A stretch of DNA of 64,000 nt. Origin: Cenarchaeum sp. GTDB lineage: Archaea; Thermoproteota; Nitrososphaeria; Nitrososphaerales; Nitrosopumilaceae. The stretch lies in contig OZ242221.1 in assembly GCA_965206845.1 (NCBI GenBank), positions 1,216,001-1,280,000 of the forward strand, given 5' to 3'. Below, in pieces: positions 1 to 64,000 of the stretch (position 1 is its first letter; each line of letters begins with the position of its first letter). The position numbers were made by a program, and so were the translations under genes. The notes under the pieces were generated by a model, which worked only from the letters and a program-made list of their open reading frames with translations, had not been told where the DNA came from and did not search any database.

Positions 1-29
1 CCGCAGGCCGTTATCCACCGCGACATGAT

Positions 30-1424
30 CTATCGGTACTTGTAGTGCTGTTCAATCTCTGCATTCTCGTTGTATCGCGTCTCTTCCACCTCGACGAATT
101 TTGTCAGCTCCTTGTCTGTGTTGATTCGGAGCTCCCTTCCCTCCCACTTTGACTCTATGAGGTACGCGATCCATGCCCGGACCTGGTAGGACATCTTGCG
201 GGACATGGGCTCCAGGAACCCCTCCACAATGGTCCTCTCCGCTTCCTGCTTGCTCAGGCACCTGGTCTGGAGGTAGAAGATCTGCTCCTCGTCTATCTGT
301 GCAACGGATGCCGAGTGGGTGGCCTTGACATCGTTGGTGAAGATTTCAAGTCCGGGTATCGCCTCGGACTTGGCGCCGGGATCAAGCAGTATGGAACGGC
401 CCGAGAGGAACGATCTGGATTTTGCGGCATTCTCCATTATTCTGATCATTCCCTTGAAGAGCGACTTTGAGCTGTTCCTCAGGATTGACTTTTCGGTCAC
501 ACGGCCCTCGGTGTCATGCGCGTTGTGGTTGATGTTTGACTGTATGTCAAATGACTGGCTGCTGCTTCCAAAGACGACCTCCGAGTCGCTGGTGCCGGCC
601 CCTGGCCCGTTGAGGTGGTAGTCGATTCTGTATCTGGACAGCATTGCCCCAAAGAGGCCCAAGTACCAGTTCACCTTGCCGTCATGCTCGATATCGGTCC
701 TGCGGGTTGAAAAGTTGACCGAGTCCGCATCCATGACCTGGAGCGTAGTGGCATCAATTTGTGCCCCCGCTGCCACTCTTGCGTTGAGCAGCTCGAGGTA
801 CGCCTGCTGCTTTTGCGCGTGCGGCGAGTAGATCTCCTGCACTATCGTGGAACGGGACGCCTCGTCGGCAGATATGATGTTTCGGGATATGGTGGATGTG
901 CCGTCAACGGAGAGCGACGACACCACATGGATTGGCCTCTCAAGTACCATGCCCCGTGGCACGTGAATGAAGAACCCCGAGTTGAAGGCCGCGTTGTTTA
1001 GCGCTGTGAACTTGTCCTCCCTTGGGTTTGACGACTCCAGCGCCTCCCTTACCAGGCTACCGTTGTTCTTGAGCGCGTCTGCTATGGATGAGATTACAAG
1101 CCCCTGGGACTGCAGCTCCTCGGGCACCGAGGCGCTGATGCCGGTGCCCACCTGGACCAGACAGGCCTCGCCTGTCAGCTCCACGAGCCTCTTTTTGAGA
1201 AATTCAGGCACGCTGCCATCAGAGCCTGCTGATATCGAGACTTGCCGGGGATCCATCCTTCCGGCGTCGGTGTACTTTGTGTACAGCGGGGATGTCTCCA
1301 TGGGAAGCTCCTCGTATATCGAGAGTGAGTTTCTCCTGTGCTTCCTCAGCCAGTCCGGTTCGTTATACGCATGCGAGATGTCGTCTACAGCTTTGGGGCC
1401 GATTGTAGACAGTGCAAGAGACAT
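30..1424 (-). CDS. sufD: Fe-S cluster assembly protein SufD
   Basis: 464-aa ORF with PGLEIFTNDVKATHSASV motif; follows sufB. Confidence 0.92.
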   Translation of the reverse strand: MSLALSTIGPKAVDDISHAYNEPDWLRKHRRNSLSIYEELPMETSPLYTKYTDAGRMDPRQVSISAGSDGSVPEFLKKRLVELTGEACLVQVGTGISASVPEELQSQGLVISSIADALKNNGSLVREALESSNPREDKFTALNNAAFNSGFFIHVPRGMVLERPIHVVSSLSVDGTSTISRNIISADEASRSTIVQEIYSPHAQKQQAYLELLNARVAAGAQIDATTLQVMDADSVNFSTRRTDIEHDGKVNWYLGLFGAMLSRYRIDYHLNGPGAGTSDSEVVFGSSSQSFDIQSNINHNAHDTEGRVTEKSILRNSSKSLFKGMIRIMENAAKSRSFLSGRSILLDPGAKSEAIPGLEIFTNDVKATHSASVAQIDEEQIFYLQTRCLSKQEAERTIVEGFLEPMSRKMSYQVRAWIAYLIESKWEGRELRINTDKELTKFVEVEETRYNENAEIEQHYKYR

Positions 1425-1431
1425 GTGGACC

Positions 1432-2832
1432 CTAGCCTACCGAATCGTCCATTTCCAGCTTTATCAGCCGGTTCAGCTCCACTGCGTACTCCATGGGGAG
1501 CTCCTTGGTGAACGGCTCCATGAATCCGTTTACTATGAGGCTGAGCGCCTCCTCCTCGGTGAATCCCCGGGTCATGAGGTAGAATATCTGCTCGTCGCCT
1601 ATCTTGCCCACCGTGGCCTCGTGGGTGATGGTGGCGTCCTCTTGGTTGATCTCCATGTAGGGGTACGTGTCGGTCTTGGAGGTGTCGTCTAGCAGCAACG
1701 CGTCGCATCTTACCGTGGCCTTGACGCCGGTGGCGCCCTTTGCTACGTTGAGCAGGCCCCTGTATGTGGAGCGTCCGTTGAGGCGGCTTACCGACTTTGA
1801 GGTGATCTTTGACTTTGTGTCCGGTGCCAGGTGCACCATCTTTGCTCCGGTGTCCTGGTGCTGGTTCTTCCCCGCAAATGCGATGGACAGCGTCTCGCCG
1901 TAGGCCCGCCGTCCCAGAAGGTAGATTCCCGGGTACTTCATGGTGACCTTGCTTCCGATGTTGCCGTCGATCCACTCCACGCTGGCTCCCTCGTATGCAT
2001 AGGCGCGCTTTGTTACCAGATTGTATACGTCACTGCTCCAGTTCTGGATCGTCGTGTATCGCAGGCGGGCGTTCTTGTGCGCCACAAGCTCCACCACGGC
2101 AGAGTGCAGTGACTCTGAGGAGTAGACCGGTGCGGTGCACCCCTCTATGTAGTGAATCTCCGAGTCCTCGTCGGCAATTATCAGGGTTCTCTCAAACTGG
2201 CCGATGTTCTCGGCGTTGATTCTAAAGTATGCCTGTAGTGGCATGTCGACCTTTACGCCAGGGGGCACGTAGATGAACGAGCCACCGCTCCATACGGCGC
2301 TGTTGAGTGCCGCAAACTTGTTGTCCTCGGGGGGAATTATCTTTCCAAAGTACTTTCTAAATATCTCTGGCTGCTCCTTTAGCGCGGTGTCTGTGTCCAG
2401 GAACAGCACGCCCTGCTTCTGCAGGTCTTCTCGCAGGCTGTGGTACACCACCTCTGACTCGTACTGGGCTCCGACGCCGGCCAAGAACTTCTTCTCCGCC
2501 TCGGGGATTCCCAGCTTGTCAAACGTGTTCTTGACATCATCGGGAACGTCATCCCAGTTCTTCTCTGTCTTCTCGGATGCCTTTGCATAGTAGTATATGT
2601 TCTGAAAATCTATCGAGCTGAGATCGGCTCCCCAGTTGGGCATGGGCTTCTTCATAAAGGTCTCATAGGCGCGCAGCCTAAAGTCAAGCATCCACTGCGG
2701 CTCGTCCTTCATCTTGCTGATGCTCTTTACAACCTCCTTGGAGAGGCCCTTCTTTGAAAGGTGGACGTACAGCTCGGTGGAGTCCTTGAAATCATACTTT
2801 GAGTAATCCATCTCGATATTTTTGGCTGCCAC
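1432..2832 (-). CDS. sufB: Fe-S cluster assembly protein SufB
   Basis: Motifs [30 protein letters not shown]. Confidence 0.97.
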
Positions 2833-2896
2833 GATCCTGTATGTGATGTGTTGCTATAAAAAACTACGGAAAATAAGGTATAGCTAAGAGGGCCCT

Positions 2897-3259
2897 TCAG
2901 CCCTGGTTGTCGCGGATCAGATCTGCAATGTACCTCTCCACCTCGATCATCTCCTGTTGGAAGGATCCGTAGACCCATTTCTCCGGGTTCTCGCTGCACC
3001 CAACCCGGTCTGTCTGCAGCTGGAGTTCGTCTGCCCGGGCATTAAAGTCGTCGATCCGCTCTGTGTCGTCAGGGCCCAGGTCTGCCCTGGCCGCCTCGAC
3101 TGAGAGATCCATGACCTGCCGCGCCAGATCCCTGCACTGCTGGATGTACGCCGGATCCGCAGGCTCGCCCCTCTCCTGCGCCAGGATCACATACAGGGAT
3201 ACGGTTACCGCGGCAAATACGGCAACCCCGATCATAACTTGGTGTCTCAGGTTGAGCAT
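2897..3259 (-). CDS. Hypothetical membrane-anchored protein
   Basis: N-terminal hydrophobic helix and a helical domain with two Cys; start taken at ATG 3259. Confidence 0.6.
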   Translation of the reverse strand: MLNLRHQVMIGVAVFAAVTVSLYVILAQERGEPADPAYIQQCRDLARQVMDLSVEAARADLGPDDTERIDDFNARADELQLQTDRVGCSENPEKWVYGSFQQEMIEVERYIADLIRDNQG

Positions 3260-3375
3260 GTCTCGGCTCCGTGCGATGCGTATTTTATTCTTGGGCGGTC
3301 CGAGCATGGTACGGGCCTCCTGGCATGGGCGCGGGCTTGGATGCCTGGCCAGGTCTTTGCGCCAGGCCTGGCAGA

Positions 3376-3849
3376 TTACCAGGTTATGTGCTGGATAAAC
3401 TCAAACCCCTCGCTCATGCGGGGCGGCTCCATCTCGCCAAGGAACCCGCCAAGAACCGCGTCATCCAGCCTGCCTTCGCGCCCCGCGTTTCGCACGTATG
3501 CCTGCCGCGTATTCATAAAGAATATCGCCTTGATGCTGGCACCATGCTCCTGAGCCAGGCTGATGTGGACCCTGCGTATCTCCTCTGTCACGTTTGTGTC
3601 GTCGATGACTATGTTTCTGCCTCCCTTGAGCGCGTCGTGCACCATGACGTACTCCATCTGCCTGTTCCTGCTCAACCCCATGGCGTGTGGCGGCTCGCCA
3701 CTCTCACACCGCCTCTGGAGCCCGTGCCTTCTGCTCGCCGGAAACCGCTTGAGCGCATCCAGGGATATGTGAACGTGATCCGGAAATGCGACTTTTGCAA
3801 GCGTCGTCTTTCCGCTGCCCGGAATTCCGATCATCAGTATGACCTCCAT
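3376..3849 (-). CDS. P-loop kinase (AAA_33/polynucleotide-kinase-like)
   Basis: Walker A GIPGSGKT, VIDDTN motif, C-terminal PPxxxEGF. Confidence 0.8.
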   Translation of the reverse strand: MEVILMIGIPGSGKTTLAKVAFPDHVHISLDALKRFPASRRHGLQRRCESGEPPHAMGLSRNRQMEYVMVHDALKGGRNIVIDDTNVTEEIRRVHISLAQEHGASIKAIFFMNTRQAYVRNAGREGRLDDAVLGGFLGEMEPPRMSEGFEFIQHITW

Positions 3850-4083
3850 TATGCCGGTTTGGCTCACGGGCTAGAAAATCATTGCTGCATCCTTGTGCGG
3901 TGTCGGCTTCACCTAGCCATGGGCCTGTACGTTGGAATGTGGCCTCCAGCCTGGCTTGGTGCGGCAGGCGGCCTCACGCAGTAGTGGCGCAAGGCAGGGT
4001 TATGGTGCCAACAGGCTCATTGCTGCACGATGAGACCAGAAAAGACATGCGGCAGCATACTGAAACTGATATCCATACGCCGG

Positions 4084-4755
4084 CTAGTGCCGCCTTGGCA
4101 TGAACGGTATCAGGGCCCTTACAAACTCCATGATGTTCTTTGTCTGCAGATAGATGGTTCCCGGACCCACGACCTCGATCACCAGGGCCTCTCCGCCAAA
4201 CAGCGTGGTCTTGAGGTTTCCGTGCTTTGCGACCCGGTAGTCCGCAGTGGCGCTCAGGGCAACCAGCTGGTAGTTGTCAACGATCATCCTCTCCCCGGCC
4301 TCAAGCTCCATCTTGAGAATGCCGCCCCACGCGTTAACGAACATGTCTCCGATTCCCACCGTCCTGAGCATGAAGAGGTTGCTTCCAAAGATGCCCCTGG
4401 TGAACCCCTGCCATTGCGTATCCAGCGTCAGATCTCCTGTGGAGCACACAAACGCCCCTGACTGGATAATGAACTCACGGTCAATGCGGATGGGTTCGAT
4501 GTCGCCAAGCATGTTTCCGGTAAGGCCAAGCGTGCAGTTGTCCTCCTGTGCGGTAAACTCGTTTACGAAGAACGACTCCCCGCCGAAGGCTGCCGCCTTG
4601 AGCGACTTGAGAAAGCCGCCCTTTCTCATTCTGGTCTCGGTCTCGATGTGCCCCCGGATAAAGACCATGGCCGCGGCCTCGGCTGTGACCTTCTCCCCAC
4701 GGTTCATGGTAAACTGGATCAGTCCCATCGGGTTCTTCATAACTTCATACTTCAA
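4084..4755 (-). CDS. AIM24/TIGR00266 family protein
   Basis: AEAAAMV, GGESFFVN, FGGEAL...GPGTIYLQT motifs; TTG start inferred. Confidence 0.88.
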   Translation of the reverse strand: MKYEVMKNPMGLIQFTMNRGEKVTAEAAAMVFIRGHIETETRMRKGGFLKSLKAAAFGGESFFVNEFTAQEDNCTLGLTGNMLGDIEPIRIDREFIIQSGAFVCSTGDLTLDTQWQGFTRGIFGSNLFMLRTVGIGDMFVNAWGGILKMELEAGERMIVDNYQLVALSATADYRVAKHGNLKTTLFGGEALVIEVVGPGTIYLQTKNIMEFVRALIPFMPRRH

Positions 4756-4880
4756 CTGCGCATTATGGGCAAATGTCTTGCAATTTAGGTATTTCCACGC
4801 CGCGCCCAGCCGTCCCAGGCCGCGGCCAGCCCATGGCCCGGTAGGTGGTTTATAGATGGCCGGCACCAAGTACCGGTACT

Positions 4881-5546
4881 GTGCCTGAACTGAAGACAAT
4901 CGAGTCGCTCAACAGGGAGATTTCAGAATGCAAGAGGTGCCCCCGGCTTGCATCGTACATCCGGGATGTCGCAAGGAACAAGACACGGCGCTTTCGGAAC
5001 CAAGAGTACCACGGACGGCCGCTGCCGGGATTCGGCGACGTCAACGCAAGGCTGCTGATCATCGGTCTGGCGCCTGCCGCACACGGCGGAAACAGGACCG
5101 GGAGGATGTTTACCGGAGACTCGTCGGGCGATTGGCTTGCAAGGGTGATGCACATCCACGGGTTCGCCTCTATTCCAACCAGCCAGGCTAAGGGAGACGG
5201 GCTGGTTCTCAAAAACGCATACGTCACCGCGGCTGTGAGATGCGCGCCCCCGCAGAACAGGCCCACAAGGGAGGAGATGGACTCCTGTCACCCGTATCTG
5301 GAGCGGGAACTGAAGATTCTGGGCAACGTCACCACGATTCTGTGCCTTGGACAGATTGCCTATGGCTCTGCATGCAGGCTGTACGGGGTAAAGCGTGAAA
5401 GGTTTGGTCACAACAGGCTGTTCAGGTATGACGGGGTTCAGATTCTGACATCATACCATCCTTCAAGGCAGAACACCCAGACGGGGCGGCTGGGCTGGAA
5501 GGCGTGGTCTGACGTTTTTGAGAGGGCAAGCATGCTGGTGCGATAG
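4881..5546 (+). CDS. Uracil-DNA glycosylase, family 5 (Fe-S)
   Basis: CxxCxxL, GLAPAAHGGNRTGRMFTGD and YHPSRQNT motifs. Confidence 0.92.
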   Translation: MPELKTIESLNREISECKRCPRLASYIRDVARNKTRRFRNQEYHGRPLPGFGDVNARLLIIGLAPAAHGGNRTGRMFTGDSSGDWLARVMHIHGFASIPTSQAKGDGLVLKNAYVTAAVRCAPPQNRPTREEMDSCHPYLERELKILGNVTTILCLGQIAYGSACRLYGVKRERFGHNRLFRYDGVQILTSYHPSRQNTQTGRLGWKAWSDVFERASMLVR

Positions 5547-5661
5547 GCAGGAATCGCCGGTCGCGGTCCTGGCCACCTGAACCGTTACGGCATCCATACA
5601 CCGGAACAATCCCGCCTGCCGTTACAGCAGTCTTAATTGCGTTGTCGTTCCTCCGTCTGGT

Positions 5662-8037
5662 GTGGTGAAACTGGCAGCCGTTCTGGCATTGCTCCTGGTG
5701 GTTCCTGCCGCATCGGCACAGGAGTACCCGGAGCTTGGGGTAATGGTGGAGACCGTAGCCGAGAACCTGCGGATCCCGTGGAGCATCGACTGGACTCCCG
5801 ACGGCACGGCCCTGTTTACCGAGAGGGGCGGGGATCTCAGGGCGATCCAGGGCGGGGTCCTTGTGCCCGAGCCGCTGCTGTCAGTCGAGGTCAGCGGCGT
5901 GGAGGGCGGACTGCTGGGAGTCGCAGTTGATCCAGACTTTGGGGACAACCGCTACGTCTACCTGTACTACACCTACAACGAGTTTATCTCGACCGCGAAC
6001 AAGGTGGTCCGCTACCAGTTCGCCGACGGGGTGGTGGCCGAGGACATGGTACTGATAGACGGAATCCCGGGAGGGCCGTTCCACGACGGCGGAAGAATCC
6101 AGTTTGGGCCGGACGGAAAGCTCTACATCACCACGGGGGACGCGGGCAACGCAAACTTGGCGCAGGATCCCAACTCACTGGCGGGAAAGATTCTCAGAGT
6201 CAACCGGGACGGAACGATACCAGAGGACAACCCGTTTGACGGCTCCCCGGTCTGGTCTGTGGGGCACAGAAACCCACAGGGTGTGGACTGGGACATGTCT
6301 GGAAACCTAGTCGCAACAGAGCACGGGCCGTCGGGGCTGAGGGGCGTGGCCCACGACGAGATCAACCTCATAGTCCCGGGCGCAAACTACGGCTGGCCCG
6401 ACATCATAGGGGACGAATCGGCAGAGGGCCTGCAGGTACCGATCCTGCACACCGGGGAGGACACGTGGGCGCCGTCGGGTGCGGAGTTCTATGACGGGGA
6501 CAGGATCCCCAAATGGACGGGCAAATATTTTGTTGCAACGTTGCGGGGCAGCCACCTGCACGTGGTTGATCTTGATCTGCAGAACAACTCGGTAATCTCC
6601 CATGAGCGGCTGTTCCAGGGCGAGTTTGGAAGGCTGCGGGACGTGCAGACGGGACCCGACGGGCTCCTGTACCTTCTGACTAGCAACCGTGACGGCAGGG
6701 GGCATCCGGACCTGAACGACGATCGGATTCTTCGAGTTGTCCCGTTATCCGTGGGGGTGGGCAGCTTTGATGACTGTGTTGCGGCAGGCAATCCGGTGAT
6801 GGAGTCGCACCCGCGACAGTGCAGTACCGCAGACGGGCTGCGCTTTGTTGATGTGCCAGGCGGCTGCGTGGATGTCTCCGAGTCGGATCCGATCAGCGTC
6901 AGCGCGGATGTGGAGGATCTTAATCCTGGGATTTTGGCCATAATAAGGGGATGCGTCCACGAGACTGCGCGTACAGGGATGATCAGCGTCATGGTTCTGG
7001 ATCCTGACGGCCGCATCATCCAGGGATATCCGGTCGTTCTGGATCATGGCGGGTCGTTTGCCGTATCCGTCATCGGACTGGATCATGGCGGGATATACTC
7101 TGCAACAGTTGACTTGGACGGCCAGGATGCGGGGACGACCACGTTTGCGGTTCCGGACAGGCCGTATGCCAGGGACACTCCCATAATTGCATTTGTTGGT
7201 AGGAGCGTGGGTTACAGCGATGCGGCCCCCGACAGAGCGCATGTTGGCGATGCCGGCATAACGATAGATGCCGGTAGCAGATTCTGGAGAGACCATTTTG
7301 AGGTAGGGGACACGGTCAGCGGGGAGGTACACTTTTTTGGCCAGGCGGCGGATCCCGGTAAGGCAAGCACCGGAACGGCAGACATCATGCTGACGATGCC
7401 GTCGGGCAGGACGGTAACCATGGCGGGCCGCATTCCGGTCTCTGGCAGCTACGTGGAGTTCGCAATTCCGGTCGCAGAAGGCCTTGATCCGGGAGCATAT
7501 CTTCTTCACACAACATACACGGCCGACGGCGCCGGACATCCGGCAGAATACCAGGCGGCGTTCCACATAGGACAGAGCCGGCACTTTTTGTATGCCGGCG
7601 AGGGCGGACCGCTGAGCGCAAGCGCGCAGTACGTGGAGTATGCGGTATCGCCGATCAGCTTTGATATCGACTCGAAGAGCGTCAGCTTTGATTTTGAGAG
7701 GCTAGACGACCGGCCTGCGCCGCCGGGGCACCCGTTGCAGGCCGGCATCGGAGTACTGATCGAGAGGCCCCTGATCTCCCCACCGTATGTCATAGCGGTG
7801 GAGTCAGACAGCGGTACGGCATATCGGGAAGATCATAAAATAGGCATCACCGAGGATAACTTCTACAGGTATGAGCTGGTGCCAGACGAGGGCGTGAAGC
7901 GGGGAACCGTGACGATAACCGGGACGTACGTAATTCCGGAGTTTGGGATCGTCGCATCGGCGGTTTTGGTGATCGGACTGGCCTCAATGGCCGTACTCTC
8001 CTCTAGACTCCTGCCGGGAATGCGGATCTGTAGATGA
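5662..8037 (+). CDS. Exported PQQ-dependent sugar dehydrogenase (GSDH beta-propeller) with C-terminal extension and PEFG-CTERM anchor
   Basis: Signal peptide; HDGGRIQFGPDG, GHRNPQG, GRLRDV motifs; C-terminal IPEFG plus TM helix. Confidence 0.88.
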   Translation: MVKLAAVLALLLVVPAASAQEYPELGVMVETVAENLRIPWSIDWTPDGTALFTERGGDLRAIQGGVLVPEPLLSVEVSGVEGGLLGVAVDPDFGDNRYVYLYYTYNEFISTANKVVRYQFADGVVAEDMVLIDGIPGGPFHDGGRIQFGPDGKLYITTGDAGNANLAQDPNSLAGKILRVNRDGTIPEDNPFDGSPVWSVGHRNPQGVDWDMSGNLVATEHGPSGLRGVAHDEINLIVPGANYGWPDIIGDESAEGLQVPILHTGEDTWAPSGAEFYDGDRIPKWTGKYFVATLRGSHLHVVDLDLQNNSVISHERLFQGEFGRLRDVQTGPDGLLYLLTSNRDGRGHPDLNDDRILRVVPLSVGVGSFDDCVAAGNPVMESHPRQCSTADGLRFVDVPGGCVDVSESDPISVSADVEDLNPGILAIIRGCVHETARTGMISVMVLDPDGRIIQGYPVVLDHGGSFAVSVIGLDHGGIYSATVDLDGQDAGTTTFAVPDRPYARDTPIIAFVGRSVGYSDAAPDRAHVGDAGITIDAGSRFWRDHFEVGDTVSGEVHFFGQAADPGKASTGTADIMLTMPSGRTVTMAGRIPVSGSYVEFAIPVAEGLDPGAYLLHTTYTADGAGHPAEYQAAFHIGQSRHFLYAGEGGPLSASAQYVEYAVSPISFDIDSKSVSFDFERLDDRPAPPGHPLQAGIGVLIERPLISPPYVIAVESDSGTAYREDHKIGITEDNFYRYELVPDEGVKRGTVTITGTYVIPEFGIVASAVLVIGLASMAVLSSRLLPGMRICR

Positions 8038-8127
8038 GGGTTAAAGCAGGCCCTCTTTGGCGCTGGCGTGCCAGATTTGGATCACATTTGGATTAACGAT
8101 AATATACCAAGACCACGGCATACATTC

Positions 8128-8778
8128 ATGAATAAACGACTGGCGGCTATTGGGGCCGTCGTGATACTCGGGGCAATTGCCACAGCTGCGCTGTCGCCTT
8201 ACTTTACAGAATCAACTGTGGATGAGGCACTGCCAGAAGGCGTAATTGTTCCGCCAACAATAGAGCCCAAAGACAGTATGACAGAAGACGACGCCATGGT
8301 GGATGACGCTATGAAGGACGACGATGCCATGATGGACGATACTATGAAGGACGACGACGCCATGATGGACGATACTATGAAGGACGACGACGCCATGATG
8401 GACGATACTATGAAGGACGACGACGCCATGATGGATGACATGGTGGAGACTCCTACGAGCTATGCCGGAACATTTGTCGGGGTTGGAGACGGAATCCATC
8501 ATGCGGAAGGCAACGCATATGCACTCCCATTGGAGGACGGCGGTAACGTACTGAGAATGGAGAACTTCCGGACAACCAACGGTCCTGACCTGTTTGTCTA
8601 TCTGGCAACTGACAAGGGGGCGTCGGAGTTTATCAACCTGGGAGTGCTCAAGGCAAGCATGGGAAACCAGAACTACGACATACCAGAAGGCACGGATCTT
8701 GACAAATACGATACTGTGCTGATCTGGTGCAGGGCATTCTCTTTGTACTTTGGAAGTGCAGAGTTGTCCCTCCAGTAA
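8128..8778 (+). CDS. DM13-domain membrane protein with Met/Asp-rich linker
   Basis: N-terminal TM; NGPDLFVYL, GNQNY and VLIWCRAF DM13 motifs. Confidence 0.88.
   Translation: MNKRLAAIGAVVILGAIATAALSPYFTESTVDEALPEGVIVPPTIEPKDSMTEDDAMVDDAMKDDDAMMDDTMKDDDAMMDDTMKDDDAMMDDTMKDDDAMMDDMVETPTSYAGTFVGVGDGIHHAEGNAYALPLEDGGNVLRMENFRTTNGPDLFVYLATDKGASEFINLGVLKASMGNQNYDIPEGTDLDKYDTVLIWCRAFSLYFGSAELSLQ
8311..8440 (+). repeat. 33-bp coding tandem repeat (MKDDDAMMDDT) x about 4
   Basis: Unit atgaaggacgacgacgccatgatggacgatact starts at 8311, 8344, 8377 and 8410. Confidence 0.95.
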
Positions 8779-8787
8779 TTTTTTTTT
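8779..8787 (+). terminator. Archaeal oligo-T terminator
   Basis: T9 run immediately after the DM13 stop codon. Confidence 0.6.
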
Positions 8788-8945
8788 AATCCATTAGATC
8801 GCGGCCCGTGCGGGGGCGCGTTCTACATTCGGCCGCCGGGATGCGCATCCGGAGGCGCCTTCATCGGGTGCGGGGATCTCGTACGGGACCGCATCGTGCC
8901 AAGACGAGTTCCCTTAATGCGTGTATTTGCGTCCAAAGTGTGCGG

Positions 8946-9737
8946 CTATTCTGATACCGCGTCCGTGATCGCATCAAGGGCACCTGGAACCGTGTGCACC
9001 TGTGCCGTGGTGCCCTGAACGCCATGCTCTGCCAGCTCGTCGGCCGTAAATGGGCCGATGGAGACCACCTTCATGCCCTTTAGTCCCTCTAGCAGAGCCT
9101 CCTTGCCGTGATGCCTCTGCATTATCTCAAAGAATCCGCGCACCGAGGACGCGCTGGTGAATATGATTCCGTCCACGGCCGACTGCAGAAACAGCTGCGC
9201 AAAGTCGTCCCAGTCAGGCGTGTCAGCCACCGCGCGCACGTCATACATGTGGAGTTCCTTGACGTCAAGTCCGATCTTCTGTAGCAGATCCCTGAGGAAC
9301 GGTGTGGATGCGCTGCTCCGGGGCACCAGCGCCTTTCTTCCTACGGCTCCCAGCCTTGTGAGCACCTCGCCCACGCCCACAGAGGAGAATGTCCGCGCCG
9401 GCATGTTGTTGGTCTTAATTCCGTGTTTTTGCAGTGCGGCCCGGGTCGCCGGACCTACGGCAACTACCGTGGTGTTTGCTATTGCCAGCTGCAACCGGGG
9501 CTTGTCCTTGGCCGAGTCAAAGAGGAGCCTTACCGCCTTCGAGCTCATAAAGATGCAGTAGTCAGGATCGTACTGCTGCATTTGATCCAGAAACTCGTCT
9601 GCTATGTCGGGACTTCTTGCCACCAGCTGGATTGTGGGCAGAGCAATCGGCCTTGCCCCGCGCTTCTCTGCCATGGCGATAAACTCCTTTGCGTCGTCCT
9701 TCGAGCGGGTTATTGCGATGGTCTTTTTGTGCAGCAT
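8946..9737 (-). CDS. hemD: Uroporphyrinogen-III synthase
   Basis: IAITRS, AVGPAT, IFTSASSV, SIGPFT motifs; last gene of the hem operon. Confidence 0.92.
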   Translation of the reverse strand: MLHKKTIAITRSKDDAKEFIAMAEKRGARPIALPTIQLVARSPDIADEFLDQMQQYDPDYCIFMSSKAVRLLFDSAKDKPRLQLAIANTTVVAVGPATRAALQKHGIKTNNMPARTFSSVGVGEVLTRLGAVGRKALVPRSSASTPFLRDLLQKIGLDVKELHMYDVRAVADTPDWDDFAQLFLQSAVDGIIFTSASSVRGFFEIMQRHHGKEALLEGLKGMKVVSIGPFTADELAEHGVQGTTAQVHTVPGALDAITDAVSE

Positions 9738-9739
9738 GT

Positions 9740-10489
9740 CTACCTCCACCCTATCTCTTTTGACAGATCGACCACCTTTCCTATTATAATGTTGGTTGGC
9801 GGGGTGATGCCACTCTTCCCTACCACATCTGCTATGTCCGTGAGGTCCCCCGTAACCATCCTGTGCAGTGGCGTGGTGCCGTTCTGGATTACGGCCACCG
9901 GGGTCTTGGGATCCATGCCACCCTGAACCAGCTGACGGCAGATCTCCCCGATGCGGGACAGTCCCATCATGACCACTATGGTGTCCACAGATCCTGCCAG
10001 CGCCTCCCACTTTACCGCCTCCTCGCCCTTTGTGGGGTCTTCGTGGCCCGTAACGAATGCCACCGACGAGGCGTACTGCCTGTGGGTCAATGGAATCCCC
10101 GAGTATGCGGCGGATCCGATTCCAGACGTGATCCCGGGTATGATCTCGTATCTGATCTTGTGCGCCTGCAGGTACTCGGCCTCTTCGCCTCCCCTTCCAA
10201 AGATCGTCGGATCCCCGCCCTTGAGGCGCACCACGTCCCTTCCGGCCTCTGCATGGTGCACCATCAGCCTGTTTGTGGCATCCTGGTGGGTGGTGTCATC
10301 GCCCACTGCCCTGCCCACGTAGATCTTCTGTGCACCATCCCTGGCCATTGCGAGTATCTCCTTGTTTACCAGCCTGTCGTAGAGTATGACATCTGCCTTT
10401 TGAACCAGCTCGGCTGCGCGCAGCGTGATCAGTCCGGCATCGCCCGGTCCTGCGCCCGCAATGTACACCGTTCCGGTCATCTGTTCCAC
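9740..10489 (-). CDS. cobA: Uroporphyrinogen-III C-methyltransferase
   Basis: GAGPGD, VVRLKGGDPTIFGRGGEE motifs. Confidence 0.95.
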   Translation of the reverse strand: MEQMTGTVYIAGAGPGDAGLITLRAAELVQKADVILYDRLVNKEILAMARDGAQKIYVGRAVGDDTTHQDATNRLMVHHAEAGRDVVRLKGGDPTIFGRGGEEAEYLQAHKIRYEIIPGITSGIGSAAYSGIPLTHRQYASSVAFVTGHEDPTKGEEAVKWEALAGSVDTIVVMMGLSRIGEICRQLVQGGMDPKTPVAVIQNGTTPLHRMVTGDLTDIADVVGKSGITPPTNIIIGKVVDLSKEIGWR

Positions 10490-11409
10490 ATCTCCAAGCT
10501 CTCTCTCCAGCCGGATGCCAGCGCCTCCACACCCTGCCGCCGGAGATCCTGCGCGGTACGGTCCGCCAGATCCCGCGGAGCCCGGCGATCCCCTGCGATC
10601 CTGGCTACGGCAGACTTCTTGCCGTCAGCAGAGAATGCCGCCGCCCTCAGGGTCATTGTGGGGCCATCCACACTGGCATGCGCGCCCAAGGGAAACCGGC
10701 ATCCGGACTCGACGTAGCCTGACAGGGCCCTCTCTGCCTCTGCCTCGAGCCTCGAGTCCGCATCCTCTATTCCCTTTAGCAGTGTGATGAGACCGTGGTC
10801 GTCGGCCCGAGACACCACGGCTAGGGAACCCTGGCCCGGCGACGGCACAAACTCGTCCTCCGGCAATGCGGCAGATATTACGTCCAGGTTCAGCCTGGAG
10901 ATTCCCGCCTGTGCCAGCACTATGCCGTGGTAGTTCGCTCCGTCAATCTTTGCTATCCGCGTCTCAATGTTTCCACGGATGGGCCTTACCCCCACATCGG
11001 GCCTGCTCCTCCTTATCTGGACCGCTCGCCGCAGGCTGCTAGTTCCGATTATGGATCCCCGTGGCAGCGACTGCAGGGACGAGCCGTCTCCGGTGATCAG
11101 GACATCTCTTGCTGACTCCCTTTTTGGGACGCAGGCCAGCGTCAGCCCGTCGGGAAGCTGCGAGGGCACGTCCTTGAGGCTGTGCACCGCAAAGTCCACC
11201 CTGCTCTGCGCCACTGCTGCATCTACCTCCCTCTCAAAGATCCCTTTCTGATCCATGGCAAAGAGGGGGCGCGGATCTCCGTCGCCGGTGGTGCGAATTG
11301 ATTGAATCTGAAACGTTGCCCCGGGGTCTGACTCTGCCAGCCGGTCTGCAACCCACCGGGTCTGCGCCATGGAGAGCCGGCTGCCCCGCGTTCCGATTGT
11401 ATACCTCAA
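10477..11409 (-). CDS. hemC: Hydroxymethylbilane synthase
   Basis: GTRGSRL, AVHSLKD, GTSSLRR, IRGNIETR motifs. Confidence 0.96.
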   Translation of the reverse strand: MRYTIGTRGSRLSMAQTRWVADRLAESDPGATFQIQSIRTTGDGDPRPLFAMDQKGIFEREVDAAVAQSRVDFAVHSLKDVPSQLPDGLTLACVPKRESARDVLITGDGSSLQSLPRGSIIGTSSLRRAVQIRRSRPDVGVRPIRGNIETRIAKIDGANYHGIVLAQAGISRLNLDVISAALPEDEFVPSPGQGSLAVVSRADDHGLITLLKGIEDADSRLEAEAERALSGYVESGCRFPLGAHASVDGPTMTLRAAAFSADGKKSAVARIAGDRRAPRDLADRTAQDLRRQGVEALASGWRESLEMWNR

Positions 11410-12704
11410 TCTCTTATCGCTCCGAGAGCCAGACGGTAGGCGTCAAGGACATGATCCAGATCCTCCCCACTGTGGGCGCTGGACAGAAACACCACCTCAA
11501 ACTGCGAGGGCGCCACAAAGACGCCGTTTTTGAGCAGCTCCGCAAAGAGTCTTCCGAATCTGGCGGCATCGGATCTCTTGGCAGAGTCATAATCTGTGAC
11601 GGGCTCAGCCGTAAAGAAGATCTGCATCATGGACGAAAGGTGGTTTATCTGGGCGTCAATGCCCATGTCTGATGCCAGGTCAGCTACTGCGCGGGACAGG
11701 CCGGCGCACTGCAGCTCCAGATGCGGGTATATCTGATCCTTGATCCGGTTTATCGTCCTAACGGAACTGATGGCGGCACTTACCGCAACGGGGTTTCCGG
11801 CAAACGTGCTTGCCTGGTAGACCCTCCCACCAGGGGTCAGGTTGTCCATGATCTCGCGCCTTCCGCCAACTGCCGCAATGGCAAAACCGCCGCCCAGCGC
11901 CTTTGCAAGGGTTGTGATGTCTGGCTTCACGCCGTAGTGCTGCTGCGCCCCTCCCGGGGAGACGCGAAACCCCGTCACCACCTCGTCAAAGATCAGCGGG
12001 ATATCGTTCTTTTGCGTGATCCTTCTTACCTGCTGCAGAAAGCCATCCTGCGGCAGTATCAGTCCCATGTTTGCCATTACCGGCTCGATTATCACCCCAG
12101 CGACATCCCCGTCCTGTCTGATCGTCTCTTCCAGGCCTGACGGGTCGTTGTACCTTGCCACCAGCGTGTTCTGCGACACCTCCTCCAGGCCTCCTTCGGA
12201 TGTGGAGATCCCGTGGTGGGCCTGGCCGGATCCCGCACTGACCAGAACCGAGTCGTGGGCCCCGTGGTAGCCCCCCTCGAACTTGATTATCTTTCTTCTC
12301 TTTGTGAATCCCCGAGCCAGTCGTATGGCAGTCATAGTGGCCTCAGAGCCCGTATTTACCAGCCTTACCTTGTCCATCGACGGAAAGTTTCCGGTGACGA
12401 GCTCCGCCAGATCTGTCTCCTCGCTGGTGGGCGAACAGTACAGGGTGCCCCGCAGGAGCTGCTCTGACACCGCAGAGATGATCTCCTGCCTCCGGTGCCC
12501 CAGCAGCAGAGCCCCGTAGCCGCAGCAGAGGTCCGTAAGTCGGTTCCCGTCGGCATCCCAGATGTATGCTCCCTGGGATCTTGTAATGAATACTGGGTGC
12601 GGCTCAAAGTACCTGACCGGGCTGTTTACGCCGGAGGGTATGGTCTTGCATGCTCGGTCAAATAGATCCCGGGATCTGGACGGTCTGGGTTGTTCCTGCA
12701 CCAT
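11406..12704 (-). CDS. hemL: Glutamate-1-semialdehyde 2,1-aminomutase
   Basis: GVNSPVR, FDEVVTGFR, APSQFE motifs; start taken at ATG 12704. Confidence 0.95.
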   Translation of the reverse strand: MVQEQPRPSRSRDLFDRACKTIPSGVNSPVRYFEPHPVFITRSQGAYIWDADGNRLTDLCCGYGALLLGHRRQEIISAVSEQLLRGTLYCSPTSEETDLAELVTGNFPSMDKVRLVNTGSEATMTAIRLARGFTKRRKIIKFEGGYHGAHDSVLVSAGSGQAHHGISTSEGGLEEVSQNTLVARYNDPSGLEETIRQDGDVAGVIIEPVMANMGLILPQDGFLQQVRRITQKNDIPLIFDEVVTGFRVSPGGAQQHYGVKPDITTLAKALGGGFAIAAVGGRREIMDNLTPGGRVYQASTFAGNPVAVSAAISSVRTINRIKDQIYPHLELQCAGLSRAVADLASDMGIDAQINHLSSMMQIFFTAEPVTDYDSAKRSDAARFGRLFAELLKNGVFVAPSQFEVVFLSSAHSGEDLDHVLDAYRLALGAIRD

Positions 12705-12854
12705 CACATCTGTCCGGCAGTACCCAATTATCAGTGTTGACCATGCGCGCCTAGGTGTGGGGCAGCCTGCCACATCGGATCGGGCGTGCAGGCCGGTCCT
12801 GGCACACAGATACATGTCCGGTCTTGGCCCCGTGTCCACGCACGGCGGATCGTC

Positions 12855-13541
12855 CTACCTACTGGCTCGGCTGATGGCGCGCACCCTCTTGTATATGGCC
12901 GCCGTAACCGCAGCACCCACAAGGGGGGCCGTCAGGTACAGCCATATGTTATCAAAGATGCCCGTGACTATAGCTGGTGACAGCGAGCGGATCGGGTTCA
13001 TCGACGCACCTGATATCGGCGCCAGGAAGAGAACGTCAAGCGCCACGATTCCGCCGACAACGGATGCTACCACGGCCGCATGAGCCATGCGGAGGCTGAC
13101 GATAAGCAGGATTCCACCCATCAGGAAGACGGTTGCTGCCACCTCTGTCCCAAAGACCAGCGGGGCCCCGTACATGTAGTCCGGGGAGTTGAGGCCCAGG
13201 CTGGCGTGTTCCCCTATGGTGTACTTTACAAAAAGACTTCCGGATACGGCCCCGATTGCCTGGGCCGCGAGATACAGCGGGATTCTTTCCTTCCGTATGT
13301 GCCCTGACAGCGCAAAACCGATGGTTACTGCCGGGTTAAAGTGCGCCATCGAGTATCTTCCAAATATGAACACCACGATGAACAGGCCGACAAAGTGCAT
13401 TGCCGCGATAAACGGCAGGCCCAGAACTGATCCCACGCTCCCATCATACACTATGGATCCCGTGGCTGCCACCAGCAGGCCGAATGTTCCCACCACCTCT
13501 GCCGCAAAGATGACTGCGCTACTGCTCTCGCTCACACCCAA
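12855..13541 (-). CDS. MIP family channel (aquaporin)
   Basis: AHFNPAVT and SGASMNPIRS loops; overlaps the end of arsC. Confidence 0.92.
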   Translation of the reverse strand: MGVSESSSAVIFAAEVVGTFGLLVAATGSIVYDGSVGSVLGLPFIAAMHFVGLFIVVFIFGRYSMAHFNPAVTIGFALSGHIRKERIPLYLAAQAIGAVSGSLFVKYTIGEHASLGLNSPDYMYGAPLVFGTEVAATVFLMGGILLIVSLRMAHAAVVASVVGGIVALDVLFLAPISGASMNPIRSLSPAIVTGIFDNIWLYLTAPLVGAAVTAAIYKRVRAISRASR

Positions 13542-13953
13542 GCTCGTCTGCCAGCTCCCTTATCTTTGACTCGATATGATCGCGGATCTCCCTTACCTCT
13601 TCCAGCGCCCTTCCCTTGGGATCTGGAATCTGCCAGTCCCTGATGTTTTTGGCGAACAGTGCGGGGCATGTATCGTGGTCCACGCATCCCATGTTTATCA
13701 CCGTCGAACCGTCGATCATGTCCTGAGTGAGGTGCTTTGGGGTATTGCCCCTGATGTCGATTCCAACCTCGCCCATGGCATCTGCCACCACAGGATTTAC
13801 TGTGCTACGGGGCACCGTTCCGGCGCTTGCGGCGCAAATATGCGGGGCATGCCTGCGGAGGAATGCCTCAGCCATCTGACTCCTCCCTGTATTCTCCACA
13901 CACACAAACAGGATCCGTGCCACCTTGACCACAGATATGACCATTTTTTTCAT
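13519..13953 (-). CDS. arsC: Arsenate reductase / low-MW phosphatase family
   Basis: CVENTGRSQMAE loop, MGC...CP and W.IPDP motifs. Confidence 0.85.
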   Translation of the reverse strand: MKKMVISVVKVARILFVCVENTGRSQMAEAFLRRHAPHICAASAGTVPRSTVNPVVADAMGEVGIDIRGNTPKHLTQDMIDGSTVINMGCVDHDTCPALFAKNIRDWQIPDPKGRALEEVREIRDHIESKIRELADELGCEREQ

Positions 13954-14022
13954 GATTAAAGTCTGTTCTACTGGTTCTATGGTGTGTATGTGTGCCTAGT
14001 CAGACCGCTGCACTTGTTCCTG

Positions 14023-14160
14023 AGACATGATCCGCAATTAAGAATCGAGCCTTCGATGCCCATAATCTTACAGATGTGTGCTCCAAAGCATGCAACTTTC
14101 GTATGATTGTGCCAAAGATCATGCTCTAATGTGCTTGCGTGCTAATTACGAATCACATCT
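14023..14160 (+). mobile_element. 138-bp MITE, copy 1
   Basis: Imperfect 18-bp TIR (agacatgatccgcaatta ... taattacgaatcacatct), CTG duplicated on both sides, near-identical to three other copies. Confidence 0.9.
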
Positions 14161-14754
14161 CTGCTGCAGTGGCAGGCGTGGTGATTCGCGTCTACTGGGG
14201 CAGGTTTGTGCAGTTGTGTAAGGCCGCCTGCCAACCGATCCGGATCACAGTGTCATGCCGTGTGGGCTTTCGCGGCTGGCCATAATGCCGCCCGAAACTT
14301 TTGGTATGTGGACCAGAGTCATTTGGTTATGCTCGCGAGCCTCAATATTCTGTAGATCGGCTCTTTACGGTTCCACCGGAAGCTCCAATCACACACTGCG
14401 GTTTACATGCTGCCGGATCCTGTATTTTTGCCATATCCTGGCATGGCATGTGATCACGGGCAATCCATCTCCAACTCAAACTTTCAGCAAGCAATTGTGC
14501 ATGACATCTAACACAAAACCCGTATTGTTTTGCCAAAACCTATGACTGTTACCAGGATGTGCGCAGGTAGTTCCGCATGGAGGAATCCCGTGTATGACAT
14601 GTTGCGGTCCGGCCGGTTTTTTTAAAATAAAAAACTCTATAATTTTTACAAATCTGACAATTATGCCCAATCTATTTTATGGATTTATTTCCGGTAATGT
14701 GGTTGTCTGCGAATGTGGCAAACCATTTAATTACTTTGACGATAATTGCTGTTT

Positions 14755-15117
14755 ATGCGAGAAGTTGATTCTGTAAGAAAAGTAAGATCCACAGAGAACA
14801 AAAACATCAGCAAAGCAAAGACGGGTGTCAAAGCAGCCAAGCGATCACTGCGCGCAGCCAAGGAAAAAGTAAAAGCCGCCGAGTCCCGACTGAAGAAGAC
14901 TCAGAGGACTGCCAAAAGGAGCATAGTGCAGGCCAAAAAAGATGCCTTGAAGGATGCAGCGCGGACCAAAAAAGCGGCCAAGGCGGCAAGACGTACAGCA
15001 AAAAAGGCGCCCGACACTACACGAACGACAAGAGCAAAGAAGGCGACCGCCGCCACAAAACCAACAGTGGCAAAGCGTCCAGCACCGCAGAAAACACCAG
15101 AAGATCAAAGTACGTAG
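14755..15117 (+). CDS. Lys/Ala/Arg-rich basic protein (histone-H1-like composition)
   Basis: About 120-aa ORF dominated by KAAK/RTAKK-type motifs. Confidence 0.6.
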   Translation: MREVDSVRKVRSTENKNISKAKTGVKAAKRSLRAAKEKVKAAESRLKKTQRTAKRSIVQAKKDALKDAARTKKAAKAARRTAKKAPDTTRTTRAKKATAATKPTVAKRPAPQKTPEDQST

Positions 15118-15560
15118 TAGAGAACGCTATCTACTAAACTCCTACGGAAATTTGATCAGGGACAGTGTGCAACGCTGGACTCTGACTTTTTTAATTTTGG
15201 CTTATTTTAAAAACACGGCAATGTGTCTTTGTCTGGTATTCGCGGCGTCCCGACTTTTAGCAGCTCATGATCCAAAAGAGATCTTTTTTGAATGGGGCAG
15301 TCCGGATCGCGCTGGCAGGATACAGATCCGTGATTAGTGGGTGTGATCTGTCGGTGATTAAAAAGCGAAAAATATAAAATCTGACATCGAAGAGATGCTA
15401 AGGATCTGCTGTGATGGAATGGTCGTAACTGAAAAGACGACTGCTGCCAGATGTGAAAAATGCCGTGCGTGTCTGACGGCGGCATTCGGATGAGAGCGCA
15501 AACAGTATGCCGATAGAGCCTGTCGGCCCAGCGAAGACAGGGCAGATACTTGCGAACCTG

Positions 15561-15697
15561 GGACTTGATCCGTAATTAAAGATCGAGCCTTTTTCGTCCA
15601 ACACTTACAGAGATGTGTTTCGAAATAAACAAATTTTGCGTGATTATGCCGAAGATTGCGCTATTTTATGCCCGGGCGCTAATTACGAATCAAGTCT
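15561..15697 (+). mobile_element. 137-bp MITE, diverged subfamily copy
   Basis: TIR ggacttgatccgtaatta / taattacgaatcaagtct (16/18), CTG duplication, interior diverged from the 138-bp copies. Confidence 0.8.
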
Positions 15698-15782
15698 CTG
15701 CTTCCGGATTGCCGCATATCTGGCATGGCAGGTTTCGGAGTAGGTGCCCGCGTACAGCAGAGTCTCTGACGGCGCACGGTGT

Positions 15783-16568
15783 CTAGAGCCTGGGCGCTTT
15801 GGCTGCAAAACTGACAAACTTGCGATATGCCAGCTGGCGCCTTCGAGTCTCGGAGGCAATGACCTTGGATAGGGCCTGGCGCTGCTCGGTGCCCTTGAGG
15901 AACTCGATCATGACATCGCAGTCATGTACGGCGCCCAGAAGATCCTGCATGCGTCGAAGTGTCTCTAACGCGCTGCCCGGCGCGTCGCCGGCTATGATCT
16001 CAAGCAGGTACCGCAGCTTCTTGCATCTCACTCTCAACCGGTGCATCTCCTTGACGCGTCCCCTGTCTGCCACCACAACGGGGAGCAGCTCCTCTATGCT
16101 GCCAAAGAGTGGAATGATCAGCCTTCTGAACCTTCTCTCCAGCTTGCCTGCCGGCACCTCCTTTTGCGGGATCACCGGCTCGCGCAGGCGCTCCTGAACG
16201 GCGGCCAGTCTACTGACCTCCTCAAGACAGACGCGCCTCTCCTCTCTCATCTGCTCCAGCAGCTCCCTGACTGCTGCATCCGGCTCGAACCTCTTCAGCC
16301 TCATCATCATGACATCAAGATCGCGAACCCTGTTGCTCATCTTGAAGAGCCTTTTGTAGAGCGTCACAAACCTTTTGGTTCTGCCATTGCGGCGCAACCT
16401 GCCTGGCAGCACCGCGTGGGACGCGCTCAGCCGCCGCACGGCAGTGCGGAGGTCGTGGGTGCTCTTCTCTCCGGGATCTGCCAAGTGCCTCTTCAACCTG
16501 CGTGTGGTGCGCTTGATGCTCCGCTCATGATTCGCCAAAAACGCGTCGGCAGAGATTTTGTACTTCAT
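15783..16568 (-). CDS. CHAD domain protein (polyphosphate-binding)
   Basis: HDLRTAVRRL, VRDLDV, HRLRVRCKKLRY, QDLLGAVHDCDV motifs; very basic. Confidence 0.9.
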   Translation of the reverse strand: MKYKISADAFLANHERSIKRTTRRLKRHLADPGEKSTHDLRTAVRRLSASHAVLPGRLRRNGRTKRFVTLYKRLFKMSNRVRDLDVMMMRLKRFEPDAAVRELLEQMREERRVCLEEVSRLAAVQERLREPVIPQKEVPAGKLERRFRRLIIPLFGSIEELLPVVVADRGRVKEMHRLRVRCKKLRYLLEIIAGDAPGSALETLRRMQDLLGAVHDCDVMIEFLKGTEQRQALSKVIASETRRRQLAYRKFVSFAAKAPRL

Positions 16569-17299
16569 CAGCCATACTTGTCAAGAAACGCGTTGATTCG
16601 CTTCTGGAGCATCTCATCAACCCGCTCTATCTCCAGCTGGCCGTCAATATGACGCAGGCCGTACTTGTCCCTCATTATCTCAAACTCCTTTGCCATCTTC
16701 TTTTGGTACATGATGAACGACTCGAACATGTCGTCTGAGAGCGCCATGTCGGCTCCCGACTCGTAGTGATCCAGGGAGCGGTGCTTTTGAAAGACCCGGT
16801 GCACCAGCTTGTAGGGATCCACATCGATGTAAAATACCATGTCCGGCACCATGGCAAAGCTGTACAGGTCGTGGGACCAGGATCTCGGGATTCCCCGGAC
16901 GGTATTTCTTGCCATCAGGGTGTAGATGTATCTGTCCGATAGGACCACATACCCTGCCTGTAGCGCCGGGATTATCTTGTGCTCCAGCTGGTCTGCAAAG
17001 TCGGCTGCGTAGTACAGCGCTAGGGTTCTCTTTCCGAGGGACGTGTTTCTCTTTGCCTCCAGGATTCCACGGCTTATGAGCTCAGATCTCTTCAGGCCTG
17101 TGTTGAGTACCGCATACCCGTTGGCCTCTAGGTTTGCCGTAATGAGTTCGATCTGTGTGCTCCGGCCCGACGCGTCGGGGCCCTCGATCACAATCAGCCT
17201 CCCCCTGATCTCCAGATCGTGCAGGTACGGTATGCCGTCCTTTACCGAGTCGCCGTACCACCGTATCGGCCGGGCGTGCATCTCATGCGTCTCTTTCAT
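16568..17299 (-). CDS. Thymidylate-kinase-like protein B (variant P-loop)
   Basis: EGPDASGRST P-loop (Lys replaced by Arg), DRYIY motif; overlaps both neighbours. Confidence 0.85.
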   Translation of the reverse strand: MKETHEMHARPIRWYGDSVKDGIPYLHDLEIRGRLIVIEGPDASGRSTQIELITANLEANGYAVLNTGLKRSELISRGILEAKRNTSLGKRTLALYYAADFADQLEHKIIPALQAGYVVLSDRYIYTLMARNTVRGIPRSWSHDLYSFAMVPDMVFYIDVDPYKLVHRVFQKHRSLDHYESGADMALSDDMFESFIMYQKKMAKEFEIMRDKYGLRHIDGQLEIERVDEMLQKRINAFLDKYG

Positions 17300-18053
17300 G
17301 TTGCACCTCCGCGATCCGCTCTAGAATGCCGCCGGGTATCACCTCTTCCATCTTTGCGCGCATTATGTCCTGCTGCTCCTTGATCCCCATGGTTGCATCA
17401 ATTATGGTGAACCCTTCGCTCTCCACCATGGACTCGTACTGCTCGATAATCCTGCTCTGAAATATTCGGTAGCTCTCATAGGGATCCTTGCTTAGGCCCA
17501 TGTCCATTCCGGCCTCGTAATACTTGAGCTTCGGCCTTCCCGCCAGAACCCTGTCCAGGGCCACATCTATCGGAACGCGAAAGTAAAACGCAATGTCGGG
17601 CTTTAGCGCAAAGCTGTACACCTTCCTTACCCATCGGGGATTGCATCCTCGGGTAACGTCCCTGGCAAAGGCGGTATAGGCATATCTGTCGGCCAGCACA
17701 AAGTAGCCGGCCCTGAGCAACGGCATGATGTTTCTCTCAAACCTGTCGGCAAAGTCGGTTGCGTGCAACAGGCTAAATGTGGTGGGAGTGAGGGTGGCCT
17801 TCTTCTTGCCCCGGGAGGTTATCTCCTTTACCATCTCCGACGAGTTCCATTCCGTGAGAAACACCTCCAGATTGTTGTAGCTGAGCCACTTTTCAAGCAG
17901 GTGGATCTGGGTGGACTTGCCGGAGCCGTCGATTCCCTCGACTACCACCAGCTTGCCTGGTATCTTGCGGCCGCGGTTCTGTCTCAGTGACTGGTACCTC
18001 AACTTCCTCTGTCGCACCCACTTGAGTCCATGATCGGTATTGCCATTTTCCAT
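17283..18053 (-). CDS. Thymidylate-kinase-like protein A
   Basis: EGIDGSGKST P-loop, DRYAY motif; start taken at ATG 18053. Confidence 0.88.
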   Translation of the reverse strand: MENGNTDHGLKWVRQRKLRYQSLRQNRGRKIPGKLVVVEGIDGSGKSTQIHLLEKWLSYNNLEVFLTEWNSSEMVKEITSRGKKKATLTPTTFSLLHATDFADRFERNIMPLLRAGYFVLADRYAYTAFARDVTRGCNPRWVRKVYSFALKPDIAFYFRVPIDVALDRVLAGRPKLKYYEAGMDMGLSKDPYESYRIFQSRIIEQYESMVESEGFTIIDATMGIKEQQDIMRAKMEEVIPGGILERIAEVQHERDA

Positions 18054-18156
18054 ATTTAGGTTCTTTTGTAGACCCGGCCCGGCGAATGCGGCAGGGCGGG
18101 AGCCTGATCCATACTCAACAGTAATATTTGTCCGGTGTGTACATGCAGTGGGAATT

Positions 18157-19077
18157 ATGATTACCGTACTTGCCGGTGGTACCGGTTCTGTCAAGATTGT
18201 CCGTGGCTTGGCGTCGCAGGAGAGCAACATTAACGTGATCAGCAACGTCGGGGACAACTACTGGCTGTATGGGATGTACGTGTGTCCCGATATAGACACC
18301 ATAATCTACGGCCTGGCAGACATCCTGGATGTCGAGAGGGGATGGGGAATCAAAAAGGACACTGTCAACTTTCTGAGGCAGATGGAGGTGTTTGGCGAGG
18401 ATACGTGGTTTAGGATCGGCGACAGGGATGCGGCAACCCACCTGATTCGAACCAACATGCTCAAGAACGGGAAGAACCTCAGGGAGATTACCAAGTGGAT
18501 GTGTGAAAAGTTCGCCGTAAGCGCCAAGGTAATTCCGGTGACCGATAACAATGTGGAAACCCGAATCACAACCAAGCGGGGGGATCTTCACCTGCAGGAA
18601 CACTGGGTCAAGTACCGCGGCAAGGACAAGGTGGAGGGAATCCAGTACGTTGGCGTGGACAAGGCAAGGCCCAACCCCGAGGTCATCAGTGCAATCCATG
18701 ACGCAGAATTGGTGGTGCTGGCGCCGGCAAACCCGCTGACCAGCATCGGACCCATGCTGCAGATCAAGGGAATAAGAAAGGAGCTCTCCAAGAAGAAGAG
18801 AAAGGTCGTCGCCATAAGCCCGCTGATTGGAAACAAGTCCATCAGCGGACCCGCCGCAAGCTATATGGAGGCGGCAGGCATCGAGGTCAGCCCCTACGGC
18901 CTGGCCCAAATGTACTCTGACGTGTGTGGAAATATTGTAATCGACACCAAGGACAAGATGCTCTCAAAGAAGATTCAGAGCATGGACATTCGGGTATTTG
19001 AGACGAAGATAACCATGAGGAACAAGCAGGCCGAAGACGCCTTGGCATCCTTTATCATAAAACAAGTCCGCTCATAG
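18157..19077 (+). CDS. cofD: 2-phospho-L-lactate transferase (F420 synthesis)
   Basis: GGTG, NVGD, CPDIDT, F.IGDRD and PANPLTSIGP motifs. Confidence 0.95.
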   Translation: MITVLAGGTGSVKIVRGLASQESNINVISNVGDNYWLYGMYVCPDIDTIIYGLADILDVERGWGIKKDTVNFLRQMEVFGEDTWFRIGDRDAATHLIRTNMLKNGKNLREITKWMCEKFAVSAKVIPVTDNNVETRITTKRGDLHLQEHWVKYRGKDKVEGIQYVGVDKARPNPEVISAIHDAELVVLAPANPLTSIGPMLQIKGIRKELSKKKRKVVAISPLIGNKSISGPAASYMEAAGIEVSPYGLAQMYSDVCGNIVIDTKDKMLSKKIQSMDIRVFETKITMRNKQAEDALASFIIKQVRS

Positions 19078-19078
19078 C

Positions 19079-19711
19079 TTGAATCTGTCTGCCATTATTC
19101 CGGTCAAGAGCTTTGCCAAGGCCAAGTCGCGCCTGGACATAGACAGGGAGAGGAAGGAGGAGATCTGCAGGCTCATGCTAAGGGAGGTTCTGCGGACGCT
19201 GTCCGCATCGGCCAGAGTCGACGAGACGGTTGTGGTCTCCGGTGACAGGGAGGTGCACCATGTTGCAGCAGAGTTCGGGGCGGTTCGGATTGTCGATGAG
19301 AGCGAGAGCGGCGTAAACAATGCGGTGTCTCTGGCAGACAGGTACCTGCTGAAGAACGGCACTGACGCCTCCATCGTCCTGCCTCAAGATATCCCGTTCA
19401 TCAAAAGCCAGGACATCGACTTTCTGCTGGGCTTTCAGTCTCCACCTAGGTTCTCCCTGATCGTTCCCTCACGAAAGTTTGACGGGACAAACGCGCTGGT
19501 AAGAATGCCAGTTGATCTGATGGATACCCACTACGACGAGGACAGCTACCGCATACACCTGAGCGTCGGAAGGACAAAAACCACCAGCACCTCCTTGGTG
19601 TTTGTCAAGAGAATAATGATGGACATAGACACTGTGGAGGACCTGCAATTTGCAGTGGCCAGGAATGCAAAACCAGCCCTGTGCGAAGAGATCAGGCGCA
19701 TCATGGAGTGA
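19079..19711 (+). CDS. cofC: 2-phospho-L-lactate guanylyltransferase
   Basis: IIPVK...AKSRL, DGTNAL, DIDTVEDL motifs; follows cofD. Confidence 0.93.
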   Translation: MNLSAIIPVKSFAKAKSRLDIDRERKEEICRLMLREVLRTLSASARVDETVVVSGDREVHHVAAEFGAVRIVDESESGVNNAVSLADRYLLKNGTDASIVLPQDIPFIKSQDIDFLLGFQSPPRFSLIVPSRKFDGTNALVRMPVDLMDTHYDEDSYRIHLSVGRTKTTSTSLVFVKRIMMDIDTVEDLQFAVARNAKPALCEEIRRIME

Positions 19712-19908
19712 TGGCGCCTCCGCGCCCTCTTGCGACTCTGGCAACGGATCAGCACGCGATCGTGTCTGCCACCCATCTGGGGGCAAGAAAGCGCATTCCG
19801 AGGGGTTCTCTGTGCCTGATTCGGCGCAGCAGGCGATCCTGTGCGCAGATCGGCTAAGCAATAGTTAAATATGAGTGCATAGTAATAGTTAAATATAAGA
19901 TTAAGAGG

Positions 19909-20829
19909 ATGATGGAACTGACAGTCAATAGATCGACAAAGGATAGATGTCCTAGGTGCGCGCAAGGCGGCATACTATCTGACACTACCACCGGCGAAAA
20001 CTTTTGTGACAAGTGCGGATTTGTGCTGTCAGACAAGGCGGCAGCAAGCGGCCCCGAGTGGCGCTCGTTCTCCAAGGATGACGGAACAGACAGGGCGCGG
20101 GCCGGAACCCCGACGTCTCTGGCGATGCACGACATGGGGCTGGCAACGGTAATCGGGCACACCGACAAGGACGCAACGGGAAAACCGCTCTCTGCAAGCA
20201 TGCGCAGCACCATCGAGCGGCTGCGCACGTGGGATAATCGAACACAGGTTCACGAGCCCATTGATCGGAACTACAGGCAGGCATTCTCGGAGCTTGACAG
20301 GCTAAAGGACAAGCTGGCAGTGGGCGACGCGGTGATCGAGAAGGCGGCGTACATCTACAGAAAGGCACTGGAGAAGGGCCTGGTCCGCGGGAGATCAATC
20401 TCGGCGCTGATCGCATCGGCACTGTACGCGGCATGCCGTGACACCCAGACCCCAAGGACGCTTAAGGATATCGGCATCGCAAGCAACGTCAAGAGAAAGG
20501 ATATCACGCGATGCTACAGGCTGCTTCTGCTGGAGCTTGGCCTGAAGATGCCGGTGGTGGATCCAGTAAACTGCATAGCCAGGATTGCCAGTAAGACCGG
20601 CCTCTCAGAGAAGACAAAGAGGGACGCAACCAAGATCTTAAAGACCGCCGAGGAGAGCAAGATCTCCTCGGGCAAGGATCCCATGGGTCTGGCGGCCGCT
20701 GCCCTGTATGTGGCCTGCGTTGCAAACGGGGAGAACAAGACCCAGCGCGATGTGGCAGAGGCGGCAGGGGTGACCGAGGTTACCATAAGAAACAGGTACA
20801 AGGGCCTCAAGCTATCTCTGGATCTGTAG
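19909..20829 (+). CDS. tfb: Transcription initiation factor B
   Basis: Zn ribbon CPRC...CDKCG, GPEWR, two cyclin repeats, GVTEVTIRNRY. Confidence 0.97.
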   Translation: MMELTVNRSTKDRCPRCAQGGILSDTTTGENFCDKCGFVLSDKAAASGPEWRSFSKDDGTDRARAGTPTSLAMHDMGLATVIGHTDKDATGKPLSASMRSTIERLRTWDNRTQVHEPIDRNYRQAFSELDRLKDKLAVGDAVIEKAAYIYRKALEKGLVRGRSISALIASALYAACRDTQTPRTLKDIGIASNVKRKDITRCYRLLLLELGLKMPVVDPVNCIARIASKTGLSEKTKRDATKILKTAEESKISSGKDPMGLAAAALYVACVANGENKTQRDVAEAAGVTEVTIRNRYKGLKLSLDL

Positions 20830-20861
20830 CCGTGCACAAAGGCCGTCGCTAGAGCCAAATC

Positions 20862-21869
20862 TCAAGGTACCGATAGATCCGTTGCCATGCGCCCGCTGCG
20901 GGAGCGATGCCATGTCGTGACGATGACCAGAAGCGAGAACGCCCCGGTTGCCAGGAACAGTATCTCCAGCGAGCCCATCAGGGGGTGGGCAAACGCCTGC
21001 TCCACTGACAGCTCCGCTGCGTGTGCAACAAAGTATGCGTATGTGAAGATAAAGTAGTTGGTGGCCCAGTGAATCAGAATCGCCGGCAGCAGGCCGTACC
21101 TCAGGTACACCCAGCCGATGATCATGCCGCTGGCAGCCGCCTGCGCGAACTTTCCCGTTGTCCAGGGCTCCCCCAGGAGTATGTGGGCGAGGCCAAAGAG
21201 TACGCTTGTGCCCACAACAAGCCATATTGCCCGTTTGTAGTCGTCGGGATGCAGGTTTGTGCCGGGTCTCCACAGCGACCTGAGGAAGTGCACAGCCGAC
21301 ATCCTGTGCGAGTATGCCAGGTATAGCGGAAGCCCAACGAGCAGCACCCGGAACCCCAGCTCCTCCAGAATGGGCGAGCTGGTCACGTTGACAAACTGCA
21401 GCAGGTCGTCTCCTGTCTCCGGTGGCTCGGTGGCGATGCCAAACCCGTCCTGGACAAACGTGATTGCCACGGAGACGACAACTACGATCGAGAACCACTT
21501 GATTACCGAGGCCGCATAGCTGCCGCCTGATGACATCCTTCCTTCCATTACTGCAGGAAGGATGAACTTGATCAGGCTCTTTTTTGGCCCCAGCATCGAT
21601 ACGGCAAGCAGGATAACATATACTGACCACATCACGATGAATAGGTCGCCCAGCTCCAGTCCCGACGGGGAGCCAAATCCCGCCTCTGCTAGGAGCAGAT
21701 CCAGGCCGCGGAATGGAAACTCGGAGCTGAGCCCGTCTCCCACATCCAGGTGAAACACTATGTACGGACCCAGTGGCAGGGAGATCAGCATCAGTATGAA
21801 CACTAGGGAGACTAGCGCCGCGTAGAGGATTCCGACTACGTGAAGTGCCCTGTCGTATCTGGAGTCCAA
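20862..21869 (-). CDS. CPBP/CAAX intramembrane metalloprotease
   Basis: EELGFR, FGLAH and IHWATN motifs; multiple TM helices. Confidence 0.88.
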   Translation of the reverse strand: MDSRYDRALHVVGILYAALVSLVFILMLISLPLGPYIVFHLDVGDGLSSEFPFRGLDLLLAEAGFGSPSGLELGDLFIVMWSVYVILLAVSMLGPKKSLIKFILPAVMEGRMSSGGSYAASVIKWFSIVVVVSVAITFVQDGFGIATEPPETGDDLLQFVNVTSSPILEELGFRVLLVGLPLYLAYSHRMSAVHFLRSLWRPGTNLHPDDYKRAIWLVVGTSVLFGLAHILLGEPWTTGKFAQAAASGMIIGWVYLRYGLLPAILIHWATNYFIFTYAYFVAHAAELSVEQAFAHPLMGSLEILFLATGAFSLLVIVTTWHRSRSGRMATDLSVP

Positions 21870-21870
21870 T

Positions 21871-22206
21871 CTAGTGGAGCTCTATGGACGACTCTGAGAA
21901 GCCCAGATTTATCAGCGTCTCGCTGATGGTGTCCCGGTGATCTCCCTGCAAAAAGATGTAGCCATCCTTGGCGGTTCCGCCGCAGGCATACTTGTTCTTC
22001 AGCTCCTTGGCGACACCTTCAAGGTTGTTGAGTTTGGGATCCAAACCCTCGATCATGGTGCCCTTCTTTCTAAAGCGACGGGTCTCCAAGCGGATTATGA
22101 TCTTTGTACTATCCTTAGCAAGATCCTCGCAGGCGCACAGATCTTCTGGAAGGCCACAGGTGTTACAGATAACTGCCATTCGTTCTGATTCATCTTCATG
22201 GGACAT
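21871..22206 (-). CDS. sui1: Translation initiation factor SUI1 (aIF1)
   Basis: CNTCGLPEDLCAC, ELKNKYACGGT, LQGDHR motifs. Confidence 0.95.
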   Translation of the reverse strand: MSHEDESERMAVICNTCGLPEDLCACEDLAKDSTKIIIRLETRRFRKKGTMIEGLDPKLNNLEGVAKELKNKYACGGTAKDGYIFLQGDHRDTISETLINLGFSESSIELH

Positions 22207-22380
22207 ACTATTAAGCCTTGTCTGGCGTGCGGCCCTGGTTCGTGGCTGGATTACATCCGGGGTTTTGCGCCTGGTTCGGCGCGACTGGCAGTATCATACC
22301 GTGTGGGAATCACGTGCCTGGGATCGCGCCGCCACGACTGCGCGGGTTGGTTTTTTACGAAGGTGCGCACACGGCAACAC

Positions 22381-22728
22381 ATGGCACACGGGCTAGAGAA
22401 ACGGGCAGCCGAGATGCTCCTGAACGGGGCCACGCTGCTTGCTGAACCGTGTCCCTACTGTAGCGGCGTGAGGGTGATGAAGAGCGGGAGCGCCCTGTGT
22501 ACCAGCTGCGGCGCCGAGCCGGTACGGGAGGCGCGTGCTGAACCACGCCCTATCGACGCGCTGCAGTCAAAGCTGCAGGCACTGACTGGGGAGCTGGCGA
22601 CCGAGGAAGATCACCAAAGGCAGCAGGAGATTCTAAGATCCATCCGATCCCTCATAGATACCATGGAGCGGCTCAAGGGCAAATCCTCGGGCCCCGATCC
22701 ACCAAACCACGGCAGCCACACCGGGTGA
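22381..22728 (+). CDS. Autoantigen-p27/UPF0148 zinc-finger protein
   Basis: LLNGATLLAEPCPYC...CTSCG motif. Confidence 0.85.
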   Translation: MAHGLEKRAAEMLLNGATLLAEPCPYCSGVRVMKSGSALCTSCGAEPVREARAEPRPIDALQSKLQALTGELATEEDHQRQQEILRSIRSLIDTMERLKGKSSGPDPPNHGSHTG

Positions 22729-23542
22729 CACACCCAACCCACCACCGCAGGATCTGGGCGCAGGACAGGCGGGGTTTTGTGCACGATCGATTGTGTCCTG
22801 TCTTGTCATGGATCGCATCTCGTGCCGTACCGGCATGCAGTCTGTTCCAGTGCCTGCCCCACGGCACCGCGTCATGTCGGCCCGCTGCCGACCGCAAGCC
22901 AGGCAGCATTCAGTCCGAACCGGATCGCAGCCAACTAGGAAGGCCGTCTTGCCTCGGGTGCCGTAGCCGAACAATTCTTGGGAAGCCGGCGGGCCCATGC
23001 CTTATGGCCTCGCAGGTATGCGGAATCCCTCTGTTCGTGGGGGATCTTCACGCGCTAGTCCACCGCGGCTATCTGGGTATTCTTCTTGCGCGGATCGACT
23101 CCCGCATAGATCATGCCCCACCTTCTGCGATAGATGGCGATTTTGTTTGTAGCCCTCTTCTGCCTTGTCTCCACTGCTTGCCTTCCCGGCGGCCGGCCCC
23201 GGGAGCGGCTGTCCAATGACTGCTATCTTCTGAATGCACTGATCGACGCACGCAAGATTACGGCATGCGGCAGCGCTCTGCCCGTAGGCGCATGCGTTGC
23301 CCCGGATACTTTTCACAACAGGCGTACGGCAGAAGACATGCGCGTATTGTCCGTAGGGGCACGACCTGCAGCCTAGACGACCGGCTGCCGACTTGCGCCG
23401 GATTGTCAAGAGAATCATAATTCTGCATGCCCATCAGTACACGGGCCGAGAATTGCATGCGGTAATGAGAATTTCGGCCGGCTCCCAATAACGTAAGGGC
23501 CTATCCCAAAAGAATTGATAAAAAATAGCTACAAATGCATTG

Positions 23543-23817
23543 CTACTCGTCTACAGGCGTGAGAGCGACAGTCCTGCCTACTATTGCGCCGTCTTCGTCG
23601 GTCTCATCGGTTGACGCAAGGATGGTTGGAAACTCACTCCCATCCTTTCTTCGTACCCATATCTTGGACTTGCTGTGGTATCCGGCTCTCCAATTCTCCA
23701 TGTTTGCATGCAGGTTACCTTTGCTTCTGAACGCTGTGTGCTCATAGAGGCTGATTCCGATGACTTCGTCTTTTCTATAACCCAGATTATCCAGATATGA
23801 CTGGCTACAGTCTATTA
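23543..23817 (-). pseudogene. C-terminal fragment of a PAS-domain gene, truncated by the ISH3-like element
   Basis: CSQSYLDNLGYRKDEVIGISLYEHTA... is near-identical to the second PAS of 58361..59065; homology stops at the IS terminal repeat. Confidence 0.85.
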
Positions 23818-23913
23818 CAGTAGTTGGAAATGTACCCAAAATCCACTGCATCGTGGCTAAATTATTTTAGCCAAGGCACACGTTTTCACAAAACGTGAGG
23901 TAAAAAGCAAAGC

Positions 23914-25269
23914 ATGCCACCCGTCATTATGACCTCGCCAAAGGACGACGGGCAAGCACACCAGATATCCGTTACAAGGCCGGTATTTGAATACCTTGGT
24001 AAGCTTTTGCGAACCACAATATCATTCCCGTTATCCACCAGGCACAATGCCATGTATGGATTCGATGATATGTACCGTGTCCTGACAATGATGTGCACGA
24101 ACAAGGCATCCGGCAGCTCCGAGGCAGGAGCGCTGTCTGACCTGCAGGACAGCGGGAAGACACCATCCTCACGGTGGGTGCTGGGCAAGATCCGCGCGAT
24201 CGATGCCAGGGAGATCCGCGAGCGGTGCGATCACGCGATCAAGCGGGAGGTATTGGACATGAAGAAGGCAGGCATGTTCAGGAATCCTGTTGTTGTGGCG
24301 ATAGACGAGCACCTGGTGGGCTGGTACGGCAAGGGTTCGGGCTCGCAATACATAACCCGCTCCAAGTCGAAAAACGGGACGAGCAGGTTTTACAGCTTGT
24401 CCACGGTGCACTGCGTGGCCGGCGGATCCAGGGCCGCGCTTGGGGCCCGGCTCGTCAAGAAAACGGATAATGACGGCGATGTCGTGAGTAAATTGCTCGA
24501 AAAATGCTCGGAATTGAGGATAAGGTCCAGCAGGGTTCTGCTGGATCGCGGATTCTTCTCGGTTGACGTGATCCAGACCCTGAATCACTACGGAAAGGCG
24601 TTCATAATGCCCGCCATCAAGGGACCGGGAATCAGGAAGGCCATAATGGAGCATGTGAAAGAGAAACGCCCGGCCGTTTCAAAGTACACCATGACATCAA
24701 GGGAAGGATACATCGCGACATTCACGCTGGTAATACTGGAAAAGACGCCAGAGCCCGACGAAGTCAAGAAGGAGACGGACCGGTACATTGTATTTGCAAC
24801 CAACGTGCGGGCTAGGAGCAAGCAGGATCTCATCTCCAAGATTCCCGACGAGTACAAAAAAAGATGGGGAATCGAGACCGGATATGCCTGCATGGAAAGG
24901 GCAAGGCCGCGAACCTCCAGCAGGAACGACTCGATCAGGATACTCCTGAGACATGATCCGCAATTAAGAATCGGGTCTTCGATGCCCATAATCTTACAGA
25001 TGTGCGCTCCAAAGCATGCAACTTTCGTATGATTATGCCAAAGATCGTGCTCTAATGTGCCTGCGTGCTAATTACGAATCACATCTCTGATGTACCTTCC
25101 GCTGGTGATTTACAACGCGTGGATCATGGAAAACTACGCGGCTGGCGCATGCGCCGGTGGGGGCAGGCCCGTCATCACACTCAGGCGCCTCATGTCCCGC
25201 TTTATCCTGATCATAGCGGTGTCAGTACTTTCCTCGCGGTATTCTCACTACCTGGAATTTGTCGGGTAG
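23914..25269 (+). pseudogene. DDE transposase (ISH3-like), MITE-disrupted
   Basis: AIDEH, LLDRGF, YKKRWGIETGY motifs; removing the MITE and one CTG restores ...RILLMYLPLVIYNAW... to a stop at 25269. Confidence 0.9.
24949..25086 (+). mobile_element. 138-bp MITE, copy 2 (inside transposase)
   Basis: Same TIRs; CTG duplication. Confidence 0.93.
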
Positions 25270-25423
25270 TACATTTCCAACTACTGGATCCTTCATACTC
25301 TTCGGAATCGTGTTCAAGATGGGGCCGAGCATGCGCTGTTGAGTCAAGTCGCATTGTCGTTGATCGCGTTTCCTTGACGTCGCTAGGCGAGGCCGCGCTC
25401 AACGGTTCAATACGCCTTGTGGT

Positions 25424-26486
25424 TCTATTGTACAGAAATTATGCCGCGCGCCAAGAGTCCGGTGTACTGTCCAAGAATATTTTACGCTGCACAAGTCCAG
25501 GCACCCCACGCCAATGCGCCTGACCGATAAGGCCATCCGATGCGCCATCAGCCAGCTGGAGAAGGGCAAAGGCACCAAGGCGGTCGCAGAAGAGATCAAC
25601 GTCACCCAGAGGCATGTGCAACGGCTGTGGGCCGAATTCAACAGGACCGGTTCGATCCATGTCCAGCAGCCTGCAGGACTGCCAGCAGATCTCCCACCGT
25701 CCTACGAGGAAATCAATATGGCATTAGACGTTCACGGGCGCAAGCCGAAAGGTGTGCTACGGACAGCCAAGGGGCTTCGGGAGGAGGGACACGATATAAT
25801 CTACTCTCGCGTATACCAGATAATGAAGCCCAACGGCTTAGTCATCGGCTTCCCGGCAAAGTCGAGGAAGCGCAAGCGGGTCAGGTACGAGCGCCTGTAC
25901 TCGAATGCCATGTGGCATACTGACTGGCATGTGATGAAGAACCAGCGCATGAAGGATCTGAACCTGATCACGTATCTTGATGATGCCTCCAGGTGCGTTA
26001 CGGGCGCGGCGTTGTTCAAGGAGGCCACCTCAGAGAACACGGTGGCGGTGCTCCGGCAGGCCGTCGGCAGGTTCGGCGTGCCGGCGACCATCCTGTCTGA
26101 CAACGGCTCGTGCTTCGTCGGCAGGGGCGGCCACAAGAAGCAGACAGGCACCTGGACTCCGACCCTCTGAGAACGAGCTGCTGAACCGCAACATGGGGCT
26201 GATCGATTCAAGACCATATCGCCCGCAGACCAACGGAAAACTGGAGAGGTTCCACAGGAGCATCGAGGAGGAAATATGGCACTACGATGGTCTGGACGAC
26301 TATGTCGAGTACTACACCGACAGGCTACACTTTTCACTGGACACCGACAACTACGAGACGCCGCTGATGGCACTCCGCAACAAGGGGGCGATCGACTAGA
26401 TAAGACAGCAAAATTCCAGATGGATGGAAGCAGATATCGATGACCAACGGCCCAGACAGAGGGCTACATGATTTTCATATACTACA
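25424..26486 (+). mobile_element. IS481-family element with 15-bp target duplication
   Basis: aatacgccttgtggt repeated directly at 25409-25423 and 26487-26501; imperfect 20-bp TIR; right end finishes in ACA. Confidence 0.85.
25514..26399 (+). pseudogene. IS481 integrase-like transposase, frameshifted
   Basis: HTH, WHTDW, LSDNGSCF, PQTNGKLERFH; frameshift near 26168. Confidence 0.88.
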
Positions 26487-26560
26487 AATACGCCTTGTGG
26501 TCTGAAGACGAAAACATGACGATATGTCCCTGTGGGACATGGCCGACAGCACCGCGCCAA

Positions 26561-26568
26561 TTTATAAA
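26561..26568 (+). promoter_or_regulatory. TATA box of the FAD oxidase gene
   Basis: tttataaa ending 23 bp upstream of the GTG start. Confidence 0.5.
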
Positions 26569-26590
26569 TTTGAACTAGTGTCTTCTGTCC

Positions 26591-28042
26591 GTGGGAGCAA
26601 GCAGGCTCGGGGAGGAGCTGACCGGATTAATCTCAGGCAGCGTGCAGTGGAGCAGGGAGGTGGTCGACGGCTATTCGGTCGACTCTAGCTCGTACAGAAT
26701 CAGGCCCAAGGTGGTCGTCTTTCCAAAAGACAGGCAGGACATAATCAGGACGGTAAAATTTGCCGCCAGAAACAGGATTAGCATCACACCACGTGGCGGC
26801 GGAACCGGATTGGTCGGAGGCGGAATTGGGAACGGAATCGTACTAAACCTCATGGGAATAAAAGGGATTGCCATTGGAAGAGACCACGTTACGGTGGGTG
26901 CTGGAACGCTAAAGGGAGAGCTGGACAGGTTTCTGACGAGGCATAAAAAATTTCTCAGTCCGAATCCTTCCGTTGGCCCGTACTGCACACTGGGCGGAAT
27001 GATTGCCACCAATGCAAGCGGCACCTTGGCAATAAAGTATGGATCCATCGTCGATAATATTTTGGAGATCGAGTTCATAGACGGTTGCGGAAACCTGCAA
27101 AAGTTTCCTGGCAGATCGCGCATGTCGTCCAAGATTTTGGACATTGTAGAGGGCATCAACCGAGAAAAATTTCCCAAGGTGATAAAAAACTCGTGTGGAT
27201 ACAGGATGGATGCGGTGTCATCAGTCAACAACGTGCATAAGATTTTGGCTGGATCGGAGGGGACACTCGGCATTATCGTCTCGGCAAGGCTGAAAGTCCA
27301 TGCGATACCGGCAGGCCGCAGCCTGTCGGTCTACGGATACGAGTCGCTCTATGACGCTGCAGACGACTGCAAAAAAATCAACCGGATAAATCCCGCCGCC
27401 TTGGAACTTGTCGATGGTGCGATGATGAGAAACGTTATGAGCTCCATCCCAGAATGGGTAAAGTGCCTGCTCCTAGTAGAGGCTGACAATGGCCTAGAAG
27501 GCGCAGAGACGCTAGAGGGGATCCTAAAGGGAAGGCTAATCAAAAATACTCACGATGCAGAGGAGATCAAAAAATGGTGGAGGTACAGGCACACTTCATT
27601 GTTGCTCACCCTGAGAAACATGTCAAAAGCCCAAAGCGGCCCGCACATATTCGAGGATGCAGCAGTCCCGGTGGAAAATCTGCCAAGATTGATGCTGCTG
27701 ATAAAAGAGATGGAGGATGAGTTTGGCATCCGCGCCATCCTGTATGGGCACATGGGCAGCGGAAACCCTCATATGATAATGATTCCTGGCCAGAAAGACA
27801 AGAAACTGATTAAAAGAATTGCAAAGCGGTACTTTGCCGGCGTGATTGAGATCGGCGGCACAATCACCGCAGAGCACGGCGACGGGCAGGCGCGGACGGA
27901 CTTCGTCAGACAGCAGTACGGGGACGAGATCTTTTCGAGATTTCGACGGCTAAAAAAACTGCTCGATCCTCACGGAATTCTCAATCCGGGGAAGATCATC
28001 TCGGACAAGAGCCAGATTGTTAGAAACATGGTGCTGAGCTGA
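26591..28042 (+). CDS. FAD-linked oxidase (GlcD/D-lactate dehydrogenase family)
   Basis: RGGGTGLVG, GSEGTLG, YGHMGSGNPH, AEHGDG, DPHGILNPGK motifs. Confidence 0.9.
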   Translation: MGASRLGEELTGLISGSVQWSREVVDGYSVDSSSYRIRPKVVVFPKDRQDIIRTVKFAARNRISITPRGGGTGLVGGGIGNGIVLNLMGIKGIAIGRDHVTVGAGTLKGELDRFLTRHKKFLSPNPSVGPYCTLGGMIATNASGTLAIKYGSIVDNILEIEFIDGCGNLQKFPGRSRMSSKILDIVEGINREKFPKVIKNSCGYRMDAVSSVNNVHKILAGSEGTLGIIVSARLKVHAIPAGRSLSVYGYESLYDAADDCKKINRINPAALELVDGAMMRNVMSSIPEWVKCLLLVEADNGLEGAETLEGILKGRLIKNTHDAEEIKKWWRYRHTSLLLTLRNMSKAQSGPHIFEDAAVPVENLPRLMLLIKEMEDEFGIRAILYGHMGSGNPHMIMIPGQKDKKLIKRIAKRYFAGVIEIGGTITAEHGDGQARTDFVRQQYGDEIFSRFRRLKKLLDPHGILNPGKIISDKSQIVRNMVLS

Positions 28043-28262
28043 TCCCGTGACACCGGCACGGAGGGCGCAGTGCAGGCGTAAAGGATCCGGCAGCCTGCTG
28101 CCAAAGTTGCCAGCGTTCCGGCATCAGGTCGCTTTCGGATCAGCCGGCCAGCAGCACGGTTGTGGCAGGCTCTGTTTTCCCTGAACCCCTTTCTGCGCTG
28201 TGCTTCCGTGCACTGAATCCGTGGGTACCTGCCGTATAAGGGCAAAGGCAAAGGATCTGGGC

Positions 28263-29255
28263 CTATACGGCGCACTTGGGCCTCCTGCCGGCCATTGCCA
28301 TCTTGAGGTTGAGGACCGCCAGACGCGCCATGTTCTCCCTAGTCTCCTTGGTGGAGGAACCCATGTGCGGCGTCAGCACCACATTCTCCATCTTTGCCAG
28401 CGGGCTGTCTGCTCCTAGCGGCTCGTCATAAAATACATCTAGCGCCGCGCCGGCGAGATCCCCGTTCTGGAGGGCCAGCACCAGATCCTTCTGGTTGATT
28501 ACCCTGCCTCTGGACGTATTTACGATAAATGCGCCACGTTTCATCTTCGCCAGGAGGCTTCGATTTACCATATCGTGGGTTCGCTTGGTGTGGGGAATGT
28601 GCAGTGATACGATGTCGCTCTCCGAAAAGAGCTGATTCAGGGAGACATGCTCTATCCCGGCCTGCCTCTCCTGCCGCTCCGACAGCCTGCCGTTCCCGTG
28701 GTATACCACCTTCATGCCAAACGCCTGCGCCTTTTCCGCAAAGGACAACCCAATCCTTCCTGGCCCTAGGATGCCCACAGTCTTTGTCTCCAGATCCGTA
28801 CCCAGAAAGTCGCAGGGCCCAAACACCTGATGCCATCCGCCGGATCGTATCAGCCTGTCTCCCTCGCTGACCCTCCGCATCACGTCTAGCATCAGCGCAA
28901 ACGCAAGATCCGCCGTGGCGCGGGTCAAGACATCCGGCGTGTACCCTACCAGTATGCCCCTGCTCTTTGTGCACTGCAAGTCTATGTGCTCATATCCCAC
29001 GCTGTACGTGCTGATCGCCCGGAGGTCTGCCGCTGCCTCGATCACCTCCCTGTCTATGGTATCGTAGGGCATGCAGAGGATGCCCTCCTTGTCTGCGATC
29101 TTCGCGATCAGCTCCCCTTTTGAGATGGGGAACCTTCCGGCATGCGTCTCTAGACGGAATCCGTCCTGCAGATCTTTCATGGCAAAGTCCTGCAATCTTT
29201 TGGTCAGCAGAACCCTCTGGGCTCCTACCACAGTACGGGCTCCTCCTTGAACCAC
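28263..29255 (-). CDS. D-2-hydroxyacid dehydrogenase (glyoxylate reductase-like)
   Basis: GPGRIG, VNTSRG, ALDVFYDEP, TPHMGS motifs. Confidence 0.9.
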   Translation of the reverse strand: MVQGGARTVVGAQRVLLTKRLQDFAMKDLQDGFRLETHAGRFPISKGELIAKIADKEGILCMPYDTIDREVIEAAADLRAISTYSVGYEHIDLQCTKSRGILVGYTPDVLTRATADLAFALMLDVMRRVSEGDRLIRSGGWHQVFGPCDFLGTDLETKTVGILGPGRIGLSFAEKAQAFGMKVVYHGNGRLSERQERQAGIEHVSLNQLFSESDIVSLHIPHTKRTHDMVNRSLLAKMKRGAFIVNTSRGRVINQKDLVLALQNGDLAGAALDVFYDEPLGADSPLAKMENVVLTPHMGSSTKETRENMARLAVLNLKMAMAGRRPKCAV

Positions 29256-29593
29256 ATAAAGATTATGTCCAGTTTCGATCCTTACGCCTGACCCAAACGC
29301 GGACGTTTCAACCCAGTTAGCTCAGAAGTGACTAGTATCTAGGGTGGGCATTGGCTGGAGAATATGCGGCAGGCCACGCGCCAGAAGCCAAAATGTGAGC
29401 CGTCCTGTGTGATCATGTGCAATTTGGGTGTGCGGGGGCGCAGCATGCCATCGGTGATCCCCGTATGGCGCAAAAGGACGGGCCGGTGCGGAGTGTGGGA
29501 CCGGCTGCAACGCAGTGGGGAGGCAGGTGCAGCCCCGGGATTGGCGGCGCGCGACCTTCCGGCCCATTACTGCGGCAGGCGGCCCCGTAGGGA

Positions 29594-31059
29594 CTACTGC
29601 GGAAGTGGTGGGGCGGCGCTGACGCCGCGGCATGTGGCACCTGTGCAGCAGGGGCAGTGCGGATCGGGCGGCGGCTTTCCGCCGTCCATGCCCCGGGGAA
29701 GGATCTCCATCAGCATGATCACCTTCATGTCGGTCTGCGTGAATCTGGAGTAGGCGCCGCCCAGCGTGAGCGGGTTGCCTGTCAGCTCGGCGTTTGCGAG
29801 AACCCAAGCGTTGAACAGTACAAGCGAGTAGAGAAAGCAGAGCGTCCTGACGGTGACGCTCCTGCTGCGCGTCCTTAGATGTGATTCGTAATTAGCACGC
29901 AGGCATATTAGAGCACGATCTTTGGCATAATCATACGAAAGTTGCATGCTTTGGAGCACACATCTGTAAGATTATGGGCATCGAAGGCCCGATTCTTAAT
30001 TGCGGATCATGTCTCTTACCCTCTCGTTCTCCACCATCCTGAAGCCCGTCTCTATCATCCACCTCTCGGCGTACCTGTCGACGTCGATCTCTGGCCTGTT
30101 TGTGGCAAACGCGATGTACCGCTCCTCGGGCTCTTCTTCGCAGGATTCCGCCTCTTCTTCGCAGGATTCCGCCTCTTCTTGCTCTTTCTCTTGCGCTCCG
30201 TTATGATCATGGCATATTCTGCGTAATCGTTCTTGGACTTTGTTATGCGGAACCCCGATACCGGCGGGCGCTCCCCTTTGGAGAACTCCGTAATGGCATC
30301 GACCACGTTGGGGGTGTTGACGCAGGGAATGAGGTAGCCCACGCCCAGCTCCTCCAGCGTCCTGATGACGTCAGTAGAGAAGAACTCGCGGTCAAGCATG
30401 ACCGTTCCGATCCCGGCACCCGTCCTCCTGCACGCCGTGATTGCCCTGCGCACGTAGTCGGCCGTGTCCTCAAGGGCAGGCATGTGCAGCAGCGCCAGCG
30501 CCAGCTGCACGCCCGGCCTGACGCACTGCGCCACAACGTACCGCTCGAAGGTGCCCGTCCTGCCCTTGCTCTTTGAGCGCACCAGTTCGGCCCCGTGCTT
30601 GCGATCCCAGCGCCGTATCAGGTGCATGTCAATGGCAATGTCCATCCGTTTTCCGCGAAGCAGGCCAAGCGACTGCAGCCTGTCCAGGTGGGAGGATATC
30701 ATTCCTTCAAGCGACCTTGCCAGATCGCCCGGGTCAATCCCCAGGCAGATGTGGGACATCCACTCGCCGCAGGGGGCCTCGCGGTGGCGCTTGGCGAGCA
30801 TGCATGAGGCCGTCTTCCATCTCCGCACGGCTGCGGTATATCCGAAGATCGAGGCGCCGAGCGCGGCGGCCCCCATCATGATTGCATGAAAGGCGGCAGA
30901 TCCGTACCTTGCGTTGGGCTTTTTGGAGAGCGGGACGATCGGATCGAACGCGGCTTCTGCCTCGCTCGTGGCGGACGAGCGGAGCCGCCGGTCGTTTGCG
31001 ATGGAGCGCCGCATGCCTCTCGGCAGGCGCGGCTTGCCTGTCATTTGGCGCTCCTCCAA
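29594..31059 (-). pseudogene. DDE transposase (ISH3-like), frameshifted and MITE-disrupted
   Basis: AIDMH and MLDREF; after a frameshift near 30190, YIAFATN...RWMIETGF; MITE within ERVR^TRSR. Confidence 0.88.
29877..30014 (-). mobile_element. 138-bp MITE, copy 3 (inside transposase)
   Basis: Reverse-complement copy; CTT duplication on the plus strand. Confidence 0.93.
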
Positions 31060-31366
31060 CCTCCGTTCCCAGCGGGGCGCGGGATCGAGTTAGGCTTAAA
31101 TGTCGATTCTGTGAGTCTAAACCGGTGTGTGAGCCCGTTCATGGTTGTGCATTGACGGGTACTCTCACGCCGTTCATTTAACATGCAATGTTGCCTGTTT
31201 TGCAGGCGTTGGCAAATACTTCACAGCACGAGGGCGGTTGCGCATGCGTCTGTGCCGTCAGCAACGATCCGTAGTACGTCTCCACGCAGTCATGCCAGTC
31301 ACTTCTGAGCTAACTACAACCGGAACAAAGTTTTTATGTAAATACTTGATCCCTGAAACTTAAGCC

Positions 31367-31534
31367 ATGAGCAGCAAGAAGAGAGGAGCCCCTCTACCAG
31401 CATCAAGTGCGGGCCTTTTAAGATTCTTTGAGGACGAGACCAAGGGTTTCAAGATAGATCCTAAGATAGTCGTATCCATTCCAATTAGTCTGATCGTGGC
31501 ATCGTGGTTGATCGAGATTTTTCTGTCCCCGTGA
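31367..31534 (+). CDS. secG: Preprotein translocase subunit Sec61beta (55 aa, absent from ORF track)
   Basis: MSSKKRGAPLPASSAGLLRFFEDETKGFKIDPKIVV plus TM helix. Confidence 0.9.
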   Translation: MSSKKRGAPLPASSAGLLRFFEDETKGFKIDPKIVVSIPISLIVASWLIEIFLSP

Positions 31535-31541
31535 TGTGACA

Positions 31542-33272
31542 ATGCCCAACTCTGATGATGTCTCAAGGATACACGGCAAGTATTCCGTAACGCTTCTTGC
31601 GCCATCCTCCAAGATTCGCTCCTTCATCTACTCGATGATAGCAGCTACCGCATTCGTGGCTGCTGCCGTCTTTGGGTTTGTGCCAGAGGAGAACCTTGCC
31701 GTCCGCCTTGGCATGGTCATGGTGGTTCTAGCTGCAGCCCAGGCGCTGGACTCGAGACTGATCAGGAACAGGGACTACTCCAAGGCCATCCACCTCTCCC
31801 TCTACTCGAACATGCTCTGGCTAATATCGCTGCTGACTGCGCTGGCGGCTGCTGCCATCCTCTCAAGACCCGAGGCGTCCGTTGTGTACATCGGGATTGG
31901 GATGTTTGTGGTGTCAAGCTTTAGGATCGGACTGCTGACAACTGTCCTGGGGGTGGATGTAAAGCGGGCTTGGGGAATCTGCCTGATTCAGCCCCTGGCG
32001 GTGTTCCTGGTGCTGGTTCCGTCGGAGATGTGGCTGCCTGTGCTGTACAGCCCCCTGACACTGGGCTTTGGAATCCTCTTTATGGCACTGTCCACCATAT
32101 GGTCCATACTCACAGACAGGGCCGGAAGGCCTGACCTGCACAGCACACACAGCCTGATACAGGCGTACCTGTACTCCCGGGAGGACATAGGAAAGATCGA
32201 GTCCATACTGGAGGAGCACTCAAGGCCCTCGAAGATCTCCACTGCCCAGCTGCGGCTCAAGGCAGAGGAGCGGGATGTCCGGCTGGTGCTGCCGGAGATC
32301 CATCCGGGGCCGTTCCACCCCATCGGCGGCAGCAACATATCGTACCGGATATACCAGACGCTGGACTCGTCGGCCATGGTAATGCACAGCATATCAGATC
32401 ATGCCCTGAACCTCCCCTCGGGCCAGCAGGTGGAGTACTACCTCCAGAGCCTCTCAAAGGCCTCGCTGGCAGGAACCGGGGCATCGTGCACCGAGCCGGT
32501 GACGGTTCAGATCAACAGAGCCAGGGCGGTGGGCATCCGGTTTGACAAAAGCGCCATGCTGCTTCTCTCACTGTCGCCCCACGGAATGGAGGATCTTCCC
32601 AGCTACATCAAGAAGGACATCGAGAAGTACTCCCGGAACAGAAACTTTGAGAGGGTCATGATAGTGGACTGCCACAACGCCATGGGGCAGGAGATCTCCG
32701 GGGACGACTCGATAGACATGCTCAAGGCCGCCCGGTCCTGTCTTGACTCCCTGGTGACAAAGGAGGATCATCCGTTCGAGTTCGGCTACGCAAACTCCTC
32801 TGACATGGACATCTTCGTGCAGGACCTGGCAATGGGCGGACTGGCGGTCCTCTGCTTGGGCATCGGCGACAGGAAGTACTTTATCGGCTGGGCCGACTCA
32901 AACAACATGGAGAACGGCATCAGGGAGTATGTTGTGGAGCGGCTGGCAAGGGATGGGTACAGCCTGATCGAGATATCCACATCAGACACCCACTTTACAC
33001 AGAGCCCGGTCAGGACAAAGCAGGGCTACTACCAGTTTGGCGCCATCACTACGCGGGAGGACATCTCCGAGTGGTACCTTGGGCTTGCCAGATGTGCAGC
33101 AAAGACACTGACGCCTGGCTCCTTTGAGATACTGGAGAACCAGACGGATCTCCAGGTTATGGGTCCCAAGATATTTGAGGACTTTTCGGGCGCACTGGAC
33201 AGCTCCCTCAGGCTCTCCAAAATATTCATGGCAGCCGGCGTTGCCCTCTTTCTGGCTAGTCTGCTGTTATGA
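31542..33272 (+). CDS. DUF2070-like membrane protein
   Basis: N-terminal TM bundle; HPGPF, DCHN, DSNN and TSDTH motifs. Confidence 0.8.
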   Translation: MPNSDDVSRIHGKYSVTLLAPSSKIRSFIYSMIAATAFVAAAVFGFVPEENLAVRLGMVMVVLAAAQALDSRLIRNRDYSKAIHLSLYSNMLWLISLLTALAAAAILSRPEASVVYIGIGMFVVSSFRIGLLTTVLGVDVKRAWGICLIQPLAVFLVLVPSEMWLPVLYSPLTLGFGILFMALSTIWSILTDRAGRPDLHSTHSLIQAYLYSREDIGKIESILEEHSRPSKISTAQLRLKAEERDVRLVLPEIHPGPFHPIGGSNISYRIYQTLDSSAMVMHSISDHALNLPSGQQVEYYLQSLSKASLAGTGASCTEPVTVQINRARAVGIRFDKSAMLLLSLSPHGMEDLPSYIKKDIEKYSRNRNFERVMIVDCHNAMGQEISGDDSIDMLKAARSCLDSLVTKEDHPFEFGYANSSDMDIFVQDLAMGGLAVLCLGIGDRKYFIGWADSNNMENGIREYVVERLARDGYSLIEISTSDTHFTQSPVRTKQGYYQFGAITTREDISEWYLGLARCAAKTLTPGSFEILENQTDLQVMGPKIFEDFSGALDSSLRLSKIFMAAGVALFLASLLL

Positions 33273-33858
33273 CCCTCATCTCGTCCATGTGTCCGGGGAG
33301 ACCATCCACAAATGACGCAAACTGCTCCACTGAGACCACGGGAACCATGCGGACATATGATACAGACTGCCTGTAGAGGGTGACTATTACGGGCAGGGCG
33401 CGGCACTCCGGACTCTTGGAGACGTACCGCTTGGCACGGGCCACCTGTTTTGCCACCGCCGATGCCAGCGGCACACTTCTGTGCCAGTGCTTGCAGTCAA
33501 CTAGCACCGCGGTGTCGCCCTTTCTGCCTGCCACATCTATCTCCATCCTGGGAGACGCAAGCATCAGGTTCCGGGTTACAGCATAGTCCCTGTCGCGGAG
33601 AATCTCTGCCACAAGCCCCTCAAAGTCCCTCCAGTCAAGACACTCTGACACCTCGTCTATGGGCGCGCCACCCTCCAGGGCCAGCATGGCGCACCGGAGC
33701 CTGTCACCGGCAGAGAAGACGACAAAGTCGCCATCCCTCCGGCCTATCCCGGCTGACAGCACATCTGTGATGTGGCGGCCCAGATCCTCTGCCGGAACCC
33801 TTCCCGGTACGATGCTGCAAACCACCACTGCAAGCGCGCTCATCTGGTCATCGGGCAT
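33256..33858 (-). CDS. Mrr-like PD-(D/E)xK nuclease-fold protein
   Basis: LDWRDFEGLVAEIL, EIDV...VDCKHW motifs. Confidence 0.75.
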   Translation of the reverse strand: MPDDQMSALAVVVCSIVPGRVPAEDLGRHITDVLSAGIGRRDGDFVVFSAGDRLRCAMLALEGGAPIDEVSECLDWRDFEGLVAEILRDRDYAVTRNLMLASPRMEIDVAGRKGDTAVLVDCKHWHRSVPLASAVAKQVARAKRYVSKSPECRALPVIVTLYRQSVSYVRMVPVVSVEQFASFVDGLPGHMDEMRVITAD

Positions 33859-33949
33859 CCAGTGCAGATTTTAAAGTGTTCGTGCGCATGTCCTTGCGGA
33901 TATCTTGGCGCAGCAGATCGGTTTATGGCGCCGGACCGACCTTCTAACG

Positions 33950-33957
33950 TTTATAAG
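33950..33957 (+). promoter_or_regulatory. TATA box of the rpl18 operon
   Basis: tttataag about 30 bp upstream of the ATG. Confidence 0.5.
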
Positions 33958-33985
33958 AGCTGTTGGAAGTTTTTCGCCTATAGAT

Positions 33986-34468
33986 ATGGGTTACTCGAAG
34001 ATACTGAGGAGGCTCCGTGAGGGCAAGACCAACTACAAGAAGCGCAGCTCCATGCTTATGGGCAGGCGTGACTTTGTAACTGTGTACATCTCCAACGAGA
34101 ACACCATGGTTCAGATTCACAGACCGGAGATGGGCGGCGACAAGGTTCTGGCCTCGGCGCACTCCCGCTCCCTGATCTCCAAGGGGTGGAAGGGATCCCG
34201 CAAGAACATACCTGCGGCCTATCTTACAGGCTACCTGGCAGGAAAGAAGGCTCTGGGACACGACTCGACAGAGGCGATCATGTACTCTGGCACCCGGCGG
34301 TACACCGACAGAATGGCGGCAGCCCTCAAGGGAGTCCGGGACGCGGGGATGAAGATGCCTGCAGACGACGGGGCATTTCCACCCGACACAAGAATCAACG
34401 GCGAGCACCTCAAGATAAAGAATGACATTTCACAGTTCAAGGCACAGATTGACGGCGAGGCGATCTAG
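33986..34468 (+). CDS. rpl18: 50S ribosomal protein L18
   Basis: RRLREGKTNY, NIPAAYLTG motifs. Confidence 0.95.
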   Translation: MGYSKILRRLREGKTNYKKRSSMLMGRRDFVTVYISNENTMVQIHRPEMGGDKVLASAHSRSLISKGWKGSRKNIPAAYLTGYLAGKKALGHDSTEAIMYSGTRRYTDRMAAALKGVRDAGMKMPADDGAFPPDTRINGEHLKIKNDISQFKAQIDGEAI

Positions 34469-34471
34469 GAG

Positions 34472-35098
34472 ATGAATCCGTCCAGATCAAGCAGGAACAA
34501 GCCACAGGAGGCACCATGGGTTCCAAAGACGATTCTGGGCAAGCAGGTGTCTGCCGGGGACATCACATCCATGAAGGAGATCCTTGAGCGCGGCCTGCGC
34601 ATACAGGAAGCGGGAATCATCAAGAAGCTGCTGCCGGATCTCAAGACCGAGGTGATCGATGTGGGCATAATCCAGAAGATGACGCCCAACGGCCAGTCGA
34701 CGCGCTTCAAGGCCATAGTGGCTGCGGGAAACAAGAACGGCTGGCTGGGAATCGGCCAGGGAAAGTCCAGGCAGATGAGGGTTGCAATAGAAAAGGCAAA
34801 CAACGCGGCATACCTCAACGTAAGCCCAGTGAAGATGGGCTGCGGCAGCTGGGAGTGCAGGTGCGACCAAAAGCATTCGGTTCCATTCCGGGTTACCGGC
34901 AAGGGCGGAAGCGTCCAGATCGAGATACTGCCTGCTCCCAGGGGGCTGGGGCTGGTGGCAGGCGGAAAGATCCGGCGGCTGTTGGAGCTTGCAGGCCTCA
35001 AGGATGCGTGGACCAAGGCAAGGGGATCCACGGCTACTATGAACTCAACATCAAAGGCGGTGCTTGACTGCCTACGTCAGACATTCAGTCAGGGTTAG
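34472..35098 (+). CDS. rps5: 30S ribosomal protein S5
   Basis: WVPKTILG, GCGSWEC, PAPRGLGLVAG motifs. Confidence 0.96.
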   Translation: MNPSRSSRNKPQEAPWVPKTILGKQVSAGDITSMKEILERGLRIQEAGIIKKLLPDLKTEVIDVGIIQKMTPNGQSTRFKAIVAAGNKNGWLGIGQGKSRQMRVAIEKANNAAYLNVSPVKMGCGSWECRCDQKHSVPFRVTGKGGSVQIEILPAPRGLGLVAGGKIRRLLELAGLKDAWTKARGSTATMNSTSKAVLDCLRQTFSQG

Positions 35099-35103
35099 TG
35101 GAT

Positions 35104-35571
35104 ATGGTCGGCGCATACTTGGTAGTGAGAATCAAGGGACAGGTTGACGTTCCGTACTGGGCAGAGACCACACTCAAGCTCCTAAAGCTGGAGAAGAAAT
35201 ACAGGGCGACCATCGTTCCCGCCAAGGAGAACACACTGGGCATGCTAAACAAGGTAAAGCACTATGTCTCATGGATCGAGGCCGATCCGGCACTGGCTCG
35301 GGAACTCTTGGACAAGAAGGCCCGCAAGTCCGGCTACAGGAAGATCACCCACGAGGATGTCGCCCAGGCAGGCTTTGATGACATGGACGACATGGCCTCC
35401 TCGCTGGCCGAGGGCAAGTCCTCACTGACAAAGATAAAGCCATTCAAACCGTGGTTCGCGCTGGCGCCTCCGCGGAAGGGATTCAAGCGCAGCACAAAGC
35501 GCCTGTACGGCCAGAAGGGCGTACTGGGCCACAACCGGGAACTGGACACCTTGGTCAGGAGCATGATATAA
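35104..35571 (+). CDS. rpl30: 50S ribosomal protein L30
   Basis: VVRIKG, LAPPRKGF motifs; operon position. Confidence 0.94.
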   Translation: MVGAYLVVRIKGQVDVPYWAETTLKLLKLEKKYRATIVPAKENTLGMLNKVKHYVSWIEADPALARELLDKKARKSGYRKITHEDVAQAGFDDMDDMASSLAEGKSSLTKIKPFKPWFALAPPRKGFKRSTKRLYGQKGVLGHNRELDTLVRSMI

Positions 35572-35996
35572 TGGCAACCAGATTGCGAAAGACGCGCAGG
35601 CTTCGGGGATCCCGTACCTGCGGCTGGGGCCAGGTGGGCCAGCACCGATCCAGCGGCCACAAGGGCGGACTGGGAGTCTCCGGACAGCTCAAGCACCATT
35701 TCAGCTCGATGCTCAAGTACGATCCGGATCACTTTGGCCATGACTCCACCCATAGGCCACACCCCATCGTCACAAGAAAGTGGGCCAGCGTCAGGGATCT
35801 TGATGACATCTTTACCCGAATAGGCGAGACCAGGGACGGCAAGAACATAATCGATCTGGGCTCTGGCGGCTACGACAAGCTCCTCGGCGGCGGACAGGTT
35901 GCTACCGCATACGCAATTACGGTGCCATATTTTACTGCAGCAGCAGAAAGAAAGGTCACGGCAGCTGGCGGCGAGGTGCTAAAGTCCCATGGCTGA
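35571..35996 (+). CDS. rpl15: 50S ribosomal protein L15
   Basis: RGSRTCGWG...HRSSGHKGG, KLLGGG motifs. Confidence 0.94.
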   Translation: MATRLRKTRRLRGSRTCGWGQVGQHRSSGHKGGLGVSGQLKHHFSSMLKYDPDHFGHDSTHRPHPIVTRKWASVRDLDDIFTRIGETRDGKNIIDLGSGGYDKLLGGGQVATAYAITVPYFTAAAERKVTAAGGEVLKSHG

Positions 35997-37419
35997 AGGC
36001 ACTGCAACCGCACTTATCCGCAGGGTAGTGGTGGTGGTAGAGCCCTACCTGCCACAGGTTCCAAAACCCAAGAAGAAGCTGCAGCTCCAGACCAGGCTGC
36101 TCTGGTCGGGCCTTGCACTGCTCATATACATGGTGATGGGCCAGACGCCGCTCTTTGGGGCGACCACCCCCGAGTTTGACTTTCTGGCCTTTGCCCGTGT
36201 GATCTTTGCATCGCAGCAGGGTACCTTGGTGGAGCTGGGAATCGGACCCATAGTGACCGCCGGTCTCCTGATGCAGCTGCTGCGTGGCTCGGACATCCTC
36301 AAGTTCAACTTTAAAAAGCCCGAGGAGAGGGGCGTCTTTCAGACCGCCACCAAGCTTGTCACGTATGTGGTAATCATCGTCGAGTCCAGCGTGTACGGCA
36401 TAGCGGTGTACGGGCCCAACATTGCAGATCCCAACGTCCTCTACATCCTGGTAGGCCAGCTGATGGCGGCATCGATCATAGTCATGTTCCTGGACGAGAT
36501 GATCCAGAAGGGATGGGGACTGGGCAGCGGAATCAGCCTCTTCATAATGGCAGGTGTCGCGCAGCAGATCCTCTGGAGCCTGTTCAGCCCTCTGCCCGGG
36601 GGCGACGGCGGGTACATCGGCATCGTACCGTACCTGGCGCAGTCCGCCGTAGCCGGGGATCTCAGCAGCGTCTTCTTCAGGGCTAACCAGCTGCCCAGCA
36701 TATTCGGCCTGCTGCTGACGGTAGGCGTCCTGCTGATTCTGGTCTTCACCCAGGGCATGAAGATAGAGATCCCGATCGTATCCACAAAGTACCGGGGCTT
36801 CTCGGCAGTGTACCCCATCAAGCTCATGTATGTCTCCAACATACCCGTAATCCTGGCATCGGCGCTTACCGCCAACGCGGTGTTTATGGGGCAGATGTTC
36901 TGGGCCAACTTCAACCCGCAGAATAATAACGCCTTTATGAACCTCATAGCGCAGTTCAATCCCACCAGCCCCTCCTCGCCCATCGGCGGCCTCATATACT
37001 ACGTGACGCCGCCCAGGGGTCTGGACGTTGCCGTGCTGGATCCCGGTCGGGCCATAGGCTATGTCCTGTTCATGATAGGCATAGTGGTGGTATTTGGAAA
37101 ACTCTGGGTCGAGCTGGGGGGCCTGTCGCCCAAGAAGGCGGCAGAGAACCTGCTTGATGCGGACGTGCAGATACCTGGCTTCCGCCGCTCCAACAAGCCC
37201 ATCGAGTCGCTTCTGAACAGATACATTCCGTCAGTCACGCTCATCGGTTCCATAATACTAGGGACCCTGGCGGGAATATCTGACGTCTTGGGCGTGTTTG
37301 GCTCCGGCATCGGCATACTGCTCATGGTGGACATCCTGATCAACTATTACAACCAGCTCATACGGGAACAGGTCGAGACGGTCATGCCGCGCCTGGGAGC
37401 GCTTCTGGGAAGAAGGTAG
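35989..37419 (+). CDS. secY: Preprotein translocase SecY
   Basis: ELGIGPIVTAG, GLGSGISLFI, YVSNIPVIL motifs. Confidence 0.97.
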   Translation: MAEGTATALIRRVVVVVEPYLPQVPKPKKKLQLQTRLLWSGLALLIYMVMGQTPLFGATTPEFDFLAFARVIFASQQGTLVELGIGPIVTAGLLMQLLRGSDILKFNFKKPEERGVFQTATKLVTYVVIIVESSVYGIAVYGPNIADPNVLYILVGQLMAASIIVMFLDEMIQKGWGLGSGISLFIMAGVAQQILWSLFSPLPGGDGGYIGIVPYLAQSAVAGDLSSVFFRANQLPSIFGLLLTVGVLLILVFTQGMKIEIPIVSTKYRGFSAVYPIKLMYVSNIPVILASALTANAVFMGQMFWANFNPQNNNAFMNLIAQFNPTSPSSPIGGLIYYVTPPRGLDVAVLDPGRAIGYVLFMIGIVVVFGKLWVELGGLSPKKAAENLLDADVQIPGFRRSNKPIESLLNRYIPSVTLIGSIILGTLAGISDVLGVFGSGIGILLMVDILINYYNQLIREQVETVMPRLGALLGRR

Positions 37420-37428
37420 GTTCTGGAT

Positions 37429-38001
37429 ATGGGCAGAAAGGTGGTCATAGTGGGAATCTCGGGTGTCGGAAAGACCACCCTGGTCTCTGCCATCGTGGAG
37501 CTGCTCAAGCACAGGAACAAGACCGTCTCTGTGGTCTCCTTTGGCACCATGATGTTCGAGGCGGCAAAGAAGGTGGGCGTAAACGACCGGGACAAGCTCC
37601 GGCGGCTTCCCATGGAGCAGCAGCAGAGCCTGCAGATGCAGGCAGGCACCCAGATATCCCTGATGACAGAGGATGTGGTGATAGTGGACACCCATGCGTT
37701 CATCTCTACACCCGCGGGATTCTACCCCGGCCTCCCCGAGTACGTCCTCAAGACAATACGACCGTCAAACTTTGTCTCCGTTACTGCAATGCCGGAGGAG
37801 ATCTACAACCGCCGGATGAACGACCCCACCCGGAGACGTGACATCATATCGATATCGGCCATAAAGAGGGAGATGGACGTGCAGAACGCCATGCTCTCCA
37901 CATGCTCCGTGCTCTCAGGATCCCCGCTCAAGTCAGTCATGAACGGGGAGGGAAAGGTTCAAGAAGCTGCACAGTCTGTAATAGATGCAATAGGGTTGTG
38001 A
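37429..38001 (+). CDS. adkA: Archaeal adenylate kinase
   Basis: GISGVGKTT, DTH and PGLP motifs; follows secY. Confidence 0.93.
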   Translation: MGRKVVIVGISGVGKTTLVSAIVELLKHRNKTVSVVSFGTMMFEAAKKVGVNDRDKLRRLPMEQQQSLQMQAGTQISLMTEDVVIVDTHAFISTPAGFYPGLPEYVLKTIRPSNFVSVTAMPEEIYNRRMNDPTRRRDIISISAIKREMDVQNAMLSTCSVLSGSPLKSVMNGEGKVQEAAQSVIDAIGL

Positions 38002-38005
38002 TTGC

Positions 38006-38629
38006 ATGGATATAGGAACCGTAGCGCTGTTTTTGGAGTCTGTCTTCCTTCAGGAAGGCTTCTTTGACTTCCAGAACCGTGGGGCCCTGGGAAGCGACGA
38101 TCCCATCATTAAGGGCATGATAGTCTCGATGTTTGCGGTGGTCGGCTTTGGCATACTGCTGAACCTGTTCAACGCAGGCATCAGAAAGAAGATGGTCGAC
38201 CAGGTAAAGCTGAAGCGGATCATGAAAGAGACCAAGGCCTGGCAGAAGGAGAGGATGGCGGCATTTCGCTCCAAAGACGAGAAGAAGCAGGCCGATCTCA
38301 GCAAAAAGTCCTCCTACATGAACAAGCTGAACATGGAGATGATGCAGATGAACATGCGTCCCATGATGATCACGTTCATTCCGCTTATACTCATATTCTA
38401 CTTTGTGCTGCCGCAGGTCTTCTCATACACCGTGGCGCTCTCCCCGATTCCACTCAACGTCATCCCCGGCGACTGGTTCCAGCTTACCTGTACCGCCGAA
38501 GGCGTTGCGGACGGCAGCTTCTGCAACCGGGAGAACGAGCTGTTTCTGTGGGCGTGGTACTTTTTGTCCTCCATCGCATTCAGCGGCATTGTAATGAAAG
38601 TCACAAAAACGTCCATGGATTTCAGTTGA
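38006..38629 (+). CDS. EMC3/TMCO1 (DUF106) membrane protein
   Basis: TM, coiled coil, Met-rich MRPM and WYFL motif; conserved position after adk. Confidence 0.88.
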   Translation: MDIGTVALFLESVFLQEGFFDFQNRGALGSDDPIIKGMIVSMFAVVGFGILLNLFNAGIRKKMVDQVKLKRIMKETKAWQKERMAAFRSKDEKKQADLSKKSSYMNKLNMEMMQMNMRPMMITFIPLILIFYFVLPQVFSYTVALSPIPLNVIPGDWFQLTCTAEGVADGSFCNRENELFLWAWYFLSSIAFSGIVMKVTKTSMDFS

Positions 38630-39186
38630 GAAGATCCATTGTAATATCAGGGCCTCCCGCAGTGGGCAAGACCACGGTGGCACGGGCGCTAGCCGATGAG
38701 TTTGATATGGAGCACATCAGTGGGGGCGACGTACTCAAGGATATGGCAAAGAGCGCAGGCTATGACAGCGGCGGTGCCGACTGGTGGGATACGGAACCGG
38801 GAATACAGTTCCTGAAGGTTCGACAGGCAGACGGGAGCTTTGATCGGGAGGTGGACCAGAGGCTGATCCAGTTCCTGCGGGAGGGTAACAGGGTCATCAC
38901 CAGCTACACCCTGCCGTGGCTTGTGGATGGTGGGATCAAGATCTGGCTGTCTGGCTCCCACCGTAGCAGCGCCGCACGCATGCGGGTCAGGGACAACATG
39001 GATCTGCAGGAGGCCATGAAGATCACCAAACAGAGGTTCGATGCCAATAAGATCTTCTACAAGAAGCTCTACGACATCGATTTTGGCGACGACCTCTCGG
39101 TGTTTCATGCCAAGATAGACACGGATCAGATGAGCGCGCAGAGCGTCATAGATACGGCAGGCAGGGCCGTCAGGAGCTGGCTATGA
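38626..39186 (+). CDS. cmk: Cytidylate kinase
   Basis: ISGPPAVGKTT, DREVD, KKLYDID motifs; TTG start inferred. Confidence 0.9.
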   Translation: MRRSIVISGPPAVGKTTVARALADEFDMEHISGGDVLKDMAKSAGYDSGGADWWDTEPGIQFLKVRQADGSFDREVDQRLIQFLREGNRVITSYTLPWLVDGGIKIWLSGSHRSSAARMRVRDNMDLQEAMKITKQRFDANKIFYKKLYDIDFGDDLSVFHAKIDTDQMSAQSVIDTAGRAVRSWL

Positions 39187-40181
39187 CCCTTGCGCAGCTC
39201 CAGAACCTCCAGGTCATAGACCAGGATGCCACAGACGACAGCTACGGCACATACTACGACCATCGGAGCGTGGAGCAGCTCCTCAGGTACGGCATCATAC
39301 TGCTTGACAAGCCTCCAGGACCCACCAGTCACGAGGTGGTGGCCTGGGCAAAGAGGATACTCAAGATTCCCAAGGTGGGCCACAGCGGGACTCTGGATCC
39401 ACAGGTTACCGGCGTTCTGCCCCTGGGCCTGGGCGAAGCCACAAAGGCGCTGGGCGTCCTGCTTTTGGGCCCCAAGGAGTACCATGCGCTGGGGCGACTG
39501 CATGTCCTTCCCTCCGCGGCGCGCCTGGATGACGTCTTGGCGCAGTTTACCGGCAAGATATACCAGAAACCGCCCCAAAGGTCGGCAGTGCTGCGCAGGA
39601 CCAGGAGCAGGCACATATACGACATGGACATTCTTGAGCGAAAGGAGCGCCTGGTGCTGCTTCGCGTGTCGTGCGAGGCAGGCACCTACATCCGCAAGCT
39701 GCTCTACGACATGGGCGAGGTTCTGGGCCCCGGAGCGACCATGGTGGAGCTGCGGAGAACCAGGGTGGATCACTTTACTGAAGAGAACCTGGTGACGCTG
39801 CACGAGCTGGCAGACGCATACGCAGTCTGGGAGGAGAGCCAGGACAGCTCCAAGCTCTGCGGCATGATCCACCCCGTGGAGTATGCACTGCAGGGAATCA
39901 AGTCGGTGGTGATCCGCGACTCGGCCGTTGATGCGCTGTGCCACGGAGCCCAGCTGGCAATCCCCGGCGTACTTGAGATAAGCCCCGGCCTGAAGAAGGG
40001 TGATACTGTGGCAGTCTACACGCAGAAAGGCGAGGCGGTGGCACTGGCCGAGGCCACGCTTGACGAGCAGGAGATCGAGGAGCTTACAAAGGGATATGCC
40101 TTTCAGACTAGGCGAATCATAATGGGGGCAGGCACGTATCCCAAGAACTGGAGATCCCCGCGCAAGCCTTCGGAGAAGTGA
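39183..40181 (+). CDS. cbf5: H/ACA pseudouridine synthase Cbf5
   Basis: DKPPGPTSHEV, GHSGTLDP motifs and PUA domain. Confidence 0.96.
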   Translation: MTLAQLQNLQVIDQDATDDSYGTYYDHRSVEQLLRYGIILLDKPPGPTSHEVVAWAKRILKIPKVGHSGTLDPQVTGVLPLGLGEATKALGVLLLGPKEYHALGRLHVLPSAARLDDVLAQFTGKIYQKPPQRSAVLRRTRSRHIYDMDILERKERLVLLRVSCEAGTYIRKLLYDMGEVLGPGATMVELRRTRVDHFTEENLVTLHELADAYAVWEESQDSSKLCGMIHPVEYALQGIKSVVIRDSAVDALCHGAQLAIPGVLEISPGLKKGDTVAVYTQKGEAVALAEATLDEQEIEELTKGYAFQTRRIIMGAGTYPKNWRSPRKPSEK

Positions 40182-40624
40182 CGTTGCTTCCCAAGAGTCT
40201 GATCGTGGCCGTGTCCTCGGGGGTTGCATCTGCAGGCCTGCTGGGGCTTTTGTTCCTGTATGTCGGTGACGGCAGGGATCCGGTGTTTGTGGATGGCGCA
40301 TCAGTATCTGTGGTAACGGATATGGCACACTACAAGACGGGCCAGCCCGTCAAGATCGCAGTCATAAACTCGGGCACCGTACCACTGGAGTCGCCTGGCA
40401 TGTATGGCCTGGAGATCCGGGGGCTGGACACAATGCTGATCTACTCCGTGCCTGACCAGGCTCCGCACGCGCTGGAGCCGGGGCAGGAAGTCCACATCTC
40501 CTGGGATCAGACCAAGAGCGACGGGACTCCGGTGCTGCAGGGGGTCTACAAGATACACATCAGGGCATCGGCCCCGGACGGAACGGTAGTCCGGGACGAC
40601 GTCAGCGTTCAGGTTCTGGGGTAG
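40178..40624 (+). CDS. Membrane-anchored Ig-like hypothetical protein
   Basis: N-terminal TM; LEPG...WDQ...GVYKI beta-sandwich pattern. Confidence 0.7.
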   Translation: MTLLPKSLIVAVSSGVASAGLLGLLFLYVGDGRDPVFVDGASVSVVTDMAHYKTGQPVKIAVINSGTVPLESPGMYGLEIRGLDTMLIYSVPDQAPHALEPGQEVHISWDQTKSDGTPVLQGVYKIHIRASAPDGTVVRDDVSVQVLG

Positions 40625-40640
40625 CCTTGGGGAAATAACC

Positions 40641-40650
40641 TATTATATAA
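40641..40650 (+). promoter_or_regulatory. TATA box of the tRNA gene
   Basis: tattatataa, with purine-rich ggaaa a few bases upstream. Confidence 0.55.
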
Positions 40651-40684
40651 TCGGGCGGCAGATTGCCTTTGTCGAAGAGACAGT

Positions 40685-40782
40685 GCCGGGGTTGCCTAGC
40701 CTGGTAAGGCGCGCGCCTGGAAACAAGCCATAAAGCGCGTTCTCGCAAGGGATCGGGAGTTCAAATCTCCCTCCCGGCGCCA
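40685..40782 (+). tRNA. tRNA-Ser(GGA) with 11-nt intron at 37/38 (40723-40733)
   Basis: Acceptor gccgggg/tcccggc, anticodon stem cgcgc/gcgcg, long variable arm, gggag-ttcaaat-ctccc T arm, encoded CCA. Confidence 0.9.
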
Positions 40783-40824
40783 TGCCATCTGCATCTTTTA
40801 ATATCCAGAGTGTGAACACTGACT

Positions 40825-42735
40825 GTGAGGACCGATATCTCTTGGATGATTGGCGGCCCTCAGGGAAGCGGTGTGGAATCGGCTGCCAACATATTCTCCA
40901 GGGTGTGCGCCCGTTTGGGCTACCGCATCTTTGGAAAGCGTGAGTTCTACTCCAATATCAAGGGGGAGCACAGCTACTTTGTCGTGAGGGTATCTGACAA
41001 AAAGATACACTCCGGCGTCAGCAGCGTCACGCTGATGGTCTCCTATGATGCAGAGACCATCTTCCGGCACTGCTTCGAGGTCGTTCCCGGGGGCGGCATA
41101 CTGTACGACTCTGATCTTGCGGACGTCTCGATCGACGACGTACACACGTTGGATGGCCCGTTCAAGGCCAGAATCAGACGGATGTTTCTGTCTGCAGGCA
41201 AGCAGCCGACCGTGGCATCGATACTTGAGATGAGCAAGGCACGGGGGGTGATGCTCTACCCGGTGTCCTTTAGGGGCACGCTGGCAGAGATTGCCCAGAG
41301 GGAGGACAATCCCAAGATAAAGGGCATGGTTCGAATGTTTAACACCATCGGGGTCTCCCTGTCCATGGGGCTTCTCAGAATGCCGCCCGGCCCGCTCTTC
41401 AGCTCCATCGAGTTCATCTTTTCAAAAAAGCCCAAGGTGGCCATGCTCAACAGGCAGGTTGCCAACTTTGCCTACAGCTATGCCAGCGCGTCGTTCTCCG
41501 GGTTCAGGCACTTTCTCAGCTCGGTTCCAAAGGAGCCACACACGATGCTTGTGCAGGGCTTTCACGGGACTGCCATCGGCAAGATGGTCTGCGGATGCAG
41601 GTTCCAGCCCTACTACCCCATCACACCTGCCTCTGACGAGTCCGTGTACCTGGAATCAAACGCGATCCTGGACACAATCGGTGATCGCCCTGGATCCGTC
41701 GTGGTGGTCCAGACCGAAGACGAGATCTCGGCCATCGGGATGACCATCGGCGGCGCCCTTACGGGGACCCGCTCCTCCACTTGCACCTCCGGCCCGGGAT
41801 TCTCGCTGATGGCTGAGTGCCTGGGCTGGGCAGGCATGAACGAGGTGCCGATAGTAGTTACAAACTACCAGAGAAGCGGCCCGGCCACCGGCCTGCCAAC
41901 GCGCCACGGCCAGGACGACCTGCTCTTTGCGATACATGCGGGCCACGGCGAGTTCCCAAGAATAGTCTACGCCTCAGGCGACATCGAGGAGAGCTTTTAC
42001 GACACCGCGCGGTGCTTCAACTATGCCGACGTCTACCAGGTGCCGGTAATCCACCTCATGGACAAGTTTCTTGCCAGCTCCACGGTCACATGCCAGCGGT
42101 TTGATCCGGAGCTAGTCGAGATCGACCGTGGAAAGCTGCTGGAGAGGATCGAGCGGGACGACTACCGGCGGTTTGAGCAGACTTCTGACGGAATATCGCC
42201 GCGCTCCAAGCTGGGGCTGGAGAACGGAATATTCTGGAACACCGGCGACGAGAGTGACGAGTATGGGCACATCACGGAAGATCCGGTGACCCGTGTGGAG
42301 ATGATGGACAAGCGCATGGGAAGGCTGGATCGGATTCTGCAGTCGGTTCCAGACGAGGATCAGGCGGTCTCCTTTGGGGTCTCTGAGCATACCGTGGTCA
42401 GCTGGGGCTCTGCCAAGGGACCCGTTGTTGACGCCATCCTGATGCTGCAGGACGAGGGCATAAAGGTGGGTTTTGTACAGATAAAGATGCTTCATCCGTT
42501 TCCCTCGAGCCTGGTGGACTTTCTGCTCAAGGACGCCAAGACCATAATCGATGTGGAGGCAAACCATTCCGGCCAGCTGGGCAAGATCCTCAGGCAAAAC
42601 ACGGGCCGTGAGCCTGACTACTACATCCTCAAGTACTCGGGAAGGATCATGACCTGTACCGAGATATACAACGCCCTCAAACGTATTATTGCGGGAGTGG
42701 CAGACAAAAGGGAGGTTCTGATGCATGGCGCTTAA
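40825..42735 (+). CDS. korA: 2-oxoacid:ferredoxin oxidoreductase alpha subunit
   Basis: [35 protein letters not shown] motifs. Confidence 0.93.
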
Positions 42736-43687
42736 ACTGGCAGACTACAAGACCGACGTGCACAATGACTGGTGTCCGGGCTGCGGCGACTTTGGAATCG
42801 TCAACGCCATCCAGATGGCCATGGCCGAGCTGCAGATTCCACGGCACCAGGCGGCCATATTCTCGGGGATCGGGTGCTCCGGCAAGACCTCCCACTTCAT
42901 CGACGTGTACGGCATTCACACGCTGCACGGCCGGGTTCTCCCGTTTGCGCAGGGAGCCAAGCTGGCAAACCCGCAGATGACCGTGGTTGCAGCCGGCGGC
43001 GACGGCGACGGCTTGGGAATCGGGGCGGGGCACTTTGTTGCCGCCGGGAGACGGAACATAGACATGACCTATATTGTATTTGACAACGGCGTGTACGGCC
43101 TCACCAAGGGCCAGGCGTCGCCGACACTAAGGCTGGGAGAGAAGACAAAGTCGCTTCCCACCCCCAACGCAAACTACAACGTGAATCCCATCGGACTTGC
43201 TGTAGTCAGCGGGTTCACGTTCGTGGCCCGGGGGTACTCGTACGACGTGCGGCACCTCAAGGATCTGATCAAGGCCGCCATCGCGCATCCCGGGCTTGCA
43301 TTTCTTGACGTGCTGCAGCCCTGCCCCACCTACAACGACATCAACACCAGGGACTGGTACGCCGGCCACGACCTAGCAACCGAGTCACAGGCGCGGCATT
43401 CCCGAATATACAAGCTGGAGGATCAAGGGTACGACCCCGTGGTTCACTACAGCGGGGGGGCAGAGGTTGACGAGCGGCTCAGCCAGGCTCTCATCAGGTC
43501 GCTGGAGTGGGACAGTAAGATACCCATCGGCGTCTTCTACAAGAACGAGCTCGTCGGGCCCTACGAGCATAGAATCATCAACAACATCCCAAACTACATG
43601 GAGAACCCCCCCGCGGCGCAGAGCATTGCCAGAAATGCCAAACCCAGAACCGACATCTCTGGACTGCTGGACTCGCTGGAGATCTAG
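42725..43687 (+). CDS. korB: 2-oxoacid:ferredoxin oxidoreductase beta subunit
   Basis: WCPGCG, SGIGCS, GGDGD, YGLTKGQ motifs. Confidence 0.94.
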
Positions 43688-43739
43688 CCCCGGCAGACTC
43701 TGCCGGGGTCGGTGACTGCCGGATCGTGCCCGGCGCCCG

Positions 43740-44261
43740 TCAGGCGTCATCTGTCATGGTGTACCGCCTCGTGCCTGCCTGCACTTCGTGGAGCCTCCAC
43801 CTCTTTGCGCCCTCGTCGAACCGGTACGTCATATCCGAGACATCCTGCGGCATCTTTGGCGACCCCATGTGGTACGGAAGCAGCTCCAGCACAAAGTCTA
43901 TCTTCTCCAGCGCGTTGTTGTACCACTGCCGGTCCCCGGCGTCCAGGACGAACCTTATCGAGGGACTGCCGGCAAAGTTGATGGTTATCTTGAGCGCGTT
44001 GTTTCGGCCGCGGCGCCGCTTCATCTCCTTGAGGAGCGCCTTGACGTTCTCCCACCTCCTAAAGTCAAACCACTCAAAGAACTCCTCTGAGAACGCCACC
44101 GGAATATCGATGTGCATGACGCTGGCAAAGCCAGCATAGTCCGGCTCAAGCTCCTCCTGGGTAATTTTGAATCTGGAATTGAGATAGCTGTACACCACCT
44201 CTATCTCCCATGGCGAGATGCCGTAGTATCGCAGGCCAGCCTTGAGAGGTTCATCGCTCAA
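43740..44261 (-). CDS. Hypothetical protein
   Basis: 173-aa ORF with globular composition filling the gap after korB. Confidence 0.7.
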   Translation of the reverse strand: MSDEPLKAGLRYYGISPWEIEVVYSYLNSRFKITQEELEPDYAGFASVMHIDIPVAFSEEFFEWFDFRRWENVKALLKEMKRRRGRNNALKITINFAGSPSIRFVLDAGDRQWYNNALEKIDFVLELLPYHMGSPKMPQDVSDMTYRFDEGAKRWRLHEVQAGTRRYTMTDDA

Positions 44262-44845
44262 CGATCTCAGGGGCGGGGTTTTCTAATTAAAGGTTCACCG
44301 GCGTGTAGCGCGAGCCTGCGTCTGCCTCTGCGTGATCTGCAGATGGCAACCGTGTGGCAGTTGCCGCACCGGCCTAGCCGCCTGTGGCCGCATCAAACAG
44401 CGCGCACTCGCAACTGTCGCGTTCTCCGCAAAAAGGGCAGACACATCGACACATCTCAATGGGATTTGAGCATGTTACGCAGATTGCAAACTCCTCGTAT
44501 GGTACATCGTCTGCCATTAATTTCCAGTGAAACCTAATGCTATAAATGGTTTAAGACGGCTGTTTGGGAACTGCACAATCGTGCTCCGTAGTCGCGTTGA
44601 GGCAGGCGCACCACATACCAAAAATGGTTCGCGATACTCTTGTATGGTACGTGGCGCCACATGTGGCGGCCATGTCTTTGATCGAAGGATCAATTCACGC
44701 CCAGCACGAGCCAGCCTGTGAGTGACAGGACATGCGCAAGGCGTAATCGGGCACCGGTTTTCAAGTACCATTCCGCGCGGCTCGATGGGATCCGGATAGC
44801 AGGTAGGAAAACCACGGCGGCATAAGGAAGGCACACCTATTGACG

Positions 44846-45106
44846 TCAGAGCTGAATCAGGCTGTCGGGACTTGCATTTATGCAGTCAGTGCCCACAGCT
44901 TTCAGTGTGGTAAACCTGATCTTGCCCTGCGGAACAATCTGCCGCTTCTGGAGTGATGCCATCGTGTCCGACATCTTGTGCCTGTGAAGCTGACACACAA
45001 CACCCACCATGTACTCCCCGTCCTCGGACATGACCGATATGACAAATGTGGGCGGGTTTACACAGCGTCGCTCATTTGCTACTATTGAGCACCTGTCAGG
45101 CAGCAT
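44846..45106 (-). CDS. Small Cys/His-containing hypothetical protein
   Basis: MLPDRCS...CVNPP...GVVCQLH...GTDCI. Confidence 0.65.
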   Translation of the reverse strand: MLPDRCSIVANERRCVNPPTFVISVMSEDGEYMVGVVCQLHRHKMSDTMASLQKRQIVPQGKIRFTTLKAVGTDCINASPDSLIQL

Positions 45107-45328
45107 AATCCGCAGGGCTACTCCATGGGATATTAAGATTGGCCGTTCGCATTCATAACCACAGAGGGCCGGGTTGGACATGGGTCAAACCCTCGCCTTC
45201 GACCGTACCGGTCATTATTTATGCAAAAACTTGCACAGAATTGTCAGAAATATCCAAATTAATCTAACCTCTTGCATATAAGTTGCAGCTATGATTAAAT
45301 ACTTCAGCAATTATCGTATGATGTTACA

Positions 45329-46748
45329 ATGACATCTTCTAGACTTGGTATGAAAAATGCAAAATCCCTTCTCTTTGCCGTTTTTATAACTGGAATCATG
45401 GTGGCAGCCGGCCCTATGGCATACGCTGGAAGCGGTTATAATTCCAACTCTACAGGACATGACAAGGACGAACGCATGGAATCATACTCTATGATGAGTC
45501 CAATGCCTGACGAGTCTGGAAGGTACAGCGCACCGCAGCAACAGCTGAGTGACGGGGTTCCTATTTACAAGATCCAGTGTAATGATCCATTGATGCTGTA
45601 CATCAGGGATGCACCAGACCTTGATACCATGATGAGTATGATGGACAAATCGATGGGTGACCATATGGACATGAAGGACGATGCTATGGATGGCATGGAG
45701 GACGACAGCATGTCAGACGATGCCATGGAAGATGACGCCATGTCATGGAAGAGACGATGACCATGGAAGATGACGCCATGTCAGACGATGCCATGGAAGA
45801 TGACGCCATGTCAGACGATGCCATGGAAGATGACGCCATGTCAGACGATGCCATGGAAGATGACGCCATGTCAGACGATGCCATGGAAGATGACGCCATG
45901 TCAGACGATGCCATGGAAGATGACGCCATGTCAGACGATGCCATGGAAGATGACGCCATGTCAGACGATGCCATGGAAGATGACGCCATGTCAGACGATG
46001 CCATGGAAGATGACGCCATGTCAGACGATGCCATGGAAGATGACGCCATGTCAGACGATGCCATGGAAGAGACGCCATGTCAGACGATGCCATGGAAGAT
46101 GACGCCATGTCAGACGATGCCATGGAAGATGACGCCATGTCAGACGATGCCATGGAAGATGACGCCATGTCAGACGATGCCATGGAAGATGACGCCATGT
46201 CAGACGATGCCATGGAAGATGACGCCATGTCAGACGATGCCATGGAAGATGACGCCATGTCAGACGATGCCATGGAAGATGACGCCATGTCAGACGATGC
46301 CATGGAAGATGACGCCATGTCAGACGATGCCATGGAAGATGACGCCATGTCAGACGATGCCATGGAAGATGACGCCATGTCAGACGATGCCATGGAAGAT
46401 GACGCCATGTCAGACGACAGCATGAAAGACGGGCGGATGGATTCCGGCATGATGTCCATGAAGATGGCCTTCGATGATGCCACGCCGTTATGCCTTAGCC
46501 CTGATACGGCTGAAATCCTAACAGAACGCGGCATAGATTTGACACTGTTTTCAACTTTGCACGACGCCATGGTGGAAAAATACGACACTATGACCATGAA
46601 GGACGATGCCATGGAAGATGACGCCATGTCAGACGATGCCATGGAAGATGACGCCATGTCAGACGATGCCATGGAAGATGATGCCATGTCAGACGATGCC
46701 ATGGAAGATGATGCCATGTCAGACGATGCCATGGAAGACAATCCATAG
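45329..46748 (+). CDS. Exported Met/Asp-repeat protein; two apparent frameshifts (near 45745 and 46070)
   Basis: Signal peptide; split two-Cys module; MSDDAMEDDA repeats read across three successive frames. Confidence 0.7.
45761..46419 (+). repeat. 30-bp tandem repeat x22
   Basis: Unit ccatggaagatgacgccatgtcagacgatg; unit 11 lacks one T. Confidence 0.97.
46609..46738 (+). repeat. Second array of the 30-bp repeat x about 4.3
   Basis: Same unit; last two full copies carry gat for gac. Confidence 0.95.
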
Positions 46749-47122
46749 ATGCTGCAACTGCAACAATAATGGGAACATCATTGACAACCTGATCATGCTT
46801 GGCACGGGCAAGTGCTATTCTGTTTGTGTGTAACCTGCAAGGAGATCAGGGCATGGCCCTTTGCTATCTGCCCAGCTTGGTACATGGCGCCTGACCCGTC
46901 AATGCGCATATGTCAGCTCCCGAAACCCGGCAGATCCAGAAGACGCTAAACTGGGCAGCTGCACTCCTGGGAGGAAAGGGTTTGGAAGCAGAGATCCTGT
47001 ACGTGGTAAATCTGAACCTGGTCACTGTTTGTAATCAATGCATGTGCGCCAAAATTGTGCCCGAATCTGGGCACTCGTCGGAATGATTTGGTTATATAAC
47101 TGACGCATCATGTAGAGCATAA

Positions 47123-48427
47123 TTGGCGCAGAGATTTGATCTGGTAATTGTTGGCGGCGGAATCCTTGGCGTATCGCTGTCGTACTTTGCCTCGTTTCTG
47201 AACCCCGGTAAAAAGATCGCAGTGGTGGAGCAGGAGCACCGGGTGGCCTTTCACACCAGCGGCAGAAACACGGGCAAGGTTCATGCGCCATACCTGTACC
47301 ACCCGGTGAAGAAGAGATCCATGGCAAGGGCCGCCTTCTGCGGATTTGACATGTGGGAGACGTATGCGCGGGAGAAGGGGCTGCCCTTCAAGAGGGACGG
47401 GGTACTGGAGGTATCGCTTGATGCGGCCGGAACCAAAACCCTGGAAAAGTATCTCCGATGGGGAATAAGAAACGGCCTGACCGAGGACGACATCGAGCTC
47501 GTTACCGCGGAGCAGCTGGGGAAGATCGAGCCTGCGGTCCGGTGCCACTCGGCTCTGCGCGTCCACCGGGACGGCTCTGCGGACTATGCTGCGTTTACGG
47601 ATTCACTGATGAGGGACAGCCGCAGCTCGGGAGTGGAGCTTCTTTTGGGCATGGGGGTGATTAAGATTGCCCGAGCCGGCGACTGGGAGATAACTCTGGA
47701 TGGCGACATCTCGATCACCGCGGGCTTTGTGATAAATGCCGCCGGCGGTAGGGCAGTTGACATAGCGCACAGCGTGGGTGTGGCCGAAGACCTAACTGAC
47801 GTGCACTTTAGGGGCGAGTACTGGAGGGCGCCCCACAGACACCGAAACCTGACCCGGACCAGCGTCTACTCTGTGCCAGACTTCCCCGAGTACCCGTTCC
47901 TGGATCCACACTGGATAATCAGGGTGGACGGCAGCTGCGAGATCGGGCCCAACGCAGTACCGGTCTTCAGCCCATACGGGTACGACCGTGCAGAGAATGT
48001 CAGAAGGTTTGTACCCAAGGTTCTAGAGATGCTGGGGTCTGGCGCACGCAAGGCCATCTTTGATAGGCGGTTCCGGGAGCTGGCGCTGAACGAGATCCAG
48101 TCGTCGATCTCCAAACCCGCAATGGTTGAGAGGGTGAGGCGGTTTCTGCCCGCGCTAAACGCAGACGAGTTTACCCAGCGCGGCACGGCGGGAATCCGGT
48201 CGTCGGTGATTGATGATCGTGGCCGATTCCTCCCAGAAGCAGTTCTAGTGGAGGGTGAGTCGTCCCTTCACATACTCAACTATAACTCCCCCGGGGCCAC
48301 GGGAGCGCTTCCCTTTGTGGCGCAAACACTACACATGCTCTCAGAGAGGGGTCACTTTGTGAACCAGCTCCAGGATGCCCGGTGCGGTCCCTGGAAGTTT
48401 GGAGACATCCTAGAGAGGATCCTGTAG
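47123..48427 (+). CDS. FAD-dependent oxidoreductase (L-2-hydroxyglutarate oxidase family)
   Basis: VGGGILG, HTSGRNTG, FRGEY, IGPNA, SPGAT motifs. Confidence 0.87.
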   Translation: MAQRFDLVIVGGGILGVSLSYFASFLNPGKKIAVVEQEHRVAFHTSGRNTGKVHAPYLYHPVKKRSMARAAFCGFDMWETYAREKGLPFKRDGVLEVSLDAAGTKTLEKYLRWGIRNGLTEDDIELVTAEQLGKIEPAVRCHSALRVHRDGSADYAAFTDSLMRDSRSSGVELLLGMGVIKIARAGDWEITLDGDISITAGFVINAAGGRAVDIAHSVGVAEDLTDVHFRGEYWRAPHRHRNLTRTSVYSVPDFPEYPFLDPHWIIRVDGSCEIGPNAVPVFSPYGYDRAENVRRFVPKVLEMLGSGARKAIFDRRFRELALNEIQSSISKPAMVERVRRFLPALNADEFTQRGTAGIRSSVIDDRGRFLPEAVLVEGESSLHILNYNSPGATGALPFVAQTLHMLSERGHFVNQLQDARCGPWKFGDILERIL

Positions 48428-48540
48428 GGATGCGGCCTTGCCGTACCCATACCGCCCGTACCGGTGCATGGGCCGGGTGTACGCATCCGTACGGGTATCA
48501 TGCCTTGATTGTGGCGCAAGGGCAACCCGTACCCATAAAT

Positions 48541-49092
48541 CTAGATTGTCAGTATGTACTTCCACAGGTAAAGGCTACCCACTGCTCCTATGAAGAGCGC
48601 CATGGGCTTCCACGCCAGTACCGGTATACTGGGAGTTGATAGCTTTATCCTGTAGTTGTCAAAGACCTCGTGCACGAACTTGCTGATCCGGCTGTTCCAG
48701 ATCCTGTACTCTACTCCATGCTTTTTGAGCATCTGCCCTATCTCGTAAACCACCGGAGTCCTCTGGCAGAAGAGGTGCTGCAGGTAGTCCCTGGACACCT
48801 CAACCTCTGCGTGTATGGCAACCAGATCTTTTTTGAGACGTGTCATCCTGATGTGCATCTCCCATGGCTTCTTCAGCTTCAGGTTGAGACCACTTCCAAT
48901 CTGGTTGGGTTGCTTGTGCTCAAACTTTACCTTTGTGAATCCCTCCTCATCGAAGATCTTGCTCATCTCATCAAAGCTCTTCTTTACTACTACATGCAGC
49001 TGCTCCACACCGGCAAGGCTGTCGGCTCTGATGATTCCCTTGATCCCGTCAAGGAACGAGATCGACTTTGGATATGTGGTTACGAACTCCAA
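48541..49092 (-). CDS. Hypothetical protein with C-terminal TM
   Basis: 183-aa ORF; WEMHIR and EVEVSRDYLQH; hydrophobic tail. Confidence 0.7.
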   Translation of the reverse strand: MEFVTTYPKSISFLDGIKGIIRADSLAGVEQLHVVVKKSFDEMSKIFDEEGFTKVKFEHKQPNQIGSGLNLKLKKPWEMHIRMTRLKKDLVAIHAEVEVSRDYLQHLFCQRTPVVYEIGQMLKKHGVEYRIWNSRISKFVHEVFDNYRIKLSTPSIPVLAWKPMALFIGAVGSLYLWKYILTI

Positions 49093-49225
49093 TTGCTTTC
49101 GCCTCGTAAAACCCTCTATTTAAAACTGATTTGCAGCTTTTTTTAACGAACCGAGTTGCTTGCGCTACCTGGACCTGCCTGGGGTCCTATGGGCCTTGAT
49201 CCGGTACCTGGCTTACCGGAACAGA

Positions 49226-50014
49226 TCATCCGAACTCTGGGGCTTGGGTATGCTTGGCCAGGGAACGGACGTACAGGCACCTGTCCGGGGAGACTGCCGC
49301 CTCCCGGGGTTCGATCCTCCTTCCCACGATCCTTGCCCCCGAGTTCCGTATCAGCGCCGCCGGTGTTGACTGGGCGCCCTCGCCCATGGTGTGGTTGCCC
49401 GCAGTGGCCAGGTTGTCGGCTACTGCCTGGAACGTAACCCTGAGCGGGTTGCCGTCCAGATCCTTCTGCCCCCTCATGTCTGTCACGGGTTCGATCCCGG
49501 CACAACCTATGGCGACTCCGGTGGTTCCAGCCCGTCCCGGCATCAGCCTGCTGTCGGCTATCACGACCCCTGTGCTGGTCGTGTATCTCAAAAAGATCTT
49601 TCTGCGGATCTGCTCTGCTGCCAGGTATGGCTCCTGCGGATAGAGTACTATTCTGCCCCTGCCGGCACTGGATCTGTCTATTCCGGCGTTTGGCGCAATG
49701 ATGCCGTCGGCCACAGTGAGGACAAAGCCCGCAGTGCCGCCAAATGCCTCATCCGACTCCCGCAGTATGGCCTCGGCGATCTCCTGCGGTATCCTGTACC
49801 TTCGTCCCATCTCTGCGGCTTGTGCGGATCCGGCGATCCTCGCGACGGAGATCGTCCGTCCCTGCGAGACTGCGAGGTATTTGCTGGATATCACCAGCAC
49901 ATCCTCATTCTGGGGCTCAAGGCCGCTCTTCTGCAGGGCCCGGGCCAGCTCCTCAAAGACATCAAACTCTTCGTCCTGCCTGTCGGCCCTGAGCGGATAC
50001 GCTGCAAGCTGCAC
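49226..50014 (-). CDS. cofE: Coenzyme F420-0:L-glutamate ligase
   Basis: ISSK, PNAGIDRS, IADS, DMRGQKDLDG, MGEG motifs; GTG start inferred. Confidence 0.92.
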   Translation of the reverse strand: MQLAAYPLRADRQDEEFDVFEELARALQKSGLEPQNEDVLVISSKYLAVSQGRTISVARIAGSAQAAEMGRRYRIPQEIAEAILRESDEAFGGTAGFVLTVADGIIAPNAGIDRSSAGRGRIVLYPQEPYLAAEQIRRKIFLRYTTSTGVVIADSRLMPGRAGTTGVAIGCAGIEPVTDMRGQKDLDGNPLRVTFQAVADNLATAGNHTMGEGAQSTPAALIRNSGARIVGRRIEPREAAVSPDRCLYVRSLAKHTQAPEFG

Positions 50015-50129
50015 GATCCAAGGTGGCGCAGTCTCTTTTTTTACTCTTGTGAAGCCGTACCAGATTGTGTCTTTTATTGCATGCAATTCTGCGAATCTTC
50101 GATAAAACCTTAAAATTCGGGCCTGGCTA

Positions 50130-50504
50130 ATGTTCCCTATGGCAGACCAGACAGATGTGGAGGTAAGAGAGGAACTGGTGCCAAAGACCTACACTCCAGA
50201 AGAGATCGCTGATATAGCAAGAATGGTCGAGACGCCCAGGGACAACACCCCGCCCTACGACCCGCAGCACCAGCTCAGTCCCGAGTTTGGTGGAACATCC
50301 AGCTATGAGATAGGCATGCGGGACATGAAGCGGGAGGCCATGGACAGACTGGAGCGTCTGCAGCAGAACCCCGATGTCCGCCCCCAAGAGATCAAGGAGG
50401 CGCAGGAGGCCCTCAAGACACTGGACTGCCTATATGAGAACTTTAATCTGGGGATGAATGTCTTCCGTACCGCCAAGGGCGGACGGGACAAGCTCCGGGG
50501 GTAG
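50130..50504 (+). CDS. Hypothetical protein
   Basis: 124-aa ORF divergent from cofE, preceded by an AT-rich promoter-like stretch. Confidence 0.65.
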   Translation: MFPMADQTDVEVREELVPKTYTPEEIADIARMVETPRDNTPPYDPQHQLSPEFGGTSSYEIGMRDMKREAMDRLERLQQNPDVRPQEIKEAQEALKTLDCLYENFNLGMNVFRTAKGGRDKLRG

Positions 50505-50747
50505 ACCGGCGGCTTCATCTTCAGTTAACCCAAAAGTGCCACTATGGGGGCGAGATCCCGGTCGGAACAGATCAATGAGGGGGTGCCCCTTTATGGTTCC
50601 AAGCAAAAACCGCCCGAAGCGCACTTGCCGGCGCAATCGGGCTGATGTGGTTATATCGTGGGTGTCATGGGTGCAGGCTTGTCACGCGTTCCGCTATCCG
50701 ACATGGGGCGTACTACTTTTCGGACTAGATAAACCCCCGACTACAGA

Positions 50748-51885
50748 AGCTGTGTCCTACAAGCATATATGAACTGGAATCGGTTCTGTCGATTTGATTC
50801 ATTTGGAAACATGTGGCTCAAGACGTTTGAGGCCTTCGAGGGGTGCGGGATACCGATCAAGCTTGCCAACACGTACAAGATGAAGATAATATCGGACACC
50901 GACGTCAAGACGGATCCCATCGACGCGCAAAAGATTGCAAACGCGCTGCACGTGGGGATTATCCCAGAATGCTACGTGGCACCATCGGATTTGCGCGATG
51001 TCAGGGAACTGCTCAGGTACAGGATAAGCATGGTTCAGGCAAGGACTGCCCTGATCAACTACACGCACGGCTTGCTTGACAAGTACGACGTGATGCCAGA
51101 CGTCTCAAGGATGCACAGCAAAAAGGCCATCAGGCTGCTTTCGCAGATACGCCTTAAGAAACCAAATGACAACATGATCCTGCAAAACTGCGTCAAAAGG
51201 ATTGCACATGCCACAGAGCAGATATCTGGCATCGAGGCAGAGATAGACAGGCAGGCCGCAGTCAACGAGGATGTGAAACTGCTGATGAGCATGACTGGCA
51301 TAGAGGCGTTTGCCGCGATGCTGCTGGTATCTGAGATTGGCGGCATCACCAGGTTCAAGACCGCAGACAGACTGGTCTCATGGACCGGGATGTGTCCGCG
51401 AGTCTACCAGTCCGGCAACGTGACGCACCACGGCCGCATGAAAAAGGCGTCAAACCGAAGGGTAAACTGGATAATGATCCAAGCAGCCAACGTGGCAGTG
51501 CGCCATGATGACAGACTGAAGTGGTTCTATCAAAATGCCAAGACAAGGCACGGTGGCAACCACCCGATTGCCATAACACACGTGGCAAACAAGATGGTGA
51601 GGATCATCTGGAAGATGCTGACTGCCAAGGAACCATACGAGTCCCATGACGCAAGCAGATATGCCAAAAAGATGAAAAGAATGAAGAAGATTCTGCAGTA
51701 GGTGCACGGGGCGGACTGGCCAGCTAGGCTGGCCCGCACCAGTACATTTTCTGCAATCCAATTCCTAGCGCTAGCTTTAAAGTTGTACGCGCGTAACCTA
51801 GGCGTGGATCAGAAGTCAGACGGAATCAACGCTTGACTATGACCGGATGTTTTAACATAGGTGGTTATGCCTGTAGGACACAGCC
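50748..51885 (+). mobile_element. Non-autonomous IS5-type element carrying an IS110 fragment
   Basis: TIR agctgtgtcctacaagcata / tatgcctgtaggacacagcc (18/20), same core as the adjacent IS5 ends. Confidence 0.75.
50769..51701 (+). pseudogene. IS110-family recombinase, N-terminally truncated
   Basis: KTDPIDA, EIGGITRF, GMCPRVYQSG motifs; first DEDD acidic strand (GID-type) absent. Confidence 0.85.
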
Positions 51886-51894
51886 TCTGTAGTC

Positions 51895-53109
51895 GGCTGT
51901 GTCCTACTAAGATATACCTGTCCAATAGCAAGGCATATTGATCTGAGGATCGCGGGCCCGCCAAGTGTCTGAAAGGAAACGCGATCAACGACAGTACGAC
52001 CTGATTCAGCAATACCTGCCCGGTCTAATCCTCAACACGATTCTGAAAATAGCCAACGACCTGGGCGACCCGTATACTGCCAGGCCCAGCCTGGGCGGCA
52101 TGACTGCATATCCGCCTAGGGCCATGGCCGCAGTGTGCATAGTCATGGAGGCCGAGCGCAAGACCTATCGCAAGATGGTCGGCCATCTCCGAAACAACCG
52201 CGACACCGTCGCGAAGATCGGACTGCGCAAGATTCCCTCCAAGAGCACCATTGCCCGCGCCTACGGCCTCATTCCGGATCGGTACCTGGCGGAGGTGCAC
52301 CGCAGGGTCATCTGCGAAATATCTGCAGGATCGGTGGCAGGAGACAGCACAGGATACTCTGACAGCAGCTTCGTCAGGTGGTATGACGTGCGGACCGACA
52401 GCGTGAAAACCAAGAGGGGTTGGGTCAAGCTCCACAGCATCATCGATATACAGACGAGGGTGGTGCTTGACTACCTCGTGACGGCCAGCAACGTGGCTGA
52501 CATCATTGGACTGCGAAGCATGCTGGCCAGATTTGAGGGGGGTGCGGGCCACTTCTGCCTGGATTCGGCCTACCTTGCAAGGGATGTGTGCAGCGCGATA
52601 TCGAAGATGGGCATGGTGCCGCGCATCAAGCCGAAATCCAACACGATTCACAACGCCTTTGGAAGCCAGGCGTGGCGCGAGATGGTAGACCTGTCCGTGC
52701 AGGATCCGGACACGTTCAAGTCGGAGTACCACCAGCGCAGCATCATAGAGGCGGTGTTTGGCGCCATCAAGAAGATGTACGGAAACCACACGCGCTGCCA
52801 CAAGCCGGAGAACCAGTGCAAGGAGATTGCAATTCGGATAATCTGCTACAACATAGAACTCGTGGCCAGATCGAAGGCAAGGGACGGCAGGCTCACACCG
52901 AAGATGATCGCTACCATGACTGCATGACCGGCGCGGCCTCCACCGCGCCTACCCAGCGGAGCCTGCGCATCATGCCTTGGGACGGGGGCGATTTTATGGT
53001 TTCCGGATGATCAGTGAAGCGGAGCTGCCACAATGTCTGCGAATTATGAGACGGCCGGTGTCTCAGCCACCAAGCAGGGAGTGGTGGCTTTTATTCATAG
53101 GACACAGCC
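51895..53109 (+). mobile_element. IS5-like insertion sequence
   Basis: TIR ggctgtgtccta / taggacacagcc around an intact transposase ORF. Confidence 0.87.
51965..52927 (+). CDS. DDE transposase (IS5-like)
   Basis: GDSTG, WVKLH, LDSAY, YHQRSIIEAVF motifs. Confidence 0.9.
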   Translation: MSERKRDQRQYDLIQQYLPGLILNTILKIANDLGDPYTARPSLGGMTAYPPRAMAAVCIVMEAERKTYRKMVGHLRNNRDTVAKIGLRKIPSKSTIARAYGLIPDRYLAEVHRRVICEISAGSVAGDSTGYSDSSFVRWYDVRTDSVKTKRGWVKLHSIIDIQTRVVLDYLVTASNVADIIGLRSMLARFEGGAGHFCLDSAYLARDVCSAISKMGMVPRIKPKSNTIHNAFGSQAWREMVDLSVQDPDTFKSEYHQRSIIEAVFGAIKKMYGNHTRCHKPENQCKEIAIRIICYNIELVARSKARDGRLTPKMIATMTA

Positions 53110-53223
53110 GACTACAGATAAATGCTTAATAGTTTGATATATTGAACATATTTGTACGATGCAGAATGAAACGCAAAAGCAATCGGTTATTGTTAGTTTT
53201 GACATAGAAAAGCCTCGGGCATC

Positions 53224-56200
53224 ATGGAGTCATTTGCCAAAGAGGTTAGCAACGTCGGGCGGGGGGTGTTAGGCGTGCGCGTCTTTGGAGTTGCGCTACT
53301 GTCTATAGCTGTTCTGCTTGCGGGAGCCGCCTCGATCGATTTGGCATACGCGGCCGAATACCCTACACCATACCGGCAGTTGAGTGAGGGGGTTGCCGCA
53401 GAGGCCGTTCAGTGCAACGAGCCAAGGGATCTCTACATACGCAACTCTGATTCCCCCGTCTGTATTACCCAGTCCACGTACGACACCCTCGTAGGTCAAG
53501 GCGTGGATCTGGAGATTCCAACGCTGGCGAGCCTGATAAGCTCGATACAGGATGCTGGGTCCGAGGAGAGCCAACAGATAGTGAAGGCGGCAATCCGAAT
53601 GTATGACATCGATCCGGAGGGCGCGCTTGACGCGATCAACTCACTGTCGGATCCCGGCATTGCACACTATCCGTATGTAATTGATCCGGAGACGAGGACT
53701 CTTGTGGCCGACGGTTCGGATCCCGAACAGGCCGGCAAACTGGCTCCGATCTTTGGGGAGTTTGCGACTAATCCGGCGGACGAGATAATCGACCGCCTGC
53801 AGGCAGGCGATGGCATCTGGGAGGACTACACATCCTTGGATCCAGAAACCGGCAACGACCAGCTCAAGCGTTCGTGGCTTGTACTGCACGACGGCTATGT
53901 CTTTGGTGCGGGTTACTATTATTCGATAGAGGAGAAGATGGTTATCGGAATCCAGAATTCCATCGATCTGCTCAAGTCGGAGGGCGAGGGGGCGTTTGAG
54001 ATCATCAACACGGCAAGCGACAGGGGAAAGTACGCGACGATCTTCGATCCTGTTGCCGAGGTGGAACTGGCTAACTCGAGACAGCCTCACAGGGTAGGCG
54101 GCCCATCTCCACCGGTGCCCATACCATGGACAGACTTTGCGAAGATACTCCGAGCTACCGAGGAGCCCATCTGGGCATACGTACTGATCATCAACCCCGC
54201 GACCGGTGAACCCTCTCAGGCGACTGGCTTGTTTGACGATTACGACAAGTACCTTCTGGCAAACGGGTACACATACCCGGCCGAAGATAAGGTCAAGCGC
54301 ATAGTGGACGAGACCATCGCGATGTACGATGCAGACAAGGAGAACACATTTGGGCTCATTTCCAAAGCGTCACTTGATCCACACTATCCGTTTGTGATAG
54401 ACCCGGTAACCAAGAAGATTCTGGCTCATGGCTCGAACCCTGCAAGGGTGGGCGCCAGTTCCCTGTTCTTTGATGATATTACCGACAGGCCGTTTGATGA
54501 GATCATTGCCGAGTTGGAAACCGATGGCAGCGCTTGGGCAAAGTACCTGTACCCGTATCCGGGCACCGACTACACCGAGGAGAAACTCTCTTGGCTCGTA
54601 ATGCACGACGGGTACATCTTCGGGGCAGGATACTATCAGTCTGCGTTCATTGCGCATCCAGACGCACTGATTGGCGATTCCCCGTTCCCCTCTATCTTCG
54701 ACACGGCAGACGACGAATACCTGGTGTACTCTGGAGACACGGTACTGGACGACCCGTTTGCCTCCTCCACGCACAAGCCCACGCGCGTGTGGGCAGACTT
54801 TGGCGTCGTCGACCTTCCACCCCTGGCATTTGAGCCACGCAACCACGAATTTGATATGGTGAACGGCAACGCCCTCCAGGGCGTATTCATTCCGCATCTT
54901 GCCCCCTTCATAAAGCAGGAAGTGGCCCCGAACCTCAACGACCCGTCCCTCCTCTTCCGTTATGTTGCGCTGCTGCTCAACGGCGCGTTTGACGCCGTCG
55001 CTCCATATCACGAGACTGCCGTCGGAGTCAGCTCTCGCATGGAGCACCGCCCGTCCTCGGAATATGAGACAAACGAGAATCCCAATACCGCCGTGATGCA
55101 TGCCGCATACCGCATGATGCTTGAGTTTGCGCCGCAGCGCGCCGATGGTTGGAGAGACATGATGACGGTTCACGGCTTCGACCCGGACGATGAGAGTGGC
55201 CTCGATCTTGACTGTAGCGTGACCCAGGACGTGTCATCGCCGGTGGCGGTGGGCAACTTTGCGGCAAAGTGCGTGCTTGACGCACACAGGCACGACGGCT
55301 TCAACCAGTTCGGGCTTGAGACCGACGGAGTTCCGTTCGGCGACACCACAGGATACGTCTCCGTAAACACGCATGACATGCTCAACGATCCCTCCCGCTG
55401 GCAGCCTCTGATAGCACCCAATCTACAGGGCGAGCTCGTCCCGCAAACGTTCGTTACGCCCCAGTACGCCAATATAGAACCATTCTCGGACTTTGATCCG
55501 CGTTCTGTCCGCGTGCCGCCTCCGACCAACAGCAACCACGCAGACGCGGAGACCTACAAGGCACAGGTGGACACGGTGATCGAGGCCACCCACAACATAA
55601 CAGACGAGCAGAAGATGCTTATAGAATTCTTCGACAACAAGCTCCGCGGATCGCTGTTCCGGCCCACTCTCAGCAACCACCAAAACACGGTCGACTTTGT
55701 GCAGTGGGACTTTTTGGTCAACATGGCCAACTACGACGCCGGCATAGTGGTATGGCAGGAGAAGGCCCGCCACGATGCAGTGCGCCCGGCCTCGGCAATC
55801 CCATACGTGTACGGCGACGAGTTGATAAAGGCCCGTGGCCCGCCCGGAGGGGATCCAGTGGAGGTTCCAGCCAGCGAGTGGACGACCTACGTCAACACGG
55901 CAAACCATCCGGAGTACCCGTCGGCAACCGCCTCCTTCTGCGCAACCGATGCGGTTGTGTGGAGGCTTTACAGCGGCACGGACGAGATAGGCAAGTATGT
56001 CAACATGGATGGCGAGCTGGTGGGAGCATACGAGGGAGTGCGCCCGGCCGGTTCGGCGGCATGGGAACCGGGACAGACGCCGGTAGAGGACGTCCACCTG
56101 GGCTTTGATTCTTGGAGTGAGTACGCGGAGGAGTGTGGCGCCAGCCGCGTCTGGGCCGGAGTCCACTTTTGGCCGTCTGTGCAGGTGTTAGATGAGATAG

Positions 56201-56331
56201 GCGAAGTCGTGGGCACGGCCTCCTTCAAGTATTGGGAGTCCCTGATGCTCGGCGAGGCTCCGCTCAGGGGAGAGTTCAAGCCACTGGAGCCGGATCCGCT
56301 CCTTGACGAGCCGTTCTGGGCTGGTCGCTAA
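53224..56331 (+). CDS. Exported fusion: two-Cys module + 3 Cache-like domains + vanadium haloperoxidase/PAP2-like domain
   Basis: Signal sequence; repeats ending K.SWLV.HDGY.FGAGYY; KARHDAVRP, HPEYPSAT and SRVWAGVHF motifs. Confidence 0.82.
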   Translation: MESFAKEVSNVGRGVLGVRVFGVALLSIAVLLAGAASIDLAYAAEYPTPYRQLSEGVAAEAVQCNEPRDLYIRNSDSPVCITQSTYDTLVGQGVDLEIPTLASLISSIQDAGSEESQQIVKAAIRMYDIDPEGALDAINSLSDPGIAHYPYVIDPETRTLVADGSDPEQAGKLAPIFGEFATNPADEIIDRLQAGDGIWEDYTSLDPETGNDQLKRSWLVLHDGYVFGAGYYYSIEEKMVIGIQNSIDLLKSEGEGAFEIINTASDRGKYATIFDPVAEVELANSRQPHRVGGPSPPVPIPWTDFAKILRATEEPIWAYVLIINPATGEPSQATGLFDDYDKYLLANGYTYPAEDKVKRIVDETIAMYDADKENTFGLISKASLDPHYPFVIDPVTKKILAHGSNPARVGASSLFFDDITDRPFDEIIAELETDGSAWAKYLYPYPGTDYTEEKLSWLVMHDGYIFGAGYYQSAFIAHPDALIGDSPFPSIFDTADDEYLVYSGDTVLDDPFASSTHKPTRVWADFGVVDLPPLAFEPRNHEFDMVNGNALQGVFIPHLAPFIKQEVAPNLNDPSLLFRYVALLLNGAFDAVAPYHETAVGVSSRMEHRPSSEYETNENPNTAVMHAAYRMMLEFAPQRADGWRDMMTVHGFDPDDESGLDLDCSVTQDVSSPVAVGNFAAKCVLDAHRHDGFNQFGLETDGVPFGDTTGYVSVNTHDMLNDPSRWQPLIAPNLQGELVPQTFVTPQYANIEPFSDFDPRSVRVPPPTNSNHADAETYKAQVDTVIEATHNITDEQKMLIEFFDNKLRGSLFRPTLSNHQNTVDFVQWDFLVNMANYDAGIVVWQEKARHDAVRPASAIPYVYGDELIKARGPPGGDPVEVPASEWTTYVNTANHPEYPSATASFCATDAVVWRLYSGTDEIGKYVNMDGELVGAYEGVRPAGSAAWEPGQTPVEDVHLGFDSWSEYAEECGASRVWAGVHFWPSVQVLDEIGEVVGTASFKYWESLMLGEAPLRGEFKPLEPDPLLDEPFWAGR

Positions 56332-56360
56332 ACGATGCCTGCATTCGGCGTGGGCGGGTA

Positions 56361-57701
56361 ATGGCAAAAAGCAAAAGAAGAATAGTCATTCTCGGAGGCG
56401 GGTTTGCAGGAACAGGGTGCACCAGAAAGCTGGAATCGTACTTTCGGAACGACGAGAGTATCGAGATGGTCCTGATAAGCGAGGACAACTTTCTCCTGTC
56501 TACCCCCATGCTGCCGCAGGTGGCCTCTGGCATGGCAGAGGCAAGGCACATCATAACGCCGATCAGGGCAATCTGCAAAAAGACGACGTTCTATGAAGGC
56601 CAGGTAAGAAGCATAGATCCACACGGAAGGATTGTAAACCTGCGCAGAACCGGCAGAAAGCGCGGGATCGGTGTCCGTTATGACTTTCTCGTCATCGCGC
56701 TGGGAAGCAAGACCAACTTCTTTGGCATGAAAGACGTTGAAAAGCACGCGCACACGATGAAGACGCTCAATGACGCCCTGGTACTAAGAAACAAGACCAT
56801 GGACATGCTTGAGCAGTCAGAAACTGAATTCGATCCAATCCACAGGAAAAGCATGCTGACGTTTGTGATTGTGGGCGGCGGGTTTGCGGGAATCGAGACC
56901 GCCGGGGAGCTGATGGATCTGCTGATAGATGCCAGAAAGCACTACCCGGGCATCCGTGAGGATCACATAAGCGTCATAGTGGTAGAATCAGGCCCTACCA
57001 TAATTCCAGGGTTCGGCGAGAAGCTGGCAAAGTTCGCCTATGGGGCGGTAGTAAAGCGCGGAATAGACATCAGGCTAAACTCCGCAGTTACCGGTTTTAA
57101 CGGGATAGAGGCCACCATAAAAAAACTGCGTGGCGAGGGGGCCGGACAGGAGGAGGTAGTCAGAACCAACACGCTGGTGTGGACTGCCGGCGTAGCAGCG
57201 GCCGATGCGATAAGAAATTCAATGCTCAAGACCGAGAGGGGAAAGCTGGTTGTAAACGAGTTTCTCGAGTTGTCTGGCTTTCCGGGGGTTTTTGCAGCAG
57301 GAGACTGCGCGCTGTGCATCAATCCCGAAACAAAGCGGCCGTTTCCCCCGACGGCCCAGATAGCGGAGGCCCAGGCAAAAACCGCGGCCGCTAACCTTCA
57401 CGCGCTGATAAGAAACAAGAAAAAGGCAAAGTTTGATTACAGGGCAAAGGGCCACATGGCAATAATTGGAAAGCGCGCCGGCATTGCGACGTTCATGGGC
57501 AGAAACATTGTGGGTTTTTGGGCATGGATTCTGTGGAGGAACATGTACCTCTCAAGAATACCGGGGACGGAGAAAAGGATCAGAGTGCTCCTAGACTGGA
57601 CGATTGACCTGTTTTTTGGCAGGGATGTGTCAAGAATGGATGTCATGAAAAAGCCCCGGAGTGTGGGGTTCAGGGAGACCGAGGAGCAGGACATCTGGTA
57701 G
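56361..57701 (+). CDS. ndh: Type II NADH dehydrogenase-like flavoprotein
   Basis: Two GGGFAG motifs, WTAGV, AAGDC, PPTAQIA. Confidence 0.88.
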   Translation: MAKSKRRIVILGGGFAGTGCTRKLESYFRNDESIEMVLISEDNFLLSTPMLPQVASGMAEARHIITPIRAICKKTTFYEGQVRSIDPHGRIVNLRRTGRKRGIGVRYDFLVIALGSKTNFFGMKDVEKHAHTMKTLNDALVLRNKTMDMLEQSETEFDPIHRKSMLTFVIVGGGFAGIETAGELMDLLIDARKHYPGIREDHISVIVVESGPTIIPGFGEKLAKFAYGAVVKRGIDIRLNSAVTGFNGIEATIKKLRGEGAGQEEVVRTNTLVWTAGVAAADAIRNSMLKTERGKLVVNEFLELSGFPGVFAAGDCALCINPETKRPFPPTAQIAEAQAKTAAANLHALIRNKKKAKFDYRAKGHMAIIGKRAGIATFMGRNIVGFWAWILWRNMYLSRIPGTEKRIRVLLDWTIDLFFGRDVSRMDVMKKPRSVGFRETEEQDIW

Positions 57702-57867
57702 CCGTCCGAGCGCGCGCCGTGTAGGCCAAATGCGGCATCTGCATGCACACCGGGCGTTGTCCAACCGGCGAGCGCGTTACTGCGCGGGAGTCGCATGCGA
57801 AAGAACCCTGACATGGGATTGCGGCGCGCATAATCTGCCACAACACAGAACAGGTGGACGGATCCTG

Positions 57868-58005
57868 AGACATGATCCGCAATTAAGAATCGGGTCTTCG
57901 ATGCCCATAATCTTACAGATGTGCGCTCCAAAGCATGCAACTTTCGTATGATTATGCCAAAGATCGTGCTCTAATGTGCCTGCGTGCTAATTACGAATCA
58001 CATCT
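57868..58005 (+). mobile_element. 138-bp MITE, copy 4
   Basis: Appears identical to copy 2; CTG duplication. Confidence 0.93.
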
Positions 58006-58360
58006 CTGGACAAGACGGCAGGCCCGCACACAAAACGATCGCCGCAACGGCATCCCGGCAGGCGCGGTGGAGGTCGTGCCGTATGCGGGGGAGCCTGCGC
58101 ATCGTATCGCTGAACTTGTGGGATTCCGCGGTATCTGTTAGGCCGGGAAGGCCGGCAAAATGCCACAAACTCGGAGGATTTGCGAATGTCTGGCGCCGCC
58201 TCACAGGGGTGATGTGCTGTGAAGATTTGTCCGCCGATCTGGAAACTATAGGAACGGGTATTGCGGACTCTTGGGAGTTCCCCGCCGCGTGGAGCCGCGG
58301 GCCGAACTGCCGCCTGGAGGCGGCAAAACGTGCCTAAACGACGCGGACAGGAATGGAGGT

Positions 58361-59065
58361 TCACATATCCATCAGTTTGAGGGCCACCGTTCTACCGACC
58401 ACCACGCCATCTTCGTTGAGCTCATCGGCTGCGGTAAGGGTGGTTGGGAATTCGGTTCCGTCCTTTCTGAGCATCCATATCACGGCCGCATCGCGGTATC
58501 CTGCCCTCCAGTTCTCCATATTTGCATGCAGGTTGCCCTTGCTTCTGGGAGCCGTGTGCTCATAAAGGCTGATTCCGATGACCTCGTCTTTTGTGTAACC
58601 CAGATTGTCCAGATAGGACTGGCTGCAGTTCACTATCGTGCCGATGTAGTCTACGGACCTGCGCAGGATATCAGGATCCTCGTAGTCATCCCTCGAGTCG
58701 ACATCGTACAGATCCTGCATCGCCTTGATGACGGAGACATCTCTCATGTCCACGTCCATCCCGATCACTTCGTTGTTTTGATACCTCTTTCTGACTACCT
58801 GTAGCACGTCAATGACATCTCCCCCCTTTGTCATCAGCTTGTTTTTTTTGGAGATGTTTGTAGCGGGCGTATCCCTCCATTTGGCAATCCGTGCCACCAT
58901 CTCCTTGCGGTACCTTTCCGTCGTGTGATCCAAGACGGAGGCGCCGATTACCTCCTCTACGGTGTATCCCAACCTCATGGCATAGTGCATGTTGCAGTCC
59001 CGAATTATGCCATCTATGTCTACGGATCGGTACAGTATGGGTATCGTCGCTTGTACGTTCACCAT
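58361..59065 (-). CDS. Stand-alone tandem PAS-PAS protein
   Basis: Two repeats of RSVD..G.I..C...Y...LGYT..EVIG.S...HT; no output domain. Confidence 0.85.
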   Translation of the reverse strand: MVNVQATIPILYRSVDIDGIIRDCNMHYAMRLGYTVEEVIGASVLDHTTERYRKEMVARIAKWRDTPATNISKKNKLMTKGGDVIDVLQVVRKRYQNNEVIGMDVDMRDVSVIKAMQDLYDVDSRDDYEDPDILRRSVDYIGTIVNCSQSYLDNLGYTKDEVIGISLYEHTAPRSKGNLHANMENWRAGYRDAAVIWMLRKDGTEFPTTLTAADELNEDGVVVGRTVALKLMDM

Positions 59066-59114
59066 GCTTGTGTGTGGAAATATCTAGATATGTGTTGCGA
59101 GGAATAAGTTTGTG

Positions 59115-60248
59115 TGTGGGATCCAGAAAGCAGTTCCCCCCTCACGCCGCATGATACTCCTCCCCTGTCTGCTCGTCAATAACGGCCTCTCCCTTTGGAG
59201 GCATCTTGCGCACAAACGCCTGGGCGGGTGTCTCCCGCTCGTCCCTGTTCAGTGACATGTGCGGCCTGTCATAATTGTACCACTGCATGAACAGATCTAT
59301 GGGATCGCTCTTGCGCATCAGTATTGCCTCAAACTCGGGCAGCTTGCGCTGGATCTCTCCGTGCAGCCTCTCCAGCTTGCCGTTGGTCTGCGGGTGCTTG
59401 ACGCGCGACAGAATCTGGTGGATTCCCAGCCCGACCAGCCTCTTCTCGAAATCAGACGCCCCCTTCCTCTTTGCCTCTGACGCGTTGGCATAGAACTGGG
59501 AGTCGTGGCCGATCATTATCGAAGCCGACTTGCCGTGGTTCTTTATGGCCCCCTCCAGCACGGCCAGCGCGTTCTCCGTAGTGGCATGCTCAAACGCCCC
59601 GTACCCGGTGACAAACCGCGAGGCGTAGTCCTCATAGCACAGGAACCACCTGCCGTCGTCTGACAGCTTGAAGTCCGTGTGCCGCATGGAGTTGGAGTAG
59701 GTGCGCTAGTAGCGAACCCACTTCCGTCTCTGGCTCTTCTTTGGCTGCCCGGATGCCAGATGCTCGTACCTCAATATCTTGTGTATGGCGCTGTGGGGGA
59801 TATTTATTCCGGTGCTGTCCCTTATGCCGTCCTGCATGCCTGTAGCCCTCAAGTGCTCCCTGTAGCGGACAGAGAGCACTGCAGAGCGCTCCCGGCGGTC
59901 CGGGAGGCCGTTCTCGGGTCTGCCCATGCGTGCAGGATAGAGTATCTTGCCGGCATCCGCGTGCTTGTACCGGACCCAGAGCTTCTTGACCCAGCGCGTA
60001 GATACGTCCATGGTCTGGGCAACATGGTTGGCGGTGGCCCCCTTTCGCTTCTGGGCTATGATCCACCTTACCTTGGATTCATCTAGTTTTTTCATTACAC
60101 GAACCCTTCGGCCGCCTATATGTCTCCACAGCCTGGCGTATCCTGGCCGGATCCGAGCGCCTTCATTCCCGGTAAGGGAAACGCTCACACTGCCTTTCAG
60201 GCGTTTTGCTCCTTCCGGCAGGAGGTGAACTACTTTTTGGACTAGATA
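59115..60248 (-). mobile_element. IS481-family element
   Basis: Imperfect 22-bp TIR (tgtgggatccagaaagcagttc / gaactactttttggactagata); no duplication found. Confidence 0.7.
59142..60095 (-). pseudogene. IS481 transposase with in-frame TAG at 59706-59708
   Basis: HTH, HTDFK, HPQTNGKLERLH motifs; nonsense codon in RY*RTYSN. Confidence 0.88.
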
Positions 60249-60301
60249 CCGCCGCTCTTCCCAAAAATAATATATGTATATCAATATCTCAAGTTTCCGT
60301 T

Positions 60302-61849
60302 ATGTACTCGGACAAGCTTGACGAATTCTCACAGCGGATGAGGCAGACATCCGAGGCAGGCGGCGAGGAGCGCATACTGGCCCAGCACGGCAAGGGCAAG
60401 CTTACCGCCAGGGAGAGGATCGGCCTTTTGCTTGACGAGGGAAGCTTTGTGGAGATAGACTCCTTGGTGACGCACCACTACCACGAGTTTGGCATGCAGA
60501 AGAAAAAGTTCTACGGCGACGGCGTAGTCGGGGGCTACGGCAATGTCGACGGCAGACAGATCTATGTCTTTGCCTATGACTTTACCGTGCTGGGGGGAAC
60601 CCTCAGCCAGATGGGGGCCAAAAAGATCACAAAGCTCATGGATCACGCCCTTCGCAACGGATGCCCGATAATCGGCATCATGGACTCGGGAGGCGCAAGA
60701 ATCCAGGAAGGAATCATGAGCCTTGACGGCTTTGCAGACATCTTTTACCACAACCAGCTGGCGTCCGGTGTCATTCCACAGATTACCGCCAGCACAGGCC
60801 CGTCTGCCGGCGGCTCGGTATACTCGCCCGCGATGACTGACTTTGTAATTATGGTGGAGAAGGCAGGCACCATGTTCGTTACGGGGCCCGACGTGGTAAA
60901 GACGGTTGTGGGCGAGGACATCTCCTTTGAGGATCTGGGCGGAGCAGTGACCCACGGCACCAAGAGTGGTGTGGCGCACTTTGTGGCGCAGAGCGAGTAC
61001 CAGTGCATGGACTACATCCGGAAGATACTCTCCTTTATGCCACAGAACAACACGCAGGAGCCGCCCCGGGTAAAGACCGGCGACGACCCCAACAGGATGG
61101 ACCACAACCTGATCAAGATAATGCCCGACAACCCGCTCCAGCCATACGACATGAAGGAGATCATAAGCTCCATCGTGGACGATCACGAGTTCTTTGAGGT
61201 ACACGAGCTCTTTGCGCCAAACATTGTCGTGGGGTTTGCGCGCATGAACGGCAGAACGGTGGGCATAGTGGCAAACAACCCGCTGCACCTGGCGGCCGCA
61301 CTGGATATCGACTCCTCGAACAAGGCGGCGCGCTTTATCAGGCTCTGCGACTCGTTTAACATACCGATAATTACGCTGGTGGATACCCCGGGATACATGC
61401 CGGGCTCAGATCAGGAACACCACGGAATCATCAGGCACGGGAGCAAGCTGCTTTATGCATACTGCGAGGCCACCGTGCCCAAGATCACACTGGTCATAGG
61501 AAAGGCCTACGGCGGGGCATACATCGCCATGGGAAGCAAGAACCTGCGGACCGACATCAACTACGCGTGGCCTACCGCCCGGTGTGCAGTCCTGGGGGCA
61601 GAGGCGGCCGTCCGCATAATGAACAGAAAGGATCTGGCCGCGTCGAAAGATCCCGAGACCCTGAAGAAAGACCTGATCGACAACTTTGCATCCAAGTTTG
61701 ACAACCCCTATGTCGCCGCCTCCCACGGAACCGTGGACTCGGTGATCGATCCCGCCCAGACCCGACCCATGCTCATCAAGGCACTGGAGATGCTTACCAA
61801 CAAGCGCGACCAGCATCTGCCAAGAAAGCACGGAAACATCAACCTGTGA
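60302..61849 (+). CDS. pccB: Acetyl-/propionyl-CoA carboxylase, carboxyltransferase subunit
   Basis: GKLTARERI, DSGGARIQEG, KAYGGAY, RKHGNI motifs. Confidence 0.95.
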   Translation: MYSDKLDEFSQRMRQTSEAGGEERILAQHGKGKLTARERIGLLLDEGSFVEIDSLVTHHYHEFGMQKKKFYGDGVVGGYGNVDGRQIYVFAYDFTVLGGTLSQMGAKKITKLMDHALRNGCPIIGIMDSGGARIQEGIMSLDGFADIFYHNQLASGVIPQITASTGPSAGGSVYSPAMTDFVIMVEKAGTMFVTGPDVVKTVVGEDISFEDLGGAVTHGTKSGVAHFVAQSEYQCMDYIRKILSFMPQNNTQEPPRVKTGDDPNRMDHNLIKIMPDNPLQPYDMKEIISSIVDDHEFFEVHELFAPNIVVGFARMNGRTVGIVANNPLHLAAALDIDSSNKAARFIRLCDSFNIPIITLVDTPGYMPGSDQEHHGIIRHGSKLLYAYCEATVPKITLVIGKAYGGAYIAMGSKNLRTDINYAWPTARCAVLGAEAAVRIMNRKDLAASKDPETLKKDLIDNFASKFDNPYVAASHGTVDSVIDPAQTRPMLIKALEMLTNKRDQHLPRKHGNINL

Positions 61850-63336
61850 TTAAATTGATCGAGAAAGTTCTTATCGCAAACAGAGGCGAGATTGCCCTCC
61901 GGGTAATCCGAACCTGCCGGGCGCTTGACGTCAAGACCGTGGCCGTCTTCTCAGACGAGGACTATGACTCCATGCACGTCAAGCAGGCAACAGAGGCGTA
62001 CCACATAGGCGAGGGCGCGCCGGCAAAGTCGTACCTGAACCAGGAGAAGATACTTGACGTGATACTCTCGTCGGGCGCCGACGCGGTGCACCCGGGGTAT
62101 GGATTCCTCTCCGAGAATGACGACTTTGCACTGGCATGCGAGAAGCGCGGCATCAACTTCATCGGCCCCGCCGCTGACTCGATGAGGCTCTGCGGCGACA
62201 AGATGGGATGCAAGGCGGCAATGCTCAAGGCCAGCATCCCCACGGTGCCCGGAAGCCCGGATCTTGTCAAGGATGCAGACGAGGCTGCCGGGATTGCAAG
62301 CGAGATCGGCTATCCGGTGCTGCTCAAGTCGGTGTACGGCGGCGGCGGACGCGGAATCCGACTTGTAAACAGCGAAGGGGATCTGCGGGATGCCTTTGAT
62401 ACCGTGACAGCCGAGTCCATAGCTGCCGTGGGCAAGTCCGCAATCCTGGTGGAGAAGTTCCTCCAGAAGACCCGCCACATCGAGTTTCAAATGGCCCGTG
62501 ACAGCCGCGGCAACGCAGTCCACATATTTGAGAGGGAGTGCTCCATCCAGCGCCGCAACCAGAAGCTCATCGAGCAGACACCGTCCCCGGTGATGGATCA
62601 GGAGACCCGGGACAGGATAGGCGAACTAGTGGTTCGTGCAGCCAACGCCGTGGACTACACCAACCTGGGCACCGCGGAGTTTCTGCGCGCCGACTCGGGG
62701 GACTTTTACTTTATCGAGATCAACGCCCGCCTTCAGGTCGAGCACCCGATCACCGAACTCGTGTCGGGCCTGGATCTGGTCAAGCTCCAGCTGGACATCG
62801 CCAACGGCGAGCCTCTCCCCTTCAAGCAGAAGGATCTCGTGATGAACGGGTACGCCATAGAGTGCAGAATAAACGCCGAGGACACGTTTCTGGACTTTGC
62901 CCCCTCGACCGGTCCCGTGCCTGATGTGACCGTGCCCTCGGGGCCCGGCGTGCGGTGCGACACGTATCTGTATCCCGGATGCACCGTATCATCGTTCTAC
63001 GACTCACTGATGGCCAAGCTGTGCACCTGGGGCCAGACCTTTGAGGAGTCCAGACTGAGAATGCTGGGCGCGCTCAGGGACTTTTACATATCCGGCGTCG
63101 AGACATCGATTCCGTTGTACCGAACGATTCTGGACACCGAGGAGTACAAACGCGGCCAGCTCACCACCGACTTCCTGAAGCGGTACGGCATTATAGACCG
63201 GCTGTCTGCAGACATCAAGTCCAGAGTGCGGGAGGGCGCCAATGCGGCCCTGGCAGCGGCAATAATCCACTCCGAGTATCTGGGAGCCAGGGTTGATGCC
63301 CCTGCACCAAACCCGTGGAGGTACGCACCTGGGTAG
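61846..63336 (+). CDS. accC: Biotin carboxylase
   Basis: ANRGEIA, HPGYGFLSEN, ERECSIQRR, RLQVEH motifs. Confidence 0.96.
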   Translation: MIKLIEKVLIANRGEIALRVIRTCRALDVKTVAVFSDEDYDSMHVKQATEAYHIGEGAPAKSYLNQEKILDVILSSGADAVHPGYGFLSENDDFALACEKRGINFIGPAADSMRLCGDKMGCKAAMLKASIPTVPGSPDLVKDADEAAGIASEIGYPVLLKSVYGGGGRGIRLVNSEGDLRDAFDTVTAESIAAVGKSAILVEKFLQKTRHIEFQMARDSRGNAVHIFERECSIQRRNQKLIEQTPSPVMDQETRDRIGELVVRAANAVDYTNLGTAEFLRADSGDFYFIEINARLQVEHPITELVSGLDLVKLQLDIANGEPLPFKQKDLVMNGYAIECRINAEDTFLDFAPSTGPVPDVTVPSGPGVRCDTYLYPGCTVSSFYDSLMAKLCTWGQTFEESRLRMLGALRDFYISGVETSIPLYRTILDTEEYKRGQLTTDFLKRYGIIDRLSADIKSRVREGANAALAAAIIHSEYLGARVDAPAPNPWRYAPG

Positions 63337-63340
63337 TGAC

Positions 63341-63850
63341 ATGGATTACAAGATAGAAGACGTCGGAACCTTTGCCGGCAGCATAGTGAAGAACCTCGGC
63401 AGCGGAAGCTACACAATCAGGATCAACGACACCGAGCACTCGTTGAAGATAATTAGCATGGATGCCAGGGGGGTTGAGTTTGTGCTGGATCGGGGCTACC
63501 ACCGGGCGGTGTACCTGGAGAGATCCACTGCCGAGTTTGGCATCAATGTGGATGGCACCACGGTAAAGGTGGGAATGCACCCGGATCTGGACGCCATAGT
63601 GTACAAGAACTCCGGCGCCGGCGGACAGGCAAACTCACAGCTGGTATTGAGGAGCCAGATACCTGGCAAGGTGGTCTCGATTGCAGTCGATGTGGGCACG
63701 ATGGTGGAGAAGGGCGACGTAGTCTGCACTTTGGAGTCCATGAAGATGCAGGTGGGCATCAAGGCACACAAGGCGGGTACCGTAAAGTCCATCAAGGCCA
63801 GTGTCGGCAACAGCGTCGCCAAGAACGACACCATCGCCGAGATCGAGTAA
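63341..63850 (+). CDS. accB: Biotin carboxyl carrier protein
   Basis: ESMKM biotinylation motif. Confidence 0.93.
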   Translation: MDYKIEDVGTFAGSIVKNLGSGSYTIRINDTEHSLKIISMDARGVEFVLDRGYHRAVYLERSTAEFGINVDGTTVKVGMHPDLDAIVYKNSGAGGQANSQLVLRSQIPGKVVSIAVDVGTMVEKGDVVCTLESMKMQVGIKAHKAGTVKSIKASVGNSVAKNDTIAEIE

Positions 63851-63887
63851 AAACAGATTCAAATAAAACCGGTATTGGGCGCGTGCC

Positions 63888-64000
63888 CTAGCCGCTCTTC
63901 AGATATCTTTTGATCTCTTCATAGTCTGGCTCGTTTAGCGGACTCTCCGAGACCCACTTGTATCCGATCCTGCCGTCCTCGTCTATGATAAAGACCGATC
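63888..64000 (-). CDS. Peroxiredoxin family protein (C-terminal part; runs off the window)
   Basis: SVFIIDEDGRIGYKWVSESPLNEPDYEEI. Confidence 0.7.
   Translation of the reverse strand, partial: SVFIIDEDGRIGYKWVSESPLNEPDYEEIKRYLKSG

Follow-up and report, generated by a model that had tools for sequence, protein, structure and literature searches.

An exported selective-type vanadium haloperoxidase fused to Cache-like repeats in Cenarchaeum sp.

The window, a stretch of 64,000 nucleotides of Cenarchaeum sp. contig OZ242221.1, encodes a protein (P0001) that is an exported vanadium-dependent haloperoxidase (VHPO) of the bacterial "selective" NapH1/esVHPO type, carried on the standard exported cassette of its lineage, namely, a signal peptide, a WING-49 module, and three sCache_2 repeats (Table 1). 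Our confidence in this identity and architecture is very high. As an explanation of the protein as a whole, a secreted selective VHPO with the Cache repeats as a binding arm is modestly favored. The few named relatives of P0001 are publicly called "hypothetical protein," and their labels, "MAG: Nitrosopumilus sp." and "Cenarchaeum sp.," agree with the archaeal host assumed in an earlier interpretation of the same DNA (the sequence-only reading). A literature search retrieved no description of a Cache-repeat/VHPO fusion and no paper that connects haloperoxidases to Thaumarchaeota, Cenarchaeum, or ammonia-oxidizing archaea.

Table 1. Features of the P0001 locus, in window positions
Feature	Position	Strand	Basis
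Insertion sequence with IS110-type transposase (50769-51701), forming a tandem pair with the next element	50748..51885		Sequence scan
Insertion sequence with DDE transposase (51965-52927), inverted repeat GGCTGTGTCCTA at ends	51895..53109		Sequence scan
Whole gene, exported WING-49 / 3x sCache_2 / linker / VHPO fusion protein (P0001)	53224..56331	+	ORF and translation, 1035 aa
Basic N-region, hydrophobic core, A-Y-A/A site (residues 1-43)	53224..53352	+	Hydrophobicity; homolog conservation
WING-49 module with conserved C64 and C80 (residues 49-93)	53368..53502	+	NCBIfam NF058652
R1, sCache_2-like (residues 113-235); pocket positions D163/Y202/K215	53560..53928	+	Repeat alignment, model
R2, degenerate sCache_2-like (residues 236-352); pocket lost, N284/V320/A333	53929..54279	+	Repeat alignment, model
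R3, sCache_2-like (residues 354-473); pocket kept, H402/Y441/K454 plus F424	54283..54642	+	PDB sequence match, pocket table
Linker (residues 484-537); residues 484-509 predicted disordered	54673..54834	+	pLDDT of models
Vanadium haloperoxidase domain (residues 538-1009)	54835..56250	+	Pfam, PDB sequence search, Foldseek
DUF6851 (residues 586-728)	54979-55407	+	Pfam E 9.6e-39, 133.4 bits vs cutoff 27
D804-N805-K806, equivalents of esVHPO anionic gate E327 and halogen-transfer K329 (NapH1 K324)	55633..55641	+	HMMER alignment
VCPO_2nd (residues 832-986)	55717-56181	+	Pfam E 5.2e-28, 98.7 bits vs cutoff 27
Vanadate motif 1, K847-x6-R854-P855 (esVHPO K373, R380)	55762..55788	+	Alignment
Motif 2, H895-PEYP-S900-A901-T902; S900 = esVHPO S427, T902 = dyad S429 (NapH1 S427)	55906..55929	+	Alignment
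Motif 3, S974-R975-x5-H981; R975 = esVHPO R490, H981 = vanadate-ligating H496	56143..56166	+	Alignment
C-terminal tail with conserved PDPLL..P.WTGR (residues 1010-1035)	56251..56328	+	Conservation, model
Type II NADH dehydrogenase (NDH-2) gene, immediately downstream of P0001	56361..57701	+	Pfam Pyr_redox_2 plus NDH2_C

Architecture and recurrence of the fusion

P0001 is encoded in a single, intact reading frame, as had been proposed. A signal-like segment is followed by the WING-49 two-Cys module, repeats R1, R2, and R3, a partly disordered linker, and the VHPO domain. The best 19-residue Kyte-Doolittle windows begin at residues 14 to 23, and the sole transmembrane (TM)-like segment lies at residue 11; LAYA/AEYP comes after it. 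This segment, the only strongly hydrophobic stretch of the protein, is conserved among homologs. It is consistent with the signal sequence and export suggested previously, and residues 1 to 43 probably form a Sec-type signal peptide (or a signal anchor). The two-Cys module of the sequence-only reading can be given a name, as C64 and C80 fall inside the WING-49 domain (E, 1.1e-9; 38.3 bits against a cutoff of 22). The same module opens seven other scanned ORFs of the source genome, in which its partners are PBP-type, SBP_bac_3, or DUF285/PKD domains or Cache repeats.

Within the linker, pLDDT equals 30 to 46 over residues 484 to 536 in the N-terminal model and 31 to 43 over residues 484 to 509 in the full-length model. 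At the other end of the protein, the tail motif is specific to the VHPO subfamily of P0001 and conserved in both fused and unfused relatives. The tail extends past the region that aligns with solved VHPOs, and pLDDT drops from about 76 to below 50.

Two insertion sequences (IS) lie directly upstream of the gene, the nearer one ending 114 bp before the start codon, and in a related strain, the loose contig ends at both gene borders match IS termini. These observations could point to an assembly chimera or to a gene decaying beside mobile elements. However, we give such an artifact almost no probability: the frame is intact and all catalytic residues are conserved, and the fused architecture is found in 4 of 301 family genomes, in 14 of 53 database matches, and on many contigs, with full-length homologs ranging from 97% down to 39% identity. 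In addition, contigs from one DNA run and two RNA-library runs bridge the repeat/VHPO junction. In our view, recurrence, catalytic conservation, and bridging contigs refute both versions and answer the chimera question that the sequence-only reading had raised. Two metatranscriptomic runs from one study, labeled sponge metagenome, gave contigs 95 to 99% alike across the gene, and their junction-bridging contigs measure 1,436 nt and 687 nt. This may hint that a P0001-like gene is expressed in a sponge setting, given that RNA-library contigs can come from contaminating DNA.

The scanned flanking genes comprise the two transposases, NDH-2, a PAS protein, integrase-like ORFs, and acyl-CoA carboxylase subunits, with no biosynthetic genes evident among them. 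The same neighbor is found in a distant relative (L011), whose directly downstream gene is 70% identical. We regard this neighbor as context only, with no functional link to P0001 shown.

The haloperoxidase domain and its vanadate site

Both helical bundles expected of a bacterial two-bundle VHPO, DUF6851 and VCPO_2nd, score above the curated Pfam cutoffs in P0001. When queried by sequence against the PDB, the VHPO domain matches 9ptr (esVHPO; E, 4e-106) over residues 538 to 1009, 9l8x (XhnO11; 7e-91), NapH1 (1e-80), and NapH3 (2e-73). In Foldseek comparisons, the predicted model aligns with vanadate-bound XhnO11 (9l8x) at a TM score of 0.91 (rmsd, 2.7 A; 482 columns), with NapH1 at 0.82 to 0.84, with NapH3 at 0.81 to 0.83, and with fungal CiVCPO at only 0.45 to 0.47. 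HMMER alignments were mapped onto the esVHPO numbering available from 10.1101/2025.10.24.684477 to define equivalent residues. By alignment, the vanadate site is complete, comprising H981 together with K847, R854, R975, and S900. The motifs KARHDAVRP (55762), HPEYPSAT (55906), and SRVWAGVHF (56143), from which a VHPO-like domain had been proposed, are all in place, and this assignment is supported by the complete site and by the predicted superposition on XhnO11. K847, R854, S900, R975, H981, K806, and D804 are each present in 33 of 33 retrieved VHPO domains, and at position 902, 30 of these domains have T and the other 3 have S.

The SAT of motif 2 had been marked as an anomaly, standing in place of SGH. 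This view is not retained, as an SAS/SGS-type signature is normal for the bacterial selective clade: the triplet reads SAS in esVHPO, SGS in NapH1 and XhnO11, and SAT in P0001. In this clade, the third residue of the triplet is reported to pair with a halogen-transfer lysine, and in esVHPO, the S429A substitution to abolish substrate bromination (10.1101/2025.10.24.684477). The available text of the same source describes the Lys-Ser dyad and the gate as conserved in selective VHPOs, and Pro at the transfer-lysine position in nonselective ones. In P0001, Thr902 retains the hydroxyl, but the characterized dyad residue is Ser; D804 is a conservative change from the gate residue Glu (esVHPO E327). 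As judged from these alignments, selective halogenation chemistry is likely.

VHPO and acid-phosphatase active sites have motifs in common, and NapH3, which does not halogenate, is a close match by sequence and by fold. Both points would suit a nonhalogenating homolog, either a NapH3-like isomerase or a PAP2-type phosphatase. This reading is nevertheless very improbable. A Lys-Ser(Thr) pair in the position of the dyad that NapH3 is reported to lack (10.1101/2025.10.24.684477) is present and conserved, and the nearest solved relatives are active halogenases. The PAP2 family is absent among the Pfam matches of P0001 at E values up to 1, and the motifs shared with PAP2 phosphatases follow from VHPO membership itself.

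An enzyme whose main task is to clear extracellular H2O2 for a catalase-less ammonia oxidizer, or one that generates diffusible hypohalous acid (HOX) or haloamines as biocides against neighbors, would assign the Cache/WING cassette to retention on the surface or host matrix only. The source genome (99.99% complete) gave no match to the Catalase, heme peroxidase/KatG, or Mn-catalase families, and catalase-negative ammonia-oxidizing archaea are reported to be inhibited by H2O2 (PMC13552627, citing Kim et al. 2016). Export into halide-rich surroundings and the use of the WING-49 cassette as a general header of the organism's surface proteins also fit. However, the selective-clade signature (K806, D804, and, at the dyad serine position, T902) argues against this function, since members of this clade are reported to retain HOX instead of releasing it (10.1101/2025.10.24.684477). 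Free HOX would also cause harm and would be quenched by ammonia. Finally, the VHPO gene is present in only 11 of 301 family genomes and is therefore not a general peroxide solution. We consider either role unlikely.

The Cache repeats and their proposed role

Smith-Waterman scores against 200 shuffles gave z values of 40.7 for R1/R3, 9.8 for R1/R2, and 13.0 for R2/R3, while in seven control comparisons, in which one or both segments came from the VHPO domain, z ranged from -1.2 to 1.3. The three repeats recognized earlier across 53560 to 54642, with R1 and R3 alike and R2 degenerate, are thus borne out. In Pfam, P0001 itself stays below the gathering thresholds (sCache_2, 19.9 bits versus 25; dCache_2, 21.5 versus 26.5). 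Homologous arrays exceed the curated cutoffs for both sCache_2 and dCache_2, as paralogs in the source genome do for sCache_2; array P0073 reaches an sCache_2 E value of 5e-171 over 13 stretches. Because paralogs and homologous arrays score above the threshold that P0001 misses, its repeats are best described as divergent sCache_2-type modules. In a sequence search of the PDB, R3 alone matches solved sCache_2 domains (4k08, E of 3.4e-4; 5g4y, E of 3.5e-3). AF2 pLDDT is mostly 85 to 95 within the repeats, and Foldseek returned 145 matches at E values of <=1e-3 with PAS and Cache domains at the top. The predicted fold is that of Cache domains, an N-terminal helix followed by a PAS-like antiparallel sheet. 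The Cache identity given to the repeats on first inspection is supported by these results. Hydrophobicity and Pfam analysis found no TM segment or signaling domain after residue 43, again as first described, and P0001 has Cache folds yet is not a Cache receptor.

In PscD, carboxylate contacts are reported for Tyr90, His103, Tyr143, and Lys156 (PMC5062169). Mapping by an alignment of about 20% identity and the predicted structure, the His/Tyr/Lys set appears kept in R3, partly kept in R1, and absent in R2. Across the 11 three-repeat fusions, His, Tyr, and Lys are retained in 11, 10, and 11 proteins for R3, in 5, 10, and 11 for R1, and in only 1, 0, and 0 for R2. In the other fused clades, the repeat next to the VHPO lacks the set (HHK in P0012 and P0014, QYK in P0015). 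Overall, the set is kept in 19 of 55 repeats of fused proteins versus 191 of 367 in stand-alone arrays.

The fusion is rare: among the best 150 cluster representatives, 3 are fusions and 70 are output-less arrays of 1 to 16 repeats. The partners of the arrays are SBP_bac_3, ANF_receptor/Peripla_BP_6, SBP_bac_5, and DUF285, and the 28 long proteins scanned contain no signaling domain. Fused forms fall into three separate, well-supported clades and carry 3, 5, 6, or 10 repeats, with the VHPO placed first in P0017. Other VHPOs of the clade bear Big_9/Cadherin-like/HYR, GDSL lipase plus RTX, or DUF4114 modules.

The sequence-only reading had proposed a ligand-gated one-component sensor-enzyme, in which a small molecule bound to a Cache repeat would switch the haloperoxidase on or off allosterically. 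Nearly all characterized Cache domains are sensors, and R3, which in the main clade lies closest to the enzyme, retains His/Tyr/Lys in 10 to 11 of 11 homologs. In contrast, the varying repeat count, the inverted order, and the spread over three clades argue against gating, as do the predicted disorder of residues 484 to 509 between R3 and the enzyme, the abundance of the same arrays without any output, and the lack of a precedent in the literature search. The proposal is not upheld, and we judge it quite improbable. Because repeat number varies, order inverts, and output-less arrays exist, often beside solute-binding domains, the repeats are interpreted as a tether or recruiter that binds a ligand or matrix. 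We lean toward such a binding role over gating, although regulation by the VHPO-proximal repeat would be compatible with a variable repeat number. Activity "aimed at" a Cache ligand, one half of the original wording, stays viable and is preferred, whereas "controlled by" finds no support.

According to the binding-arm explanation, P0001 would be secreted to the cell surface or surrounding matrix. Its VHPO domain would bind vanadate via H981, held by K847, R854, S900, T902, and R975, and use H2O2 to oxidize bromide, chloride, or iodide. By analogy with esVHPO and NapH1, hypohalous acid would not be released; the halogen would pass via K806, with T902 as partner and D804 as guard, to an organic substrate in a separate pocket. 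The Cache repeats would not be a switch and may be comparable to the noncatalytic binding modules of secreted glycoside hydrolases. With the carboxylate-binding His/Tyr/Lys of characterized sCache_2 sensors, R3 and partly R1 could anchor the enzyme to, or bring to it, either a small molecule with a carboxylate group or an acidic matrix polymer, and R2 would be a structural spacer. The setting would be a sponge-associated, catalase-less ammonia oxidizer, which would alter a metabolite or signal of outside origin much as the secreted bacterial relatives alter alkyl quinolones.

A more specific proposal would make P0001 the first archaeal haloperoxidase system on record, with the sensor fold reused for substrate recruitment. 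R3 would capture a carboxylate-bearing host or microbial metabolite, which may be an amino-acid-derived compound, a keto acid, or a signal molecule, and feed it to the halogenation site. This extension is doubtful; if true, the archaeon would add to halogenated chemistry or signal interference in the sponge holobiont.

Selective VHPOs are described as sought-after biocatalysts whose biology beyond actinobacterial gene clusters has only begun to be studied (10.1101/2025.10.24.684477; PMC11312541), and the P0001 family would extend them to Archaea. It is also a naturally occurring case of Cache modules, known as signaling inputs, being strung on output-less exported proteins and joined to an enzyme. 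Once identified, the repeat ligand would indicate what the enzyme acts on and reveal a new use for the commonest extracellular sensor fold. Moreover, P0001 suggests that peroxide sensitivity, halide chemistry, and the symbiotic lifestyle of ammonia oxidizers may be connected, a link open to testing.

Comparison with known systems

Among solved structures, esVHPO of Enhygromyxa salina (9PTR/9PTS) is the best sequence match to P0001. It is likewise secreted, its vanadate ligands and transfer lysine are those found in P0001, and its gate, too, is acidic. However, esVHPO is a bacterial, single-domain protein of about 530 aa without Cache or WING modules, and its dyad Ser and gate Glu correspond to Thr and Asp in P0001. 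The archaeal group differs further in an extra insertion with a Cys pair (C664/C683) and in the conserved C-terminal tail. Most AQ-VHPOs are reported to have signal peptides and exogenous substrates (PMC11312541). The likeness of P0001 to this subfamily is one of overall similarity to esVHPO only and does not imply alkyl-quinolone specificity. The bacterial biosynthetic selective VHPOs NapH1 (3W35/3W36) and XhnO11 (9L8X) share the predicted fold (TM scores of 0.82 to 0.91), the S-G/A-S/T-type motif 2, and the Lys-Ser dyad position, but they sit in natural-product gene clusters and lack appended binding domains.

For the repeats, the counterparts are the sCache_2 domains of chemoreceptors (PscD 5G4Y, Adeh_3718 4K08, 4EXO, and TlpB), whose His/Tyr/Lys carboxylate contacts are kept in R3; the PscD pocket residues Trp92 and Trp145 are replaced by Val and Tyr. 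These domains are single, TM flanked, and coupled to signaling domains, whereas P0001 is a soluble exported protein with three tandem Caches (elsewhere 1 to 16), no TM segment, and no output. To our knowledge, Cache domains have not been described as noncatalytic binding modules. Noncatalytic modules of secreted enzymes, such as the carbohydrate-binding modules of glycoside hydrolases, occur in variable copy number, in either order, on flexible linkers, and also as stand-alone proteins. Their fold differs from that of the Cache repeats, and the resemblance would be one of functional analogy only.

Architecture of the fusion protein

The fusion gene is a single open frame whose product, P0001, consists of a signal-like segment, a WING-49 domain, three repeats (R1 to R3), a linker and a vanadium haloperoxidase (VHPO) domain. 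Strong hydrophobicity is confined to the N-terminus, where the stretch terminates in LAYA|AEYP. This points to a Sec-type signal, by which the protein would be exported. The sequence-only reading had described a two-Cys module behind the signal, and this module proved to be WING-49, which scores above its cut-off and holds both cysteines. No paper was found under the name WING-49. The same reading had placed three repeats at about 53560-54640. A self-BLAST of the protein returned the identity match alone and no internal repeats, and Smith-Waterman local alignment against 200 shuffles was used instead. The repeats were recovered at 53560-54642, with z values of 40.7 for R1/R3, 9.8 for R1/R2 and 13.0 for R2/R3, compared to -1.2 to 1.3 for seven control comparisons with or between VHPO segments. 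Residues 484-509, between R3 and the enzyme, are predicted to be disordered in both AF2 models (residues 1-536 and full length).

Features of the fusion gene, its surroundings and related genes (C1, the contig of this genome)
Feature	Position	Strand	Remarks
Fusion gene	window 53224-56331	+	single open frame, 1035 codons
WING-49 domain (NCBIfam)	residues 49-93	+	C64 and C80; 38.3 bits, cut-off 22
R1	residues 113-235	+	R1 to R3 together, window 53560-54642
R2	residues 236-352	+	repeat alignment
R3	residues 354-473	+	repeat alignment
Insertion of about 9 residues (GLDLDCS...)	window 55213-55272		Cys pair C664/C683
C-terminal tail PDPLL..P.WTGR	residues 1010-1035; window 56251-56328
143-aa ORF	window 45329-45760	+	weak WING-like match
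Insertion sequence	window 50748-51885		IS110-type transposase at 50769-51701; tandem, upstream of fusion gene
Insertion sequence	window 51895-53109		DDE transposase at 51965-52927; end 114 bp before start codon
Two-PAS protein, 234 aa	window 58361-59065	-	no output domain
rve-type integrase core ORF (181 aa) after 192-aa ORF	window 59142-60284	-	192-aa ORF without family match
Acyl-CoA carboxylase genes	window 60206-63336
Stand-alone exported three-Cache-repeat protein, 432 aa	C1:1280564-1281862		564 bp past window end
Stand-alone exported three-Cache-repeat protein, 478 aa	C1:1531744-1533180		same signal and WING-49 header as fusion protein
WING-49-bearing exported ORFs	C1:76899-79142, 277010-278806, 231958-233622, 1416508-1418118

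The assignment of the repeats to the Cache modules was upheld. The protein's own Pfam scores are below threshold (dCache_2, 21.5 versus 26.5 bits; sCache_2, 19.9 versus 25). R3 alone matches the solved sCache_2 domains 4K08 (E 3.4e-4) and 5G4Y (E 3.5e-3), and the AF2 model of residues 1-536, in which the repeats mostly reach a pLDDT of 85-95, gave 145 Foldseek matches at E <= 1e-3 with PAS and Cache domains at the top. The curated cut-offs are passed by paralogs in this genome and by homologous arrays elsewhere, one of which has 13 stretches at E 5e-171. Judged by sequence and model, R1 to R3 are divergent sCache_2 modules.

In PscD, the carboxylate is contacted by Tyr90, His103, Tyr143 and Lys156, and Trp92, Trp145 and Phe126 line the pocket (PMC5062169). 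When R3 is aligned to 5G4Y, H402, Y441, K454 and F424 take the places of PscD His103, Tyr143, Lys156 and Phe126, while the two Trp positions are V391 and Y443; Tyr90 aligns to P389, next to Y388. Among 11 three-repeat fusions, the His, Tyr and Lys are kept in 11, 10 and 11 proteins for R3, in 5, 10 and 11 for R1, and in 1, 0 and 0 for R2. The His-Tyr-Lys set occurs in 210 of 422 retrieved repeats (191/367 in stand-alone arrays, 19/55 in fused proteins), and the enzyme-proximal repeat of other fused clades reads HHK or QYK. These counts suggest that the R3 pocket is plausibly functional in the main fused clade, though not universally.

A haloperoxidase of the selective type

Pfam places DUF6851 (E 9.6e-39) and VCPO_2nd (E 5.2e-28) in the C-terminal half, and the top sequence matches among solved structures are esVHPO from Enhygromyxa salina (9PTR, E 4e-106), XhnO11 (9L8X, 7e-91), NapH1 (1e-80) and NapH3 (2e-73). 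The full-length AF2 model (mean pLDDT 76.1) superposes on known VHPOs, namely, vanadate-bound XhnO11 (TM 0.91, 2.7 A) and NapH1 (TM 0.82-0.84); fungal chloroperoxidase reaches a TM of only 0.45-0.47. By sequence and predicted fold, the C-terminal half is thus a VHPO of the bacterial selective (NapH1/esVHPO) type. A PAP2 phosphatase reading was dropped, there being no PAP2 family match in Pfam.

The enzyme esVHPO is described as a selective, secreted bromoperoxidase: H496 ligates the vanadate, which K373, R380, R490, S427 and S429 hold in place, K329 paired with S429 passes the halogen to the substrate (K324/S427 in NapH1), and E327 forms an anionic gate (10.1101/2025.10.24.684477). According to the same preprint, the non-halogenating NapH3 is without this dyad, and proline replaces the dyad lysine in nonselective enzymes (10.1101/2025.10.24.684477). 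For esVHPO, changes in the dyad are reported to leave halide oxidation intact while substrate halogenation is lost or HOX leaks out. Equivalents were counted along HMMER alignments, with offsets that reproduce the published numbering for esVHPO and NapH1. H496 corresponds to H981 here; K373, R380, R490, S427 and S429 correspond to K847, R854, R975, S900 and T902, respectively; and K329 and E327 correspond to K806 and D804. The C-terminal motifs were found where they had been noted (K847 at 55762, H895 at 55906 and S974 at 56143). Among the 33 VHPO domains of retrieved relatives, H981, K847, R854, R975, S900, K806 and D804 are invariant, and position 902 is Thr in 30 and Ser in 3. In light of these equivalents and this conservation, SAT instead of SGH, as noted in the sequence-only reading, is the normal state of the clade; esVHPO has SAS, and NapH1 and XhnO11 have SGS. 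The dyad serine of esVHPO and NapH1 is a threonine (T902) in the fusion protein, and we infer that the domain would carry out vanadate-dependent selective halogenation via K806/T902.

Two further traits mark the archaeal enzymes. Their group shares a short insertion with an invariant Cys pair, C664/C683, that is absent from the aligned sequences of esVHPO, XhnO11 and NapH1 and may form an extra disulfide suiting an extracellular enzyme. In addition, the C-terminal tail is common to fused and unfused relatives and falls outside the region alignable to solved VHPOs.

Occurrence and possible mobility of the gene

The fusion is rare. Among 301 genomes from this family, 11 (in 3 of 27 genera) have VHPO genes. 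Four of the 11 have the fused form, with an open frame of 1013-1042 aa; in the others the genes are unfused, 556-773 aa long, and number up to three in one genome. In a phylum-wide sample of 401 genomes, DUF6851 occurred in five, all of this family, and in none of the 345 genomes of other families. The PF21167 search matched none of 14 control genomes, so that genome G000 and its relatives are its sole positive controls. Among 53 database matches, 14 have both modules, 20 the VHPO only and 19 the repeats only. A search of 1.84 billion cluster representatives with the protein gave 1949 matches at E <= 1e-3, the best 150 of which comprise 3 with both modules, 77 with VHPO only and 70 repeat arrays of 1-16 copies. 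A tree of 33 VHPO domains contains three well-supported fused clades with unfused domains between them. Because its backbone is unresolved, anything from one gain of the fusion with losses to three gains is possible on this tree. No paper was found joining VHPO with a Cache domain, or linking haloperoxidases with Thaumarchaeota, Cenarchaeum or ammonia-oxidizing archaea, in a search that left most subscription journals outside; a tomato-rhizosphere paper was set aside as irrelevant on the strength of its title and opening abstract lines. Three fused loci are named "MAG: Nitrosopumilus sp." and one unfused VHPO "Cenarchaeum sp."; the public product name, where given, is "hypothetical protein."

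The gene or part of it is present in 20 of 24 listed sequencing runs from 12 studies, several of them labeled sponge metagenome. One study contributed two metatranscriptomic runs whose contigs cover the gene and are 95-99% alike; RNA-library contigs of 1436 nt (54448-55883) and 687 nt (54243-54929) cross the junction between repeats and enzyme, and a 628-nt contig from a DNA run crosses it as well. An assembly chimera was dismissed on account of these bridging contigs and the same architecture in database matches and family genomes. Since RNA libraries can contain DNA, the contigs only hint at expression. Intervals 52500-53051 and 56916-57467 are without RNA-library contigs; they were left out of account, since the flanks of the related strain differ and contigs are no proof of absence.

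A single contig of 1.65 Mb, with a G+C content of 57%, makes up the genome. Both insertion sequences upstream of the gene terminate in an identical inverted repeat of 12 nt, GGCTGTGTCCTA, which has 29 copies in the genome and is the terminus common to several differently built elements. In a related strain (runs X16 and X17; 95-99% alike), contigs break at 53164 and 56364, flanking the gene, and run into IS-terminus-like sequence in inverted orientation, an arrangement resembling a composite-transposon-like bracket. Synteny around the gene varies among relatives: in locus L010, the homologue lies within a block that is contiguous without the gene in this genome. This IS context, the varying synteny and the patchy distribution fit horizontal acquisition and local mobility of the gene. 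The gene of the 478-aa stand-alone repeat protein likewise has such an IS end directly beside it.

The neighborhood was discarded as a functional clue, as NDH-2 adjacency is kept in locus L011 and absent in L009 and L010; nothing was inferred from it. The two-PAS protein has a 77%-identical copy 1.3 kb upstream of the fused gene in L011. Next to the acyl-CoA carboxylase genes, on their upstream side, the 181-aa and 192-aa ORFs together resemble an IS3-like transposase that has been split or frameshifted.

Swappable modules and the role of the repeats

Both parts of the N-terminal half recur elsewhere in this genome. In the whole genome, eight ORFs carry these Cache repeats. Among them are those of the stand-alone three-repeat proteins, which measure 432, 443 and 478 aa; the 478-aa protein is 46% identical to fusion residues 25-480. 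WING-49 scored above cut-off in seven of nine further ORFs scanned, where its neighbors are type-1/type-2 solute-binding domains, DUF285/PARCEL with PKD repeats, or Cache repeats. In one ORF of 822 aa, WING-49 occurs together with Cache repeats and an ANF_receptor domain. Some exported proteins have WING-49 after the signal sequence and no other known domain. A scan of 28 long relatives showed the arrays joined to SBP_bac_3, ANF_receptor/Peripla_BP_6, SBP_bac_5 or DUF285, and none to a signaling output. Other long VHPOs of the clade bear Ig-like, cadherin-like or HYR modules (Big_9/cadherin-like/HYR), DUF4114, or a GDSL lipase along with RTX repeats; such fusions are seen in cluster representatives P0166, P0078 and P0186. 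What these proteins have in common is that swappable extracellular modules make up an enzyme or a binding protein that is exported. A separate case is the 1070-aa protein P0003, whose 3.3-kb contig truncates the first and last of its three tandem VHPO domains; it is 83% identical to the VHPO of the fusion protein.

The sequence-only reading proposed a sensor-enzyme whose activity is controlled by, or aimed at, a Cache ligand. Control of this kind, a gating of the haloperoxidase, is disfavored: fused proteins have 3, 5, 6 or 10 repeats, the order is invertible (P0017 has the VHPO first, then six repeats), the linker is predicted to be disordered, and output-less arrays are abundant. A complex prediction of VHPO residues 538-1035 with repeat residues 108-480 scored 0.00, which gives no verdict either way on an interface.

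The main rival for the enzyme's role is a peroxide sink or biocide generator. None of three catalase families has a match in this genome, and H2O2 inhibits catalase-negative ammonia-oxidizing archaea, according to PMC13552627. The missing catalases are in keeping with this rival but are not discriminating, because only 11 of the 301 family genomes carry the enzyme, and the selective-clade signature does not fit a sink or biocide.

Instead of gating the enzyme, the repeats would act as its binding or tether modules. Non-catalytic binding modules are found on secreted hydrolases, and the Cache repeats of the fusion protein may be likened to them.
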